Below, piece after piece: positions 1 through 64,000 of a stretch of DNA of 64,000 nt. The notes below the pieces were generated by a model. That model saw only the letters and a program-made list of their open reading frames with translations, was not told the origin of the DNA and made no database searches. The stretch lies in sequence record NC_070957.1; one strand, given 5' to 3'. Made by a program: the position numbers and the translations under genes. Each line of letters opens with the position of its first letter. The first letter of the stretch is position 1.

Positions 1-34
1 CTTAATCACAACACACTTAATAAAGGAACCAGAC

Positions 35-1663
35 ATGTCCATTCTGAATGATGTAACTTATACCAACCGTGCCGGCACTCGTGAGATCATCGACGAGGTT
101 GTCCAGGAGGCATTCGATAGCGTTTGTTCCACCATGGGTCCGGATGGTAACTACGTCGTGATCAACCAATCCAACGTTCCGGTTACCACCAAAGACGGTG
201 CTTCCGTAGCCAAGGCATTGGACTTCGGTGAAACCCGTCGGAACATGATCGCGCAACTGGTTCGCGAACCGAGTCTCCGAGTAGAGCGTGAAGTCGGTGA
301 TGGTACTACCACCACTGTCTTCATGACCACCAAGCTCTATCAGGCGTTCTGTGACAACATGACTTTCCGTGAAATCCGTTTCATCGATTCCATGGTTGGT
401 AAAGCGCTCGAGGCGCTCCGGAAACTGATCATCCCGGTCAAAGCGAGCTCCCCCGAGTTTAAGCTCATGTTGACTACCACTGCGAACTATGAGACCGAGA
501 TCGTTGAACGCATCCTGGAGCTCTATCAGGGCGATGCTCTCCCGAACATCACGCTTCGGAAGAATCCGAGTATCCCCGAGGACCGTGTTGAGCGTGTCAC
601 TGACCTCCGTTACAACGGCGCGTATCCATCACCTGAAATTCAGGCTATGAGTAAAGCTCCTCGTAGCCGGATTACTTTTGGTGCTGGTACAACCGTGGTC
701 GTGGTCGACAGTAACATCGAGACCATCCAGATGGGTGATCTGGCACGTTTGGCACAACCTGGTGGGGATCCGGTAGTTATCATCGCTACCAGCTTCTCTA
801 TGGCTGCTATCCAGGCCATCAAGGGTTATTACCAGATGGCTAACGAAGAAGCACTGAAAGCACTCCAGGCTGATAAGAGTGCCAATGTCGCATTGACTGC
901 ACCTATTGTTCCGTTCACTGTTCAAGCAGGCGGGACTCTGGGGAAAGCAATGTTGCTGGAAATGGCACAACTGCTGGGTCTGACAACTGCGGTCGATCTG
1001 TCCAATGGTATCACCCTCGCCAAAGAGTGTGATGCTCCTTTCGTTCTGAGTCAAGACGGTGTGACCATTCCTCGGGAATGCGAGCATGTGGAAACTCGCC
1101 GGAAAGAGATGTTGGAAATCAACACCGCTCAGTACGAAGAGCTCGATCAAGCTACTCGTCAAAAGGCACCCGGCCTGATGCTGTTCGAACGCATCGGGAT
1201 TCTTTCTGGTACCAACATCACTGTCAGTGTGACCGGCCAAACAGAAAGTGACTGTTCTGAACGTTACTATCGTTACGAGGACGTCATCACCGCTGCCCGT
1301 AGTTCACTCGGGTTCGGTGTACTTCCTGGTATCGGTTGGGGGTATCTGCAAGCAGCTAAAGAAGTCGAGGACCACTTTTACGAAGTGGGGATCACCCAGA
1401 ACCAACGTATCCTGATGGATAAGTTCCTGGATGTTCTTCGTGCCCAGTACACCTACCTCACCGGTAATGTTTACCGTGACATGGATCGTGTCTCCTTCCT
1501 GGATCTCACCACTGGTGAAGAATCCAAGGATCCTGGCAAGGTCTATGATAACGCCGCTGCAACCTGTCTCGCTCTTGAGAGTGGTTGGGGTGCTGCCAAG
1601 ACCCTGGGTAAACTGAGTACCATCACTGGTCGTGGTGATACCAACTATCTCCACAAGCGTTAA
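35..1663 (+). CDS. groEL: Phage-encoded GroEL-like chaperonin (542 aa)
   Basis: Chaperonin motifs TMGPDG, TTKDGASVAKAL, VGDGTTT, RYEDVITAARS and GVLPGIG. No C-terminal GGM repeats and no GroES gene downstream. Confidence 0.93.
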   Translation: MSILNDVTYTNRAGTREIIDEVVQEAFDSVCSTMGPDGNYVVINQSNVPVTTKDGASVAKALDFGETRRNMIAQLVREPSLRVEREVGDGTTTTVFMTTKLYQAFCDNMTFREIRFIDSMVGKALEALRKLIIPVKASSPEFKLMLTTTANYETEIVERILELYQGDALPNITLRKNPSIPEDRVERVTDLRYNGAYPSPEIQAMSKAPRSRITFGAGTTVVVVDSNIETIQMGDLARLAQPGGDPVVIIATSFSMAAIQAIKGYYQMANEEALKALQADKSANVALTAPIVPFTVQAGGTLGKAMLLEMAQLLGLTTAVDLSNGITLAKECDAPFVLSQDGVTIPRECEHVETRRKEMLEINTAQYEELDQATRQKAPGLMLFERIGILSGTNITVSVTGQTESDCSERYYRYEDVITAARSSLGFGVLPGIGWGYLQAAKEVEDHFYEVGITQNQRILMDKFLDVLRAQYTYLTGNVYRDMDRVSFLDLTTGEESKDPGKVYDNAAATCLALESGWGAAKTLGKLSTITGRGDTNYLHKR

Positions 1664-1668
1664 TTGAA

Positions 1669-1690
1669 AGGGAACCCCGAAGGGTTCCCT
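1669..1690 (+). terminator. Intrinsic terminator-like hairpin
   Basis: agggaaccc-cgaa-gggttccct, 9-bp stem, followed by a pyrimidine/T-rich tract just after the chaperonin stop. Confidence 0.8.
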
Positions 1691-1765
1691 CTCTTCTTTA
1701 CACATTTTATTTTTGTCTCCAACCAGTATCTGTTGTAACTCAATTACCAACTAAAGGAATGAGCG

Positions 1766-2608
1766 ATGTCTAAAGTGCATTTTATCTATGGTCCCATGAA
1801 CAGTTCTAAGACCACCACTTTGATCACCACTGCATACAACTATCGTGAAGAAGCACAGAACCCGGTCATCATGAAACCTTCCCTGGATACTCGGGATGGC
1901 GTTGAACCGATGATAAAGTCTCGTCCTGGTCTGACCGCTGCCTGCCAACTTTTCGACAAGAGTGAGAATCTCTTCGTCAAGGTCGCTGCACTCTCTGGAG
2001 CTACCCAGGAAGAACTGAACTGGCTGGAAGAAAACCTCCCTCCTCGACCCGCACCGGATGTAGCCGAAATGGTCTCTGGTATCAGAACCGCCTGGATCAA
2101 CAAGGGGGTGATGCTCAAGGACATCCTCCCTGGCTATGACCAAAGTCGTCTTGACGAACTCAGCGAGATGCTGAAGACCCAGAAAGTCAGGGTGAAAGAA
2201 TACCAGTACACCCGCCACCAAACTCTGGAACTCTTCGGGACCCGCATCAATAAAACCATCGACTGTGTTCTGGTTGATGAAGTTCAGTTCCTGACCGAGG
2301 AACAGGCCCTCGATCTCCTGGACATCGCCGATTATCTCCGTATCCCTGTAATGGCCTTTGGTCTCCGGAACGACTTCAAGGGGGAGATCTTCCCTGCCTC
2401 CAAGATCCTGATGGCTCAGGCAGAAGTCTGTAAAGAGAACAAGGGTGTGTGCTGGTGTGGTCGTAAGGCTACCCACGTGCTCCGCATAGCCGAAGATGGT
2501 ACTGTGGATACTGATGGTCCTCAGGTTAAGGTTGGTGGTAATGACACCTACAAATCCGTCTGTCGCTATCACCACCGTGCAGGTATGTATCGTAAGCCAG
2601 GGATTTAA
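1766..2608 (+). CDS. tdk: Thymidine kinase (TK1/Tdk family) with an internal insertion of about 80 aa
   Basis: YGPMNSSKT P-loop, KPSLDTR, CVLVDEVQFL, FGLRNDFKGEIF, zinc sites CWC and CRYH, VKVGGNDTY. Confidence 0.93.
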   Translation: MSKVHFIYGPMNSSKTTTLITTAYNYREEAQNPVIMKPSLDTRDGVEPMIKSRPGLTAACQLFDKSENLFVKVAALSGATQEELNWLEENLPPRPAPDVAEMVSGIRTAWINKGVMLKDILPGYDQSRLDELSEMLKTQKVRVKEYQYTRHQTLELFGTRINKTIDCVLVDEVQFLTEEQALDLLDIADYLRIPVMAFGLRNDFKGEIFPASKILMAQAEVCKENKGVCWCGRKATHVLRIAEDGTVDTDGPQVKVGGNDTYKSVCRYHHRAGMYRKPGI

Positions 2609-2643
2609 TAGCTGAAGATTTAACATGGAGGATATTTCAGACC

Positions 2644-2659
2644 GATATTACTATAGTGA
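2644..2659 (+). promoter_or_regulatory. Putative early (virion RNAP) promoter
   Basis: gatattactatagtga; matches a motif recurring upstream of at least 8 accessory units and resembles the phiKZ early TATATTAC core. Confidence 0.65.
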
Positions 2660-2707
2660 AGATACATAGGGTATCTCATTAATGTAACTACATCGGAGAA
2701 ATATAAC

Positions 2708-3397
2708 ATGGCTATCATCACTATCAAATCTGTATCCCTGGTTGGCGTTTCCAAGTTCGTTCGTGCCTTCGCCTTTGACGAAGATAAGATGGGTGTTCAC
2801 CAGGCCATCATGGAAACTCCTGAGTATAAGGAGCTTTCCAAACTGACCGATATGAGTCAGTATGACAAAGACGTTTGTGCAATGGACTACGAAATCAAAT
2901 TCGAATCCATCCGTCACAAACATCATCCGCTGAACAATCAAACTCTGCGTCAGCAAGTCTGGTACACCACCCTGGAAATCGTTAAAGAGGAGAAGATCAA
3001 ATTGGAACCCATCGAAATCAAAGTACCGCGTATCAAGGTTGAAAGCTACACCCGTGAACTGGACTTCGGTCGTCAGTACCGCAGCCTGCACGCCAACAAG
3101 ATCACCAAGTCCAAGAACTACACCGGTATGGCTGTAGGTGCCCTGGCTGCCGTTGGTCTGGAAGTGCTGGCTGAAGACAGCAATGCCGCCTCCATCGTAG
3201 CTGCTGCTGCCGGTGCTGGACTGGGTGCCCTGGCTGTATCCAACGCCGCCGACATGATGGACGACAACCTGGCCAACTCTGCACTGCTGGGTCTGTACAC
3301 CATGTCCGCCGGGATCATGTTCGGTCGCATCACCGCCGTACTGACTGCCGATAAAGAAGTCGAGCAGGTTTCAGCAGAATACGCCGACGAGCTGTAA
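2708..3397 (+). CDS. Hypothetical membrane protein with a C-terminal Gly/Ala-rich hydrophobic region (229 aa)
   Basis: GGAG RBS; hydrophobic segments GMAVGALAAVGLEVL, IVAAAAGAGLGALAV and ALLGLYTMSAGIMFG. Confidence 0.75.
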   Translation: MAIITIKSVSLVGVSKFVRAFAFDEDKMGVHQAIMETPEYKELSKLTDMSQYDKDVCAMDYEIKFESIRHKHHPLNNQTLRQQVWYTTLEIVKEEKIKLEPIEIKVPRIKVESYTRELDFGRQYRSLHANKITKSKNYTGMAVGALAAVGLEVLAEDSNAASIVAAAAGAGLGALAVSNAADMMDDNLANSALLGLYTMSAGIMFGRITAVLTADKEVEQVSAEYADEL

Positions 3398-3404
3398 GAG
3401 ATAT

Positions 3405-3427
3405 CCCTCCTGCCATTGGCAGGAGGG
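3405..3427 (+). terminator. Intrinsic terminator-like hairpin
   Basis: ccctcctgcc-att-ggcaggaggg, 10-bp stem, then a T-rich tract. Confidence 0.8.
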
Positions 3428-3520
3428 TTTCTTATTTCACATTTAATTTTTCATTATATGAACTCCGCATCCTTTCTATTGGGAGAGTGCGACTCATAAC
3501 TTTTGCACAAGGATATACGA

Positions 3521-4129
3521 ATGCAATCAGTTAACCTGAAGAAACCCGTGGACTACTTCATCAATATTCTTCGTGAATATCGTCCGATGTCTCTGTTCGA
3601 GGACACTCCCGACAACAAGGATATCATCCTGTCCAACTGGACTACTGACGCCGATGGCGTTAGCGATGTTGTGGTTCGTTCCGAAGTAACCGCCAACCAA
3701 AAGACCGAACAAGTCAAGTTCCAAGCAGGCACCCTGCTGGGAATGTTGCGTGGTGTTGCCAAGGAATACACCGAGGAAGGTGTTGATGTCGGCCTGTACC
3801 TCATCGAGAACGAGCTCGCGCTCTTTATCGAAGAAGGTAACCAGGATTTCGTAGCCGCACTGGAATGCACTGGCTATCAGTTCGATGAAGGCAACCTCAG
3901 CTTTGGTAACTCCCCCGAGGGTGACGAAGATGTGGCCGTCGCTGGTATTCTCCACATCGAGTATCCCTTTGTGGTCGGTAAGATCCCCGTCTATGTGATC
4001 GCCGATGCCCCGGTAGAAGAGGAATCCGAAGAACCCTCCCAGGAGGAAGAGAAGGAAGTCACTCAACAACCGGTACAGAAACAACATTACGGTCATCAAG
4101 GCCGTAAGAACAAACAAAAGCACAACTGA
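3521..4129 (+). CDS. Hypothetical acidic protein (202 aa) with a Glu-rich then basic C-terminal tail
   Basis: Start moved from TTG 3503 to ATG 3521 because AAGGA lies 7 nt upstream; tail EEESEEPSQEEEKE...GRKNKQKHN. Confidence 0.75.
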   Translation: MQSVNLKKPVDYFINILREYRPMSLFEDTPDNKDIILSNWTTDADGVSDVVVRSEVTANQKTEQVKFQAGTLLGMLRGVAKEYTEEGVDVGLYLIENELALFIEEGNQDFVAALECTGYQFDEGNLSFGNSPEGDEDVAVAGILHIEYPFVVGKIPVYVIADAPVEEESEEPSQEEEKEVTQQPVQKQHYGHQGRKNKQKHN

Positions 4130-4158
4130 TCATTGATGCTTATTAGTTAACACGCACA

Positions 4159-4192
4159 AATACCAAGGCTGGGGAAACCCGGTCTTGGTATT
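4159..4192 (+). terminator. Intrinsic terminator-like hairpin with GAAA loop
   Basis: aataccaaggctggg-gaaa-cccggtcttggtatt, 15 bp including two G-U pairs. Confidence 0.8.
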
Positions 4193-4222
4193 AACTTTCT
4201 ATGTCCTATTTATTTATAGATC

Positions 4223-4238
4223 GATATTATTACAGTGA
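4223..4238 (+). promoter_or_regulatory. Putative early promoter
   Basis: gatattattacagtga, directly after a terminator and upstream of the 4306 operon. Confidence 0.65.
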
Positions 4239-4305
4239 CGAACAACTCCATGTTCATTCAATGCAGTCATACGTACTGTCAACCATAACGTATTAGAGGT
4301 CTATT

Positions 4306-5037
4306 ATGATTAACGAACAAATGCTTGCTGGTGCCATTCGTAAGGCGATCGAACCCCTGACTTCAATCGAGGATAACAACCTCTTTATGTTTGAAGTAGG
4401 TCAGGTACTCTGTCGGTTTAAAACCAACGTTTACATGATGTTGGACGAAGACATGTGTTACCGAGATCCCAACGAGCTGATTAACTTTGTCATCACTGCT
4501 GGTGCGGACGTTGTTAATGCGGGCGGGTACACTGAGATCATTAAACGTGACCGAACCGTTCTTCGGATTTCTGGTGTTCATGATTACGGTGCGACTACCC
4601 TGGAACAGGGACACGAGTTCTTGTACAACGAAGATATCAGCGATCTCATCCCTGCCGACCGTTTGGTCAGAATGCACGATACCCATTTCATGAGTGCACG
4701 TCAAGAAGGGGAAGGTGCACCCAAGAACGATCTGGAACGATTCGAATCCTTAGGGTTCAATCTGGAAAGTGCTCACGGTTATCATTTCAACACTGATCGT
4801 TTCCTGGATTCCAGGGCCACTGTAAGTATGACTATCAGTGGTCGTGTCTTCGCTGCGGCGTACGCTAAGAAGCGTCGTGAAACAGCCGAACGTCATCCTG
4901 GGTCTGAAGGTCGTTATCTCAGCCAGGGTCGTGAAGCTAATCGGTTGCAACGACTGGAAGATGAAAGTAATCCTGTTCCGGAAGAACGTCCTGGTTTATC
5001 CGGTCGTCAGTTCCACATGCAATTCATGGCTAAGTAA
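4306..5037 (+). CDS. Hypothetical protein (243 aa)
   Basis: GAGG RBS; first gene after the promoter motif. Confidence 0.75.
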   Translation: MINEQMLAGAIRKAIEPLTSIEDNNLFMFEVGQVLCRFKTNVYMMLDEDMCYRDPNELINFVITAGADVVNAGGYTEIIKRDRTVLRISGVHDYGATTLEQGHEFLYNEDISDLIPADRLVRMHDTHFMSARQEGEGAPKNDLERFESLGFNLESAHGYHFNTDRFLDSRATVSMTISGRVFAAAYAKKRRETAERHPGSEGRYLSQGREANRLQRLEDESNPVPEERPGLSGRQFHMQFMAK

Positions 5038-5046
5038 GGAATGTAA

Positions 5047-5613
5047 ATGAGTAATCTCGTAATCTTAGAAACCAAGGGCAGGGGTTTTTGGAAACCCATA
5101 ATTTCCGAAGATGGTGCCAAGTGGGTCGAAACAAATGTTCCCCCTCACTTTGGTTCCATCCAGGCGCACTCCACAATCATGTCGGTGGGCTATCACTGGA
5201 AGAAACATGCTGTACTGTTTAGCATCATGGGTACCTTGCGTGGATACGACATCTTTATTAACGCATGGTCCCTTACAACCGACACCTGTACCCCTCGTCT
5301 GGTAAGAGTAAGGTTGGAAGGTCAACCACTTGGATGGCTTTCCAAAGAGGAATCCCTGCGGTACCTCAAACGTTGGTTGTTGAGTGAAGGGCTCTACACA
5401 GTGGCAGGTTATCCTCCCAGAACCAGGAAGATGATCTATCAGATGCTGGAGGAGATAAAGGATGATCACGTAACCACTTACTACCCTGGCTATCTATACA
5501 GGTTAAGTAAACATCATGGTCGTTGGCGTTTATCTCACGACGGAAAAGTTTGCCTGGATATCAATCATCTCAATCAAATCACTCAAGCCAATCTGTACCA
5601 TTTGGCCGTGTAA
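5047..5613 (+). CDS. Hypothetical protein (188 aa)
   Basis: AAGGA RBS 6 nt upstream; operon spacing. Confidence 0.7.
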   Translation: MSNLVILETKGRGFWKPIISEDGAKWVETNVPPHFGSIQAHSTIMSVGYHWKKHAVLFSIMGTLRGYDIFINAWSLTTDTCTPRLVRVRLEGQPLGWLSKEESLRYLKRWLLSEGLYTVAGYPPRTRKMIYQMLEEIKDDHVTTYYPGYLYRLSKHHGRWRLSHDGKVCLDINHLNQITQANLYHLAV

Positions 5614-5622
5614 GGAATAACC

Positions 5623-6063
5623 ATGTTAAAAGACCCGGTAGTCGTTTACACCGATCCAGAGAAAACCATCATCAGTACTCACGGTGAAAATCTAGCCCAG
5701 AAAGACTTTGGCCTTTACAACGAAATAAGTGAATTCAGAAGAGAGGGGTTCAAAACACCCGATCAGATCAGATCAATTCTGGATAGGGGTGGTTTCTCGT
5801 TACGTCGTCGGGTTGATGGCAAGAAAGGATTCATTCTTGAACGCAAGTTTGGATTCACTCACATCGGGGTCATTGAAGAAATAGTGATGGAAGAAAACAC
5901 CATGGCTGTTTTAGGTTGGGAAGTTCGCCAAGATAGCCATGATAAGATTTTCATTAAAGAGATCAGACATGAAGTAGGTCGCGGTAGCGAAGACTTCAAC
6001 CCTAGGAAGGGATGGCTCTGTGATGTAATCTCCTTCAGTGTGTTGCTGGATGAACTTTTGTAA
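5623..6063 (+). CDS. Hypothetical protein (146 aa)
   Basis: AAGGA RBS; ends just before a convergent terminator. Confidence 0.75.
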   Translation: MLKDPVVVYTDPEKTIISTHGENLAQKDFGLYNEISEFRREGFKTPDQIRSILDRGGFSLRRRVDGKKGFILERKFGFTHIGVIEEIVMEENTMAVLGWEVRQDSHDKIFIKEIRHEVGRGSEDFNPRKGWLCDVISFSVLLDELL

Positions 6064-6067
6064 TAAC

Positions 6068-6106
6068 ATAATAAACCCCTACCCCATCCTTTCGGAGGGG
6101 TAGGGG
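6068..6106. repeat. 39-bp bidirectional terminator element, copy 1 (inverted copy at 24040-24078)
   Basis: ataataaacccctaccccatcctttcggaggggtagggg is the exact reverse complement of 24040-24078; lies between convergent genes. Confidence 0.9.
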
Positions 6107-6113
6107 GTCTTTA

Positions 6114-6764
6114 TTAAGGATTATTTTTGATTACGTCTTCCAACTCTTTGACGTATGTCTGGAGTTCGAGGATTTGCTGACGTTGTTGTTCAATGATGAT
6201 CGTTGCCGACGGTTCATCAGTGATGCGATTTTGGCGAGACTGTTCCCATGCCTCTGCTTCCAATTTGGAAACGTATCCACGGGTAGGTACGGTAGTCACA
6301 ACCACGTTAGGGTTCTGAATCCCGAATGCACCTTTCAGATACTCGTCAATGTACGCAACGGCATTATTGACACGATCTTTCAGGTGTGGTGGGCAGGAAC
6401 CCAGGTCGGCCACAATGCCAACACGCTCATAGATCACACCATCCGCAACTGGGAACGATTTGATGTAAGTAGAGAGCACATAGGTGGGACCACGACCACG
6501 ACTCGCCAGAGAGACAACCACAGCGTTTTGCGAGATAGCCGTTTCAATCTGGCTGTTCACTTCACTTACATGGTTCGGGTCATCTTTGCTATACCCGAGC
6601 GGTTCGTAAATGATTTTGAACAGATCCAGTTTGAGCGCCTGCATCTCAGGGATCGTTCGGTTAGCCTCGACAGAATAGAAGACGTCTTCTTTTACCACTT
6701 TGTCGAACGGAGCTTCTGCTACGAACTTACCAGCCGCTCTGATCGACGGAATGTTATTCGTCAT
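6114..6764 (-). CDS. Conserved phiKZ-like hypothetical, probably virion protein (216 aa)
   Basis: Overlaps the stop of the upstream minus-strand gene; C-terminal coiled coil; lies in a phiKZ-like structural block (synteny inference). Confidence 0.7.
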   Translation of the reverse strand: MTNNIPSIRAAGKFVAEAPFDKVVKEDVFYSVEANRTIPEMQALKLDLFKIIYEPLGYSKDDPNHVSEVNSQIETAISQNAVVVSLASRGRGPTYVLSTYIKSFPVADGVIYERVGIVADLGSCPPHLKDRVNNAVAYIDEYLKGAFGIQNPNVVVTTVPTRGYVSKLEAEAWEQSRQNRITDEPSATIIIEQQRQQILELQTYVKELEDVIKNNP

Positions 6765-8091
6765 CTACAAGACCGTCCTTAATGAATTGATAGCGGGTCG
6801 CCATGGTGATCTTGGCAACGCTACTACGTTTTGTCAGGTACATCCGACCACCGATAGTCACCCGTTGCATACCTGCCGGAGGGAGGTCTGTCGGACGGTT
6901 GACTTCCGCAGCAGCCAGCATGGATTCCAAGTCGAACACGAACTGGTGAGTCTCTTTACTCATGTAACCAGCCTGGCTGTCGTCGGACGGAATCAGTTGG
7001 TAATCAGGGAATACCTGACGGATGTGGATCCGACCTTGGTTGTTCCGGGGCTTGCCTACAAAGGACACTGCTGCTGATTTATAGAGCGACGGAACGATCT
7101 GGAGGGATTTTATGATATCATCCTCTGCGTAGAAGTCAGCGTACTTCTTCGCAAGTGCATCTCCACCTTGGAAAGTAAAGATAGGACTCAGAGTAGAACC
7201 TTTCTGTGTCTCGTTCAACAATGCAAGCTCATTCCAGTGAGGAATGGCGATGAACTCCAGTGGGTTAAACAAGTCTGGTATGACTTCCTCCCACTTGGTT
7301 TCGGGGTGCTTGGAGTTGGAGAGAATACAGTTTCGGATCGCCTCAAATGTTTCTTCTTCGGCGTCGTTCGGGTTCCCGTAATAAATCACCGTCCAAACAG
7401 CTTTATTGAACTTCGGCTTGTTGATCAAGTCGTAGACATTAAAGGTGTAAGTGGTGCGCAGTGTGTATGGATCGGTTTTACCAACCAGGGCATCAACACG
7501 ATCTTGGACCTTATCGGTGGTTTCTTCGTACAGACGGTTTTGCACTTCTTTATAGTTGTGCTCTGCCAGATAGTCGATGTCACCAGGAGGGATAGGACCA
7601 ACGACGTAGATCTCCCGGTACGGGAACTCCAGAGCAAAGGCGGCATTAGCCATCCAGATTTTGAACTCGTGGACCACCCCACCTGCTTCATAGGTGAAGT
7701 TAATGCTGGAGGGTAACCAGATAGTGCTATTGGTCACCATCTCACCAACACTCTTCCAAACCCATCCTTTCGAGAAATTGGTCTTGAGAGCTTGGAGACA
7801 GATATTGGAATCATCAGTGATGTTTCCCTTCTTCGCCTCGTTGTACAGCCAGTCCAGCATCGTGAGAACCGGGTCTTGGTGACTCGTCGGAATCTGCTCA
7901 TAGCGGTTTTCCGGGGAGTCCAATTTAACACCACGGAATCCAACCAACAGAACGGGACTGTCTTTCTTGAAATAGAAGTCAGGTTCCTTCGCATAGGTTT
8001 TGGTCTTGTTGGTCAACTCGCCAATCGGTGAGTTAGAACCATTCCTTACCAAACCCGCCACTTCCGCGAAGCAACTGTAGAGGTTACTCAT
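6754..8091 (-). CDS. Putative virion structural protein (445 aa)
   Basis: Long ORF with GAGGA RBS; position next to the RNase H-like gene fits phiKZ-like synteny (inference). Confidence 0.7.
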   Translation of the reverse strand: MSNLYSCFAEVAGLVRNGSNSPIGELTNKTKTYAKEPDFYFKKDSPVLLVGFRGVKLDSPENRYEQIPTSHQDPVLTMLDWLYNEAKKGNITDDSNICLQALKTNFSKGWVWKSVGEMVTNSTIWLPSSINFTYEAGGVVHEFKIWMANAAFALEFPYREIYVVGPIPPGDIDYLAEHNYKEVQNRLYEETTDKVQDRVDALVGKTDPYTLRTTYTFNVYDLINKPKFNKAVWTVIYYGNPNDAEEETFEAIRNCILSNSKHPETKWEEVIPDLFNPLEFIAIPHWNELALLNETQKGSTLSPIFTFQGGDALAKKYADFYAEDDIIKSLQIVPSLYKSAAVSFVGKPRNNQGRIHIRQVFPDYQLIPSDDSQAGYMSKETHQFVFDLESMLAAAEVNRPTDLPPAGMQRVTIGGRMYLTKRSSVAKITMATRYQFIKDGLVDDE

Positions 8092-8134
8092 ACTTTTTGA
8101 TCCTCAGGTTATTGTACAATGAATAGGGTGTGAA

Positions 8135-8569
8135 TTGATAAAATGGTGGAACATAAAAATGTGGTTCGTGATAAGGGAGGTAACAGACCGGTTCGTTTTG
8201 AACCGGGTGGTAAACTGGGCGTCTGATAAGACCCAGAAACACCTTGTCGGTAGCCTTTCCGGTGCCGTTGTGTTCTGTGTGTTCTTACTCATGATTCTGG
8301 CTAACGTTTCCGTTAAAGCCATGACTCTGTGGTATGAACGCCGAGCTCTTCTCGACAACTTGACTCATGTAGAGGCAAGAATGTTAGACGTGCAAGAGAA
8401 CACGAATCTCTTTATCGGCGTACTCCATGAGACGAATGAATCTAAACAGGCTTTGATCGCTGACAACATCAAGTTGAAAAATGACCTTAGCTTGTTGATG
8501 CTTCGTAACAAGGAGTTGGTAAAGAGAAATCGGCTGCTTGAAAAGGAGTTAGATCTCTCCCAGAAATAA
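8135..8569 (+). CDS. Single-TM coiled-coil protein (144 aa)
   Basis: Hydrophobic segment LVGSLSGAVVFCVFLLMILANV followed by a heptad-rich helix; start codon uncertain (TTG 8135 or a later ATG). Confidence 0.7.
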   Translation: MIKWWNIKMWFVIREVTDRFVLNRVVNWASDKTQKHLVGSLSGAVVFCVFLLMILANVSVKAMTLWYERRALLDNLTHVEARMLDVQENTNLFIGVLHETNESKQALIADNIKLKNDLSLLMLRNKELVKRNRLLEKELDLSQK

Positions 8570-8643
8570 AGTGATCTAAATAAAATTTCACTCAAAGAAG
8601 AATCGGTTGTCCCATAGTTAAACCCAACGTGCAGGTATAAACA

Positions 8644-10068
8644 ATGAATGTCGTCTATTATCTTGTCAGCACAGCTATTAAAGACAAGACGGTTGGTGTT
8701 TCGGGCGGTCATGGGTATTCCTACTCATCTCAACCCAACGGAAACACCAGAAAGTTGACCAAGGACACTCCATCCTCCTACGGATATTTCGTTAATGGAA
8801 GTCTGCAAAGCATTGCCGTCACTCAGGAAGGGATCTTCAATGGTCGTGGTCTTGGAGCACCAACACCATACGAAGCGTTCCTTTCTCACTTTGTAGCGCT
8901 GGTAGAACATCTGAAAGATAAAGAAGTCGAGAAGCTCCTGATCATACACAACTGTCCTAATGGACAGAAACTGTTGAAAGCAGCAACCCTGACCGAAAAG
9001 TTTCGTAACAACGAACTGGTTCTGAGAGCACGGGAAAGGTTCAAAGAGCTGGGTGATCGTGTCATCCTTGATGACGAGTATTACGTTAAAGGTGGCGAAG
9101 GTGCCAAGCAAGCCCATAAACAATTGGACTTCGCAAAGGCCCTGGTAGAAGTCGGGCAACTCCAGATGGATGTCATTGATGAAATGACACCTAAAGAGTT
9201 TAAGAATCCCGAGAATGACTTCAACAAGATAGTGACCGCATCCCGCTGGTATTTCAATACCGGTGATCGTTCGACGCATTACAACGTTGATGATAAAGGT
9301 TACTTGGAGTATAACTTTGGTCGTCCCGAGCCAGCCAAGCATTATTACGGCAAGGCCACCCCGGACACCATGTACTCCAGTTTGTTCACCAAGAAACCAA
9401 TTACGGTTCTGGATAAACTGTACGACTTCTGTAAGGAACGTAAACCGAATCCATATAACCTGCTTGCAGCAGCGAATGTGGACATGGTTAAGTCCAAGGA
9501 GATTAGTCGGATTATCGACATCCTCCCTGGTACCGTGCAACGTAACAGTTTGGTAGCTCCAATGGAGATAGGTGGGAAGGAAGATCCCATCTTGGTCGAT
9601 TTTATCGATCCCCCTGGTCTGTCCTACCGTATCGTTGATTTCCATGAAAAGCTTCGGTACTACCACACCTTCTTCCAGATGCGAGATGAAAATAATGTTC
9701 ATGGCAAATCAGCCTTTGTGGACATTACCAATCTTTTCTATCTTACTGACGAAAAGGGTAAAGTAAAAATCCATCCTGGGTTCACCAACAACACAATCAC
9801 CATTCCCATTCCTGTGGAATGTCCTGGTTGTGTTAAACCGGTGACTATTAACTTGGCGATCAAGTATGATTGTCCTGAGCGTAATGCTTTCAACAGCCTG
9901 ATCAATAACAAGGTTGTTGATTTCAAGGTATGGCTTGGTTTGGACTTCTCCAATGAGTCGGGTGTTCGGTATTACACCATCATCGAGACTCCGGAGTTCA
10001 ACTATATTCATTCCAACGCTTCAGCCAATCTGCGTGTGTACAACCTGAAAGAACTCGGTCGTAGTTAA
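8644..10068 (+). CDS. RNase H-like fold protein of phiKZ-like phages, probably catalytically degenerate (474 aa)
   Basis: N-terminal pattern VSGGHGYSY ... ALVEHL ... LLIIHN ... YVKGGEG follows RNase HI topology, but the acidic catalytic positions are substituted. Confidence 0.6.
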   Translation: MNVVYYLVSTAIKDKTVGVSGGHGYSYSSQPNGNTRKLTKDTPSSYGYFVNGSLQSIAVTQEGIFNGRGLGAPTPYEAFLSHFVALVEHLKDKEVEKLLIIHNCPNGQKLLKAATLTEKFRNNELVLRARERFKELGDRVILDDEYYVKGGEGAKQAHKQLDFAKALVEVGQLQMDVIDEMTPKEFKNPENDFNKIVTASRWYFNTGDRSTHYNVDDKGYLEYNFGRPEPAKHYYGKATPDTMYSSLFTKKPITVLDKLYDFCKERKPNPYNLLAAANVDMVKSKEISRIIDILPGTVQRNSLVAPMEIGGKEDPILVDFIDPPGLSYRIVDFHEKLRYYHTFFQMRDENNVHGKSAFVDITNLFYLTDEKGKVKIHPGFTNNTITIPIPVECPGCVKPVTINLAIKYDCPERNAFNSLINNKVVDFKVWLGLDFSNESGVRYYTIIETPEFNYIHSNASANLRVYNLKELGRS

Positions 10069-10084
10069 GAACGTAATTAAAGTA

Positions 10085-10116
10085 ACCCTCACCTCCCTTG
10101 ACGGGGAGGTGAGGGT
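10085..10116. terminator. Bidirectional terminator hairpin
   Basis: accctcacctccc-ttgacg-gggaggtgagggt, perfect 13-bp stem between convergent genes. Confidence 0.85.
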
Positions 10117-10130
10117 CTTTATCTTATTTG

Positions 10131-11078
10131 TTATTTTTCAGAGGGGTCAAAACCCATGAACGCCTCGAGGTCGGCGGGTTCGATCATATCGATCGGCCTG
10201 AAAGCTTTTGCCACATCACCACCGGCTTCACAGAGACGGAAGATGAGTTTATTACAGCTATCGATCGCCCGGCCCAGTTCGTTGTTCATCTTGGTCAGGA
10301 AGTTGGTCACCTTGTTGGCGTGACGTTGTTCCATTTCCGTACCAGTTGCCAGCATCTTGTTATAGATCTCAGCGAACTTGGTGTTCTCTGCAACAGATTT
10401 GGATTGGAGGGCACGATAGGCACCGCGCAGTCCTTGAACCAACGATGCCAGGTTGTAAGCTTCTGCTGTGGTTTTTACGACACCGCTGAAGTTACCATCT
10501 TTACGACGCTCGATCATGGAATCGACTTTGTCGTAAGCCGCCTGGATTGCTTTGAACTCCGCTTCGAAGGTGGGGCACTTCTCACCGATGGTCTCGGCTG
10601 ACTTGCAAACGTCATTGATCATGCCGTTCTTGTTAGTGACGTACTTGTCACTCAAACCCTTCAAGGTTGCAGGGAGAGGTTTGGCCAGCAGGACGTTGAG
10701 TTCTTTGGCTTTAGTCTCTGCCTTAGCTTTGACTTCCTCGGACGCTGTCTTGATTTCAGCTTCCACTGTTTTAGAGACCTTATTGGTATCAGCCACAGCT
10801 TTGGTAACAGCTTGATCTTGACCACGACCTTTAGAGCCAAAGAAGAAGTCCTTGACCATCTTCAGAAAGTTCATTACCATTTCGTAGAACTTCTTACCAG
10901 CACCAACGATCGCAGTACCGAGACCTTCATTCCCTGCAATGTCTTCGAGTCCATTGAGACGGAGACAGGTATGAAGGTATTCACCATCAGGACCTTCCAG
11001 TTTGCCGGTTGTGTTCAGTTCTTCAAACCCCGCCAACAGGGCGTCGGTATGGTCCGGCATACCAAAAGCAATATTCAT
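10131..11078 (-). CDS. Putative inner-head (ejection) protein (315 aa)
   Basis: Start reassigned to 11078 (AAGGAG RBS). Short acidic propeptide ending IAGNEG, then the amphipathic helix KKFYEMVMNFLKMVKDFF, typical of protease-processed phiKZ-like head proteins. Confidence 0.65.
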   Translation of the reverse strand: MNIAFGMPDHTDALLAGFEELNTTGKLEGPDGEYLHTCLRLNGLEDIAGNEGLGTAIVGAGKKFYEMVMNFLKMVKDFFFGSKGRGQDQAVTKAVADTNKVSKTVEAEIKTASEEVKAKAETKAKELNVLLAKPLPATLKGLSDKYVTNKNGMINDVCKSAETIGEKCPTFEAEFKAIQAAYDKVDSMIERRKDGNFSGVVKTTAEAYNLASLVQGLRGAYRALQSKSVAENTKFAEIYNKMLATGTEMEQRHANKVTNFLTKMNNELGRAIDSCNKLIFRLCEAGGDVAKAFRPIDMIEPADLEAFMGFDPSEK

Positions 11079-11088
11079 GTAAAGCTCC

Positions 11089-13215
11089 TTAGAAAATATC
11101 GAGAATGTTAGCCCGCTTGAAAATAGGCATTGCACGTTTGACAGTAAGTTCCAGATCTACTTCGAGATCTTTGTCCAGTGTAGGAACATCCCAAACCATC
11201 CCAGATTCAAAACCACCGAATGCAATCGGATTCTGGTTGAGTTGTTTCAGACCAGGGATCTTACCACCACCCATTAGTTGGTTCACCAGCTCTTCGGACC
11301 ACTGCATGATATCGATGGAACGAGAGGTGATGTTTTCTTCTTTACCAGTGTCCAAGTCGAAGAGATAGACAAAGCATTCTTCATCTTGCCCACGACGATA
11401 AATCCGAGCGATGGTCTGTACCAGTTCGTAAGAACGGAACGGGGAGTTCATCAAAAGGATTTGGTTTGCCATGGTCATTTGTCTACCTTCACGCAGAGTG
11501 TTGAAGGTGGTGACGAGCGGGTTGATTTCAGGTCTGTTGGTGAACTCATTAATGATGGTGTTGATCTCATTGGTGTTCTCACCGTACAGAGGACTCGCAA
11601 TCATCCCTTGTGTTTCCAGATAACTTACTACCTCGTGCACAACGTCAACGTAAGAGGTGTAGACAAGCGTCTTCTTCTTAACAGCGTTGATGTACTTGGG
11701 AAGGTCTGCGTGAGCAATGGTAAGCCTTACAGCTTCCATACGGGCTTTACCGAGGACATTACCCAGCGCTTCACCACGGATCTTCAAATTCACATACTTG
11801 ACGGCGGATTTGATGTGACGCCAGTATTTGCGTTGTTCACCGGTCATCCCCACAGTCTGTTCCATCTCTCGCTCAAACTCGTTAGCGAACTTGGAAAGCG
11901 GACCATCGGTGGAGTTGTCGAAACCCTTGGTTCTGAACTTGTTAACGATCTCCAGATACTTGCGGAGTTTCTCGATATTGACTTTATCGTGAACCACTGC
12001 TTGTCTGTAGGCGTTAACAATGGATGTCCAGTCTTCCAGGTATTCGTCGGCCATGGATGCGTAGAAACGAACCCGATCGGTGATGAACATCGCCATTTCA
12101 GCGCGAATAGCGTCCAGAGTGAAGTTCTCTGCACCAGGGAACTTAACCTTCACGATGATAGGTTCCGGAGGACTATCCATATTCGTAATTGCAGAAATGG
12201 TGTACTTGATCCGACCCAGTCGATGCGCAAGCATCTCGTTAAGGTAGGTGTTGTCGCGACCATAGAGCTTGAGGAACTGACTGTGTACAGCTTCATCGAA
12301 CATCGGGTCGATGATGTTGAAGAGTGTAAAGGTTTCTTTACCCTGTGCCTTAATCGGCGTTCCGGACATCATCAAGACATCGGAAATAAATGGGTTCTTG
12401 CAAAACGAAGCCAAACCTTTGGACTGAGAAGAAGTGTGTACGTTGTAGTTATGGGATTCATCAACAATAACTTTGGCGGGATTCCTTCCTGACTTAGTGA
12501 TTGTTTTGATGGCCAGATCCCATTCACCGGTTCGGATTTGTTCTTTGTGGATAATGAATATCTTGGCGTCCAGGTGATCCATGATATCAGTACCGTCCAA
12601 AGTGGACCAAACCTTTGGTGGGTTTTTGTACAGTTTGTTGATCTCTTCTTTCCAAGGGTTATCGACCAATCCCTTAGGAACGATAACGAAGATAGCTCCG
12701 TCACTGATCATCTCCGCCCAGATCAGAGACGTTGGGGTCTTACCACTCCCTACTGCCGCATCCAGAAGACAACCACGTAGTTTGAACCCCTCTCTGATCC
12801 CATTGTAATTATCTAAGAAATCACGCTGGTCAGGATATGGTGTGATGGTAAATTTCTTCAGTGCTTTATTGACGTCATGGGACGGGAAAGTACGGAAAGT
12901 GCTTTCAACCCAAGTCTGAGTTTTGATCTCATCGTAGAGTTGTTTGTACTTGTGCATACCAACGTAGTAGCGGTCAACAACACGCTTGTTACTTTGGTTT
13001 GTAAGATGATGAATCAACCAGGTGAATTCGATCATAAAGAACTGGTGAATCTTAAACGACCTTGAGGAGGTCCGAGTAATCAGGCGGCTGAATATTACGC
13101 TCGTTCCGAAATTACTCGATAAATCGTGTTCGAATGCTTTTACATTTATACCACTTACGGTATAGTAGGAACCCACCTTTTCTATTTTAGGTGAGAAGTT
13201 AAAGAAACCCTGCAT
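11089..13215 (-). CDS. SF2 (SNF2/DEAD-like) helicase (708 aa)
   Basis: Motifs LDAAVGSGKT (I), IVDESHN (II), MSGTPIK (III), TLREGRQM (V) and QTIARIYRRGQ (VI). Confidence 0.9.
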   Translation of the reverse strand: MQGFFNFSPKIEKVGSYYTVSGINVKAFEHDLSSNFGTSVIFSRLITRTSSRSFKIHQFFMIEFTWLIHHLTNQSNKRVVDRYYVGMHKYKQLYDEIKTQTWVESTFRTFPSHDVNKALKKFTITPYPDQRDFLDNYNGIREGFKLRGCLLDAAVGSGKTPTSLIWAEMISDGAIFVIVPKGLVDNPWKEEINKLYKNPPKVWSTLDGTDIMDHLDAKIFIIHKEQIRTGEWDLAIKTITKSGRNPAKVIVDESHNYNVHTSSQSKGLASFCKNPFISDVLMMSGTPIKAQGKETFTLFNIIDPMFDEAVHSQFLKLYGRDNTYLNEMLAHRLGRIKYTISAITNMDSPPEPIIVKVKFPGAENFTLDAIRAEMAMFITDRVRFYASMADEYLEDWTSIVNAYRQAVVHDKVNIEKLRKYLEIVNKFRTKGFDNSTDGPLSKFANEFEREMEQTVGMTGEQRKYWRHIKSAVKYVNLKIRGEALGNVLGKARMEAVRLTIAHADLPKYINAVKKKTLVYTSYVDVVHEVVSYLETQGMIASPLYGENTNEINTIINEFTNRPEINPLVTTFNTLREGRQMTMANQILLMNSPFRSYELVQTIARIYRRGQDEECFVYLFDLDTGKEENITSRSIDIMQWSEELVNQLMGGGKIPGLKQLNQNPIAFGGFESGMVWDVPTLDKDLEVDLELTVKRAMPIFKRANILDIF

Positions 13216-13230
13216 AACGGAACCTTAGTC

Positions 13231-14328
13231 ATGAAGAAATTGGAAAGTTTGAATTTTGAGAACCTGATCAACCATGTTTACGCCATGGGTTTACAGCTCG
13301 GTGAGAACATCGATTGCGCCGCTGATGATAAAGTGGTTGATGGTCATGTCATAGCATCGGTTGGTGTCCACCGTTTCGTGGTTCGTAACGACACCTGGGA
13401 CACTTTCGTCAACGTGGTGAACAACGGTACAACCGACGAGTTTTACGGAATGGTCAACTCCGTTCAAGTGGCTATTCGTTACGAGGTGATCATGGAATCA
13501 CCCAACGATTACAAAGTCATTCCTGTCGTTGGCACCGAAGTGAAAGAAATTCCGAAGGCGTTGGAGCAGCTCTTGCTGGAACGCACAACAGGTCTGATGA
13601 GCATCTGTGCCGGGGCAATGGGTCGGATCGCCAAACTCGTGAATATCGCTCAAGATCGAAACCAGCGTAATGGCGAACTGGTCAAAGACTTTGATGCGAT
13701 GCTCACTTTCAACACTGAGCTCGGTCATGGCTTCAAGCCAGAACTCTGCTTCGACAAGATTCCGGCCATTCTTCGTGAATACGAAGGTTTCCATATCGAC
13801 CGCACTCCGTTCACTCAGGAGCTCAAGGAGCAATTCCTGACCCACGAGTACAAACTGATCGACCGTGAGCTGGAAATCCTCCACGACGTCGTACAGGCGT
13901 TCCTGAACTCCAAAGCAGTCAAGTCTATGGTCTTGGCCGAGGAGCTCGCGATCAACGTAGTAAACAGTGCACTGGTCGCACCACTGCTGGATCAGCAAAT
14001 CACCTTTATCAGTTTCGGCGGAGTTGACAACTGGCGGTTGACCGGGGATCTCACTCCTAACAGTCAGAAGTGTCACGACATCATGGATGTTGAAATCGAA
14101 AGTATCATGGACATGCTTCGGACACTCCCGCTGGAAGAAGGTGTCGACTATTGGGCGATCGATACCAAGACTCTCAACGTTTACGGCCGGACCGAACTGA
14201 ATGCAACCAGTGAGAAACCTCACGACATTTCGGAAGCTATTTCCCTGAGCTATTGTGATGGTCTCCTTGAACTGTTGAAAGTTCGTCTGAGCATGCACGA
14301 TAACAAACACGTTATCACTATCAACTAA
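13231..14328 (+). CDS. Hypothetical protein (365 aa)
   Basis: Long ORF with phage-like codon usage, followed by a convergent terminator. Confidence 0.75.
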   Translation: MKKLESLNFENLINHVYAMGLQLGENIDCAADDKVVDGHVIASVGVHRFVVRNDTWDTFVNVVNNGTTDEFYGMVNSVQVAIRYEVIMESPNDYKVIPVVGTEVKEIPKALEQLLLERTTGLMSICAGAMGRIAKLVNIAQDRNQRNGELVKDFDAMLTFNTELGHGFKPELCFDKIPAILREYEGFHIDRTPFTQELKEQFLTHEYKLIDRELEILHDVVQAFLNSKAVKSMVLAEELAINVVNSALVAPLLDQQITFISFGGVDNWRLTGDLTPNSQKCHDIMDVEIESIMDMLRTLPLEEGVDYWAIDTKTLNVYGRTELNATSEKPHDISEAISLSYCDGLLELLKVRLSMHDNKHVITIN

Positions 14329-14336
14329 CAAACAAA

Positions 14337-14369
14337 AGACCCTAGGGCCGGTTTCCCAGCCCTAGGTCT
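14337..14369. terminator. Bidirectional terminator hairpin
   Basis: agaccctagggc...gccctaggtct inverted repeat (one bulge) between convergent genes. Confidence 0.75.
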
Positions 14370-14377
14370 TTATGGTA

Positions 14378-15145
14378 TTAGTTCAACTTCGGAAGTTGGA
14401 TCACGTGGTTGGTCATGATAGCAGTGAGGTTGCTCAGCTGTTCGGTAATGAAACCAACATACTGCACTGCTTGAGCCAACGTGTTCAGTGACTCATTCAG
14501 AATTTCCTGTTGGGGTTCACTGAGACTGATTTCCTGCTCCAGGATTTTCCGCTTGAGCAGATCAGCCATCCTGATTACTTCGTCTGCGCTCTTCGCCAGC
14601 ATTTCGGCATCACGAGCGTTCAACTTACCGGCAACGCGGTTGAAGTTATCGAAGATATCTTTACCAATGGTCCAGTTGGGATAGAGTTCACTAACCGGAC
14701 GAGTGGACGGATTCCCAACGGTGAATACCAGGTCGGTTTTGGCTTTCAGATCAAAGATCAGAGTCATTGTGTCATGATTAAACATTGCCACAGGGACTTG
14801 ACCTTTAGCTGCCGCCAGCTTCAGACCACGGTAAACTGATTCACAACCGGTGGTAGCAATTTGCATTGCACCGATAGCTTGCAGACACAATTCCACGTAT
14901 TCCTGGAAGGAACATTTCGCCGGGTTAAAAAGAACTGGCGATTGGATATGTTTGTAAGCAATATCGAAATAGTTATTTTTGTGACGGAGGGTGTTGAACA
15001 AACCACCATCTTTAATAACGTGAACCGACTTGTTGAAATTGCGAGCATTGAACTTGTCGATGCCGAGGCTCAGCTCAGAAAAGAAGGACGAAACCTTCTC
15101 GGACAGAGTCAGGGCTTCCTGACCCGCGATATTCGCGATTGACAT
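14378..15145 (-). CDS. Putative head protein (255 aa)
   Basis: GGAG RBS; N-terminus MSIANIAGQEAL has a G-x-E prohead-protease-type site; adjacent to the RecA-like gene as in phiKZ-like phages (inference). Confidence 0.65.
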   Translation of the reverse strand: MSIANIAGQEALTLSEKVSSFFSELSLGIDKFNARNFNKSVHVIKDGGLFNTLRHKNNYFDIAYKHIQSPVLFNPAKCSFQEYVELCLQAIGAMQIATTGCESVYRGLKLAAAKGQVPVAMFNHDTMTLIFDLKAKTDLVFTVGNPSTRPVSELYPNWTIGKDIFDNFNRVAGKLNARDAEMLAKSADEVIRMADLLKRKILEQEISLSEPQQEILNESLNTLAQAVQYVGFITEQLSNLTAIMTNHVIQLPKLN

Positions 15146-15201
15146 ACTTTGGTTATCTCCAAACCGTAACGAGTTTCATAAGATAAATTAAGAGGGCATA
15201 T

Positions 15202-16665
15202 ATGCTGGGTGCATTGGATTTCCTGAAAAACTATTCTGCTGAATCTGACCTTCAGATTGGGCTGAACGTTTCTCCCATTTTCGACATGCTGACAACCAGC
15301 ATGATCAAAGACCATCGTGGTGTCTGGGTACAGAACGGTGGCCTCATGCCTATCAACGCTCTGGCCGGTGGCAACAACACTCAGAAGACAGGTCGTACTG
15401 TGAAAGACACTGCGGCGTTGCTCTACCGTTTCCAAACCGCCAAAGTGTTGTACGGTGACTCTGAATCCACTCTGGACATTTCCCGTCTGGCCGAAGAGGT
15501 TGACCGTCTGTTTGATGAAGAGGGCTACTTCGAAGAGCACATCAACAACAAGCGTTTCTTCTACATGCCGTACTCTGCCGGGATCGATGGGACCGAACTT
15601 CACCGTCGTGTCCAAGAGATCTTCACTCGTATCGATGCGTTGTCCAAGTCCAAGGACAAGGACGAACAGGCTGCTTACGAAGGAATGTTCATCGACACTC
15701 CGTTCGTTTCTGCCAAGACCGGTAAACGGATTCGCGTCCAGGGTCCGATGTTGTTCATCATGGACTCCATCTCCGAAATTCTGTTCGACACGCTCATGTT
15801 CAAACAGTTCGATGATGGTGACATCGATGAAGGCGGCAAGAAGCGTACCCGTGACATGGAAATCGGTAACATGCGTCGCATCCTGATGACTGACGTCTGT
15901 ATGCTCGGTCCGCGTGTCGGACTCCGGAGTTACTGGATCGCTCAGTCCGCTGACGTCATGAACATCGATGGTAAGCCCAAGGAAAAAGACTCCACCTTCC
16001 TGCGTCACAACAAGAAGATCGCCGCCCCGAAAGCGATTCTCAAACTTCCGCACATTGGTGTGGAGATCATCCGCGGTGCGGTACTGAAACAGAACGACCA
16101 CTCTGTTACCTACCCCCGTGGTAAAGAGTCCCAGATCTGTGCCAACGCCAAGAGCAATCCGGAACTGGTGGAATACAGCACCACTGTCTTCCGTAACAAG
16201 TCTGGTCAGTCTGGCGGTGACATCAAGTTTATCGGTTCCCAGGAAGAAGGTATCCTGGAATCTCTGAGCATGTACAACTCTCTGAAAGACGAAGGGTATT
16301 TCGGACTGAATGGATCGGCCATTCGTCACAACTGTGCCCTTATCCCAGACGTGTCACTCACCCGACCCACCGTCCGTGACATCCTGGACGAGAACAAGAA
16401 GCTCCGCCGTGCTATCGAGATCACGTGGCAACTCTGGTACATGCAGACCTTCTGGACCAACTTCCCGGCTGAATGGCGAATCGAGCCTGCCAAGCTCTAT
16501 GAAATGGGTAAAGAGAAGGGTCTGGATTGGGATGACATCCTCGAGAACACTGTGTACTTCTGGCACGACAACCCCGAGCACATCAAAGAACACACCCTTA
16601 CTGTTTACGAACTCCTCGAGATCGTAGTTAACGGTAAGAAGCCCTATTGGAAGGAAACTAAGTAA
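15202..16665 (+). CDS. RecA/UvsX-like recombinase ATPase (487 aa)
   Basis: Walker A-like LAGGNNTQKTG, YGDSESTL, and Walker B FIMDSISE. Confidence 0.75.
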   Translation: MLGALDFLKNYSAESDLQIGLNVSPIFDMLTTSMIKDHRGVWVQNGGLMPINALAGGNNTQKTGRTVKDTAALLYRFQTAKVLYGDSESTLDISRLAEEVDRLFDEEGYFEEHINNKRFFYMPYSAGIDGTELHRRVQEIFTRIDALSKSKDKDEQAAYEGMFIDTPFVSAKTGKRIRVQGPMLFIMDSISEILFDTLMFKQFDDGDIDEGGKKRTRDMEIGNMRRILMTDVCMLGPRVGLRSYWIAQSADVMNIDGKPKEKDSTFLRHNKKIAAPKAILKLPHIGVEIIRGAVLKQNDHSVTYPRGKESQICANAKSNPELVEYSTTVFRNKSGQSGGDIKFIGSQEEGILESLSMYNSLKDEGYFGLNGSAIRHNCALIPDVSLTRPTVRDILDENKKLRRAIEITWQLWYMQTFWTNFPAEWRIEPAKLYEMGKEKGLDWDDILENTVYFWHDNPEHIKEHTLTVYELLEIVVNGKKPYWKETK

Positions 16666-17033
16666 TGACCGAACAAACCAACACCTCGATGTTTTACGAC
16701 TACTCTGTGCTGGTAGTGGTGGAACCTGAGTTCGAATCCAAGGTTAAGGATATCGAGGCGTATCGTAACAACCTGGTCAAGCATCTGACCAAACGAGCGG
16801 GAGGGACCCCGCTCCGTATTGTGACCCCGAAAGGTAAATTTGGGTTCGTGGGTTTCGAAGAGATGGAAAGCGATGATCGTAACAAAACTGCGTTCGTTCG
16901 TTCTGTTGAGGATTATTTGACCCAACTTAACGAGATCGTGGTTGTTGCCAACTATCAGCAACATCCCTTCTTTGACGCTCTGAGCAACAGCGCCACAGGA
17001 GCAAGCAAGACGGTCTCTTTCTACGGCTATTAA
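16665..17033 (+). CDS. Hypothetical protein (122 aa)
   Basis: TAATG stop/start overlap with the upstream gene. Confidence 0.75.
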   Translation: MTEQTNTSMFYDYSVLVVVEPEFESKVKDIEAYRNNLVKHLTKRAGGTPLRIVTPKGKFGFVGFEEMESDDRNKTAFVRSVEDYLTQLNEIVVVANYQQHPFFDALSNSATGASKTVSFYGY

Positions 17034-17042
17034 GGAACCCTC

Positions 17043-17723
17043 ATGCTTAAAAACAGAAAAGAGATTCAGAATGACATCCTTTTCTTGGCAAAGCGTATAA
17101 CTCCCGGTGGTGGCAATCACCGGATTTATACCGCTCTGTTTGAAGAGATGTCCGATGATCAGTTCAAACTGTTCTGGAATGGCATCCATGATTCCGGTTT
17201 CATTCCTTTTATCGTTGACAACTACGATAACAAGGAAATGATCGATTATGACGGTATCGCCAAGCTCGCTAAGGAACTCAACATTCCATTGGAGCAGCGT
17301 ATCATTATGACCGATCCCGATACCGGGCTGGAACACACCACTCCTGAAACCTATCTGGTTGGTATTGCCGAAACCCGTAAACAACGCCAACTCCAGGCTA
17401 AGAAGTTTGGTGCATCCAAACATGACCACGATATCGAAGACTTGACTGGTCAACCTACTGGTGACTCTAAAGCCGGTGGTATCTCTAACCCCGAAATTCA
17501 GGTTCTGCTTTCGCTTGGTCTGAAGACTATGGCTAAAGAACTCGCTGACGTTCGTGGTGGTGATATTGGGGCTTACCAAGCTTACAAGAACGACATCATC
17601 TCTGGTGGTGAAACAACTGTTCAATCTACCCTGGAACGGGGAACTGGTGTTAAGTCCTTGAGGACAGCTCACTGGATGCTTCGTGGTCGACTGCTCGATA
17701 ACAACCTGCACCGGAGGGACTGA
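17043..17723 (+). CDS. Virion RNA polymerase beta subunit, C-terminal fragment (phiKZ gp149-like)
   Basis: LTGQPTGDSKAGGISNPEIQVLLSLGL...ELADVRGGD parallels the beta C-terminal TQQP..GK...GG...GEME...L...L.E....SDD pattern. Confidence 0.8.
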   Translation: MLKNRKEIQNDILFLAKRITPGGGNHRIYTALFEEMSDDQFKLFWNGIHDSGFIPFIVDNYDNKEMIDYDGIAKLAKELNIPLEQRIIMTDPDTGLEHTTPETYLVGIAETRKQRQLQAKKFGASKHDHDIEDLTGQPTGDSKAGGISNPEIQVLLSLGLKTMAKELADVRGGDIGAYQAYKNDIISGGETTVQSTLERGTGVKSLRTAHWMLRGRLLDNNLHRRD

Positions 17724-18226
17724 TGTGGTTTGATGAAACCGGTAAACCGGTAATGGAAGATCAGGTAGCCATGCTTATCGATGCAATCGCACTCGAAAAG
17801 ATGAATGAGCTCCAGGTCAATGGTGATGTGTCTAAATTCTGGACTGTCGTCTCTGACACGATTAACTCTTATCCGGTCGCTGCATTTATGCAGGCGTACA
17901 AAGACTTCACCTTTTATCTCCTGAACGATCCTTCGATGTGTAAAGAGCTTTTCGACTATACAACTTGTCTGGTTGTTCAGCTCCGTACGAAACCCTACTA
18001 CACGAAGGCGGTTGAAAGCAGTCTCTCTGTACTGACCCAGATCAAGAATCACGATGCGTTTGCTGACGTACTCGATGAAAACGTCCAGGGTCTGGATGTG
18101 ATCGCAGAGTTGTTGATGTTTATCCGACTCAACCATCGTGTGATCGAACGTCGCCTCATCGAGATGGCAGGTGGCCAGGTGAAACTCCCTCGACCTTCAT
18201 CGAAACAGGATGGAGGTGAAAGATGA
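17723..18226 (+). CDS. Conserved hypothetical protein (167 aa)
   Basis: TGATG overlap with the upstream gene. Confidence 0.75.
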   Translation: MWFDETGKPVMEDQVAMLIDAIALEKMNELQVNGDVSKFWTVVSDTINSYPVAAFMQAYKDFTFYLLNDPSMCKELFDYTTCLVVQLRTKPYYTKAVESSLSVLTQIKNHDAFADVLDENVQGLDVIAELLMFIRLNHRVIERRLIEMAGGQVKLPRPSSKQDGGER

Positions 18227-18951
18227 TCTCCATCTACACCGAGTTAGGGTCGTTGTTCGATGAACGAAGAATGATTCTATGTAAACTTGCTCGTGAAACT
18301 GTCGGATTTAAATTCGACTGGGTTCGTAATTTTCAGCAAGTGTATCAAGAACGTCTCTACGATGTTTTTGAGTATCCCGAATTCGGGATTACCGATGAAC
18401 GTTATAAAGAACGGTTTGAGCGTAGAAGTAAGGAAGATTTCGCGGATCGCCTCGAGAACTTCCTTTACCCGTCGAAGGTATGTCGGGATATGTTCAATAT
18501 CGTCCGAGAGTATGAATTCGGTGTGGGTAAGCTCCTCTCTGTTTCCAAGTTCACTGTGACTGTCAACACATGGCCATATGAACTGAACGACGAGGAGCAA
18601 GCGGAATTGATCGGTGCGATCAAGGGAACTGTTAGTTGGAGTTTCGACGTCAACTTGGTTCACCTTCCTCCCCAACAACTCATCCCGCACTTCCTTCATG
18701 GTTTCGATTACGTGTTCAAATACGACTACATGCTTTCACCTCACATGGGTAAGTATTGGGAGTTGTACGAGACCTCACTTCCTAGCAGAACCAAAATCGT
18801 GGTTCCTGGAGTGTTCAAAGGTAAAGTGACCCTTACAGATGGAATGGAAGCGGATTCGCCGAAAGACCTCATCTTTAAGTTAAGTGCATACCAGGGCGGT
18901 AAGGTTACCTGGATACCGTGCGATAAAAGCATTTATGACTCATACTCATAA
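18223..18951 (+). CDS. Conserved hypothetical protein (242 aa)
   Basis: ATGA overlap and GGAGG RBS. Confidence 0.75.
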   Translation: MISIYTELGSLFDERRMILCKLARETVGFKFDWVRNFQQVYQERLYDVFEYPEFGITDERYKERFERRSKEDFADRLENFLYPSKVCRDMFNIVREYEFGVGKLLSVSKFTVTVNTWPYELNDEEQAELIGAIKGTVSWSFDVNLVHLPPQQLIPHFLHGFDYVFKYDYMLSPHMGKYWELYETSLPSRTKIVVPGVFKGKVTLTDGMEADSPKDLIFKLSAYQGGKVTWIPCDKSIYDSYS

Positions 18952-18954
18952 ATC

Positions 18955-18984
18955 ACCTCCTAGGACCTACGGGTCCTAGGAGGT
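18955..18984. terminator. Bidirectional terminator hairpin with UNCG loop
   Basis: acctcctaggacc-tacg-ggtcctaggaggt, perfect 13-bp stem between convergent genes. Confidence 0.85.
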
Positions 18985-19005
18985 TTACTTTATGTTTGTT
19001 CTGTA

Positions 19006-19536
19006 TTAAAAAGTGGCTTCGATTTCAGAGATGTCTATTTCTTGAACACCTTGGTCGATTTCTCCTTCTTTGATGCGTTCATCGAAAGAGAGTTCCTTGA
19101 TAGGTTTCAAGGGATCGAGAATCATTGCCCGGTCACCATAGTTCGGAAGCACCAGTTTACCAGCAGCGACTTCGTTGAGCGCGTTAACGAAAGTTGCAAA
19201 GTTGGCACGGTTGTCCTCGGCTTCTTTCTCCTTGGCCCGTTCTTTCCGCTCATCCCGGATAGTCTTCTCCAAGAGACCGGTCAGAGTGTTGATGGAGTCA
19301 AGCAGTTTACAGTTACTCGGCTTACTGATGTAGGTTTCCATTGCCACGTCGAGAAGCAATGCACGTTGCTTGGTGAGCATACTGACAAGCTCTGATTCGG
19401 CTTGACGCTTATCATCGGTCTTATTCAATATGCGGTTGATCTCAGCGATAAATTCATCTTTCTTCTTAATGGACTTATCAGCTTTGGTGCCCTCTACTGG
19501 CTGAGGGAGAATTCCTGAATCTTCTTCGTCGTACAT
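19006..19536 (-). CDS. Helical coiled-coil hypothetical protein (176 aa)
   Basis: Start reassigned from 19611 to 19536, which has GGAG 6 nt upstream. Confidence 0.7.
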   Translation of the reverse strand: MYDEEDSGILPQPVEGTKADKSIKKKDEFIAEINRILNKTDDKRQAESELVSMLTKQRALLLDVAMETYISKPSNCKLLDSINTLTGLLEKTIRDERKERAKEKEAEDNRANFATFVNALNEVAAGKLVLPNYGDRAMILDPLKPIKELSFDERIKEGEIDQGVQEIDISEIEATF

Positions 19537-19640
19537 TGTATGCTCCAGAATGTCTAAAGTTTTAACTGTTCTAAACTTTTTCAAGCAGATATTATCATGT
19601 TGTAAGTGCATGAAGATATCTAAAATTAGATGAGGTAACC

Positions 19641-20189
19641 ATGTTTGAAAAGCTACTTATGCGGTTCTCTTTCTTCAGAAGGAGGGCTAAAAGAAAGTTA
19701 AGGACTACGTTAGCAGTCCTCACTGAAAAGATAAACCAACAAGGTGCTTTCAACGATGATGACATAGTCACTATACACAACATCGTAAAAAGCCCTCTAA
19801 TCTCGTATGACGAGAGTTTGGTGTTGGGTGCTGATGAGACTATACGTTTCTATTCGGTGACCTCTAACAAGGCTCTCGTTGCTCTTGAAAAGAGACCAGA
19901 TGTACTGTCCCCCGCCAACCTTAATTACGATATCACGGCCAATCCAAAAGAGCGGCCTTTCTACACTTGGTATTCAAACCAAGATAGTGTTCGACACTAC
20001 GTGGATACTGTATCTGAGATGCTGGATGCCCACGTCGACACCATCGTTACCGAGATTGATATCAAAGGCACCTGGCGACCCACATTAACAGAAGAGGACC
20101 AAGAGTTCCACGATGGGTTACTTTATCGATTGTTCCTGTTAGACCTGTTGAACATCATCAACTTCTATATGGAACGGCAATCCGACTAA
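19641..20189 (+). CDS. Hypothetical protein (182 aa)
   Basis: GAGGT RBS. Confidence 0.75.
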   Translation: MFEKLLMRFSFFRRRAKRKLRTTLAVLTEKINQQGAFNDDDIVTIHNIVKSPLISYDESLVLGADETIRFYSVTSNKALVALEKRPDVLSPANLNYDITANPKERPFYTWYSNQDSVRHYVDTVSEMLDAHVDTIVTEIDIKGTWRPTLTEEDQEFHDGLLYRLFLLDLLNIINFYMERQSD

Positions 20190-20201
20190 AGGTATAAAAC
20201 A

Positions 20202-20624
20202 ATGGCAAAGAAACCAACCAATAAGACAGGCTTTGAGCGTAATAAGAATTTTGTGCCGGATGAACAACTGACCGATACCCCGGCTCGGTTATTCAGGAAG
20301 ATCTCCAACGCCATGGGAATGAACCTCAGCAAGTGGACATCCTACATGGGTGAATACTTGCGTTGGTTACACCCGGAAGACTCTGGAACACCACTGGAAG
20401 TCAAGAAGGCAAGATCGACCACTCTGGGTAACGCGCAAAGTGCTTACTACTACAGCAAGTCTCTCAGCTTTAATAAGCTGATTGCAGGAATGAAAATTCT
20501 TAAATTCAAGAAGGTCACTTTCACCATTACTGGTGAAACTGCAACCGGTGAAGTTATCACCGTGAGCGAGACTACGTTCCTTAATCGCGATACACCAACA
20601 CCTGAAGACCCGTCCGAAGAGTAA
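20202..20624 (+). CDS. Hypothetical protein (140 aa)
   Basis: AAGG RBS; operon spacing. Confidence 0.75.
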   Translation: MAKKPTNKTGFERNKNFVPDEQLTDTPARLFRKISNAMGMNLSKWTSYMGEYLRWLHPEDSGTPLEVKKARSTTLGNAQSAYYYSKSLSFNKLIAGMKILKFKKVTFTITGETATGEVITVSETTFLNRDTPTPEDPSEE

Positions 20625-20633
20625 CGCGGTCAT

Positions 20634-20665
20634 CTGTTACCCCTACCACATGGTAGGGGTAACAG
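20634..20665 (+). terminator. Long hairpin (terminator or processing site)
   Basis: ctgttacccctacc-acat-ggtaggggtaacag, 14-bp stem. Confidence 0.7.
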
Positions 20666-20706
20666 TCAACTTATCCAATTTCTTTTTTGTCTAAATAGAG
20701 GTCGTA

Positions 20707-22902
20707 ATGGCTAATAAAGTTAGCACGCAAGACAAGAACCTTGTGACGAGGTCCTTTCGTCTTTTGAGTGACGGCGTTGCAAACCCGACCGATGAGTATA
20801 TAAACACAGACTACGATCTGTACACCAGTTTCTTCTCAACGGCGATCGGGGATAACAAGTACATCAACCCGCTACCAGGATATGGATTCAACACGGATCC
20901 CTATCCAGAACCCATCATGGAAAACCGATACGGTAACATGGGTCGTTTCTACAAACGTATCCATCACGACAATGCAGAAATGGTAACACTCACTGCTTGT
21001 GTCCCTGAGTTTACAGGTATCCTTCCATTCCTTATGAATATGTTTGACTATAGCGCCGCCGTTATGGTTAACAAAGGTCGTGCTCCTGGTTGGGCGTTCT
21101 ATATAGGTCAAGCCGCCGGTGCTATCGCGTTCTTCCCCGCACAGATCGTAGCCGCCAGTTGGAACTTCTTCGAATACCTCACTCAACAACCGAAGAACCA
21201 ATGGTACTACGGCAAAGCTGCTATGGGTCAGTACTTGACAGCAGCTCAAGGTATGTTCAACGACCTGATGGTTGCCGCTGGATATACATTGACTGTTCTT
21301 CCCCAAGGTTCCCAGGTAATGGATACCAAGTTGGGTGATCGACAATCAAACGGCCTCAAAGGTTATCGGACACACAGTGACCAAGCAAAGAGTAACTACA
21401 GTTACCTGAACTCCATGTTCCCTGATGCGATTAACCAAGACGGAACCGTGGACATCACAAGGGTCGCGTTACGTGGTGTGAGGAAATATCGCTATTTCCT
21501 TAATAAGGTTAAGTCGTTGGACGAAGGCTCTCGTTTCCGTAGTGTCGGGGAGAAAGACCTCGCTATTGAACGTATTCTGAATGGTCTTATTAAAGACGGT
21601 AACTTCATGAATGGTTCTGTTGGCCCGGCGGGGAAAATAGGGACTTACGAGATACTCACCAAGGAGCTCGGGTCAGTAGGCGCGTCACGGGGTTCTGATG
21701 AGATATCCTACCCTGAAGTTGCATCTGCTTATACCAACCCGAGTGCTTATGCCGAGATTCTTCCTGCTGATATGGACACAGGTCAAGCAAGTGGTTTTGA
21801 TAGTGTCCGTGCCAAAGTGGAAGGTCAGGTGTCTGCCGAACGCGAAGAACGTTTCGGAATCAACCAAGGTAACTCCGGTGCAGCTGATGGTGCCACGTCA
21901 CCACAACTGCAAGGAACAGAGGCGTTCTTTAATGACACCAATAATCTTTCTGAAGATTCGTGGCTGACACAAGTTGGTTCCTTGTTGATGGATCACCTTT
22001 ACGGTGGTACTGACGGGATCACGTTTAGGACAGAAGGGACAGGGGCTGTTAGTGATTCATTCTCTAACGCTTCTCAACAATCTGCTATTGCCAGCAGCTT
22101 CAACAACACAGTACAAGCTGTCCAAGACTTCAAGTTCAACATGGGTGGTGGTGTTACTGGTATCGAGTTCATTGACAAGGCAATGGAGATCGTTAAAGAC
22201 TCTGTAACTGGTCTGATGGCTGGTAGTGTGGTTGGTAACCTCCCGTTGGCGTTGCTGGGTAACTCCAGGGTTATCATTCCAGAACACTGGCAAGATTCAA
22301 CTACCAGTCTTCACAGTGAAACGATCAACCTGTATTTCCAGGCTCCTTATGCACATCCTTATTCGATCGCCACAAACGTATTCCTTCCAGTAGCGTTGAT
22401 CATGCCGTTCTTTGTTCCATTCAGTACAGGTGGTGCGATGTATGGTTCTCCGTTCATGGTTAAGAGCTTTGCTCGTGGGAAAGGAATCATTCGTTCTGGT
22501 ATGGTTCGTAACGCATCCATGACTTGGGGTGAAGGTCCGCTGGGTTGGACTACGGATAAGAAACCGTTGAACTGCCGAATCACTCTGGATTTGGTTGACT
22601 TCGATCCGATTCTTTCCGTTCCGGTTACTCGCGTCACTAACCCACTTGACTTGGTTAACATCGCTAAGCAATCTTCCCGTTATCTTGGTGACATCGGTAA
22701 GTACAACGACTGGGTGAACCGGGTTGCTGGCCTGGACTATATCGACACTGTTCTTCGTTATAACGACATGAACCGTCGACTCACTCGTTTCACCAATGAC
22801 GTTGAAACCATGTTCTCCCCTGCCAACGTAGCAAACATTGTCAACGACTCCATTATCGGTGACGTTTCCCGTTTGTTTGTTGGTCGTCCTATGAACCGTT
22901 AA
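20707..22902 (+). CDS. Putative tail/baseplate structural protein (731 aa)
   Basis: GAGGT RBS; beta-rich C-terminal part (GKGIIRSGMVRNASMTWGEG); lies next to the tail gene block. Confidence 0.6.
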   Translation: MANKVSTQDKNLVTRSFRLLSDGVANPTDEYINTDYDLYTSFFSTAIGDNKYINPLPGYGFNTDPYPEPIMENRYGNMGRFYKRIHHDNAEMVTLTACVPEFTGILPFLMNMFDYSAAVMVNKGRAPGWAFYIGQAAGAIAFFPAQIVAASWNFFEYLTQQPKNQWYYGKAAMGQYLTAAQGMFNDLMVAAGYTLTVLPQGSQVMDTKLGDRQSNGLKGYRTHSDQAKSNYSYLNSMFPDAINQDGTVDITRVALRGVRKYRYFLNKVKSLDEGSRFRSVGEKDLAIERILNGLIKDGNFMNGSVGPAGKIGTYEILTKELGSVGASRGSDEISYPEVASAYTNPSAYAEILPADMDTGQASGFDSVRAKVEGQVSAEREERFGINQGNSGAADGATSPQLQGTEAFFNDTNNLSEDSWLTQVGSLLMDHLYGGTDGITFRTEGTGAVSDSFSNASQQSAIASSFNNTVQAVQDFKFNMGGGVTGIEFIDKAMEIVKDSVTGLMAGSVVGNLPLALLGNSRVIIPEHWQDSTTSLHSETINLYFQAPYAHPYSIATNVFLPVALIMPFFVPFSTGGAMYGSPFMVKSFARGKGIIRSGMVRNASMTWGEGPLGWTTDKKPLNCRITLDLVDFDPILSVPVTRVTNPLDLVNIAKQSSRYLGDIGKYNDWVNRVAGLDYIDTVLRYNDMNRRLTRFTNDVETMFSPANVANIVNDSIIGDVSRLFVGRPMNR

Positions 22903-22912
22903 GGAGTAAGAA

Positions 22913-24031
22913 ATGGGATTATTAGGTCGCAGCTCTACCTTTAACGGGGTGGATGTAGACAACCCTATCAAGAAGGCGTCTCAATCGATCGCTGACGCAA
23001 TCTCTGGCTTTGGTGATCAACTTGTCAACCCCATGACTAACGTCTCTCAGGCGGAGACTGGCGTCGCTCTGGTTGATGAGAATAGCAGTTCCGTTAACGC
23101 ATCGCTGACCAACTATAAATCCTTCACACTAGAAGGGATTATGGCCCGATCACGTGATCTCGTTGGTGGGATACTGAACAACCCTGACTTGGGTCGGGTG
23201 TTGACCTGGGAAGATGGGTTCAATGTCGACACTGACGAGCTGTTCCGTATCGCCGCTCAGGGTCTTGGTTTCTCGCTCAATGGCATGGGTGATATCAAAC
23301 GCAGTATTGGTGATAGCTTCCTCGAAAGCTTGAACGATATGACTGGTGGTTTGAGTAGCGGTCTCTATTTTGATGACCAAATGAAACTCAAGATCGGTGA
23401 CGGTTGGCAGATGGATGTTGCTGATGAGTTCCTGGGTTTCGTCAGCAAAATGGATAGTGACTTCGGAAAGGTCCTGAACCTTGCTGGTGTTAACGCGGTA
23501 CTGAACACAATGGTGAATCAGGCCGCTATGAACAGTATGTATCAGACCTACGATTCATTCGCTGATCAATACCTGTTCTACAGTGACTATGTTGATGCAC
23601 TGATCAACTCCCTGGAGTTCATTCTTGGTCGTGGCGATCTCGAGTCCATGAACAAGATCTTCGAGATCATCGAGGAAGAAGGAATCCAGAAGGTAAGGGC
23701 ACAATACCCTGACTTTATCGAACGTGCACTTGCCAACTTCTACTTCACCAGTGATGTTTATCCTGAGGACTATGAAGAAATGGCGATCATGCTGGATAAA
23801 GTCCTTGTCCTGTATGGCGGAGAAGATTGGTTCTACTCTCATACCGAGTTTGGTAAATTGGTTAACCTTGCCGTTGTTTCTAACATCAGTGAAGACGCCA
23901 AATTACTTCTTGGTGATTTTGAGAAATACCATGTGCTGTTACTCGGCGCAGGGATTTACCAAGATGAAAGTGCGTACGACGTATTCCTTCGTCAGATTCC
24001 CAACGCTATCGACTTCCAAATGAGAACATAA
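22913..24031 (+). CDS. Putative virion structural protein convergent with the tape-measure gene (372 aa)
   Basis: AAGGAG RBS; position matches phiKZ gp182-like genes (synteny inference). Confidence 0.6.
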   Translation: MGLLGRSSTFNGVDVDNPIKKASQSIADAISGFGDQLVNPMTNVSQAETGVALVDENSSSVNASLTNYKSFTLEGIMARSRDLVGGILNNPDLGRVLTWEDGFNVDTDELFRIAAQGLGFSLNGMGDIKRSIGDSFLESLNDMTGGLSSGLYFDDQMKLKIGDGWQMDVADEFLGFVSKMDSDFGKVLNLAGVNAVLNTMVNQAAMNSMYQTYDSFADQYLFYSDYVDALINSLEFILGRGDLESMNKIFEIIEEEGIQKVRAQYPDFIERALANFYFTSDVYPEDYEEMAIMLDKVLVLYGGEDWFYSHTEFGKLVNLAVVSNISEDAKLLLGDFEKYHVLLLGAGIYQDESAYDVFLRQIPNAIDFQMRT

Positions 24032-24039
24032 ACATAAGA

Positions 24040-24078
24040 CCCCTACCCCTCCGAAAGGATGGGGTAGGGGTTTATTAT
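24040..24078. repeat. 39-bp bidirectional terminator element, copy 2 (inverted relative to 6068-6106)
   Basis: cccctacccctccgaaaggatggggtaggggtttattat, between convergent genes. Confidence 0.9.
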
Positions 24079-24079
24079 C

Positions 24080-27000
24080 TTAACCTAATCCAACAGTGTT
24101 CGGTCGACCACCTTTACCTTGGCTGGCCATCAGGTCATTCAACCTACCAAGCTGACTGATGATCCCACTCAACAATTGCTGAGCTCCTTCATCACTGACT
24201 GCTTGTGTTCCCGTGCCAGTCTGTTTGGGAGCTGGTTTGGGAGCCGGACCAACACTAGAAACAGTGGTAGGGCCTGCCGGTTGACTTACTGGTGCCGGAG
24301 CACTCGGTTTGGGAGTCGGAGCCTGAACTGGTGCCGGACTCGGAACTGGGTTAGTAACAGCGGCGGTTGGTGCCGCACTAGGAGATACCGGCGGAGACGC
24401 TGTCGCAGCTTTCTGTTGATTAACGCTGCTCTTATCCAAGAGCTCATCGACTTCCTGCTTATGAGTCTTCTTGGTAGATGCGACTTTCTCTTCAGCGGCC
24501 TTGGGGACATTCTGATCGGCAGCGTTAGGAACATCCGCTATCTTATCTTCACCGCCAGAGGTTGGTGCAAAGTCGGAGGTCTTTGTCGGACCCGCTGCTT
24601 TGATTTGACCGTTCTGGAGTTTAGCAAGATATTCGGTATATGCCTTACGACGTTCGTCAGTAAAGGGAACAGAGTTACCACCGTTGATGCCACGAACAGC
24701 ACTATCGAAGTCACCAGTCGTCGCAATGGACTTGATCGCTTTATTACCCAGAAGGTAACGAACAGCGGAGTCTGCTACAACGTTAGGATCTTCGGATACC
24801 AGTCGTGGGTTACTTACGACGTCTATCCCTGTCTCACGCTTGTACTTTTCGTAGTTGGCTTTACCAGTGAGCTGGAACAAACCACGACCACGATACAACC
24901 AACCATCCTCAGGCTTCTCGTTACCGAGTGTGGGACCTTTGGGTGCTCTACCATACACATACATCGCACGTTGTTCTGGTGGCATTGCTGCTACCTTTTC
25001 CGCTGTAGCCATGTCTGGTATGTTCCTGAAATACTTCTTCAGGGTTGGTGCAGACCAGTTGGTGTTTTCTACCGTGGACTTGTAGTTACCCGTTTCAACC
25101 TTGGCAAGTGCCAGAGCGAGAGCAATCTGCTTGTTGTCTGTGATACCAGCACGGAGCAGACCTTGAAGGAGGAGTTGTTCACCCTGTTCCGGAGTCATGG
25201 AGAGACCTTGGTCATCACCTGCCTTCAGAGTGGGATCCATTTCCCAGCCTTCACTGAACCCACCACTATACTGACCACCGCTACCAGCACCTACTGTCCC
25301 TGGGGTAGTTCCCATTCCACCAGGAGGGAAGGCATTAGCAAAGCCATTGCTTGCGTAGTTGTTTCCACCGAAAGTCCCACCTTGCTTACCGGCTTGTTCC
25401 CTGCGTTTCATACGCATGGCAGTCAGTTCTGCAATACGGGCCTGTTCAGCTTGTTTCCTGGCTTCGGACTTATCTTGGAGTTGTTCACCGATTGCTTTAG
25501 AAGCAGCCTCCTCCATTACCGGGTCGCGCAACGCTGCTTTCATTGCATCGCTGTTAAGCGACTTAATGTAAGTATCAGCCCTATCGCTGTCGGTACCGGA
25601 TTGAGCACCTTCGAACGGACTCGCTTTCACGTTCCAGACAGAAGTCTCTTCACCATCGACCATTACCATGATCTCTGACAGCACTTTAGCTATTTCGGCT
25701 TTGTTGCTATTAGAGAGCTGACGCCAACCTTGTTTCGGAGATGACCCACGTTGTTTGTAAACCAGTGCGTAATACTTCTGGAGTACAGGGAGGAAACGTG
25801 ATTCGAACCAAGCCTTCCAGTTCGCCATCATCAGTTCTGTTTTGATCCTGAACATCGGCTTGAAGAGAGCCAGTACAGACTCCAGTGGGATTTCGAGTTT
25901 CCCCAGCCCATTGGAAAGAACCATGTTCTCTTCGCAATAACGTTCAAGTTTCAGAACTGCATCTACACGCCAGTTGATATTGGCATCGTTACCGTACACG
26001 GCAAGACGAGCAAGCGTGAATGGTTCGATTTCTGTGTCTCCATCTTTGTGGAGGTCAGATATGTCGATGTCCTTAATTTCCGCTGTGACAGCGAAGGTTT
26101 TGTCGATGTGTTCTTGTGATCTGATTAACGACTCGTTGCCGAACTTATTCTGGAACCAAGCGACAACCTTATTGTCCGATACTTCCGGATTCAGGTTGGC
26201 TTGACGTTGCTCATCATAAGTCCTCAGCTTGAGACCGTCTGCCTTCTTCTCGGCTGGATAAGCTTTACGAAGTTCATTCATCAAATCAGCGACTTCGCCA
26301 GTAGTAGCAATTCTTGACATCGTCCCAGTATCTTGGTCAATCGGGACGTCGATAGTGTAAGGATTGGTCGACATGTGGCCAACGGCTTCCTGTACACGCT
26401 CTGCGACAAGAACTACTTCATGGGTCTGACCGGCATCGTACTCTTGAAGATCGCCAAACCTTGCAGCGTTAGCCGCGGCAACGAAAGTCAAGAAGATGGG
26501 TTTGAACCGCGCTTGGAACCAAGTGTTGATATTATCACGTGGAACCGGAGCCGAGTTCTCAACGAACTGTCTGAAGACTTCAGCGACCGCCTCAGGTTTA
26601 CTGAAACCTGCTGACCCACTACCCACATTAACATGCGGGAGCAACATCATCTCGAGACGTTGTACACGTTCTGCTAAATCACTCCGCCATTCACGAATGC
26701 CGTACATCGCGAAACGAAGACGTTTCTGAATGGAGTTGGCCAGCAGAGTTGTCCGGTAAGTGGTGCCGTTGTACTTGTACCCTTCCGAGTTAGCCATATG
26801 CTGTTCGGCGTCACGACGGTCTGTGAAGAACTGTCCATCATCGGTCCAGTACACACCAGTGTTCTTGATACCGTCAATCCAACTCTTGGGCATTACTGCT
26901 TCAAGAACCGTGGTCCCGATACCGATCTGAGGAATCCAGTTTGCAGCATCCTCTATCTGATCAGCAGTGGTCACTGGACGTTTCTGGTTGAACATGTTCT

Positions 27001-30000
27001 CTTCAGTAGGTGTGGAAGAACTGTCGTCACCTGTCAACAGGTTGTATGCTAGAGCACTACCACCAAGGAGTGCGCCGAAACGACCCATCCCTTTATTGAG
27101 TTTACCCCCTCGCCCACCAGGACCACCCATACCAAACAGTCCAGCGATACCACTACCGGCCATCTTGGCGATGGGACCTAACAGACCACCCAACATCTTT
27201 ATACCTCCGCTAAGAAGTTTAAAGATGGGAGAACCGATACCCAACACACCAGAGAACAACGCACTTCCAATTGTCCCTAAACGTTTCACACTGGCAGCCA
27301 TGGAACCGCCAACCATCCCGAGTAATGAACCCAGTGGGTTCTTGAAGAATCCGCCGATGGAACCCATCATGTCGTAGAGCTTGCCAAAGAGACCAGGTTT
27401 CTTACCTTTCTCTTCACCTTCCCCTTTCTTCTTACTCTTACCGGTGAGTGTATCACCAATATCGATGATTGCTTTCTGGACTCGATCAGATTGCGATGCT
27501 GCGGCCTGACGCGCTTTATCCTCAAGGGAGTTCTTACGCATCGCCGGACCACCAGCGTCATCAAGTTCTTCGTCCTCAATCTCCATGCCAAACTTTTGGG
27601 AAAGGAGTTTGTAGATACGATCAAGACGACGCTCAACCCCGTTCATGTTGGTACCGCGACCACGAACCGCAGAGACATGTGAGCTGGCTTGCTCGTTAGA
27701 ACGCTCGAAACCAAGTTTACCCATCATGTTGGTAAAGAGTTGTTTACCCATACCGACAGCAGCACCAGCCATGTTAGAACCCATGGTTCCCACTTGTCTG
27801 ATACGTTGACCTGTACGAGTTACCAAACCTTCATCAAACTCGGCTTGGGAGATAAGTTCGTTACCTTCTTCATCGTAAACTGGACCAGAGATTTCGTTCC
27901 AACCCTTGACAGGTTTGAAAGTTCCGTTCTCATCTTTCCAGTACTCAACGTTCTTAAACCCTACTGCGCGGAGACGAGGGTTTTGGAGATCACCTTTCAC
28001 AAAGACGTCTTGTTGATAGATGATTTCTTTACCCATGTCGATACCGGCGCGGAGCTTACCGATTGGGTTCACAAAGTTGTAGGCATTGACAATCATCCCC
28101 TTAGCGGTTTCGATCCCACGAAGCACTACAGCGCGACCATCAGGACCGAAGATGCGACCACCCAGTTCACGAACTGTGATGATTGCTTTGGATACCACGT
28201 CAATGACAGGACCTTTAATTTCACGGTACGTGTTAATAACACGCTTAGTGATCGCGTCAATGTACTCACCAGCTTTGAGCTTTGCTGACTTCAGAATGCT
28301 TTCACCGTTTTCATCTACGATGTCTTCATCATCAGAAGGTTCGTTCGCACTGACTTTTTCTTTACGGTCCTTGTTACCCCAGTACTGAACGAGACCGCCC
28401 AGAGCCAGACCACCCACCGCCATAGATGCAGCGGCAATAGGGTTAGATGCAAAGTTGGAGGCAATGCCACCAAGTACGCCACCCAACACTATCGGAGAGT
28501 TCTTGACCAGTAAGTCCATACCGCGACCGAACATACCTTCCGGGAACAGACCTTTGATCTTACTCATCAGACCTTCTTTAGCTTGCTCTTCTTGGCGTTC
28601 CTCATTGGCGTTCTTTGGAGCACCTGAGAACAACTTGCCTTTATTAGCAAGATCCAGAAGTGAAGAAAGGATTGTTTCCATCCGCTGATTACTTTCTGCA
28701 ATCTTGGATGTGTTGGAAACGATCTCTCCGGTCTGAGTGTCCATGTATGCCGTATCCGGCTTACCGGACTTGGAAGACATGTTGCTGCTAGCCAACACGT
28801 CCAGTTTCTCTGTCAGTGTGTTGAGAGAACTGGAGAGACCAGCGAAGGAGGCACCTTCAGTACGCTTTCCATCATTGGTCGGAGCGGGGCGATCAGGAAT
28901 GTGGAAACTGTTCCTGGTTTTCTTACCTTGAGTTTTGTCGCTGGGATTCATCCCTCTGAGCGCTGGGTTGTTAGGATCGTCCATGAACATGCCGATACGT
29001 TCGTGGAATACTTCCATATCAACCTTGTCGATACCGTTCTCTGTATAGATCACACCAAGGTCACGAAGCAACTGTTCATTACCAGTGGCCCTGAGCATGT
29101 CGATACGTTCAGCGATATTCGGAGCGAGGTCTTTCAGGTTGGTTGCAGCGGACCCTGCTTTATTGAGACGCTCTTGATACCTGGAGTTCCGCATCTCTGT
29201 CATCACTTGCATACGCTCGAAACCTGTGGTCTCGTTGAAGCGAGCAATGTCTTGATCACGCAACCCAAAGTGACGACGTACCACCGCATGGATCTCGTCG
29301 AGCATCGGGCCAGAGATACCAGGAATGTCCCCGATATAGTAGAACGGGTTAAAGTTCTTCTCTCGGTCAACGTCTCTTGCGATTACCTTAGCAAATGCTT
29401 TACGGGCTCCCTGGGACAACGTCTTCTTGGGATCCAGGTCATCAACGAACTCAAGAGCAGCAGTCGCATACCGATCGAATTCAGCGGCGGGCATCAGGTC
29501 GGCTTGAACAGCGATCTGTTTGTTGGTTTCGTTCTGGAACTGACCACGCATGTAGTTGTAAGTAACCAACTCGGCATTACTGTCACCAGTTCTGATCATC
29601 TCCAACAGTTGGTTGGTACGAGAAATCAAACCAGGTATTACTTCATTCAGTGTGACGTTGTTACCCTGAGTCCAGATACCAGCATCGACCAAATCACGTG
29701 GGTTACGTTTCTTGAGAGTGTACTGGGTACCTTTAGCCTGGTTCATCTCAGACATAAACGAGTTCATTGCGGCTTTAGCGCGGTTACTCGCGGCGTTCTG
29801 AATTGTCCACCTGGCTTTACTCATGGGTTGTTTGTCGGGAGGAAGACTGGCAACGTAGTCTTCGTAATCAATGAACGGCATCTCGTCCATTGCTTGGTAG
29901 TCTTCAGCCATGAAGTTGATCAGGCCAACTCCGGCGTTAGACATGTACGAAGCTTTCGAACCTGTGTTGGAGAGTCGCCCCCATTGACGTCGCAATGCCT

Positions 30001-31141
30001 TTGCTTCAGCTGGGTTTTTCTTGGCAAGGCTTTCCAACATTCTTTTACCAGGACCTCGGGCAAAGAAGTTGGGAAGGTTACGGACAGCAGCGCCTGCTAA
30101 ACCTCGACCAGCCATGTCTCCTAACATCCCAGCAGATACTGGCATACCGTCAGACATCTCGAGCATGTCGGCGACCATTCCCAACACACTACTGGCGCTA
30201 TCTGAAGCATCTTGCCTGGCTTCTTTACCAAAACGATCCCTGATGAGACCAGTCAGGCCGCCAACACGACGCCCTACTGTACTAAACAGGGAATCCCGCA
30301 TGTACTGTTTGGAAGCGGTGAAGTTCGATGTCTTTTGGTAATCAGACATCATCGTCCCTTTCAGGATCTTCTTCAGTTCAGCAACCTGGGCGTGCATGCC
30401 CTTTTCCATGAACTTGTAGTACTTGACGTTAGCCACATAGCCTTTCGCCATCAAGTTCAATTTGGTCTGTTCGATTTTGAACTGTACGTTGCGCTGGTAA
30501 TCGTTAAGATCACGAACACTGGTTTCGATATTGACAAGTTGGCGGTTACCGGCCATGACGGCAGAACTGATTTGACCGCCAACGTTTGCAGACATTACGT
30601 TGAGGGAGTTCGTCATTTCTGAGAACAACCCTTCTTGACGACTCATAACGCTGTCGAGTACCAAAGTCAAGTCATAATCAGACTCTTCTTCAATACCCTC
30701 CATGCTATTATAAGACCCATCACTCTTCTCCCAGTCAGAGAAATCTTTCTGGGAAAAGTCATCCATTTTGTTACGAAGGCCGCCAGGTAACTTCTCACCG
30801 AAACGGTTGGAAAGCTGGCCGGCAATGCTTTGTAATGATCTGACCGATTCGTAGTTTTGCTCTTTGAGCTCTGTCTTGAGTTCATCGTAGCGTTCGATGG
30901 CACGGTTGGTTCGGTCGAAAGCGTTACTGAAAGTGTTGGGCAAAATAGTGCGGAGTGATCTAGTGATCGCTGCACCTGACCCTACTGTTTCATTAACGAG
31001 TCCACCCAAGAACCCCGACGCCATACTTGACACGAATCCTTTACCTTTGAAAGGATCGATATCAAAATCTCCATCGAGATCGAAATCACCCGCAAACGGG
31101 TCATCCCAATCATCGAGACCGAGATCATCTTCATATGACAT
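24080..31141 (-). CDS. Tape-measure-type tail protein with a C-terminal GH19-family peptidoglycan hydrolase domain (2353 aa; phiKZ gp181 position)
   Basis: Very long helical ORF with Gly-rich hydrophobic stretches. GH19 signature [43 protein letters not shown] at about 24630-25170, then a Pro/Ala-rich tail. Confidence 0.88.
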   Translation of the reverse strand: [2353 protein letters not shown]

Positions 31142-31167
31142 TTTAATACCCCTAAGGAAAAGTTTTA

Positions 31168-32787
31168 ATGAGTCGACAACCCACTAACTTTACGTTGCTT
31201 AATCCGAGGACCTTCCCTTGGCAAGCAATGGAACCGGTTACGACAGGCGACACTTTTGAGGGACAGACTACGAACCTTCACGAAGAAGGCTTGTACTCAA
31301 CTCGCATCTTCGGACGTGTCGGTACTGATGACCGTGATAACACTGAATCCTACATCAACACCATCCTCCCCATTTTCAACCCCACCTTCTTTAAAGCACT
31401 GATTCAACTCAAGGCTTTGTATGGTGAGATCTTCAAAGGCAAGGTATATGCCAAGTGGGATCCCGAGGAAAAGGATTTCATAAAATCCAACGTCCTTGAA
31501 GGTGATACTGGTTATGCCTTCTTTATGTCTCACTATGGTGAGTTAAGTCCGGCTAGTAACGCCTCTTTCAAGCGGACACAGAAAATCCAAATGCTGGAAC
31601 GGCATCGCGACATTGCACTTCATAGTCGCATTCCTGTTATTCCAGCCGGGCTCCGTGATGTAGAGATCTCTCCTATCAACGGGCAAGTTACAGAGAACGA
31701 GATCAACGATCTTTATCGTAAACTCTTGTTCCGTAGCAAATCACTGAACATCAAGAACCCTGATGAAACAGATCCTGTCTACGATAACATCCGTTGGGGA
31801 CTCCAAGAGTCTCTTAACAATATCGATCAGTATTTGTTCGACCTTCAGGAAGGTAAACGTGGCTACATGCAACGTCGCATGTCTCGTCGTGCTGTACATT
31901 CTGCAACACGTAACGTCATTACCTCTCGTAAGGTTTCCGTTGAGGACATGGATAACAACCATACCGGTGATCCTAACTCCACTATCATCGGGATGTATCA
32001 AGCCCTGCTTGGTTACTCGCTTACCTGTCAACACGAGCTGTTGAACGGTTATCTCTCTGAGTGCTTCACTCCAGGGATGCCCACTGCTCGACTCATCGAC
32101 ACTAAGACACTCGAAAGCATTTATATCGATGTTGACCCGAGTGTTGTGGATCGGTTCACTTCTGCTGACGGGATTGTTGGTCTGATCAACAAGTTCTCTG
32201 ATCCGGAACTCCGTAACCGACCGATTAAGATCGAAGGGAAGTACCTGGCCCTGGTATATGATGACGGTAAGCGTGTTTGCTTACTCCATGATGTTAACGA
32301 TCTTCCTGAGTCCATGCCCAAGAAGTTCGTCCGTCCGGTAACTTATATTCAGTTCTTCTACATGCAGTGTGTAAAAGCAATTGAACGTAAAATGTTACAA
32401 GTTACTCGGTACCCAATTACAGGGATAGGCTCCATCTTCCCGAGTCGTGTTTTCGTCCTTCCTACCAACGCTACTTCTGAAGAGCGTCAATTGGTAGACT
32501 TGGATGGAACCGTCATCGGTGGATATCATTTCTTCCCGTATTGGACAGAACAGCCCAGTTACTTTGATGGGATGTCCATCAGCAACATACGACTTGGTCT
32601 GGCCGGTGGTGACTTTGACGGTGACCAACTTTCGGCTAACTCCATTCAGGCTGCTGACTCCATCAAGGAAATCGAAGATATGTTTGATAAACGTATTTTC
32701 TATATTTCCGGTGCTGGTGAGTTCCTTTACGACCCGGTTCAAGAACCGCACGAGTTTCTCCTTCGTGCATTAACTAATGGACTCTAA
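31168..32787 (+). CDS. Virion RNA polymerase beta-prime subunit fragment carrying the catalytic loop (phiKZ gp180-like)
   Basis: GLYSTRIFG, GKRGYMQRRMSRRAVHSATRNVI, VTRYP and catalytic GGDFDGDQ. Confidence 0.93.
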   Translation: MSRQPTNFTLLNPRTFPWQAMEPVTTGDTFEGQTTNLHEEGLYSTRIFGRVGTDDRDNTESYINTILPIFNPTFFKALIQLKALYGEIFKGKVYAKWDPEEKDFIKSNVLEGDTGYAFFMSHYGELSPASNASFKRTQKIQMLERHRDIALHSRIPVIPAGLRDVEISPINGQVTENEINDLYRKLLFRSKSLNIKNPDETDPVYDNIRWGLQESLNNIDQYLFDLQEGKRGYMQRRMSRRAVHSATRNVITSRKVSVEDMDNNHTGDPNSTIIGMYQALLGYSLTCQHELLNGYLSECFTPGMPTARLIDTKTLESIYIDVDPSVVDRFTSADGIVGLINKFSDPELRNRPIKIEGKYLALVYDDGKRVCLLHDVNDLPESMPKKFVRPVTYIQFFYMQCVKAIERKMLQVTRYPITGIGSIFPSRVFVLPTNATSEERQLVDLDGTVIGGYHFFPYWTEQPSYFDGMSISNIRLGLAGGDFDGDQLSANSIQAADSIKEIEDMFDKRIFYISGAGEFLYDPVQEPHEFLLRALTNGL

Positions 32788-32789
32788 CA

Positions 32790-35700
32790 ATGACAGAAAC
32801 CCAACTCGCGTTACTCGGTCTTGCCGGTAACGAGGCGATTGAGTACAACCAGTTTGTTAAACTCTTCGCCACGAGAGAACGGGCCAGTGATGTCGTCAAT
32901 CCCCGATACCAGTCTATCGGGGATGTGATGCTTCCACGAAGCTCTGTGTTCCATTATCAGCCTAAAGGGTTGAAAGAGATGGGACCGAGCAATACCGCTC
33001 CGTTCATCTCTAACTATGATCGTCAGATCAACATGTTCTTTAACCCCAACTACGTTCATGACCGTGGTGCCATCAAAATGGTTCCGCTTCAGATGAGCAA
33101 GTTGGAGAAAAGCTATTTGGCTGGTCACTACAACTATCGTCGCACCCGTCAGATCTCTGCGGTTGCCAGCAAGCCTGGCGAACTGCTCATTGATAACATG
33201 GCACCTGGTCGACTCCCGGTTGTTTACCGCCGCATCACCATTCAAACTGGTTTCGACCAGGCTTACAACGAACTTGCCACGTTGATGGCTAACGTTGGTC
33301 AGTTCAGTAGCTACAATCTGAACCAATTTGCCGAGTTCCCACTTCCCCGTGCTTTCCCCAGTTACAAGTTGCTGGAGTTCAAGTTCGAGAAGTACATGAA
33401 ACACTTCTTTAAGCGTTCCAAGGATGGCGAGAGTCTCGTTATGGAAGGCTGGGATAAAGAAACTCTGAAAGAGTTCCAAGCGGAATCTTCTTTCTGGCTT
33501 CTTGATCTTTATGGAATGATCATGGGTCATGGTTATGAACAGTACTCACTGTTCAACCGTCTGAACGAGAAAGCTCGTTCTCAGTTCAACATGATTTTCA
33601 CTTACAACGGTCGTTGCTGGATTGTTAATCTTCAGACCCTGATCAACCTGATCGGTTATGATGATAAACCGAGTGATAAGAAACCGTCCGCGATCAAGAT
33701 TGCGTACTTCAAGCGTTTCTACCTGTCACTGATTTCTCTGGTAACACCGATTACTCAAGAGACACCAGAGGTCAGTAACGATGAGCACGTTGTGGAAGAA
33801 GATGCTGAAAGCGAACCAGCGTCTGTCGGAGATCAAGGGAAGAACACCAATGTGGACAATCGTTCTGGTGGGGGTTCTCTTGACGACCTTTATAAGAAGC
33901 CTGTGGACGCTAAGTCTGTGGGTAAAGGACAGCCAGGCGATGTCGAACCAACTCCAGTTGGAAGTCAGGACGGAGGCAATAACAAGGAGTCGGAAGGGGC
34001 CGGATCAAACAGCGATGGAGCTGGAGATGCGACTGACGGAACAGAGTGGGGGACTGACATCCCAGATGAAGTATTCGAACGAGCTACTGTTGAACAAGCA
34101 GAAGTAGTTGCCGCTGACTCCAGCTATGGACCAACAGTTACTGCTGACCGCATTCTTCAACGTCTTGCACGTCAGGGTCAGCTGACCACTAAAGAACTCA
34201 AGTACTACACCGACATCTCTCGTAGTTATAAAGACATCGAGTTCGGTGGTCGTACCTTGGAAGAGATCGTTGACATCAAGTATAGCGATCTCGAGTTGAA
34301 GCCTGAGAAGATTGGTACCGACTCTGTATTGGTTGCCGATAAATCTGTTCAGCAATCCAGGACTCAACAGTTTGTTAATGGCTACACCAAGGAATATCTG
34401 GAACGTGACATTATCAACATGATCCTGGGTGTTCAGAACGGTGGTACCGCACTGGTTGATTTCGATCGTGAAACAACTATCACCGCCGAATCCAAGTACG
34501 ACGTGTACAAGCTTCGTCTCCAACCCGTTGAAGGTGGTGCGCTGACCACTCGGCCATTCCGTATTCCCAAGGTTGATGATGACGGCACTCTGTTCATGGG
34601 TGGGGTAAAGATCTATTGCCAGAATCTCCGTGTAGATATTCCGGTAAGAAAGATTTCTCCGACCAAGGTCAGTCTCTCTTCTTATTACGATAAGAAGATC
34701 ATGATCGAACGCAGTCCGTACAAGGTCAATGACTTTGCTGCGTGGTTGAAGGCCGCTATCCTGAACAAGAGTCGTGTGAATAAATCCCTCGTCGTCACTC
34801 TGGGTGGTCAGAAAGCAGATCAGAAAGAAGTGTGTTGGTACTACTCTGTACTCGCCAGCCGGTTCAAGGAAATTCAGTTCGGAAACTACCATTTCAAGTT
34901 TGACACCAAATCTTTGATTGGTGATAACAAGGCGTGGGGGGAACTCTGTAACGCTGAAACCTGGGTGATCGGGGTAGAAGGTGATAAACCTGTTCTGATC
35001 GACAGCTCTGGTTTGATTTCTGTGGAAGGTGAAGAGCGTGGGTACATTGAAGAAATCCTCGGTCTGGAAATCTTCAAAGCGCCGATACCGAACTGCACTG
35101 TAAACATCAACGGGTTCATGTTCCCGATCATCGCAGTGCTTTCGTATTGGGTTGGGTTCTCAGAGGTGATGAAACGCCTCAAACCTGTTTACCGGAGTAT
35201 CGAACCTGGTGTTCGTCCTCAGCTTAGTGCTGATGAATACATGGTACAACTCGCCGATGAACGACTCGTGTTCAACCGTCGTGATGAGTTCGCCACGCTG
35301 ATCTTCTCCGGTCTCGAAAACATGCCGGGTACCAAGAACTTCGCTCGTTCACAACTTGACGATCCGAACGTGTGGTTCTCCATCATCAGTAACGACAAAG
35401 TTAAACCTTCTCACTTTAGCGAAATGGGTTTGATCTACGATATGTTTATCGACCCCATCACAGCTCGTGAGTTGGAACGTCGCAAATATCCGCTGGTGAT
35501 GGACCAGTTGCTGATGGCAGCGGCTAAACTGTTGTTGAGTAACGAAGCTTCTCACGAAGTAGAAATCACCGAACAGCGGTTTGTCGGTACTGAACGTATT
35601 CCAGGTCATGTTTACCGGGAGTTCGTGAAGTCTACCCGACAGATGCGTAACAAGCCAGGTAAGAAGAAGACATTCGATCTGAACCCCGAAACAATCATGA

Positions 35701-37148
35701 TGAACATTTTGACTGACTCCTCGTTCCAAAGCGTGGAAGAGGTTAACCTTGTTCACCAGGTTAAGCAGCAAGAAGAAGTGACATTCGGTGGTTCTTTTGG
35801 TCGTACCGATCAAGCAATGGTTCGTCGTACTCGTGGTCAACTGGATAACTATGCTGGCATCATCTCTGAGGCTGGTAAGGACTCCGGTAAGGTAGGGTTT
35901 ATTTCCTACATGACGTCCGATGCAAAGATCGTCGATCTTGCTGGTAACATCGATGTTGACCTTCCTGGTACTCCTGCTGGTCGTGGTTCTATTACCGCCA
36001 ACCTGCTTTACGGCACCACTCGAGACGATACCAAGCGTTCTCTCTTTGCTGGTGTACAGCTGAGTCAGTGGATGGCTACTGATAGTTACGGTCCCGTTCC
36101 GCTCCAAACGTCCTATGACACCCAAATCGCTTATCGTACTAGCGAACTCTACTCTTCTGTTGCCAAAGATGACGGTGAAGTCATCGAAGTAACTAAAGAG
36201 GGGATGGTGGTCAAGTACAAGAACGGAAACACCGATCGGTTCTTCTTGGGATATGAGATTGGCAAGGGTGCTGGTGAAAACCACAAACACCTGAAGATCA
36301 CCGACATGAAAGTTGGTGACAAGTTCACCAAGGGTAAAGTCGTTGCTTGGGACAGTATGTTCCTGGCTCGCGATATTCGTGACCCCAACCGCGTTTGTAC
36401 CAAGCTCGGGACAATGACACGGATGGCGCTCGGTGAAGGTCAATTCACCTTCGAAGACTCGATAGCGATCAGTAAGAACTATGCGCTGAAGAGTACCACT
36501 CCTTACGTTAAGGAGAACCACTTCGTTGTGAACTATACCGATGTCATCACCATGCATGTTAAGGTGGGTGACAAGGTTGAGTACGCACAGCCTTTGGCAG
36601 ATCTGCAAGACCCGACATCCGCAACCTTTAATGATGATAGCATCATGAACGGATTGGATCGTCTGGGGATCAAACAGATCAAGGCTAAACAGGCTGGGGT
36701 AATCACCAAGGTCGAAGTCGTCTACAATGGTGACATTGAGGATGCTGATCCGTCAGTTAAGAAGTTCATCCAGCAACAAGACTCTGTCCGCGGTAAAATG
36801 GCCAAGTACCGCAACAACACGGCTACCGATGGTAACGTTGGTGGGAACACCTCTGTAGGTAAGAGCAAGGTATACCCTGGTACTGCCTCTGTCTCCATTT
36901 ACATTGAGAACAGTCTCACTACCACCGTCGCGGATAAGTTCGTTGCAGGTAACCAAATGAAGGGTACTGTCGGGTTCATCTACCCCAACCCCATCTACAC
37001 TGAAGATGGTCGAGAGGTTGATTGGTTCTTCTCCTTGAAGTCCCTTCTGAACCGCATGGTGCTCAGTCTCCGTGATAAGCTTGTTGCTAACGAAGTCAAT
37101 AACGTTTACACGATTCGCATGATCGAGAAATATCCGAGGTATGAATGA
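32790..37148 (+). CDS. Virion RNA polymerase beta subunit, N-terminal/major fragment (phiKZ gp178-like, 1452 aa)
   Basis: SEAGKDSGKVG, LFAGVQLSQW, FTFEDSIAIS and VADKFVAGNQMKGTVG; acidic low-complexity insert at about residues 325-420. Confidence 0.92.
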   Translation: MTETQLALLGLAGNEAIEYNQFVKLFATRERASDVVNPRYQSIGDVMLPRSSVFHYQPKGLKEMGPSNTAPFISNYDRQINMFFNPNYVHDRGAIKMVPLQMSKLEKSYLAGHYNYRRTRQISAVASKPGELLIDNMAPGRLPVVYRRITIQTGFDQAYNELATLMANVGQFSSYNLNQFAEFPLPRAFPSYKLLEFKFEKYMKHFFKRSKDGESLVMEGWDKETLKEFQAESSFWLLDLYGMIMGHGYEQYSLFNRLNEKARSQFNMIFTYNGRCWIVNLQTLINLIGYDDKPSDKKPSAIKIAYFKRFYLSLISLVTPITQETPEVSNDEHVVEEDAESEPASVGDQGKNTNVDNRSGGGSLDDLYKKPVDAKSVGKGQPGDVEPTPVGSQDGGNNKESEGAGSNSDGAGDATDGTEWGTDIPDEVFERATVEQAEVVAADSSYGPTVTADRILQRLARQGQLTTKELKYYTDISRSYKDIEFGGRTLEEIVDIKYSDLELKPEKIGTDSVLVADKSVQQSRTQQFVNGYTKEYLERDIINMILGVQNGGTALVDFDRETTITAESKYDVYKLRLQPVEGGALTTRPFRIPKVDDDGTLFMGGVKIYCQNLRVDIPVRKISPTKVSLSSYYDKKIMIERSPYKVNDFAAWLKAAILNKSRVNKSLVVTLGGQKADQKEVCWYYSVLASRFKEIQFGNYHFKFDTKSLIGDNKAWGELCNAETWVIGVEGDKPVLIDSSGLISVEGEERGYIEEILGLEIFKAPIPNCTVNINGFMFPIIAVLSYWVGFSEVMKRLKPVYRSIEPGVRPQLSADEYMVQLADERLVFNRRDEFATLIFSGLENMPGTKNFARSQLDDPNVWFSIISNDKVKPSHFSEMGLIYDMFIDPITARELERRKYPLVMDQLLMAAAKLLLSNEASHEVEITEQRFVGTERIPGHVYREFVKSTRQMRNKPGKKKTFDLNPETIMMNILTDSSFQSVEEVNLVHQVKQQEEVTFGGSFGRTDQAMVRRTRGQLDNYAGIISEAGKDSGKVGFISYMTSDAKIVDLAGNIDVDLPGTPAGRGSITANLLYGTTRDDTKRSLFAGVQLSQWMATDSYGPVPLQTSYDTQIAYRTSELYSSVAKDDGEVIEVTKEGMVVKYKNGNTDRFFLGYEIGKGAGENHKHLKITDMKVGDKFTKGKVVAWDSMFLARDIRDPNRVCTKLGTMTRMALGEGQFTFEDSIAISKNYALKSTTPYVKENHFVVNYTDVITMHVKVGDKVEYAQPLADLQDPTSATFNDDSIMNGLDRLGIKQIKAKQAGVITKVEVVYNGDIEDADPSVKKFIQQQDSVRGKMAKYRNNTATDGNVGGNTSVGKSKVYPGTASVSIYIENSLTTTVADKFVAGNQMKGTVGFIYPNPIYTEDGREVDWFFSLKSLLNRMVLSLRDKLVANEVNNVYTIRMIEKYPRYE

Positions 37149-38017
37149 ACAACAACCGTGAAGTCTTTGGACTGAAAAGTATCCAAAGCTTGATGCGGGA
37201 AGTTGGTCTTTATGGAGGGCGCATCGACGCCCTCTTTGGACCGTCCTGTGTCAACGCAATGAAAGCCCTGGTGGCTAATGCAAATCCGTCCTACAACCCG
37301 ATTGTAGCCGTTCCTACTTATGACGCTACCGATGTATTCAAGTGGGTACAGGAATACCTTGTGCGCGCTGGCAAGACCCCTAACGGGTTTGCCGTAGATG
37401 GTAAGTGGGGTAGTGGTACCGAAGGTGAACTCGGTAAACTCTGTAACATGTACGCTGAAGCGCATTCGCTTCCTTTCTATAGCTACGCTTGGACCGCTCA
37501 CCCCAGGATCACTCCTGAGATGGTCGCGAAGGTAGAAGCATGGATGGTGAAGTGGGGTAAGCCCAAAGAACACGTCAACTATTTGTTCAGTTGTATGGCA
37601 CTGGAAACAGGTCGTACTTTTGACGCTTCTATCAAGAACAAGCATTCCGGTGCTGTTGGACTGATCCAGTTTATGCCCGGTCCTAATGGTTCCGCTGTTG
37701 ATCTCGGAACCACCACCGATGCCTTGGCGAAGATGACCGAGGTTGACCAGCTGGACTATGTCTTCAAATACTTTGAAAAGTACGGGTACATCAAGAAGTG
37801 TGCTCGACTGGAAGACTACTACCTCACCATTTTCTATCCTGCCCATGTCGGTAAAGACCCCAACATCAAAGTTGGCGTGGAAGGAACCAAACTCTATAGT
37901 CAGAACTCTGGTTTTGACCGTGAGAAGAAAGGGTTCTACACCGTCGGTGATATCGCTTTCGCGATTACCGAATTCTACTGGGAAGGTATGGATCCGAAGA
38001 AACGTACCATTAAGTAA
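37145..38017 (+). CDS. Modular endolysin: PG-binding domain plus lytic transglycosylase (290 aa)
   Basis: PG-binding repeats IDALFGPS and VDGKWGSGT; catalytic region CMALETGRTF...GAVGLIQFMP; ATGA overlap with the RNAP gene. Confidence 0.88.
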   Translation: MNNNREVFGLKSIQSLMREVGLYGGRIDALFGPSCVNAMKALVANANPSYNPIVAVPTYDATDVFKWVQEYLVRAGKTPNGFAVDGKWGSGTEGELGKLCNMYAEAHSLPFYSYAWTAHPRITPEMVAKVEAWMVKWGKPKEHVNYLFSCMALETGRTFDASIKNKHSGAVGLIQFMPGPNGSAVDLGTTTDALAKMTEVDQLDYVFKYFEKYGYIKKCARLEDYYLTIFYPAHVGKDPNIKVGVEGTKLYSQNSGFDREKKGFYTVGDIAFAITEFYWEGMDPKKRTIK

Positions 38018-38026
38018 GGAATTCAC

Positions 38027-38194
38027 ATGTCCAAGCTGTTCGTCGACAACGTAACTACGCTGTCGAACCTCTACGAAGTCATTGCAGGAACGCTCCAGCA
38101 AGTTGGCTACGAATACCAAGCCCCTCTGTCTCCGGCAGAGGAACAGGAAGTGATCTCTCGTCAGATCAAAAACAAAGTTCTGAGTGAGGACTAA
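38027..38194 (+). CDS. Small hypothetical protein (55 aa; not in the ORF track)
   Basis: AAGGA RBS; MSKLFVDNVTTLSNLYEVIAG...VLSED exactly fills the gap between neighbouring genes. Confidence 0.7.
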   Translation: MSKLFVDNVTTLSNLYEVIAGTLQQVGYEYQAPLSPAEEQEVISRQIKNKVLSED

Positions 38195-38196
38195 TA

Positions 38197-39705
38197 ATGA
38201 TCCGTCAATCAACCATTCTGGCGATGACCCCTATCGCCATGGAACTCTCCAACAAAAACATCGATTTGTCTGATAAGGTTGGCGACATCATCAAAGGTCT
38301 GAACGATGTTTCTGCTGGCGTTGCCGCCATGACCGAAGACAACGTTGCCGTGAATCTTCCCGAAGCTGCTGATGATGGTGATCACTCCATGATCCAGGCC
38401 GAGGTCAACGCTCGACTCGCTGCGGTTATCCGCGCAAGTATGGGTGTGATCAGCAACTGTGTCAAACCGATCCTGAAGGACGCTGACCGTCTGATCTCCA
38501 ACTGTATCGGTGAAGGCGGTGCTCTCGATGCAGCACTCTCCCAGATCCGTATCGACATGACCAACATGGAACCGGCGTTCCTGGCTTCTGGGATGTGTCC
38601 CTCTGAAGTTCCCGCTTCTTTCGCCCAGAACCCCACCATCAATGTGAACAACATTATTAAGGGTAACTGGCCGCGTATCGAAGACGCTCACGAAGTGTAT
38701 AAGTTGATCGACGTTGACGTTGACGTTATCAACCCGTTCCTGACCGATCCGGACGAAATCAAGAAAGTCTATAACGACTTCTTCGCCGACAAGTACTACT
38801 GGACCATCTTCGAAAGCCGTGTTCGTGAAGGTGACGTGGTGAACGTCCTGAACCCGCACCACTACAAGTTCAGTTCTTTCCGTTCGATGGTCATCCTGTC
38901 CCTGCTGGTCAACAAGTTCCGTTCCATGGACGATCCGTTCGATGGCGTGATGGGTGTCTCCCTGGAAGACTACCGTGCCAACCTGAACTTCCTCCGTGAC
39001 CTGACCAACACAGTTCTGGCTCGTTTCCGCTTTGTATGGCTGGATCGCGCCAAGGCTGGTCTGGTGATCATCGATGAAGACGTCAAGGTAGCTCCGGCTA
39101 CTTTCGGACCGCTGGAAGGTATCGAGACTGTTCAAGGTACCATCCGGATTGGTTATAACAATTCCATGTTGGAAGTGTTCGCCAATAAGGAAGAAGAGTC
39201 CATCATCGACTACGCCCTGGGTTATGCTTACGCCAAGTACCGTGGTTACAAAGTACGTGATGTCATCACTGATGGCGACGTTGTCGTAAGTGCGTACAAG
39301 GAGTACATTCACGGTATCTCTGCCGCCATGACCGTTAACGCGGACAAGCAGGGTCGTGAAGCATTCCTGACAGCTTGCCGTAACTTCTCCACTGATGAGA
39401 AGAACAAGGGTTACCTGGAAGTCATCAAATCTGATGTTCCTCTGAGCAATCGCATTGCGGTGGCTGTCAACTCCAGGATCAACCTGGAAGGTTTCTTCAC
39501 TGAATACCTGGTGAACGGGATTGCTCGTGGCGAGCGTTCCACCATGGGCACTGCTCTGGCAGTGGAGTTGGCTGAGATCTTTGGTTCTCCCATCGCCGCC
39601 GAGATTCTGAAGAACAACATGGGTGGTACTCCTGCCTCCATCGAACAGCAGCGGAAAATCCTGACTGGTTCTATCGTTGCTGCAATCCTCAAGCGACTGG
39701 TGTAA
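38197..39705 (+). CDS. Putative head/ejection protein (502 aa; phiKZ gp177 position)
   Basis: GAGGA RBS, strong codon bias, and synteny upstream of the prohead protease. Confidence 0.65.
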   Translation: MIRQSTILAMTPIAMELSNKNIDLSDKVGDIIKGLNDVSAGVAAMTEDNVAVNLPEAADDGDHSMIQAEVNARLAAVIRASMGVISNCVKPILKDADRLISNCIGEGGALDAALSQIRIDMTNMEPAFLASGMCPSEVPASFAQNPTINVNNIIKGNWPRIEDAHEVYKLIDVDVDVINPFLTDPDEIKKVYNDFFADKYYWTIFESRVREGDVVNVLNPHHYKFSSFRSMVILSLLVNKFRSMDDPFDGVMGVSLEDYRANLNFLRDLTNTVLARFRFVWLDRAKAGLVIIDEDVKVAPATFGPLEGIETVQGTIRIGYNNSMLEVFANKEEESIIDYALGYAYAKYRGYKVRDVITDGDVVVSAYKEYIHGISAAMTVNADKQGREAFLTACRNFSTDEKNKGYLEVIKSDVPLSNRIAVAVNSRINLEGFFTEYLVNGIARGERSTMGTALAVELAEIFGSPIAAEILKNNMGGTPASIEQQRKILTGSIVAAILKRLV

Positions 39706-39708
39706 TAC

Positions 39709-40458
39709 GTGATCGATATCACTACTCTTAAACATGATCGAGGGCTGCCTAGCGCAGTCCTCAAACTCATGCCTGATGGCTCCGCTGTCGCTACCAAGCG
39801 ATTGAAGTGTTGTATACCCAAGAACTGGGAGCGGAGTAATCTTGCTGAGATCGCTGACGTTGTAACGACTATTCTGATGGTGGGTTTGATCTGTGACGGT
39901 AAGTATGCAATGCTGGGTGGAATGACTCGCATTGTTATGAAACCGGGTGAGATCGATGAAATCTCTATCGGTGGTACTCGGTACTACATCTTTGATTTCG
40001 AGCCGGGTGAAGTGGTTATCGAGAACATGACCATTCCTCAGGACAGCAACATCGGATATTACTACTACCTCGAGTTCACCAAATATGCTCGACTGCCGTG
40101 GTATTGTTCCGAGGCCAGTTTGCTCGCCGTTTACGACGCAGCAAAGTTCTACACTGGCAAAGGGTTTGGGACCAGTAACCAATGTATCCGGGTTTTGTAC
40201 GCGCTTGTAATGCGTGATCCCAACAACCTGGATTTACCATTCCGTTACTCCCCTGATTTAAACAAAGGTGGGAAACCGAAAATCATCGGTATCAACAACC
40301 CGGGTCAACTGCTCAACAGTACCTTCTCTCGTCTCTCGTCTGGTTATATGGCTGATAACATCATCGGTGGTATCCTCAACCCTGATACGAAGGTTACTGA
40401 GCTTGAAGAAGTAATCCGTGGTCTTCCTGCCGAACTGAGAGACAATAGCAATGTCTGA
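39709..40458 (+). CDS. Conserved virion protein (249 aa; phiKZ gp176 position, proposed vRNAP-associated)
   Basis: GTG start between the gp177-like and protease genes; identity assigned by synteny only. Confidence 0.55.
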   Translation: MIDITTLKHDRGLPSAVLKLMPDGSAVATKRLKCCIPKNWERSNLAEIADVVTTILMVGLICDGKYAMLGGMTRIVMKPGEIDEISIGGTRYYIFDFEPGEVVIENMTIPQDSNIGYYYYLEFTKYARLPWYCSEASLLAVYDAAKFYTGKGFGTSNQCIRVLYALVMRDPNNLDLPFRYSPDLNKGGKPKIIGINNPGQLLNSTFSRLSSGYMADNIIGGILNPDTKVTELEEVIRGLPAELRDNSNV

Positions 40459-41296
40459 AATTAGTTTCGGGAATATCATCCTGGCTAACAGCGGTAAACA
40501 GGGCATACTGAAACCCGACGCTACCGGTCGTTATCTGTTGAATGCTGGCGGGTTCAATATCGCCAATGCTAGCGGGATTAACTATCCCGCTAACCAATAC
40601 ATCGTCTCCCAGATGGACAAGAACTCCGACCTGATGCGTCGTGTCAGTCAGGGTTATTGCAAGATGGAAGTTGAACATCCGGAACCTTTCGTTTACGTGG
40701 AAGAGAACGGCGTTCGTTACAAGAAAGCAATGACTTCCATTCTGGAGTGGATCAACCGGCTCCGTAGCTACGATCCTGATCGTATTTGCGGGCTCATCAG
40801 CGAGATCTCCTTCCGTCCCACAGATCCCAACGATCTGACCAAGCCGATCTACAACATGATCTACTGTGAACCCTTCGGTCCCCGTGGACCTGAGTTCAAA
40901 GAGTCGCTGAACAACCCCCGTCACAACACGGCCGTTTCCATCCGTACTCAGGTTTCTCCTTTCCGTCCTGGTGACAACAAGAAAGAAGTTGAGTACTGGG
41001 TTGGTTATGACTGGGTCGGTGAACCTGGTATGGTTCATGCCAACAAGCACATGACCGCTGGTTGTGAATCGCTGATCCTCAATCTGAACGACAACGTACA
41101 GAAGTTCAAAGTCGCTGACGTTCTGGATGCAATGGAAGAGATGTTCACCGATGCCACCGCTAATGCTGAAGCTCTGGAGCGGGTTGGTGGTATGGAGTCT
41201 CTCAATGCCATGCGTGAAATGCACGACCGTCTGAAACAGAATTACCGCACAGGCGAAACTGTTCGGATGGGTGCCAGCTTTGCCGATATCTTCTAA
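40451..41296 (+). CDS. Prohead maturation serine protease (phiKZ gp175-like, 281 aa)
   Basis: EVEHP (His), AVSIRT (Ser) and GYDWVGEPG; candidate C-terminal self-cleavage sites AGCES and GGMES. Confidence 0.85.
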   Translation: MSEISFGNIILANSGKQGILKPDATGRYLLNAGGFNIANASGINYPANQYIVSQMDKNSDLMRRVSQGYCKMEVEHPEPFVYVEENGVRYKKAMTSILEWINRLRSYDPDRICGLISEISFRPTDPNDLTKPIYNMIYCEPFGPRGPEFKESLNNPRHNTAVSIRTQVSPFRPGDNKKEVEYWVGYDWVGEPGMVHANKHMTAGCESLILNLNDNVQKFKVADVLDAMEEMFTDATANAEALERVGGMESLNAMREMHDRLKQNYRTGETVRMGASFADIF

Positions 41297-41306
41297 TACC
41301 TAAATT

Positions 41307-41336
41307 GAGTAACCAGGGCTTCGGTCCTGGTTACTC
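41307..41336 (+). terminator. Intrinsic terminator with cUUCGg loop
   Basis: gagtaaccagggc-ttcg-gtcctggttactc followed by ttttctttt. Confidence 0.88.
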
Positions 41337-41399
41337 TTTTCTTTTGTACTCAACTGTTATTATATTGTTAAGCAATCGTCATCAACCAAGGAAATAGAA

Positions 41400-41972
41400 A
41401 TGAACTTTGACCACCTCCGCATTTACACGCAACTCCGCGCACTGATCCAAACTGCGTACACCATCAAGAACACCCGTGCCGCTATGGTCTCCACTTGGGA
41501 TGAACTCAAGGACGCCGAAGGTAAGGAAATCATCGTGGAGCAGTACATGACCAGGGCGAAAGCTCAGTTGGTTCAGATGTACGCACGTCGTCTGATGAAG
41601 TACATGGAAAGTATCGCCAACCTGGACGTCATCCCGATGACCACCGAAGATGTCAAAATCGGTAATTGGCGTGTGGACTCCATCATCATCCAACTGGCCA
41701 GTAACGAGATCAAAGATCACGACCACATGTTCCAGTTGATGATGACCAACATCTATGGTGTTACGACCAAGATGTTCGATTTCATCGACTCTGGTTTCAA
41801 ACTGGAGAAATTGCTGGACCTCATGTCTAAGCAATACCTCTCCAGCTTCGAAGAGCTCAATGACGAGTCCTTTGAAGTAACTGAGGAATGGGCTGAAGAT
41901 CTCATCAAGGCGTTCATCAACGGTGAGCTCCAGGATCCTGGTTTCAAGTTGCTTTCTTTGACTAAGAAGTAA
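41400..41972 (+). CDS. Hypothetical alpha-helical protein (190 aa)
   Basis: AAGGA RBS; flanked by terminators; weaker early-like motif at about 41353-41368. Confidence 0.8.
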   Translation: MNFDHLRIYTQLRALIQTAYTIKNTRAAMVSTWDELKDAEGKEIIVEQYMTRAKAQLVQMYARRLMKYMESIANLDVIPMTTEDVKIGNWRVDSIIIQLASNEIKDHDHMFQLMMTNIYGVTTKMFDFIDSGFKLEKLLDLMSKQYLSSFEELNDESFEVTEEWAEDLIKAFINGELQDPGFKLLSLTKK

Positions 41973-41982
41973 TAACCACTAC

Positions 41983-42015
41983 TAGAACTAGGAACCCACT
42001 GGGTTCCTAGTTCTA
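41983..42015 (+). terminator. Intrinsic terminator
   Basis: tagaactaggaaccc-act-gggttcctagttcta, perfect 15-bp stem, then a T-tract. Confidence 0.85.
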
Positions 42016-42043
42016 TTTTATTTGGTCTATTTATTTTCGGATA

Positions 42044-42059
42044 TACATTATTAACATGA
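42044..42059 (+). promoter_or_regulatory. Putative early promoter
   Basis: tacattattaacatga. Confidence 0.55.
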
Positions 42060-42127
42060 GCATAGAGCATTGAACAACCGCGGACCACTTCCGGTAAAAC
42101 TCTTGTCTCTTTTAAGGGAGAAACAAT

Positions 42128-43186
42128 ATGTTTAACGACTACTACGGATTTCGCACTTCCATTAATGGCGGTGTGACATTCACCATCACCCCGCTAGGTG
42201 ATAGACAGTATCTGGAATTCCATCTCCGGGATTTGGATACTGGTGAAATGAAAGTATCCAGGATGAACCTCACCGCCGAGTCCGGTGGAACACTTTGTTC
42301 ACTCCTGCTTCGGATGATGACCCATATGGAAAGTGGGGGAGGAAAGAAGACCTTCAAGTGGGATGGTTCTATCCCATTGGTGTTTGTTTACGAAATAGGT
42401 ATTGGGATACGGATCTGCGCAGATGGGAAACATTATGTGTTCCTGTCTGGTAACAAAAACCTGTTGCTGCGTGGATTGGAATCAATCGGTGAGATGACGG
42501 AAGCGTGCGTCAAGAAAGACTATGACTACGCCCAGCATATCGCCTATTGCTACAGGCTACTCCCGAACTATGTGGATCAGGTATTCGAACAACAAGAATC
42601 CCGGGTCCGGATGGTTCACAATACCAGGTTCGGTTTCGACATCTGTCACGAAGACAAGCAAGGTAGCTTCCGGCTTTCCTTTGGTGGGAAACGTCTTGAT
42701 GTTATCGAGATCCACGAAATGATAGTTGCAATCATCAAGTTAACCTGTAGCGTTAACGATGGTAAAACAATCAACATCGGAAAGTACATCTTTACCAACC
42801 TCGATACAGAGAGCGGGGATCGTTACATTGGAATTTTCCGTAATGCGATTCACGTTTCTTGTCGTGCCAAGATGTTACTGGTGGGCACTGGAGAACTGGA
42901 AGCTATTGTCCAATCTCTGGGTAACATCATTTTCATGGAGACGACACGTCGTGGAAGTGATAGTAAAGAACTGGCTCGTTTCACCAGAGCAGAGAGCGAA
43001 AACCTGAAGAAGAACGTACAGCGACTGTGCGAGCTTTACAGCGATCGTCACAAATGGACGGACCAAGTTTACACCTGGTTGAGAGAATGCACTACAATGA
43101 GCTTACAAGAGCTCTCAGTGGAGTACGGTGGGGTACAGATCAATCGTAATAGACTGCTCCGTAACAAACCGCTACTCAATAAGTAA
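42128..43186 (+). CDS. Hypothetical protein, cytoplasmic paralog family A (352 aa)
   Basis: GGGAG RBS; shares a motif block with 43304, 44430, 45996 and 47940 (see findings). Confidence 0.8.
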   Translation: MFNDYYGFRTSINGGVTFTITPLGDRQYLEFHLRDLDTGEMKVSRMNLTAESGGTLCSLLLRMMTHMESGGGKKTFKWDGSIPLVFVYEIGIGIRICADGKHYVFLSGNKNLLLRGLESIGEMTEACVKKDYDYAQHIAYCYRLLPNYVDQVFEQQESRVRMVHNTRFGFDICHEDKQGSFRLSFGGKRLDVIEIHEMIVAIIKLTCSVNDGKTINIGKYIFTNLDTESGDRYIGIFRNAIHVSCRAKMLLVGTGELEAIVQSLGNIIFMETTRRGSDSKELARFTRAESENLKKNVQRLCELYSDRHKWTDQVYTWLRECTTMSLQELSVEYGGVQINRNRLLRNKPLLNK

Positions 43187-43211
43187 TTTCCTACTCATGT
43201 AGGGATGAGGT

Positions 43212-43239
43212 GGAGGAACAATTCCGTTCCTCCTTTTTT
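43212..43239 (+). terminator. Intrinsic terminator
   Basis: ggaggaac-aattcc-gttcctcc followed by tttttt. Confidence 0.8.
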
Positions 43240-43267
43240 CGCAGTGCTACCCCGTAAAACGGATGAC

Positions 43268-43283
43268 TGCATTATTGCCATGG
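43268..43283 (+). promoter_or_regulatory. Putative early promoter
   Basis: tgcattattgccatgg, 12 of 16 identical to the 42044 motif. Confidence 0.5.
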
Positions 43284-43303
43284 CTAAACGCCTAGGAGTA
43301 ATT

Positions 43304-44287
43304 ATGAACGTTATGAAAATGATTCACGCACCGCTTGACAATCTCGGTGAGTACCACGTCGGGATGTTCCCCGAAGATCCTGAACGAGTCTACTTGATGG
43401 ACTTAAACTTCCACGAACACAATTCCATGGTGATCCATCGCTACACCAAACACGAAATGGGTGAACTCTCAAAGATATTCAAGAGTGTTCTTACCTCCAT
43501 GCAATTTGCAAGGAATGCGACCATCAAGTTCGATGTTGCTGAATACGGTGTATCGGTCATCAAAGGGGCGAGTATCGAGATCCGTAATCTCGAACACGTT
43601 CATCGCCCTAATCTGACAATGAGATTCTGGGGACGGGCGAGTGATAAAGACCCTAGCGGTGAACTCGATTGGTTCTCCCAGACTGAGCGTGCACTACTGG
43701 TCCTTTCTGAAATCTTCGGAGCAATGCACGAGCTTAACGAACCAGGTAAGAAAGGAAAACTCTCGACAGTGATGCGGTTGTTTAAGAAGCATTCGTCAGA
43801 ACATGAACTATCGGAAAAGCAGTTTGTCGATTTCATCGGCGCTACCAGACCGGATAGACGCGAACTGATAAACGACATCATCATGATCGGGCACTCGCTG
43901 AGCGATGGTCCTGTTCACCATTCCGGGTTAACGTTTGCAAGTACCGCTGACCACTATCATCTTGCACTGGATAAAGGAGAACACCTCCCTGCATTGATAA
44001 ATAGTTTCAGCAAAGTAGTCCGGGGTGAAGATGCCGTGGATCACTTCACGGAATACAACGGGGAATATCCCTGGATGTCCCATAGCTTTATGGGTTATTC
44101 TGCAAAGAAAGGGATGCCCGCCTGGAGAGACCGAACTGTCGTTATGGGGTATAACACCTACATGAAGACAGGACGGTTCAGTACTTTGACGAGTGTAGAT
44201 GTACTTGAGTATATTGTTCAAGTACTTATCGAAATTGAGGAACGAGTGAAACGACTAGTCGAACTCTATCCTCCTAAGACCAAGTAG
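43304..44287 (+). CDS. Hypothetical protein, paralog family A (327 aa)
   Basis: Start reassigned from 43205 to 43304: AGGAG RBS, and a terminator and promoter motif occupy the upstream part of the longer ORF. Confidence 0.8.
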   Translation: MNVMKMIHAPLDNLGEYHVGMFPEDPERVYLMDLNFHEHNSMVIHRYTKHEMGELSKIFKSVLTSMQFARNATIKFDVAEYGVSVIKGASIEIRNLEHVHRPNLTMRFWGRASDKDPSGELDWFSQTERALLVLSEIFGAMHELNEPGKKGKLSTVMRLFKKHSSEHELSEKQFVDFIGATRPDRRELINDIIMIGHSLSDGPVHHSGLTFASTADHYHLALDKGEHLPALINSFSKVVRGEDAVDHFTEYNGEYPWMSHSFMGYSAKKGMPAWRDRTVVMGYNTYMKTGRFSTLTSVDVLEYIVQVLIEIEERVKRLVELYPPKTK

Positions 44288-44293
44288 TGTGGC

Positions 44294-44319
44294 AGGGTGG
44301 AGACTTCGGTCTCCACCCT
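44294..44319 (+). terminator. Terminator hairpin with cUUCGg loop
   Basis: agggtggagac-ttcg-gtctccaccct, 11-bp stem. Confidence 0.8.
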
Positions 44320-44360
44320 ATAAACCTTTATTATTTCTTTGCTCTATATCTTTTCAAATC

Positions 44361-44376
44361 GATATTATTAAGGTGT
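44361..44376 (+). promoter_or_regulatory. Putative early promoter
   Basis: gatattattaaggtgt. Confidence 0.65.
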
Positions 44377-44429
44377 ATGCAAGGCCATATAAATTAACTA
44401 ATCTTCAACAATGACTAGAGGAAATACCC

Positions 44430-45401
44430 ATGAATGATTTCATCGCTGCTCGTTTCGGACATAACGTTTTCATCGGCTTCGATCTGGAGACACCTGATTG
44501 CTTGGATGTGATCAGTGCTTCCGGTGAACGCATGGAAGTGCTGGCGATCAGCCATTACCGTCAGGATGCTCGCGGAATGTTCCGTGATCGTCGTTACGCA
44601 CTGGTCCGTGCTATTGAAGGGATGTTGATCCATCTCTCCGTTCTCCCCAACGAGAAACACATCAAAGCGTTTGACTTCCTGGAGCTGTCCTACATTCCAG
44701 GGGAAGGCTGCATGCTTCGTTACGACCGTCAGCGTGTATACCTGATGCGTTGCCCGCGACACATCAAAGCTCAGGAATTCAATGTCCCTGGCTTGGTCGT
44801 CGTCCTGACTCGTTTGATGAACCTGATCAAGGCCAACATCGAGTACTGTGACAATGACCTGAATGAAAAGGAAGCGCGTCTCAAGTACAAAGAGAATGAC
44901 TACCTGATCAACACCCATCTTTACGAAGTGACCCGGATGGCAAGTCCTACTGGTAACTTCAACCGCAGTTATCAACGTTACTGGGCTTTGGCAGTTCGGA
45001 TGTTCCAAGGTACCCAGGGAACCCCTACTGATCCGGCACAACCGTATGCTTACGCCAAGGTACGGTTCTACAGTCCGCGTGGTTTCATGATCTATCAGAC
45101 TGGTGCTGGTGTTGGTTGCAAGGAACGAGATGCGAAACTGTTTGACGCTCTCGATCGTTGCCGCCTGGGTGATCATCTCCAAGTGGTGTACACTACCCAA
45201 CGTGGTGCGATGACACTTTCAACTACTCCGGATTGCGAACCGGATGGTTATGGTGAAATCAACATGCACCTGGTCAGTGGTCCTGCCGGTAGTTCGTTGA
45301 CCATCCCGTATGAAACAGACGCGATCGTGTTCATTAAGAACTCCATCGCTGCGGCAAGTCGTGAAGCAACTGAAGCAGTTCGTGCACTGCGTTCGGCATA
45401 A
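44430..45401 (+). CDS. Hypothetical protein, paralog family A (323 aa)
   Basis: GAGGA RBS; shared motif block. Confidence 0.8.
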   Translation: MNDFIAARFGHNVFIGFDLETPDCLDVISASGERMEVLAISHYRQDARGMFRDRRYALVRAIEGMLIHLSVLPNEKHIKAFDFLELSYIPGEGCMLRYDRQRVYLMRCPRHIKAQEFNVPGLVVVLTRLMNLIKANIEYCDNDLNEKEARLKYKENDYLINTHLYEVTRMASPTGNFNRSYQRYWALAVRMFQGTQGTPTDPAQPYAYAKVRFYSPRGFMIYQTGAGVGCKERDAKLFDALDRCRLGDHLQVVYTTQRGAMTLSTTPDCEPDGYGEINMHLVSGPAGSSLTIPYETDAIVFIKNSIAAASREATEAVRALRSA

Positions 45402-45418
45402 TCTAAGAGGAAGCTAAC

Positions 45419-45757
45419 ATGTCAGTAGAAAGCATTAAGGAACGTGTTAAGAATTTCGTTAACATGTCCGGTATCGATGTGAACTTCAATGGTCGCATCA
45501 TTACACCCAAGGCCAGGTTCCGTAAAGACCGGATGAAAGCCACCCAGGAAACCGCTCGTCACTATCGCGAGATCAGGATTTCTGATGACGTACTGGACAA
45601 TCTCGGAATCGAGAAAACGGATGGCAAGAACATCCCGACCATCGCCGAGTGTTTTGAGATGCTTCCTCCTCACTTCAAGCGGAAGGACAGTATCGTCAAG
45701 TACATGGAATCCCGCCGTACCGAATTTGACAACCGGCTGAAGGAGTACCTGCAATGA
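45419..45757 (+). CDS. Hypothetical basic protein (112 aa)
   Basis: GAGGA RBS. Confidence 0.75.
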   Translation: MSVESIKERVKNFVNMSGIDVNFNGRIITPKARFRKDRMKATQETARHYREIRISDDVLDNLGIEKTDGKNIPTIAECFEMLPPHFKRKDSIVKYMESRRTEFDNRLKEYLQ

Positions 45758-45900
45758 CTGATGAGAATCTTCCTCAGTACATCCCTTTAGACTATATAGG
45801 GAAAGTCAGGAGTCGAGTCAAAAAGCACGACGCGGCAAGACTCAAAGCGATGTACGAACGTGCACGCAATGTCGTCAAGAACAATACCCAGTCTAAATGA
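45754..45900 (+). CDS. Small basic protein (48 aa; not in the ORF track)
   Basis: AAGGAG RBS and ATGA overlap; MTDENLPQYIPLDYIGKVRSRVKK...NTQSK. Confidence 0.6.
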   Translation: MTDENLPQYIPLDYIGKVRSRVKKHDAARLKAMYERARNVVKNNTQSK

Positions 45901-45995
45901 CTGGGTTATCGAGTTGCGAGTATTCAGGTGGTATTATCCTGAGCTCGCAATCATGATGGACAATTCCGTTCATCATAATTTAAGAGGAAAGTAAG

Positions 45996-46910
45996 ATGTC
46001 CTGTAAACTGCTGAGTATCAATGTTCACCCGACCTTGTCCATGGTTATCACTGAGGACAAAAGTTCTCATTTGCGTTTCCTTGGTCACACCAGTGAAAAG
46101 ATGGCACTGACAACCACACCCATCAAGTTGGCTGGGGAGTTGATCGAGATCACTGATTTGTGGCGGGCGAGTGAATCAACATCCGGGATCGCGACCACAC
46201 GCTTTAAGGTGATCAAGTCCTGCCTGGTCTATTACCCATTTGCCGGTAACGCAATAACGCTGATGAAAGCCGAGAACCGCGAAGAAGGTATTCGGAAATT
46301 GGAACGGCTCATCCAAATATTCAAGCAATTCACCGACTACATTGCCGACGTTATTGACTTCGAAACAGCAACTAAACAGTTGCGTGAATTAGAAGATAAA
46401 ACGATGGATGGATTGGTCTTCATCTACGGCGGTAAAACTTCGCAAGGTGGTAAACGTTTCTTCGAGAAGACTGAGTTCTTGGTCGGACGGTTGGTTGTAA
46501 GAACCACTTCTTTGGTTACCACCGATTTGGGTGAACGCAAAGAAGTTCCCGTTGGGCTCCAACTGGTTTTCACTGGGACAACAGGTAGCGCTATATTTGC
46601 TGTCCTGGACAACCCTATCAACAATGACAAGTACGAGGCGATCATGAGGATGACCAAACCTCATCCCGATTGCGTTCCTCGTATTTTTCATACTGCTGGA
46701 TCTACTGCACACGTTAGCAGTGGACACGGTCAGAATTTACCTGACGGATTCCCCGTCGGGATTACGTTCACCTATGTATCACCGGTGACCGCTAGACAAC
46801 TCACTCTCTATCGGGATGCTGATGGAATGGTCGAGTTCTTCGAGAAGACCTATCATGATGCAATGCTTCACGGTCATCTCAACCCTATCAACAACGAAAG
46901 TAAGGAGTAA
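45996..46910 (+). CDS. Hypothetical protein, probable paralog family A (304 aa)
   Basis: GAGGA RBS; LERLIQIFKQFTDY matches LTRLMNLIKANIEY of 44430. Confidence 0.8.
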   Translation: MSCKLLSINVHPTLSMVITEDKSSHLRFLGHTSEKMALTTTPIKLAGELIEITDLWRASESTSGIATTRFKVIKSCLVYYPFAGNAITLMKAENREEGIRKLERLIQIFKQFTDYIADVIDFETATKQLRELEDKTMDGLVFIYGGKTSQGGKRFFEKTEFLVGRLVVRTTSLVTTDLGERKEVPVGLQLVFTGTTGSAIFAVLDNPINNDKYEAIMRMTKPHPDCVPRIFHTAGSTAHVSSGHGQNLPDGFPVGITFTYVSPVTARQLTLYRDADGMVEFFEKTYHDAMLHGHLNPINNESKE

Positions 46911-46913
46911 ATA

Positions 46914-47279
46914 ATGGGCGGTGTAAACCCTCTGTTCGCAGCACTGTTGGAACTGATCGGCATCGATGTCTATGATACCGACAACTATCAAATCGGTCGC
47001 ACTCGTTCCGGTAACTTCACCGACAACGGTAACAAGATCGAGTACGCAATCCGGACCATCCGTCTGGGTGGTTCACTCTGGATCACTGGTACTCTGGGTG
47101 ATGACGTGGTTGAACTGCGTGTTGTAGAACCTGGCGTAGCCGCGTTCAGCATCGGTCTTCCCAACAAGAACGATGCTGAGACTACCAGCAAGATCGTGTT
47201 CAACATCTCCTTCACCTGCGAAGAAGATCTCCGTACCGCCTGGCGTCGTGTTGAAGGTCTCTTCAGCTACGCCGGTTAA
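46914..47279 (+). CDS. Hypothetical protein (121 aa)
   Basis: AAGGAG RBS. Confidence 0.8.
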   Translation: MGGVNPLFAALLELIGIDVYDTDNYQIGRTRSGNFTDNGNKIEYAIRTIRLGGSLWITGTLGDDVVELRVVEPGVAAFSIGLPNKNDAETTSKIVFNISFTCEEDLRTAWRRVEGLFSYAG

Positions 47280-47286
47280 ATCGACA

Positions 47287-47309
47287 AGGAGGGAAATAAA
47301 TTCCCTCCT
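47287..47309 (+). terminator. Terminator-like hairpin
   Basis: aggagggaa-ataaa-ttccctcct. Confidence 0.65.
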
Positions 47310-47324
47310 ATAATCTTTCACACC

Positions 47325-47340
47325 TATATTACTTAGGTGC
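47325..47340 (+). promoter_or_regulatory. Putative early promoter with an exact TATATTAC core
   Basis: tatattacttaggtgc. Confidence 0.7.
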
Positions 47341-47424
47341 TGGTACGAATAGTAAAGCTTTACGCTTCGTGCTATAACTTGTTAACCAATTGTTTCTTTT
47401 CCACAACTAAGGGAAATCTGAAAA

Positions 47425-47871
47425 ATGTCCAAGAAAACTGAACTGACCTTCGCTGAAATCATGTCCGCCGGTAAAGACTCCCTGGTGAAGGGTGCTGACA
47501 TCCACAACGCGACCCACACCATCAAGTTCAAGGCCGAAGACCTGACCATGCCCAAGGGCGTGACCGCTGAGTCTCTGGACCTCCACATGAACTTCATCAA
47601 CCAGTCTTCCGAGCAAGTCAGCGCCGCTGTCATGGACATCGCCCAGGACCGCTACGAAGACACCAAGCACCTGGCTTGGGATGGTGTTCTGGAAGTGACC
47701 CCCGGTCTGATCCTGACTGGTTTCGCCAACCTCCGTGAAGAAGTCGACGGCGAAGCTGTCTTCGGTTCCATGTCCAGCCTGGTCGACTACAACTACGGCA
47801 CCGAGCTGACCGACTGGATCACCAGCAACCAAGAGCTGATGGCCGAGAAAGCCAAGAAGCTCTTCGAGTAA
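47425..47871 (+). CDS. Hypothetical acidic protein with strong codon bias (148 aa)
   Basis: Stand-alone promoter-gene-terminator unit; codons end almost exclusively in C or G. Confidence 0.85.
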   Translation: MSKKTELTFAEIMSAGKDSLVKGADIHNATHTIKFKAEDLTMPKGVTAESLDLHMNFINQSSEQVSAAVMDIAQDRYEDTKHLAWDGVLEVTPGLILTGFANLREEVDGEAVFGSMSSLVDYNYGTELTDWITSNQELMAEKAKKLFE

Positions 47872-47882
47872 ATGTTCGATCG

Positions 47883-47906
47883 CCCGTTCCTGGAAACAGG
47901 AACGGG
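47883..47906 (+). terminator. Intrinsic terminator with GAAA loop
   Basis: cccgttcctg-gaaa-caggaacggg, then a T-rich tract. Confidence 0.8.
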
Positions 47907-47939
47907 TTACTTCATCTCTTTTTATTTTTGGGTTTTTGT

Positions 47940-48521
47940 ATGAACGATCGTCCCAATGCTAAACAAGTTCTTGCAAAACACACATCTAGAACGTTCCTTT
48001 GTGATGGTGATCGTTTAAGTTGTGTGTCCTTTATTCATCACGTAACCAAACACGTCTGGATAAAGGGTGGTGAGAGCTCAACTTATTTCCACGACGCCAC
48101 CAACTTGAAACTTTTCCTGGGTGGAAAGATCATCAAGCTTCATAGCTGTGATCTGGGTAGTGTTCACTACGGCCTGGTTGATTTCGTTCGTAAACTGGAC
48201 GTGATTATAAAAGCTGTCAGTAACACACTCGACTTCCTTGGTAAGAATCCAAAGTACGGTGACCGTTTCGTAGTGAAGGAATTCCTTAACCCGGTGGATG
48301 GTAACTTGGTGGACATCTATACCAGTTCCATAGCTATTACATCTAGCCCCACTCACGGGTTGACGTTTGAACTCGCGTCATGTGACTTTAAGAGCCGTAT
48401 CACCCTACAACGCAAATCCGGTCCCAAGTTCCTGAGGAAGTTTCTTGATTTCGTCACCAAATGCCGAAATGAAGTTCAGAGTACTCTGGACAAGCACACT
48501 GGTACATTACAGGAGAGTTAA
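47940..48521 (+). CDS. Hypothetical protein, possible shorter member of family A (193 aa)
   Basis: ATG at 47940 with no clear SD; GLVDFVRKLDVIIKAV resembles GLVVVLTRLMNLIKAN of 44430. Confidence 0.65.
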   Translation: MNDRPNAKQVLAKHTSRTFLCDGDRLSCVSFIHHVTKHVWIKGGESSTYFHDATNLKLFLGGKIIKLHSCDLGSVHYGLVDFVRKLDVIIKAVSNTLDFLGKNPKYGDRFVVKEFLNPVDGNLVDIYTSSIAITSSPTHGLTFELASCDFKSRITLQRKSGPKFLRKFLDFVTKCRNEVQSTLDKHTGTLQES

Positions 48522-48523
48522 AA

Positions 48524-49060
48524 ATGCATCCTAATGCAGAACGTGTTATGAACGGGGCTTTTGATGAAATCATTTTCTATGATAAGATCGAAGGTCCGCG
48601 AATTTACATGGATTGGGACTTCGGTCAGAATCCCATCACTGTAAGCGGAAAAGAAAGTGACATGAAGGTCCCTAGGCTTGAGCGGCTGGCAAAGATTCTG
48701 GAGTGGGAGGATAAAACCTCTTGGGTCCTGACATTTACTAATGGTGAATGGCCGAGCTGTTCCATCGAGTCTGTTGACCGTCGTGTCACCAAAGATCCTG
48801 ACTGGGAACTTCCCTTTGACACTGTGGAAGAATGTCTTCTGCACATCCACGATCACATGGGTGAGAAAGGGCTGGTCTATCGTTCCAAGCAAGAAATGCC
48901 GCTCGATTTGACCAGTGTTGTCAAGCCGTGGGATCTCAGTAAGGAAACCTACACCAACGAGGAAGTTCGCATTCTCATGGAAATGATGAAGGCGGAATTC
49001 GTTGAGACAACCAACCAACTTTTCGATCGTATGCTGGGTCGTCTGGCAATAAAGGAATAA
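48524..49060 (+). CDS. Hypothetical protein (178 aa)
   Basis: AGGAG RBS. Confidence 0.8.
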   Translation: MHPNAERVMNGAFDEIIFYDKIEGPRIYMDWDFGQNPITVSGKESDMKVPRLERLAKILEWEDKTSWVLTFTNGEWPSCSIESVDRRVTKDPDWELPFDTVEECLLHIHDHMGEKGLVYRSKQEMPLDLTSVVKPWDLSKETYTNEEVRILMEMMKAEFVETTNQLFDRMLGRLAIKE

Positions 49061-49071
49061 GGAGTATAAAA

Positions 49072-49620
49072 ATGAAAAAGCTGGGTGTGTTTATTGTACT
49101 ACTCTTTGCATCGATGTTTGCCATGGCCGGTGGTACTACGAAGGCCAATCTGGACCTCGGTAGCATGGGTTGGGTAGTCGACAAACGTACCGAAGACGGC
49201 AAAGCGTACATGATTCGTAATAAAGGGAATAACGGTGGAGTCATCCGACTCGGCTGTAATGTCCCTGGCGGGGATGTTTCTGTCAAGTACATCTATCGGG
49301 GACTCAATAAAGACTTCTTCATTATTGAGCTTCTCACTGATGCCAGACTGGATTCCTATCCCTATACGGCCATGTATGGAGTTAAGTCATTGAACCAAGC
49401 AGCGATGTACAAGCAGTTCGCTATGACCGATGCTGGTTTCATGATGACTCGTTTTGCCGAAGGTGCGGCTGAGCGATTCTTTAAGAGTCGCAAAGATCGT
49501 GAGGTTTACGGACTCCCCCGTCCCATTGGTACGGAGCTGTTCGTTGGTCACGAGCAAGTAGCTGATTATATCAATGATGTTAAAGCCACTTGCGGTTTCA
49601 CTGAGGAACCTCTTCACTGA
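49072..49620 (+). CDS. Secreted/periplasmic two-cysteine protein, family B (182 aa)
   Basis: Sec signal MKKLGVFIVLLFASMFAMA; only Cys62 and Cys174. Confidence 0.85.
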   Translation: MKKLGVFIVLLFASMFAMAGGTTKANLDLGSMGWVVDKRTEDGKAYMIRNKGNNGGVIRLGCNVPGGDVSVKYIYRGLNKDFFIIELLTDARLDSYPYTAMYGVKSLNQAAMYKQFAMTDAGFMMTRFAEGAAERFFKSRKDREVYGLPRPIGTELFVGHEQVADYINDVKATCGFTEEPLH

Positions 49621-49653
49621 GGAGCCTTTTCTATTAACTTAGGAAACCGGTAA

Positions 49654-50148
49654 ATGTCCTGTGTAAATATTGAAAGACTTGAAAAGGTCGGATACGTCAT
49701 AGAACGTAGGTCGGATAGACTGGACCAATTCATTTTAAGATCAAGGGAGCCGGGTGATCGCCCTGGGGTATTTGCGAGTGATGGTATCGAAGACAATCCT
49801 CGCTGGACTTCTGATGAACGTATGTCATTCACAGTGGCATGTGACGTTTCTGCAAAGAAGTACATCATCTCACTGTTCATCTTTGGACGGTCGGATGAAC
49901 TACCCCCTACGTATTTCCTGTTGGACGTTGAACCAACATCTCTTTGGCTGGCTGTTGAAACAGTCTTAGAGACTCAACCTCTGACTCCGGTTGACGAAAC
50001 GATTGAAGCTCGAGACGACATCATTTCTGACGGAAAGGTTTATACTACCGACCAGGTGGTCACCCTGATAAAGTTAGTCCGCGGAGATCTCAACTCTCCT
50101 GAGGGTGATAAGCACATCGCGATGCTGCTCAAGAGTGTGCAGCCATAA
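49654..50148 (+). CDS. Hypothetical protein (164 aa)
   Basis: AGGA RBS; C-terminal motif shared with 48524. Confidence 0.75.
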   Translation: MSCVNIERLEKVGYVIERRSDRLDQFILRSREPGDRPGVFASDGIEDNPRWTSDERMSFTVACDVSAKKYIISLFIFGRSDELPPTYFLLDVEPTSLWLAVETVLETQPLTPVDETIEARDDIISDGKVYTTDQVVTLIKLVRGDLNSPEGDKHIAMLLKSVQP

Positions 50149-50156
50149 TAAATAAG

Positions 50157-50188
50157 CTCCTAGGAACGCTTGTGGGCGTTCCTAGGAG
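50157..50188 (+). terminator. Terminator hairpin
   Basis: ctcctaggaacgc-ttgtgg-gcgttcctaggag, perfect 13-bp stem. Confidence 0.75.
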
Positions 50189-50270
50189 TATATGTGTGTC
50201 ATTTAATACAGAGGTCGTAACTATTCGTTATAGAGCGTTACAGAGCTCTAGATGCATAATTTTTCAGCTA

Positions 50271-50286
50271 TACATTATTATAGTGT
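50271..50286 (+). promoter_or_regulatory. Putative early promoter
   Basis: tacattattatagtgt. Confidence 0.65.
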
Positions 50287-50319
50287 AATGACAATCATTA
50301 TTCTACTAAGGAGCACGAC

Positions 50320-50925
50320 ATGAAAACCATTATTGCTTTTGTATTGTTTATGTTCGCTGTCGGTGTAGAAGCCGCCAGCTACGATATCAAAGAGGACCCG
50401 GTCTTCAATCTGGAAACTGCGGTCAACAATGATGTCAGTGTTAAAAAGATCTCTGGTAAAACTCACATCAAGATCCAGGGTGTGAGTGCCGAGGGTAAAC
50501 ACAACCAGTGGGAGTTCATCTGCACTCCCTTCAAACCTGAACTTGTCATCAAGAACAACTCAGTTAACGAGGATGGTCAGATGACGAAGGAAGGAACTGG
50601 TTTCGCCATTCAGTTCTATATGGATGAGGAAGAAGTGGGACGTCCAATTGGCGAATGGGACAACGCGGACATTTATGTTTGGGATGATGGTCGTCAAGCT
50701 CTCGACCTCGCTCTTAACCGTTTACTTCCTATCGGCCAAGGCTGGATCGTATTTACAGTGTACGACATCGGGATGGGTAATGACAGGATTCCGGTTTCTT
50801 ACAGTCACAAGTACCCGGTCGGTGTTGCACAAGACATCGTGCGGAAACTGGTTAAAGCGGACGCTCTGGTTGATTGCAACTCTGCATTGATTCAAACTGG
50901 CGCTACCATCAAGTTCACTAACTAA
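50320..50925 (+). CDS. Secreted/periplasmic two-cysteine protein, family B (201 aa)
   Basis: AAGGAG RBS; Sec signal MKTIIAFVLFMFAVGVEA; only Cys68 and Cys186. Confidence 0.85.
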   Translation: MKTIIAFVLFMFAVGVEAASYDIKEDPVFNLETAVNNDVSVKKISGKTHIKIQGVSAEGKHNQWEFICTPFKPELVIKNNSVNEDGQMTKEGTGFAIQFYMDEEEVGRPIGEWDNADIYVWDDGRQALDLALNRLLPIGQGWIVFTVYDIGMGNDRIPVSYSHKYPVGVAQDIVRKLVKADALVDCNSALIQTGATIKFTN

Positions 50926-50936
50926 GGAAAAATACC

Positions 50937-51557
50937 ATGCGTTTTATTATTGCTTTTCTTACACTGGTTCTCTCCACTGGCTCCTATGCTTTCAGCTTCG
51001 GTAAGAAGGCTGTTCCGGTAGAGGAGAACAGCTTCGAAACATCTTGGGCTCGTGTCCTCACTCTCAAAGATCAAATCTCTATGGGATGGACTGCTCGGGA
51101 CATGAGTGACCGGGAATTCGATATTACCATGATGTGCGACAGCATCCGCTCGACCATCTGGAATTACAAGTTCCCAGGCCAACCTGGTGTAAAGGTAGAC
51201 GGCCTTGCCATGCTGATGGTCCGTGACGTCGGAAACGATTTGTCGAAGATCGACCTGGAGACCGAAAGCCGGAACTACATGGTGATCTTTGATAGTAACT
51301 ATGCAATCGACGGTTCTGCGAATCTGGAAGTGCTGGTGAAAGACTCCAAGCGCATCGATGTGATTCCTGAACACATCAAGTTCCTGTGGGTTGGTTATAA
51401 AGCTAACCATACTGGTACCTGGATTGTTGCATCTGGACCCAAGATGTCCGCTGAAGGTATGTTCGGTCGTATGCAGTCTTACGCTGACTTCCCTCGTACC
51501 CAATTGGACACTTGCAGTCGTTCCATGGAGGAGCCTTCTTATAAGGTAGCCAACTAA
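50937..51557 (+). CDS. Secreted/periplasmic two-cysteine protein, family B (206 aa)
   Basis: AAGGA RBS; Sec signal MRFIIAFLTLVLSTGSYA; only Cys67 and Cys193. Confidence 0.85.
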   Translation: MRFIIAFLTLVLSTGSYAFSFGKKAVPVEENSFETSWARVLTLKDQISMGWTARDMSDREFDITMMCDSIRSTIWNYKFPGQPGVKVDGLAMLMVRDVGNDLSKIDLETESRNYMVIFDSNYAIDGSANLEVLVKDSKRIDVIPEHIKFLWVGYKANHTGTWIVASGPKMSAEGMFGRMQSYADFPRTQLDTCSRSMEEPSYKVAN

Positions 51558-51558
51558 G

Positions 51559-51590
51559 AAAAGCCCCGTGTTCACGGACACGGGGCTTTT
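51559..51590 (+). terminator. Hairpin (terminator or processing site) inside the envelope-protein operon
   Basis: aaaagccccgtgt...acacggggctttt, immediately followed by the AAGGAG RBS of the next gene. Confidence 0.7.
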
Positions 51591-51602
51591 AAGGAGTTAT
51601 CC

Positions 51603-51737
51603 ATGAATAACAAAACTGTTGTATTTCTTTTAATAATAGGACTGGCCATAATCTGGTTAGGTAGTGAACACGTTGAACTGGAAGAAGCTGTCGATAACCT
51701 CACAGAAGTTATCGGTCAGTGTGTCAATCAAGAGTAA
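51603..51737 (+). CDS. Small single-TM membrane peptide (44 aa; not in the ORF track)
   Basis: AAGGAG RBS; MNNKTVVFLLIIGLAIIWLG followed by an acidic helix. Confidence 0.65.
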   Translation: MNNKTVVFLLIIGLAIIWLGSEHVELEEAVDNLTEVIGQCVNQE

Positions 51738-51767
51738 TCTCTCGTCTTTCTTAATGGAGTTCTGTAA

Positions 51768-52466
51768 ATGTTTAAGTCACTTGCTCGTCAAACTGCTGTT
51801 ATCGCTTTATTTGTTGGTGTTCTATTTGGCGGCATTGGTTACAAGTTAGCCGACTACCGTACTCACGAAGTTAAGAGTGATGTCATTGTCACTCATGAAG
51901 TAATGCCTGAGTGGAAACTTTTACAGCTCCGGGAGATCTCTGAAGAAAGCAGGGGTGAAGCTATCGCTCCCGTCGATCAGCAAGAACTCATTATGAACTA
52001 TGCTGAGGTCCAAGACCATGCTGCGTTCTACGAGTTCATCGCTAAGGGTTCCGATGACCGAGTGGTTCTTTACTGTGACGCTCACACCAACTCTGTCAAC
52101 ATCGGTTACCAGTTTGGTTTGGTAGATGAGGAACTGTCCGAACGGCTTGATGGATTCTCTATCAAGGTTCTCCGTCCAGGCAGTACTGGTTACTTTATCT
52201 TTGATGAAATGCGCCCTGCGCTCTATGACACTCATCAAGAAAGCACCTATCTCAATGCAGGAATGAAAGCGTTGGCTGATGAAGATCCCGAAGCACTGGT
52301 GGTCTTTACTCTTCGCTATAGCGGTACGGAAGAGGAGTCTCTGGTAGCAGGTGTATCGCCAGCCTTTAAGGTTCGGGATGTACTTGCAGCCTGGAATGCA
52401 GTTCCTACATCAGCGTGTGAGTTCGTCAACCTCACTGATTACCCTTCTTCGTTTGAACAGAAATAA
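51768..52466 (+). CDS. Membrane-anchored/exported two-cysteine protein, family B (232 aa)
   Basis: GGAG RBS; N-terminal hydrophobic anchor AVIALFVGVLFGGIGY; only Cys103 and Cys217. Confidence 0.8.
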   Translation: MFKSLARQTAVIALFVGVLFGGIGYKLADYRTHEVKSDVIVTHEVMPEWKLLQLREISEESRGEAIAPVDQQELIMNYAEVQDHAAFYEFIAKGSDDRVVLYCDAHTNSVNIGYQFGLVDEELSERLDGFSIKVLRPGSTGYFIFDEMRPALYDTHQESTYLNAGMKALADEDPEALVVFTLRYSGTEEESLVAGVSPAFKVRDVLAAWNAVPTSACEFVNLTDYPSSFEQK

Positions 52467-52470
52467 AAAT

Positions 52471-52500
52471 AACTCTCTAGCCTTAACGGGCTAGAGAGTT
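52471..52500 (+). terminator. Terminator hairpin
   Basis: aactctctagcc-ttaacg-ggctagagagtt, perfect 12-bp stem. Confidence 0.8.
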
Positions 52501-52543
52501 CTTCATTCTATATTTGTTTTTGACATACATTCCATCTCAGATA

Positions 52544-52559
52544 GATATTACCTAAGTGA
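52544..52559 (+). promoter_or_regulatory. Putative early promoter
   Basis: gatattacctaagtga. Confidence 0.65.
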
Positions 52560-52595
52560 TAGATAACCAATATCTTTTATTCACACTTAGGAGAG

Positions 52596-52784
52596 ATGAC
52601 AATGTTCGCTATCAAAAACATTACCGTTCTGTTCACCGTTGTTATCTCCCTGGTGGGGATTAACCATTTGACAGTTAACAACCACATGAAACTCCATGAT
52701 GGTGTCCGACCTGTTGTTCAGTACGATCACGCAAATCGTATACTGGATGTTAGCAATCTCGAAGTAAAACCAAATACCTTTTAA
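52596..52784 (+). CDS. Small protein with an N-terminal hydrophobic segment (60-62 aa)
   Basis: AGGAG RBS (start 52596 or 52602); ITVLFTVVISLVGI. Confidence 0.65.
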   Translation: MTMFAIKNITVLFTVVISLVGINHLTVNNHMKLHDGVRPVVQYDHANRILDVSNLEVKPNTF

Positions 52785-52794
52785 GGGGAAATAA

Positions 52795-53517
52795 ATGAAA
52801 AACCAACCTAATGGCGAACTCAGCGTTCAGGTAGATTACATCCGTAAATTCATGTTTCTGTTTCAGGAGCATGATGTACCTATGAGCTTGATCCGTGCTT
52901 GTGTTAAGTCCATTGCACAGAACGATCTGGCTCACAACCTTGGACATGTTCATGGTGTTTGTGAACTGGCCAGTCAGATGGCCGAGTGCCGCGTCAATAA
53001 GGGTGACCAATTGAAGGTTATGCTGGCAGCACTGTTCCACGATCTGGGTTGTCGTTATAACCGGGATGATCATCATCTCATCAGCTACGGCCTCACCTAT
53101 CAGTATCTGGCTGAGTACTGGCCTGAGCGTTTCACTCCTGATGAAATCAAGGAGATCGCTGTGGCTGTGCTGGAACACCGTAGTTCCAGTAAGGGTAAAC
53201 CGACCAGTCTGATTTCTGAGATCGTTTCGGTAGCGGACAGTGGCAAACCTAACATCGAGATCTATATCAAGCGGGCGTTGCAATTCCGCATCTCTCGTGG
53301 TGATCTCGAAAACAAGGGTAAAGATGTACTGTTCGATGAAGTATATCATCACCTCCTGGAGAAGTTCGAGAGCAATACCGGGTACCACTGGAATAGCTAC
53401 CCTGATATAGGACTCATGCACTTCAAAGAAGAATGGGATGAATTCCAGGTTCTTCTTCACCCGACTCTTGTAAGTCACGCTATGAGAACCATAAGCGAGA
53501 TTTACAACAAACTGTAA
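52795..53517 (+). CDS. HD-domain metal-dependent phosphohydrolase (240 aa)
   Basis: AHNLGH...AALFHDLG...AVLEH...VSVADS metal-ligand pattern. Confidence 0.88.
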   Translation: MKNQPNGELSVQVDYIRKFMFLFQEHDVPMSLIRACVKSIAQNDLAHNLGHVHGVCELASQMAECRVNKGDQLKVMLAALFHDLGCRYNRDDHHLISYGLTYQYLAEYWPERFTPDEIKEIAVAVLEHRSSSKGKPTSLISEIVSVADSGKPNIEIYIKRALQFRISRGDLENKGKDVLFDEVYHHLLEKFESNTGYHWNSYPDIGLMHFKEEWDEFQVLLHPTLVSHAMRTISEIYNKL

Positions 53518-53565
53518 TAGATGGAGGGAGCCTATTCTCCCTCCCCATTAAAAGGAAACAAGCGA

Positions 53566-53859
53566 ATGAACAACCAACTCAAAAGCACCTGCGTTAACCT
53601 GACCAACAACTTCTTCTTCTACAAGAATGAAAACGGCGTGGTCTATTTTTCCAGTTATCAACTTTCACTGGATGGGTTCCTGGAAATCACCAGTGATGAA
53701 CTTTATGCGGTCCTCGATGGACTCGATCACTTCTATCTGAAGGCCGAGATAATCGGTGAAGTAGAAGTGCACGAACTGGTCACCGAGACCACCAAGGTTC
53801 ACGCCACAATGTCTGGTCACAAACATGTGATCGCCGATACTTTCTACTCCGTCTGGTAA
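53566..53859 (+). CDS. Hypothetical protein (97 aa)
   Basis: Start reassigned to 53566 (AAGGA RBS). The upstream 53523-53544 forms an 8-bp hairpin, ggagggag/ctccctcc. Confidence 0.7.
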   Translation: MNNQLKSTCVNLTNNFFFYKNENGVVYFSSYQLSLDGFLEITSDELYAVLDGLDHFYLKAEIIGEVEVHELVTETTKVHATMSGHKHVIADTFYSVW

Positions 53860-53868
53860 GGTTGTGAT

Positions 53869-54183
53869 ATGTCCAATATGCAAGTACAAATCCTTCGTCC
53901 CTTTGACATCGTTCGCTGCTGCAAACATGGAGACACGTCAATCGGGATGGTGACCGAGGTCACTGATGGCAATCGTTGTAGTATCGATTGGTTCGTTAAT
54001 GACGCCAACATGCCCAATGCTTGGATTAACGCTATGCAGCTTACCATACTGGGTAACTGCATGAACGCTATTGCAAGAGCAATGGCACATCCCATGGGGT
54101 CAGGTGCTAAACATCCGGACAGTATGTTCCCGATGACTGTAGACGGTCAAACCACTCCCTACCATCACAAATCAGGACGATAG
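53869..54183 (+). CDS. Hypothetical protein, possible SH3-like beta-barrel (104 aa)
   Basis: PFDIVR..GDTSIGMVTEV..CSIDW..AW pattern is SH3/KOW-like (inference). Confidence 0.6.
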   Translation: MSNMQVQILRPFDIVRCCKHGDTSIGMVTEVTDGNRCSIDWFVNDANMPNAWINAMQLTILGNCMNAIARAMAHPMGSGAKHPDSMFPMTVDGQTTPYHHKSGR

Positions 54184-54186
54184 AAA

Positions 54187-54519
54187 ATGTATCATCTACT
54201 CGCACAACAAAACAATCCTCTCAACGCAAGAATGTCGGCCGCTATCGAAATGGTCCAGCTGGCCAATGAACGTTACGGTGTACGACCCAGTTTAGTACTC
54301 GTGTTGAAATATCTGGACGACCCGCAGCGAGTACCAGAGACAATCGACATCAACGCCCAGATCCTGGATCATCACACCCACTTCAAGTTGTTACCCAAAG
54401 AACGAAGGGTGGTTACTCACGCCCATCTGGGAATGGATTTCAGTGCTGAACGGATTGGACGTAAAGCTCTGGAGGAAGATTATGGTTATCATACCCACGG
54501 TAAGCTTGAAACTGATTAA
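54187..54519 (+). CDS. Hypothetical protein (110 aa)
   Basis: Operon spacing; ends before a convergent terminator. Confidence 0.65.
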   Translation: MYHLLAQQNNPLNARMSAAIEMVQLANERYGVRPSLVLVLKYLDDPQRVPETIDINAQILDHHTHFKLLPKERRVVTHAHLGMDFSAERIGRKALEEDYGYHTHGKLETD

Positions 54520-54536
54520 CAGTTGAGAACAGCAAA

Positions 54537-54567
54537 AGAGCTAGTCACCCAATGGGTGACTAGCTCT
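54537..54567. terminator. Bidirectional terminator hairpin
   Basis: agagctagtcaccc-aat-gggtgactagctct, perfect 14-bp stem between convergent genes. Confidence 0.85.
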
Positions 54568-54591
54568 AGTTATATTACTGTTTTTTTTTGG

Positions 54592-55494
54592 TTAACCGAC
54601 GTAGTCAGGACGTACGATGGTGCGCTTCTCAGCGTTCATCATTTCCTGAATACCGTTATCCTTGAGACCTTGCAGGGTCGCAGTCTGGGTCTTGAAGCCG
54701 GCAGGAGCATCACGACCAGCAGGGTTGTAAAGCGGCATACGTTGGAGCATGGCCTTTGCAATCTGCTTGGCAGCGTAGGTGTCGAATTCGATCAGACCGG
54801 TGAACTCGGTGTTAACTTCACGAACACGGCCAGCAGTCTGGTCGATATCGAAGGACATCTCGATGGAAGGGGTTTCCTTCGGCATCTGTGCCAACACCAG
54901 GGCGGCGTGACGGATTTCCTTGAAGTTACGAGTCGGTTCGAAGTAGATCGAAGCCATGGAGATTTCATCCAGCAGCAGATCACCCGGATAGTTCAGAGTG
55001 ATTGCTTTGGGGTGCAGGATGGTCGGATCCATGATCAGGTATTCGGACCAAACTTGCATCAGCTTGGAGAAGGACTCGCCTTCCGGATCCAGGGCGTTGT
55101 GACTGATCGCACCGAACTGGCGTTGTGCACCGGTCGGGAAGGACAGCTGGGCGCCACCGGCCCAAGTGATGTCGTGGTAGTCGAGGGAAGTACGAGCGGT
55201 CAGACCGCTCCAGTTACGACTACGGGTTTCCATGTATGCACGCAGCAGACCGTGGAACTGACGACCGCCAGGGATGTGGTCGAAACCAGCCGGGGTTGAC
55301 AGTACAACACAGTACGGACGCTGGGACACATACGGTTGCTCTTCGACATAGCGGTAGTTGTTCGGCGCGTAGCCGTACTGACCACCATGTGCGGCGTTGA
55401 TCACGGGAGCGTTGCCTACGTTAAAGGCGCGATGGAATTCGCTGTTCCCGGGAAGCAAGGTCTTATTATCACGGTGCGGATAATTAGTTGCCAT
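54592..55494 (-). CDS. Tail tube protein (phiKZ gp30-like, 300 aa)
   Basis: Directly downstream of the sheath gene; strong codon bias; size and motifs (PYCVVLSTPAGF) fit phiKZ-like tube proteins. Confidence 0.75.
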   Translation of the reverse strand: MATNYPHRDNKTLLPGNSEFHRAFNVGNAPVINAAHGGQYGYAPNNYRYVEEQPYVSQRPYCVVLSTPAGFDHIPGGRQFHGLLRAYMETRSRNWSGLTARTSLDYHDITWAGGAQLSFPTGAQRQFGAISHNALDPEGESFSKLMQVWSEYLIMDPTILHPKAITLNYPGDLLLDEISMASIYFEPTRNFKEIRHAALVLAQMPKETPSIEMSFDIDQTAGRVREVNTEFTGLIEFDTYAAKQIAKAMLQRMPLYNPAGRDAPAGFKTQTATLQGLKDNGIQEMMNAEKRTIVRPDYVG

Positions 55495-55506
55495 TTTCTA
55501 CATTCC

Positions 55507-57708
55507 TTACTGGGTAGCCAGTGAATCTTCGTTGTACGCTTCCAGTGTGGAGTCCATCATGTACACACCCTTGGAGAACCAGAGGCGGGTAGTGGTGAAC
55601 ATCACAGACTTGGCGTTCGGACTGTCTTCACGGAAAGTCGGGTCAACAGAGTAGTTGACGATGACAGCACCGAGTTGCTCACGGATGCGAGCTTCGGCGG
55701 CGTCCTTCAGACGAGCGATGTAACCTTCCCGGCGGAGCTGGGTGTTACCAGAGATCTTGATCCATTCGTCTTGGAGGATCTTCTCAACGCAGATACAGGC
55801 CCATACGTTGGGGAGGTCTTTCAGAACGGATTCGGTACTGTTGTACACAGTCGGCAATGCCGGGCGGCAGAACTGAGAGGTGTTCAACGGAGTGACCGTG
55901 ATGGAACCCTGGATCAGGTTGTTCGCTGCGGGATCGTCATCTTCGAACTGTACCAGCGGATCGTGCATTACACGGAGAGTACGGTTACCCTCGTTATCCG
56001 GCATCAGGTTCGCGTAAACCTTACCATCTTCACCACCGCCCGCGATAGCGAATGCGTACATGGTTTCGATGTTCAGGGAGAACTGACCGAAGGTCGGTTC
56101 GTCGATAACACGACCGGTCCACAGGTTGATGGCCGAACGGCAAGCATGAGACTGGAAGGTCTCGCTTTCCGGGATCATGGCGATCTTGGTGTGGAGTGCT
56201 TCGCGAGTGGAGTACAGTTGCTCTTGGCTCTTGTTCACCAGGTACTCGGTAGCACACGGTACGACGATGATGTCTTTACGCTTGCCCAGGAAACTGATCA
56301 GCAGATCTTTGATCGCGTCGTTGTAACCGAGGTCCCACATAAAGGAGGTACGGTTACGGATCACGTCTTTGACATCCAGGGAACCACGGTAACTGGTCAG
56401 GTAGCCTTCGATCAGGATCTGGTTCATAGCCCAGAACTGTTTGTGGCTTACCAGCTCGTCGGTACCGGATTTGGTAACCCAGGGACCATCGACTGCTTCG
56501 ATCCAGCTATCCGGAGCGTCGGGGTAGTTGCCGTTGGCGAGAGCGTACGGGTCAACACCACCAGAAGCTTGGAAGTAGTGGTTCATGCTCACACGAGAAA
56601 CCTCCAGCTTATCGCCAGGGAATTTCGTGTTCCCGCCGAACACAACGTGATGATACGGATTACCGTTATGATCGACGAAGGAGAACGGGTTCATGATTGC
56701 ACGAACCGGAAGCTTGTTGCTCAGGACTTCAGGGGCGACGCCCACACCATCAACATACTCGGCTTTGTACAGGGCTGCACAAACGGTATCGATGTTGGTG
56801 TTGTAAACAAATGCGTCGGTAAACGGAGCAGGGCGCTCTTGTACCGGACGGTTTACGTCACGACCGGTGAAACGGTCCAGGGCCACTTGGATACCATAGC
56901 GGACATTGTTGTTGTCAGCCATGTTGTACAGAGTGAACTGTGCATCCGGAGTACCGGAAACAGTAGTAGCCGGAATACGCATCCCGTTATCCAGACGCTC
57001 ACCGATGTTCATGACGAACGGGAAAGCACCGTAGGTGATAACGAAGCGCGCCACTTCGGTCCAGTCAGTAAAGCTGGGGTTACCGAACGCAGCATACATT
57101 GCGTTATAGGCATCGCCCACGCCACCTACCAGTTCGAACAGAGGGTAGAACTTACCCTTGGCGTCATCGGGGAGGGTACCGCCGGCAACTGCGTTCACTT
57201 CGAAACTGTTGGCTTTACCGACAGGGGTGTCGGGACTGGCTTTCAGGATTGCGGGGAAACCAACCACACCTTTTACGGTAGGGGTCGTTTTGTCGACAAG
57301 CGGCTTACCGGCATCGTCGAACTCGTAACCGCCAGCGGCGTTACGTACGTAGTTAGGTACATCCTGTCCTTCGAACAGAATAACACCCATAATCACCCGA
57401 GCGTGCTCTTCGTTAGCCGTCAGACGACGGAAGCTGAAGGATGCTTGACCGGCTTTACCCAGGACACCGATGGCTACTGCAACAGGGTTGTAGTAGGGAC
57501 CGTTCGGGTCTTGGATGTCACCGAACTTCTCGGAGAAACCGGACATAGCAACAGTTGCACGACCGATGGGACCACGAGGAGTTACGCAGGCGAAGTCAGG
57601 GAAGTGAGCGGGAGAAGAGATGATCGGATTGGTCGGCGTCAGGTTTTCACGACTGACGATACCGTTCTGATGGACCTTCCCCGGTACCAATTTGGTAGTA
57701 GTACTCAT
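55507..57708 (-). CDS. Contractile tail sheath protein (phiKZ gp29-like, 733 aa)
   Basis: Sheath-type segments FSEKFGD, RTSFMWDLGY and GSITVTPLNTSQFCRPALPTVY; strong codon bias. Confidence 0.85.
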   Translation of the reverse strand: MSTTTKLVPGKVHQNGIVSRENLTPTNPIISSPAHFPDFACVTPRGPIGRATVAMSGFSEKFGDIQDPNGPYYNPVAVAIGVLGKAGQASFSFRRLTANEEHARVIMGVILFEGQDVPNYVRNAAGGYEFDDAGKPLVDKTTPTVKGVVGFPAILKASPDTPVGKANSFEVNAVAGGTLPDDAKGKFYPLFELVGGVGDAYNAMYAAFGNPSFTDWTEVARFVITYGAFPFVMNIGERLDNGMRIPATTVSGTPDAQFTLYNMADNNNVRYGIQVALDRFTGRDVNRPVQERPAPFTDAFVYNTNIDTVCAALYKAEYVDGVGVAPEVLSNKLPVRAIMNPFSFVDHNGNPYHHVVFGGNTKFPGDKLEVSRVSMNHYFQASGGVDPYALANGNYPDAPDSWIEAVDGPWVTKSGTDELVSHKQFWAMNQILIEGYLTSYRGSLDVKDVIRNRTSFMWDLGYNDAIKDLLISFLGKRKDIIVVPCATEYLVNKSQEQLYSTREALHTKIAMIPESETFQSHACRSAINLWTGRVIDEPTFGQFSLNIETMYAFAIAGGGEDGKVYANLMPDNEGNRTLRVMHDPLVQFEDDDPAANNLIQGSITVTPLNTSQFCRPALPTVYNSTESVLKDLPNVWACICVEKILQDEWIKISGNTQLRREGYIARLKDAAEARIREQLGAVIVNYSVDPTFREDSPNAKSVMFTTTRLWFSKGVYMMDSTLEAYNEDSLATQ

Positions 57709-57824
57709 AAGGAATTGACTCCGGAAATATTGGAAGTTTTTTGATCAAAAAACTCAATCGTATGACCTTACGGCCACTTGATTACTGACGTTAACACGCA
57801 TAACATTAATTTGGAACTGAAACT

Positions 57825-58700
57825 ATGATCTTAAATGGTTACGATACCACTGTTGGTACTCGTTTTAAAGTAAAAGATAAGGTTACGGAAACACTCCGTG
57901 CCTTGCAAAGTTCCGACCGACTCGAACTTGTTGAGAACCGTGGTGTGTACGCCATTACTCACAAGAACGACTTCGGTCTCCCTCCTTTTATTTTCCCGAT
58001 GTCTATCCAGAACTACATGCGCAAGCCTGTAACTGTATTTGATCAACGGGGTTACATCAACCGCGAAGGACGCAATATCAACATCCCGGAGTATAACGTA
58101 ATGCTCCTGGCTGCGTGTTTACAGCAAGACCTTCAATTGGGTAACAAAACACTTATTAAGAGTGTGCGTCCCTTCACTGTCAAAGCATTCGCCAATGCCA
58201 TGGGTCGGAAGCTGGAACGGACCGTTGCAATGGATATGACCCAGAAGCGGATCCTCCGGACCATCCTGGCCTACTACTACGTTTGTCTGATGGAAGATCC
58301 CAATGTGGATTACAAGTTCATCGCTCAGAACGTAATAAAGGCAGCGTTGCGTTATGACATCAATGATGTTCGTGAAGTGATCGACGAGCTGGGTTACGTG
58401 GGGACACTCCCTGATCTGTTGTCCGCTATCGTTAACCATCCTTCCCTGTTCGCTCTGAAGAACTTGGACATGGCTGGTTTGGTTGGCGTGGCCGGAACGA
58501 TCTTCTTCAGTACGTCCGGGTTCAAGTTCATCGTCAGCGCAGCTATCGAACTTCCGACTCTGTTCACTGCAATGTGCTGGGGTGCTGCTAGTCAACGCAT
58601 TTACCAGAACACTACTCTGGGTGAAGAGCTCAACGTCAAACAAGATAAGAACGTTGAAACCTTCATTAAACAAGTAGGTTACTATTTCCAATCGGTATAA
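57825..58700 (+). CDS. Virion structural protein (phiKZ gp28 position, 291 aa)
   Basis: Divergent from the sheath gene; first gene of the baseplate operon (synteny inference). Confidence 0.65.
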   Translation: MILNGYDTTVGTRFKVKDKVTETLRALQSSDRLELVENRGVYAITHKNDFGLPPFIFPMSIQNYMRKPVTVFDQRGYINREGRNINIPEYNVMLLAACLQQDLQLGNKTLIKSVRPFTVKAFANAMGRKLERTVAMDMTQKRILRTILAYYYVCLMEDPNVDYKFIAQNVIKAALRYDINDVREVIDELGYVGTLPDLLSAIVNHPSLFALKNLDMAGLVGVAGTIFFSTSGFKFIVSAAIELPTLFTAMCWGAASQRIYQNTTLGEELNVKQDKNVETFIKQVGYYFQSV

Positions 58701-58716
58701 CTTTTGGAGTTATTAA

Positions 58717-61700
58717 ATGGCTGATCAAACCGCCAAGTTCCAACTGGAACGGGCTCGCTCATTTGTGAGTGGTTCTGATCTGTCTGTGACCTTCAATATC
58801 ATCCCAGCAACGCCTGATGAAAAGGCGTTGCTGGCACATGTCGAAGATCTGGACAAGGTTACGAACACCGTAGGTTCCACAAGGACACCAACCAGCCAGA
58901 AGTTTGACTCTGCTAAACAGACAATCTCTTTTATCATCCCTGTTGTTCGCAGTGATGCCAAGAACATGACGTACATCTTTATTGGTGACGTTACTATCGA
59001 TGGCATTCGCTATCCTTACAACTACTCATTGACAATTGAACCTGTCGATGTGGAAGTAAACAAACTGTTCGATGATGGGATCGACATGGTGTTTGAGTTC
59101 GGTTATACCGTGCACAACACTAAGCTCCCAGTCACCATCCCTGGCGTAGTGACTCTCAATGAGGGTAGCTATGTAAAGGAAGGGGCCGAACTTCGTAAGG
59201 TGTCCGAGACAACTGCCGCTGGGGTGGCATTGTATCGAGTAGAGATTGAGCTGTTCCAGGTCAAACATCCCAGGTTGTTTATCAAGGGCTCTGTTGCTTT
59301 TGAATACCCCGAATACACAATTCATGTTCCCTTTGAGAAATGGCAAGATGAAAACATCGCTTGGGAAAGTTATCCCCGACCGCTTGTTGACTATGCCAAG
59401 AAACATATGTGGGGACACCGTGAACTGGATAACAACTACCAACTTAAGTTGGGACGTGTTTCACCAGCCAACGGGTTAATCAATAACTTTTTCTTTGCTG
59501 GTAAAACTTTCCTTCTTCCTGGTCCTAGTCACTTCTACCATGTCTTTAGCATGGGTGGGTTTGACATCAACTTCTGGAACATGGGGCAAAGGAAATTAGA
59601 CTGGTGGCCTTTCAACACATGGAAGACACTGTCTGAGATTTCCAACCAGCGTGGTACCAGCCTCGACGTCTATAATGGCCGTGGTCGGATGTTCCCTCGT
59701 GGTGATGTTTGGATGTTGAACACTTATCAGGGTGTAACGTTCATAGCAATGCCAGTGACCCAGATGTACCCTATCCCCATGGATAAGAACATGTACATCC
59801 GGTGCTACACGTCGGATATTAATACCGCGACCATCTCCGAGGAAGAACAAACCAAATATCGGTTTGGCTATGCGTTCAGGGAATATTCCGATCCCACTGA
59901 TTTTACTTACATCACCGAACAGTACAACATGTACAACAGTTTCAATACTGGCCGTGTTCAATTCTTCTTGAACGGGGTGGTGAGTGACATCAGTAAATAT
60001 GTCAGGGCTAGTGGAGACCTCTTGGAGGTAGCGTACGACCCGACGATTGGTCAGACTCATACGTACAAGTTCAAAGACTTGGCCGATTTCTATTCGGTAA
60101 TGGATGAGAAACGTAAACTGATCATCTTCCCTGGCGATTTGTCAAAACCTCGGTACTACAAGTATCATAACGATATCGACGTCTACGTTGTCAACCGTCG
60201 TACCAAACAAGCATTGTATTACCATCGTAACAAGGTGGATGCCATTCGTCAGCTTACGCATCATGACTTCGCACTGGCCGCTGGCTATGTGGAATTCTTG
60301 ATCAGTGAACTGATGAACATGGATGGTACAAAGCGTACTACGGTCAATGACATCGACATCCAGATCTATCATCGGGAAACCAAGTGGAAGTTCGAATTGG
60401 GCCCGACCTCAAGTCGTATCAACGACTTGTATCTCCTGGAGGATCCAGAAAAGATTCTTGGGGCGATGACTGGTGCACAGAGTACAGTTAAGGAATGGTC
60501 TGCTCCGGAGTTGGAAAAGGGTGCGACGAACTTTGTTCTGAATGCCATCCTTCAAGAGCTCTCTACAACGACTGTGCGTGAGGGTCTTGGATATAACGGT
60601 TGCTCTGTTGCACTGAGCGCATCTCCGTTGTATATGCCGTACATCACTCCGGGTGATCCTGGTTTTGAAGATGTCTTCCCGACACCTCCTTATGAAACCG
60701 GTCTGGGTTATCGTATCCCTGCGAGTTATGTTGAATCATCTACCGCGTACGAGTACGACAAGAACGGTCTGTATATTCGTAAGGTAGGGGTGATCAAGTC
60801 CGAGTGGTATAAGCCCGGTCCTGACTGTTACTATGTCGAGTTCGTGGTTGGACAAGCTTCCACATGGTTGGACTGTGCAATCAGCAGAACAGACGTAAAA
60901 CTCAGACCTGGGTTTGGGTTCAGAGTCTATACAGCCGGATGGCTGATTGATCCTGACGATCAGGAAGTACCTGACAACTCACTCTTCAAGAAAGAGTTTA
61001 ACATCACTGCTGACGGTAAAGAGATCTATCCTGAACCTTATGAGATCAAAATCTATGGTGATGGAGAGAATACCGCTCCTGACCTCGAGATCGTCACCAG
61101 CGGTGGTCGACCGGATGGTAAGTGGGTGGATGTTACCGGAACTGATGAGTATCAGATAGTGAACGGATACATTTCCTGGAACTTCGACACTCGGAACAAA
61201 GTGGGTATGGTGATCTTTGACACCGTTCATTTGTTCAATCAGTTTGAACTGTATCACATCGATAACAGTATCAGTTTCCAGATCATGCACACCTGGGATA
61301 TCGGTGGTCTTCCATTACCGATTGAACCTGGTCAGATTGATCTGTGGATTAACGGACATCCTGCGATTGAAAATGTCGACTACGTACTTGACTTCCCCAA
61401 CGTTTACGTTATCAGCAAAATGTGGCTGAAGGAAGGCGGGCGTAACACATTCGCTTATCGCGGTCGCGGTCTTTCTGGTAAAGGACTGATTCCTTCTAGC
61501 GAGTTGGGTTTTGTCTACGACGGTGTACTGGGTATCAATGGTCGGTACAACCTCCGTATCGATCGTCCTACCAAGACAATCATCAATGGTCGGTTGTATC
61601 TTACTGAAGCACTGGACTGGTCCGAGGATATCAACCACGGTCAAAACGTCGGTGCACTGAACGGGATGCCTTATGAGGTCAAGCATATCTACTGCGATAA

Positions 61701-62166
61701 TAAGTATGTAGAACAGTTCGATCTTCATTGGGGCTTTGATGCAGCTCGTGAGTTGGATCAACGGATCAGTGATTACCTCACTGTTAACGCCGATTACAAA
61801 CAGAATCTCCCTGTGGATTATCCCTATCTGGAAGAGGACCGTTATCGGTTATTCAGTCCGTTCATGAACCAACTTGCCAACGAAATGCAACTCGGTTTCT
61901 TGACAGTTCCCGCTCCTACCGAGACAGAGATTGGTTATAGTGATCAAGCGATAGACGATATCACTCGTCCTTATCAATGGTTGCTGAAATACGATCCCTC
62001 TCAAATGGATCTGGATCTGAGGTATTTCATGATCCACCCGTACAGTAATCTTCAGCGGATTACAGTCACTCCCAATCAGTTGACCGTACTCTCCAGGGTC
62101 AATGACCTGTATCTTAAAGGGAAACTTCGTATTGAAGGCTTCTTCGAGGTAAAACACGATGTTTAG
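58717..62166 (+). CDS. Large baseplate/tail structural protein (phiKZ gp27 position, 1149 aa)
   Basis: GGAG RBS; beta-rich; LWINGHPAIENVDYVLDF repeat-type motif; synteny. Confidence 0.7.
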   Translation: MADQTAKFQLERARSFVSGSDLSVTFNIIPATPDEKALLAHVEDLDKVTNTVGSTRTPTSQKFDSAKQTISFIIPVVRSDAKNMTYIFIGDVTIDGIRYPYNYSLTIEPVDVEVNKLFDDGIDMVFEFGYTVHNTKLPVTIPGVVTLNEGSYVKEGAELRKVSETTAAGVALYRVEIELFQVKHPRLFIKGSVAFEYPEYTIHVPFEKWQDENIAWESYPRPLVDYAKKHMWGHRELDNNYQLKLGRVSPANGLINNFFFAGKTFLLPGPSHFYHVFSMGGFDINFWNMGQRKLDWWPFNTWKTLSEISNQRGTSLDVYNGRGRMFPRGDVWMLNTYQGVTFIAMPVTQMYPIPMDKNMYIRCYTSDINTATISEEEQTKYRFGYAFREYSDPTDFTYITEQYNMYNSFNTGRVQFFLNGVVSDISKYVRASGDLLEVAYDPTIGQTHTYKFKDLADFYSVMDEKRKLIIFPGDLSKPRYYKYHNDIDVYVVNRRTKQALYYHRNKVDAIRQLTHHDFALAAGYVEFLISELMNMDGTKRTTVNDIDIQIYHRETKWKFELGPTSSRINDLYLLEDPEKILGAMTGAQSTVKEWSAPELEKGATNFVLNAILQELSTTTVREGLGYNGCSVALSASPLYMPYITPGDPGFEDVFPTPPYETGLGYRIPASYVESSTAYEYDKNGLYIRKVGVIKSEWYKPGPDCYYVEFVVGQASTWLDCAISRTDVKLRPGFGFRVYTAGWLIDPDDQEVPDNSLFKKEFNITADGKEIYPEPYEIKIYGDGENTAPDLEIVTSGGRPDGKWVDVTGTDEYQIVNGYISWNFDTRNKVGMVIFDTVHLFNQFELYHIDNSISFQIMHTWDIGGLPLPIEPGQIDLWINGHPAIENVDYVLDFPNVYVISKMWLKEGGRNTFAYRGRGLSGKGLIPSSELGFVYDGVLGINGRYNLRIDRPTKTIINGRLYLTEALDWSEDINHGQNVGALNGMPYEVKHIYCDNKYVEQFDLHWGFDAARELDQRISDYLTVNADYKQNLPVDYPYLEEDRYRLFSPFMNQLANEMQLGFLTVPAPTETEIGYSDQAIDDITRPYQWLLKYDPSQMDLDLRYFMIHPYSNLQRITVTPNQLTVLSRVNDLYLKGKLRIEGFFEVKHDV

Positions 62167-63901
62167 TAACGCACCTAAAGCCACCAGTAATGACGGTGGT
62201 GTCGTTCCGGGTAACAAACCCAGCATCGGTAATAATGACGGTCGCAAGGTCGTCCATTATATCGAGCAAATTTTCGATCCCGATATTCACCCCATCGAGC
62301 TGATGTCCAAGTACATCGTTCCTGAAGAGGGTGAACTCGTAGTAGACATGCCGAACCATGTTTTCTACGAGGTAGAACATGTGGACCGTCACGCCACTTG
62401 GAAAACGACCCTTGGTCCTTGGAACCCGATTCCCGAGGCCAGTGGTAATGACTACACCCTGTTCCCGAAACACGAATACGGTTTCTTGCAGGGTGAAATG
62501 GCACTGATGATCGATTACAGTGTCCGTCCTCCTGTGGCTCGGGTCGATGCAAACTGTGTCGCTCCTAATGCAGCATACGCTCATCTCTATAACGGTGATG
62601 TGTTCCAGGATACTGACATAATTTCAGCCACTTATTCTGGTGTTGATTTTATCGACAACAAAATCCCGGTATCCCCGGTTGTTCTCGATAACTTCGAAAA
62701 CCTCACCATCATGGGTGCGAATACGTTCTCTGTCCAACGAAGTGATAAGGAACTCCCTAACGGTTCACGGTGTAGCCTGATCTTCAAGGATCAAGCGGGT
62801 CGACCGATCCCACCCATCTATCCGTTGGCTGTTCAGCACTGCTCTCATCTCCGTGACCATGAGCTGGGTACTCGCTACGTTAAGAGCATTGAACTCATCT
62901 CTCCATGGTTCACCAATACGTCCAATCCGAAGACCCTGTTTATCAGGATCAACGTATTGCTGAAGACGGTTGAGTTCCGTGCACGAGTTCACTACTCTGA
63001 CGGTACTTCTTCTGATCCGGTTCCTGTGAATACCTTCAATGGTAATAACGGGTTCAAGCTCTTGGGTCTGGACCAGTGGAAACCGACCGTACCTGGTCAG
63101 TCTTCTGACAGTCTGGTTCTGACGTATGCGTTCGCTGAACACGAACAGGCTTACATGGCCCAACCTGGTCAGCCTCGTCATATGTCCGAGAAGTACACCA
63201 TCGTTGCTGTCCCTGGCGAGGGTACGTACACTCCGCGTATCTACTCCTACCCGTATTGGGATAACATGAACGGTTGGAAGTTGAAACACTTCCTGACTGA
63301 CCTGGATCGCAAGTACTGTCGTGACGTCACTGACATTGTCACACTCAACGAATCCAGTCCTGCGTTTGATGGCCGTAAGTATGGTGAAGAGCAGAACTTG
63401 ATCTTCAACCTGAACATGCGTGACGTTTCCGCTAGCTATGAACCCTGGTCGTTCATGCAACACACCTCTCCAACGTTGTACAACGATGCAACAGCGGAAG
63501 GACGTAAGTGGGATGTTCGTCATTCTCGGGGTAAACCGCCATTCGTGTCGATGACTGTCGAGTACATTGCTCAAGCTGGTGGCGGTGTTAAGGCCAAGTT
63601 CGCCGGGATCGCCGATGACAAAGAGTTCCTTGATAAAGGTTACTGGGCATTCGATCCTCTTATGGATCCGCTCACTGAAATCAAGGCTCCGACTCCGACC
63701 CACTTCGATCTCGTTCGGGTCAATGGTTCTGTTCGGACCGGTATTCCTATTGCTGGCTGGAAAGAACTTCCCATCGATGCGTTCAGTCTCACTCCGGGTG
63801 AAGGTCTCTTCATTCGTTGGGTCCGTCGTGAATCCGATGGCAATGAACTCCAACTCGGTGTTTCTGCTGCTGTCAGTAAGAAAGTCTCTGTGTTCTCGTA
63901 A
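62159..63901 (+). CDS. Baseplate/tail structural protein (phiKZ gp26 position, 580 aa)
   Basis: GAGGT RBS; overlaps the upstream stop; synteny. Confidence 0.7.
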   Translation: MFSNAPKATSNDGGVVPGNKPSIGNNDGRKVVHYIEQIFDPDIHPIELMSKYIVPEEGELVVDMPNHVFYEVEHVDRHATWKTTLGPWNPIPEASGNDYTLFPKHEYGFLQGEMALMIDYSVRPPVARVDANCVAPNAAYAHLYNGDVFQDTDIISATYSGVDFIDNKIPVSPVVLDNFENLTIMGANTFSVQRSDKELPNGSRCSLIFKDQAGRPIPPIYPLAVQHCSHLRDHELGTRYVKSIELISPWFTNTSNPKTLFIRINVLLKTVEFRARVHYSDGTSSDPVPVNTFNGNNGFKLLGLDQWKPTVPGQSSDSLVLTYAFAEHEQAYMAQPGQPRHMSEKYTIVAVPGEGTYTPRIYSYPYWDNMNGWKLKHFLTDLDRKYCRDVTDIVTLNESSPAFDGRKYGEEQNLIFNLNMRDVSASYEPWSFMQHTSPTLYNDATAEGRKWDVRHSRGKPPFVSMTVEYIAQAGGGVKAKFAGIADDKEFLDKGYWAFDPLMDPLTEIKAPTPTHFDLVRVNGSVRTGIPIAGWKELPIDAFSLTPGEGLFIRWVRRESDGNELQLGVSAAVSKKVSVFS

Positions 63902-63906
63902 CAAAC

Positions 63907-63936
63907 TAGAGGAGGGGCCGAAAGGTCCTTCCTCTA
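63907..63936 (+). terminator. Intrinsic terminator with GAAA loop
   Basis: tagaggaggggcc-gaaa-ggtccttcctcta, 13 bp including two G-U pairs. Confidence 0.8.
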
Positions 63937-64000
63937 TATTTATGTTCTGTTCTGCCTGACTAGCTGAATCCTATGTATCCACTATAACAGGTATAACTTT

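Follow-up and report, generated by a model that had tools for sequence, protein, structure and literature searches.

The window that we analysed is the terminal 64 kb of the phiKZ-like jumbo phage D3 of Aeromonas, in which a block of small genes on the + strand is organised as three transcription units rather than one. A promoter-pattern site at 47326..47339, inside the 145-nt intergenic region preceding position 47425, heads the first unit (gp026-gp025-gp024-A-X). This unit ends with gene A (gp023, 49072..49620), encoding an exported, predicted soluble periplasmic protein of 182 aa with Cys62 and Cys174, and with X (gp022, 49654..50148), whose 164-aa product has no hydrophobic N-terminus and appears non-exported; a terminator-like hairpin at 50156..50189 (-28.2 kcal/mol, z -7.8) closes it. 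The second unit, headed by another match to the promoter pattern (50272..50285), comprises B (gp021, 50320..50925; 201 aa, Cys68/Cys186) and C (gp020, 50937..51557; 206 aa, Cys67/Cys193), both encoding exported proteins, B being predicted as soluble and periplasmic, then a strong hairpin at 51559..51590 (14-bp stem, -26.3 kcal/mol, z -7.5), the gene p (gp019, 51603..51737) for a 44-aa single-TM peptide immediately 5' of D, and finally D itself (gp018, 51768..52466), whose 232-aa product carries Cys103 and Cys217 and is predicted to be signal-anchored. This B-C-p-D unit is closed by a terminator-like hairpin at 52471..52500 (-20.9 kcal/mol, z -7.0). A third site (52545..52558), with equivalents before the HD gene in N1M2, Kc263, Sureiya and m12, heads an operon of q (gp017, 52596..52784), encoding a small, N-terminally hydrophobic peptide of 62 aa, and of gp016 (52795..53517), encoding an HD-domain phosphohydrolase (Pfam HD, E 3e-8) that is the invariant downstream neighbour of the block and served as synteny anchor. 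The coordinates, lengths, cysteine positions and cysteine spacings given for A, B, C and D in the original prediction were all exactly reproduced.

A syntenic module was found in every OBP-like jumbo phage examined, covering 8 host genera: it is flanked by a gp025-like gene and the HD hydrolase in PS1, N1M2, OBP, CF8 and AerS_266, and has the same placement in Kc263, Sureiya, SXP01, AhC3_1 and pEt-SU. Four IMG/VR genomes and four metagenome contigs also carry it. A, B and D have orthologues in every one of these relatives, while C is a Ludhianavirus-lineage gene, probably a paralogue, that occupies the B slot. X behaves as a lineage-specific insertion, since it is missing between A and B in PS1, N1M2, OBP and others, and only its C-terminal part is common to larger proteins of m12 and m16; X is unrelated to the exported family and is not a member of it. 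D3 proteins share 70-89% identity with those of relatives for the tail tube and 47-70% for the HD hydrolase, compared to 22-31% for B and 23-42% for D, values by which the module is evolving faster than its neighbouring genes.

Using heuristic calls, we found an N-terminal hydrophobic segment in all four of A, B, C and D, terminated by a small-x-small site in A, B and C; D is without such a site, which is consistent with a signal anchor. The signal peptides proposed earlier for the first three proteins and the anchor proposed for the fourth are thus supported, and the two small single-TM peptides noticed at 51603 and 52596 (p and q) are also real, with one hydrophobic segment each and 37-57% identity to metagenomic relatives (37% for the m14 homologue of p; 40-57% for m14_9430 and m16_5065, the homologues of q). 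Only 7 of the 60 annotated genes of the window encode an N-terminal hydrophobic segment, and 6 of these are found among the 7 consecutive genes of the block, so that exported genes are clustered here far beyond chance. By the same kind of heuristic calls, an export signal (SPI, lipobox or anchor) is present in all four D3 proteins and in the 73 collected members of the module.

D differs from the other proteins in how it may be held in the envelope. Ten D orthologues, of 217-245 aa, have a lipobox, followed at the +2 position by D in six, N in two, E in one and K in one, and in Aeromonas phages a TM anchor replaces this lipobox. This combination, of a mostly Asp +2 lipoprotein in other phages and a TM anchor in Aeromonas phages, suggests that D is tethered to the inner membrane, bearing in mind that Asp+2 retention is an established rule in Enterobacterales but not in every host of these phages. 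The four lipoprotein orthologues with N, E or K at +2 are a point against such a tethering.

Each of A, B, C and D contains exactly two cysteines, separated by 112, 118, 126 and 114 residues, respectively, and exactly two cysteines lying 99-129 residues apart were found in the mature part of 73/73 exported module proteins. Both are invariant columns in each subfamily (A, B, C, D and the additional subfamilies E and F), including over the 18 orthologues of A; they make up two of only 4-5 invariant columns in B and D, whose median identity is as low as 20-23%. Considering this invariance together with the periplasmic location, we infer an intramolecular disulfide between the two residues. AF2 models of moderate quality were made of A (pLDDT 72.7) and C (pLDDT 63), and both are beta-rich, with the first cysteine closing a beta-hairpin after the third strand, as had been anticipated from the sequence for a strand-turn-strand. 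The second cysteine had been expected after a C-terminal amphipathic helix: in the A model, an antiparallel strand run is indeed followed by a C-terminal helix with Cys2 directly after it, whereas the C model places Cys2 in a low-confidence tail.

Whether the four D3 proteins descend from one ancestor was addressed at several levels of sensitivity. As stated in the original prediction, their identity is very low, and pairwise BLAST finds no similarity within D3 beyond the signal peptides. Profile comparisons nevertheless make B and D clear paralogues (hhalign 98.5-99%, E 7e-18, Cys in register) and connect both to subfamily F (B-F 96%, D-F 92-94%). C is probably homologous to this B/D family, since a joint BD profile matches it at an hhalign probability of 48.6%, both cysteines being aligned (score 28.0, versus 3.0+-1.5 for a column-shuffle null), since Foldseek matched the C model to a 235-aa BFVD entry with a probability of 1.00, and since in relatives C fills the B slot where B is missing, having replaced B in two lineages. 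A second BFVD entry, of 201 aa, was matched with a probability of 0.72; the two lengths are those of OBP_306 (D family) and of the D3/D9 B protein. A is only plausibly a paralogue of the rest: hhalign values against the others are 2-30%, its local profile score reaches 24.8 where the null gives 11.3+-1.9, and the ten best cross-hits of its HMM are all other module proteins, ranked above 314 other ORFs. The A model also shows a similar order of secondary-structure elements as the C model and a Foldseek match with a probability of 0.21 to a B-sized protein. E is linked weakly to the other subfamilies by homology.

These data also leave some room for A, and perhaps C, being unrelated exported proteins that simply display a two-cysteine pattern widespread among periplasmic proteins. 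Such a view would account for the silent BLAST searches, for the low hhalign values of A, for those of C against D alone (2-5%), and for TM-scores of just 0.35-0.41 for the Foldseek matches of C; two cysteines are not a rare count either, as X and gp024 carry two as well. We consider it improbable, given the narrow spacing window in all 73 proteins, the shared placement of Cys1 after the third strand and of Cys2 near the C-terminus, the replacement of B by C, the exclusive cross-hits of the A HMM to module proteins and profile scores exceeding column-shuffled and reversed controls by 7-16 sd. The diversified family of disulfide-clamped periplasmic proteins that had been proposed for D3 is supported and extends clade-wide, with B and D homologous and C probably so, and with A as its weakly linked part.

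Module proteins had no match in Pfam, NCBIfam, PADLOC, annotated PHROGs or the PDB. Profiles of A, B+D and C gave 0 matches at E<=1 against all PDB sequences, and a Foldseek search of the PDB with the A model gave nothing significant (no match with E<0.19). A known defence or exclusion protein was rejected as an identity, PADLOC models having 0 matches at E<=1 and PHROGs only weak ones (E 0.015-0.09), to families without known function; across Pfam, PHROGs, PDB, Foldseek and PADLOC, there was no sequence or fold match to any superinfection-exclusion, receptor-blocking or Spackle-like protein. By these searches the family is undescribed, and we propose the disulfide-clamped exported module proteins of OBP-like jumbo phages as a new family.

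Among known systems, T4 Spackle (Sp, gp61.3) and Imm are likewise phage-encoded, early and periplasm- or inner-membrane-targeted proteins that act on the envelope of the infected cell (early timing being presumed for the module), but the module proteins are 2-3 times larger, beta-rich, multi-paralogous and conserved clade-wide with an invariant cysteine pair. Spackle structures are solved and in the PDB, and the 0 PDB profile matches (E<=1) and the lack of a Spackle entry in the Foldseek results of the A model argue against kinship by sequence or fold; neither Spackle nor Imm was matched in the PDB, by sequence or by Foldseek, or in PHROGs. T5 Llp and Cor-type proteins are early receptor-blocking phage lipoproteins at the envelope, and D orthologues outside Aeromonas phages share the lipobox with them; yet Llp/Cor are small outer-membrane lipoproteins, unlike the much longer D proteins with mostly Asp at +2 or, in Aeromonas phages, a TM anchor, and searches of Pfam, PHROGs and NCBIfam gave no Llp/Cor family match. 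A last likeness, to lipocalin/calycin barrels with a disulfide-tethered C-terminal helix, is a lead only: the A model shares with them a strand run, a C-terminal helix and cysteines after the third strand and after the helix, and five lipocalins are among its best 25 PDB matches, but with non-significant values (prob 0.01-0.03, TM 0.10-0.16, for a query pLDDT of 72.7) and no sequence match.

The promoter motifs reported near 50271 and 52544 are real and belong to a 14-base pattern with 9 matches in the window, when 0.24 would be expected; 7 of these are intergenic and upstream of + strand genes. In almost all relatives, the pattern recurs immediately 5' of A or B. According to reviews, the sole conserved and bioinformatically findable AT-rich motif of these phages is the early vRNAP promoter, which has a T-rich stretch upstream (PMC7598289, PMC8244752), and an AT-rich element with such a T-rich upstream tract is present before the operon. 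By analogy with the virion RNA polymerase promoter type of studied relatives, which the pattern matches, early expression of the module is likely, and the earlier suggestion that its proteins are made right after infection is plausible; our literature search found no transcriptome for any phage of this clade.

The anatomy of the module is described here with high confidence. The D3 block would represent a module that is conserved among nucleus-forming jumbo phages of the OBP-like group and consists of 3-5 genes derived from a single ancestral periplasmic domain, largely beta-stranded and some 150-190 residues long, with each protein exported via the Sec or lipoprotein pathway and bearing one invariant cysteine pair. 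A, B and lineage-specific extras such as C would be soluble, while D would be fixed to the inner membrane on its periplasmic side, by its TM anchor (Aeromonas phages) or as a lipoprotein mostly with Asp at +2 (elsewhere). Transcription would start from the conserved AT-rich promoter type of the clade, for which studied relatives use the injected virion RNA polymerase; synthesis thus probably falls within the first minutes of infection, and the proteins would build up in the periplasm. Since no catalytic-looking residues are conserved, they would most likely be binders of envelope components. We favour a role in guarding or re-setting the infected cell's envelope, as a protection from further injections or from incoming wall-degrading enzymes; we hold this explanation as a whole at somewhat below even chances, and superinfection exclusion or envelope guarding, taken as the function alone, is a tentative best guess.

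The strongest competitor, which we find rather unlikely, is that the module serves the phage's own cycle, with a periplasmic complex of tethered D and soluble A and B that stabilises or remodels the envelope after tail puncture, or that sets lysis timing as a sensor or regulator of the lysis-inhibition type. Retention of A, B and D in all genomes of the clade points to a core infection function more than to an accessory exclusion system, and in gross topology D corresponds to a periplasmic domain with a membrane tether. In addition, lysis by phiKZ is slowed when multiplicity is high, and the authors of that study interpret this as a possible lysis-inhibition system whose components are unknown (PMC12894885). 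Against this, the promoter type indicates early rather than late expression, the lipoprotein form of D cannot be a holin, and rapid divergence together with turnover of paralogues would be expected of an arms race more than of a housekeeping role. The module is also unlike the phiKZ lysis cassette (PMC12894885), with no endolysin or holin adjoining. The phiKZ spanins gp141/gp141.1 are, like module proteins, membrane-anchored and lipoprotein periplasmic proteins of a chimallivirus, but they form an adjacent or overlapping i/o pair beside holin and endolysin, with an alpha-helical coiled-coil i-spanin bearing an N-terminal TMD and a small outer-membrane lipoprotein as o-spanin (PMC12894885). The beta-rich A and C models, the homology of D to B and the length and mostly Asp +2 of D argue against spanin identity; hypothetical genes and the HD hydrolase as neighbours and the presumed early promoter type also counter it.

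Less probable still is a role as periplasmic inhibitors that act on peptidoglycan hydrolases, be it host autolysins or the GH19 and transglycosylase enzymes on the tails of incoming phages, in the manner of T4 Spackle or PliC/MliC and with one soluble and one membrane-tethered form. In PliC/MliC, a small beta-rich periplasmic domain occurs as soluble and as lipid-tethered paralogues that are binders rather than enzymes, a likeness that we treat as a lead; the module domain is similarly beta-rich, presumably disulfide-stabilised and free of conserved catalytic residues, and among the virion proteins of D3 itself are large wall-degrading ones (gp042 'chitinase' and gp039 peptidase/transglycosylase). 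However, PliC/MliC are bacterial, not phage, proteins of about half the size, the module has no NCBIfam or PDB match to them, the Pfam MliC, Ivy and Pli families were not matched at E<=1 by the D3 proteins, 25 B/D members or 13 A members, and the Foldseek search with A described above was equally silent.

Two smaller observations concern the genes between and beside the exported proteins. A lipobox is present in one orthologue of q, and the hairpin separating C from p is a candidate internal terminator or attenuator, which may decouple D from B and C.

The block at 49072-52784 of phage D3 had been read as encoding four exported paralogs, each with a single cysteine pair, together with two membrane peptides, and every number of this original prediction was reproduced by script. 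All of its genes lie on the + strand: protein A (gp023, 49072-49620) has 182 aa with cysteines at positions 62 and 174, B (gp021, 50320-50925) has 201 aa with Cys68 and Cys186, C (gp020, 50937-51557) has 206 aa with Cys67 and Cys193, and D (gp018, 51768-52466) has 232 aa with Cys103 and Cys217. The four proteins start with a hydrophobic N-terminus, as proposed, and this is followed by a small-x-small cleavage-type site in A, B and C, which is absent from D. The two small membrane peptides, gp019 (51603-51737, 44 aa) and gp017 (52596-52784, 62 aa), contain one hydrophobic segment each, and gp022 (49654-50148) sits within the block without any export signal. It had also been anticipated that annotation pipelines would leave these genes unassigned, and gp023 to gp017 are indeed all deposited as "hypothetical protein". 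N-terminal hydrophobic segments were found in seven of the 60 annotated genes of the window, six of which fall in this 3.7-kb block. The only other gene with such a segment placed N-terminally is gp058 (8159-8569, 136 aa, residues ~29-47), which might encode a membrane protein, for example a holin candidate. D3 is a phiKZ-like Aeromonas phage (NC_070957, Ludhianavirus); positions 47000-55000 match it with 100% identity, and its record ends with the 64 kb of the window. Genes for multisubunit RNA polymerases, for a head protease of the phiKZ type and for the tail sheath and tube also lie in the window. For the sister phage AerS_266, a published description lists chimallin and PhuZ along with two multisubunit RNA polymerases (PMC10673249).

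The presence of exactly two cysteines turned out to extend far beyond D3. We counted cysteines in the collected module proteins that reach 140 aa and carry a hydrophobic segment near the N-terminus, after crudely trimming the signal: exactly two were found in each of the 73 proteins, spaced by 99-129 residues, while non-exported neighbours contain 0 to 8 cysteines. Within each subfamily neither cysteine varies, and the pair makes up two of the five fully conserved columns among the 16 B sequences (median identity 20%) and two of the four among the 19 D sequences (median identity 23%). Since these cysteines are invariant in an oxidising compartment and since there is no third one, an intramolecular Cys1-Cys2 disulfide is the natural reading of these sequences.

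Whether A to D form one family received a graded answer. Identity among the four is very low, as noted earlier, with BLAST similarity within D3 limited to the signal peptides. B and D are nevertheless certain paralogues on sequence grounds: several pairs of B and D proteins match at a BLAST E of 1e-4 with their cysteines in register, and profile-profile comparisons of the two subfamilies gave 98.5-99% (E down to 7e-18). In such comparisons, the F subfamily (197-aa proteins from IMG/VR genomes) joins B/D at 92-96% and CF8_6379 reaches 65-89%. C, whose relatives were found in the Ludhianavirus lineage only, is a probable paralogue of B/D: compared in global mode with a profile of 39 B/D/F sequences, it gave 48.6% (E 2.7e-5) with both cysteine columns aligned, and a profile score of 28.0, where 40 column-shuffled controls scored 3.0+-1.5 and the alignment in reverse 3.7. 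In addition, C occupies the B slot in two relatives that lack B (m14 and L025), as expected of a diverged duplicate of B. Beyond itself, the AF2 model of C matched BFVD entries of 235 aa (E 1.1e-3, prob 1.00), 197 aa (prob 0.99) and 201 aa (prob 0.72), with TM-scores of 0.35-0.41 only; the lengths 235 and 201 equal those of OBP_306 (D family) and of the D3/D9 B proteins, and it is by length only that the entries G9I9N9 and A0A5C2IFY9 were assigned to D and B. Calx-beta, NHL and other repeat proteins, which came up as C relatives in an exhaustive HMMER search, were dismissed as additive repeat noise. For A, the weakest link, paralogy is plausible. Its hhalign values against D or B/D are low (9-30%), and Foldseek gave its model only a B-sized protein of pEt-SU at prob 0.21; its scores lie 7-9 sd above shuffled and reversed controls, and when its HMM was run beyond its own subfamily, the top ten matches were without exception members of the module, with 314 other ORFs ranking below them. 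The proposal that the first cysteine ends a strand-turn-strand and that the second follows a C-terminal helix agrees with the AF2 models of A (pLDDT 72.7, pTM 0.65) and C (pLDDT 63, pTM 0.60), which were built on shallow alignments: both display three strands, then further strands interspersed with a short helix or two, then a C-terminal helix, with Cys1 at or just past the end of the third strand and Cys2 after the final helix, in C within a low-confidence tail.

Searches of Pfam, NCBIfam, PADLOC and PDB sequences with single proteins or family alignments gave no meaningful match, PHROGs gave only weak matches to unannotated families, and the A model found nothing significant in the PDB with Foldseek (best E 0.19). 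An NCBIfam hit of A to ProX, at 14.9 bits for a cutoff of 215, was noise. The module family is without a Pfam, PDB or annotated PHROG counterpart and evolves fast on a fixed scaffold with a presumed disulfide.

Using tblastn, orthologues of A at 22-35% identity were detected in the Aeromonas phages PS1, PS2, CF8, ZPAH34, AerS_266, AhC3_1 and others, and also in Klebsiella N1M2, Kosakonia Kc263, Serratia Sureiya and Yubaba, Shewanella SXP01 and Pseudomonas OBP. D reaches further, to Edwardsiella pEt-SU and Pantoea Survivor, and at BLAST sensitivity no match was obtained in Phikzvirus or Elvirus; a homologue search with the B+D alignment returned three proteins. The gene order was constant in every locus that we retrieved: a gp025-like gene (~200 aa), A, B, sometimes extra members, D and then the HD-domain hydrolase (gp016 in D3), beyond which the opposite strand usually carries the tail tube and sheath genes. 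The same order was found on metagenome contigs with 47-70% identical A proteins and in IMG/VR genomes located by using the HD hydrolase as an anchor. A, B and D are kept in every relative and extra paralogues were gained or lost between lineages; the exported members number three in PS1, N1M2 and Kc263, four in D3 and Sureiya, and five in OBP and four IMG/VR genomes. Module members evolve much faster than their neighbours, with identities between D3 and its relatives of 22-31% for B and 23-42% for D, compared to 47-70% for the HD hydrolase and 70-89% for the tail tube; this divergence, combined with paralogue turnover, is a pattern that suits proteins facing a changing partner. Upstream of A, the non-exported gp025 (47940-48521) and gp026 (47425-47871; phrog_13587) are found in every relative and share the A operon in D3, and both may work together with the module. 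In Kc263, an 83-aa protein encoded ~3.5 kb upstream of the module (L008:1396-1647) carries the depositor label "outer membrane lipoprotein RcsF", and the same record names the A orthologue "adhesin" and the B orthologue "putative exopolygalacturonase"; none of these labels has Pfam support.

The export signals also point to where these proteins may act. A, B and C have the appearance of soluble proteins of the periplasm with a cleaved signal. D orthologues outside Aeromonas phages carry a lipobox, with a +2 residue that is Asp in six, Asn in two, Glu in one and Lys in one, and in Aeromonas phages an N-terminal transmembrane segment, predicted to remain uncleaved, takes its place. Asp at +2 is the classical Lol-avoidance signal, causing retention in the inner membrane, in Enterobacterales. 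Lipid or transmembrane, either anchor would keep the D domain on the periplasmic side of the inner membrane, and we infer that it acts there. The gp017 peptide seems to switch between lipid and transmembrane anchoring like D, since its orthologue in a metagenomic relative (L014:9430-9615) has a lipobox-like site and D3 gp017 has no cysteine.

Three strong hairpins divide the block in D3: after gp022 (50156-50189, -28.2 kcal/mol), between C and gp019 (51559-51590, -26.3 kcal/mol, z -7.5) and after D (52471-52500, -20.9 kcal/mol). The second, with a 14-bp GC-rich stem and a U-run, lies in a 45-nt gap that is only 20 nt long in the m14 relative. It may act as a terminator or an attenuator, in which case gp019 and D would be made in smaller amounts than B and C. 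Another hairpin, perfect over 14 bp (54537-54567), lies between the convergent gp013 and tail-tube genes and reads as a terminator on both strands. The promoter motifs previously placed at 50271 and 52544 are real members of a degenerate, AT-rich 14-base pattern, derived from seven intergenic sites of D3, that has nine matches in the window for 0.24 expected (~40-fold enrichment). Seven are intergenic and upstream of + strand genes (2645, 4224, 42045, 44362, 47326, 50272 and 52545) and two are intragenic (34408 and 51121). The site at 47326 heads an operon from gp026 to gp022 that includes A, the one at 50272 heads B-C-gp019-D, and the one at 52545 heads gp017, the HD hydrolase gene and following genes. 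By analogy, the pattern would mark at least seven presumed early operons, all of hypothetical genes. No such site precedes a structural gene within the window, and a sigma-70 promoter scan showed no excess (10 found for 11.0 expected). The pattern was found directly upstream of A in PS1, N1M2, OBP, CF8, Sureiya, SXP01 and four IMG/VR genomes, and upstream of B in AhC3_1 and the metagenomic m12 and m16, indicating that the whole module is one operon in most relatives. Nothing lies between A and B in other genera, and only the last ~35 residues of gp022 are shared with the 286-292-aa proteins that two metagenomic relatives encode in its place. The gp022 gene is a non-exported, lineage-specific insertion with its own terminator, which thus split A from the rest of the module in D3. 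According to the literature, jumbo phages that encode RNA polymerases have a single conserved motif within reach of bioinformatic detection, the early promoter used by the virion RNA polymerase, which is AT-rich and centred near -10 (PMC7598289), and the phiKZ early promoter has a T-rich tract upstream (PMC8244752). Since the D3 sites share this AT-rich, upstream T-rich architecture and precede no structural gene, the module is, by analogy, likely expressed early. Our literature search returned no transcriptome for the clade of OBP-like nucleus-forming jumbo phages and, the OBP genome/proteome paper (PMC3264338) lying outside its coverage, no proteome.

What could such proteins do? No set of polar residues is common to the subfamilies and the columns that never vary hold mostly Cys, Gly, Pro and aromatic residues, which favours binding scaffolds over enzymes. 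Most early phage proteins known from the periplasm or inner membrane shield the infected cell from further phage, and for this reason we rank first, while still regarding it as tentative, a role in exclusion or in guarding the envelope of the infected cell. In a more elaborate and rather doubtful scenario, the conserved early operon would produce paralogues of a single, previously unseen disulfide-clamped fold, of which one member on an inner-membrane tether and two to four soluble members would assemble into a periplasmic takeover complex; this complex would bar other phages from injecting through the envelope or disarm wall-degrading enzymes that arrive from outside, and the paralogues would turn over in step with competing phages. 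That the module serves the cycle of the phage itself, in the envelope or in lysis timing, appears unlikely, even if the finding that every relative keeps A, B and D suits this role almost as well as exclusion. Hydrolase inhibition as the specific mechanism is more improbable still. A lysis cassette or spanin identity is ruled out by anatomy: the phiKZ cassette comprises an i-spanin/o-spanin pair, a holin, a regulator and an endolysin, where the i-spanin is a helical coiled coil and its partner a small lipoprotein of the outer membrane, unlike the module proteins (PMC12894885). Virion proteins are ruled out in principle, because the module proteins are Sec/Lol-exported while capsids and tails assemble in the cytoplasm.

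Work on nucleus-forming jumbo phages has centred on the cytoplasm, with the EPI vesicle, the chimallin shell and the PhuZ spindle, and a recent review of these phages names no periplasmic or exclusion protein. That three to five exported proteins are kept throughout the clade, driven by promoters that probably belong to its earliest class, points to a stage of infection at the envelope that is still unexplored. If exclusion is true, chimalliviruses would have in this module their first known exclusion system at the level of the envelope, and exclusion or lysin neutralisation would bear on co-infection, speciation and phage-cocktail design; a module acting instead in the entry or lysis timing of the phage itself would close a gap in what is known of chimalliviruses. 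The switch of D between lipoprotein and transmembrane anchor and the turnover of paralogues between lineages provide a natural experiment. Finally, the start of mature B (residues 19-25, 50374-50394), directly following the predicted cleavage site, is near-identical in 11 of the 16 B orthologues across host genera, the remainder of the protein being ~20% identical, and this conserved free N-terminus may be functional.
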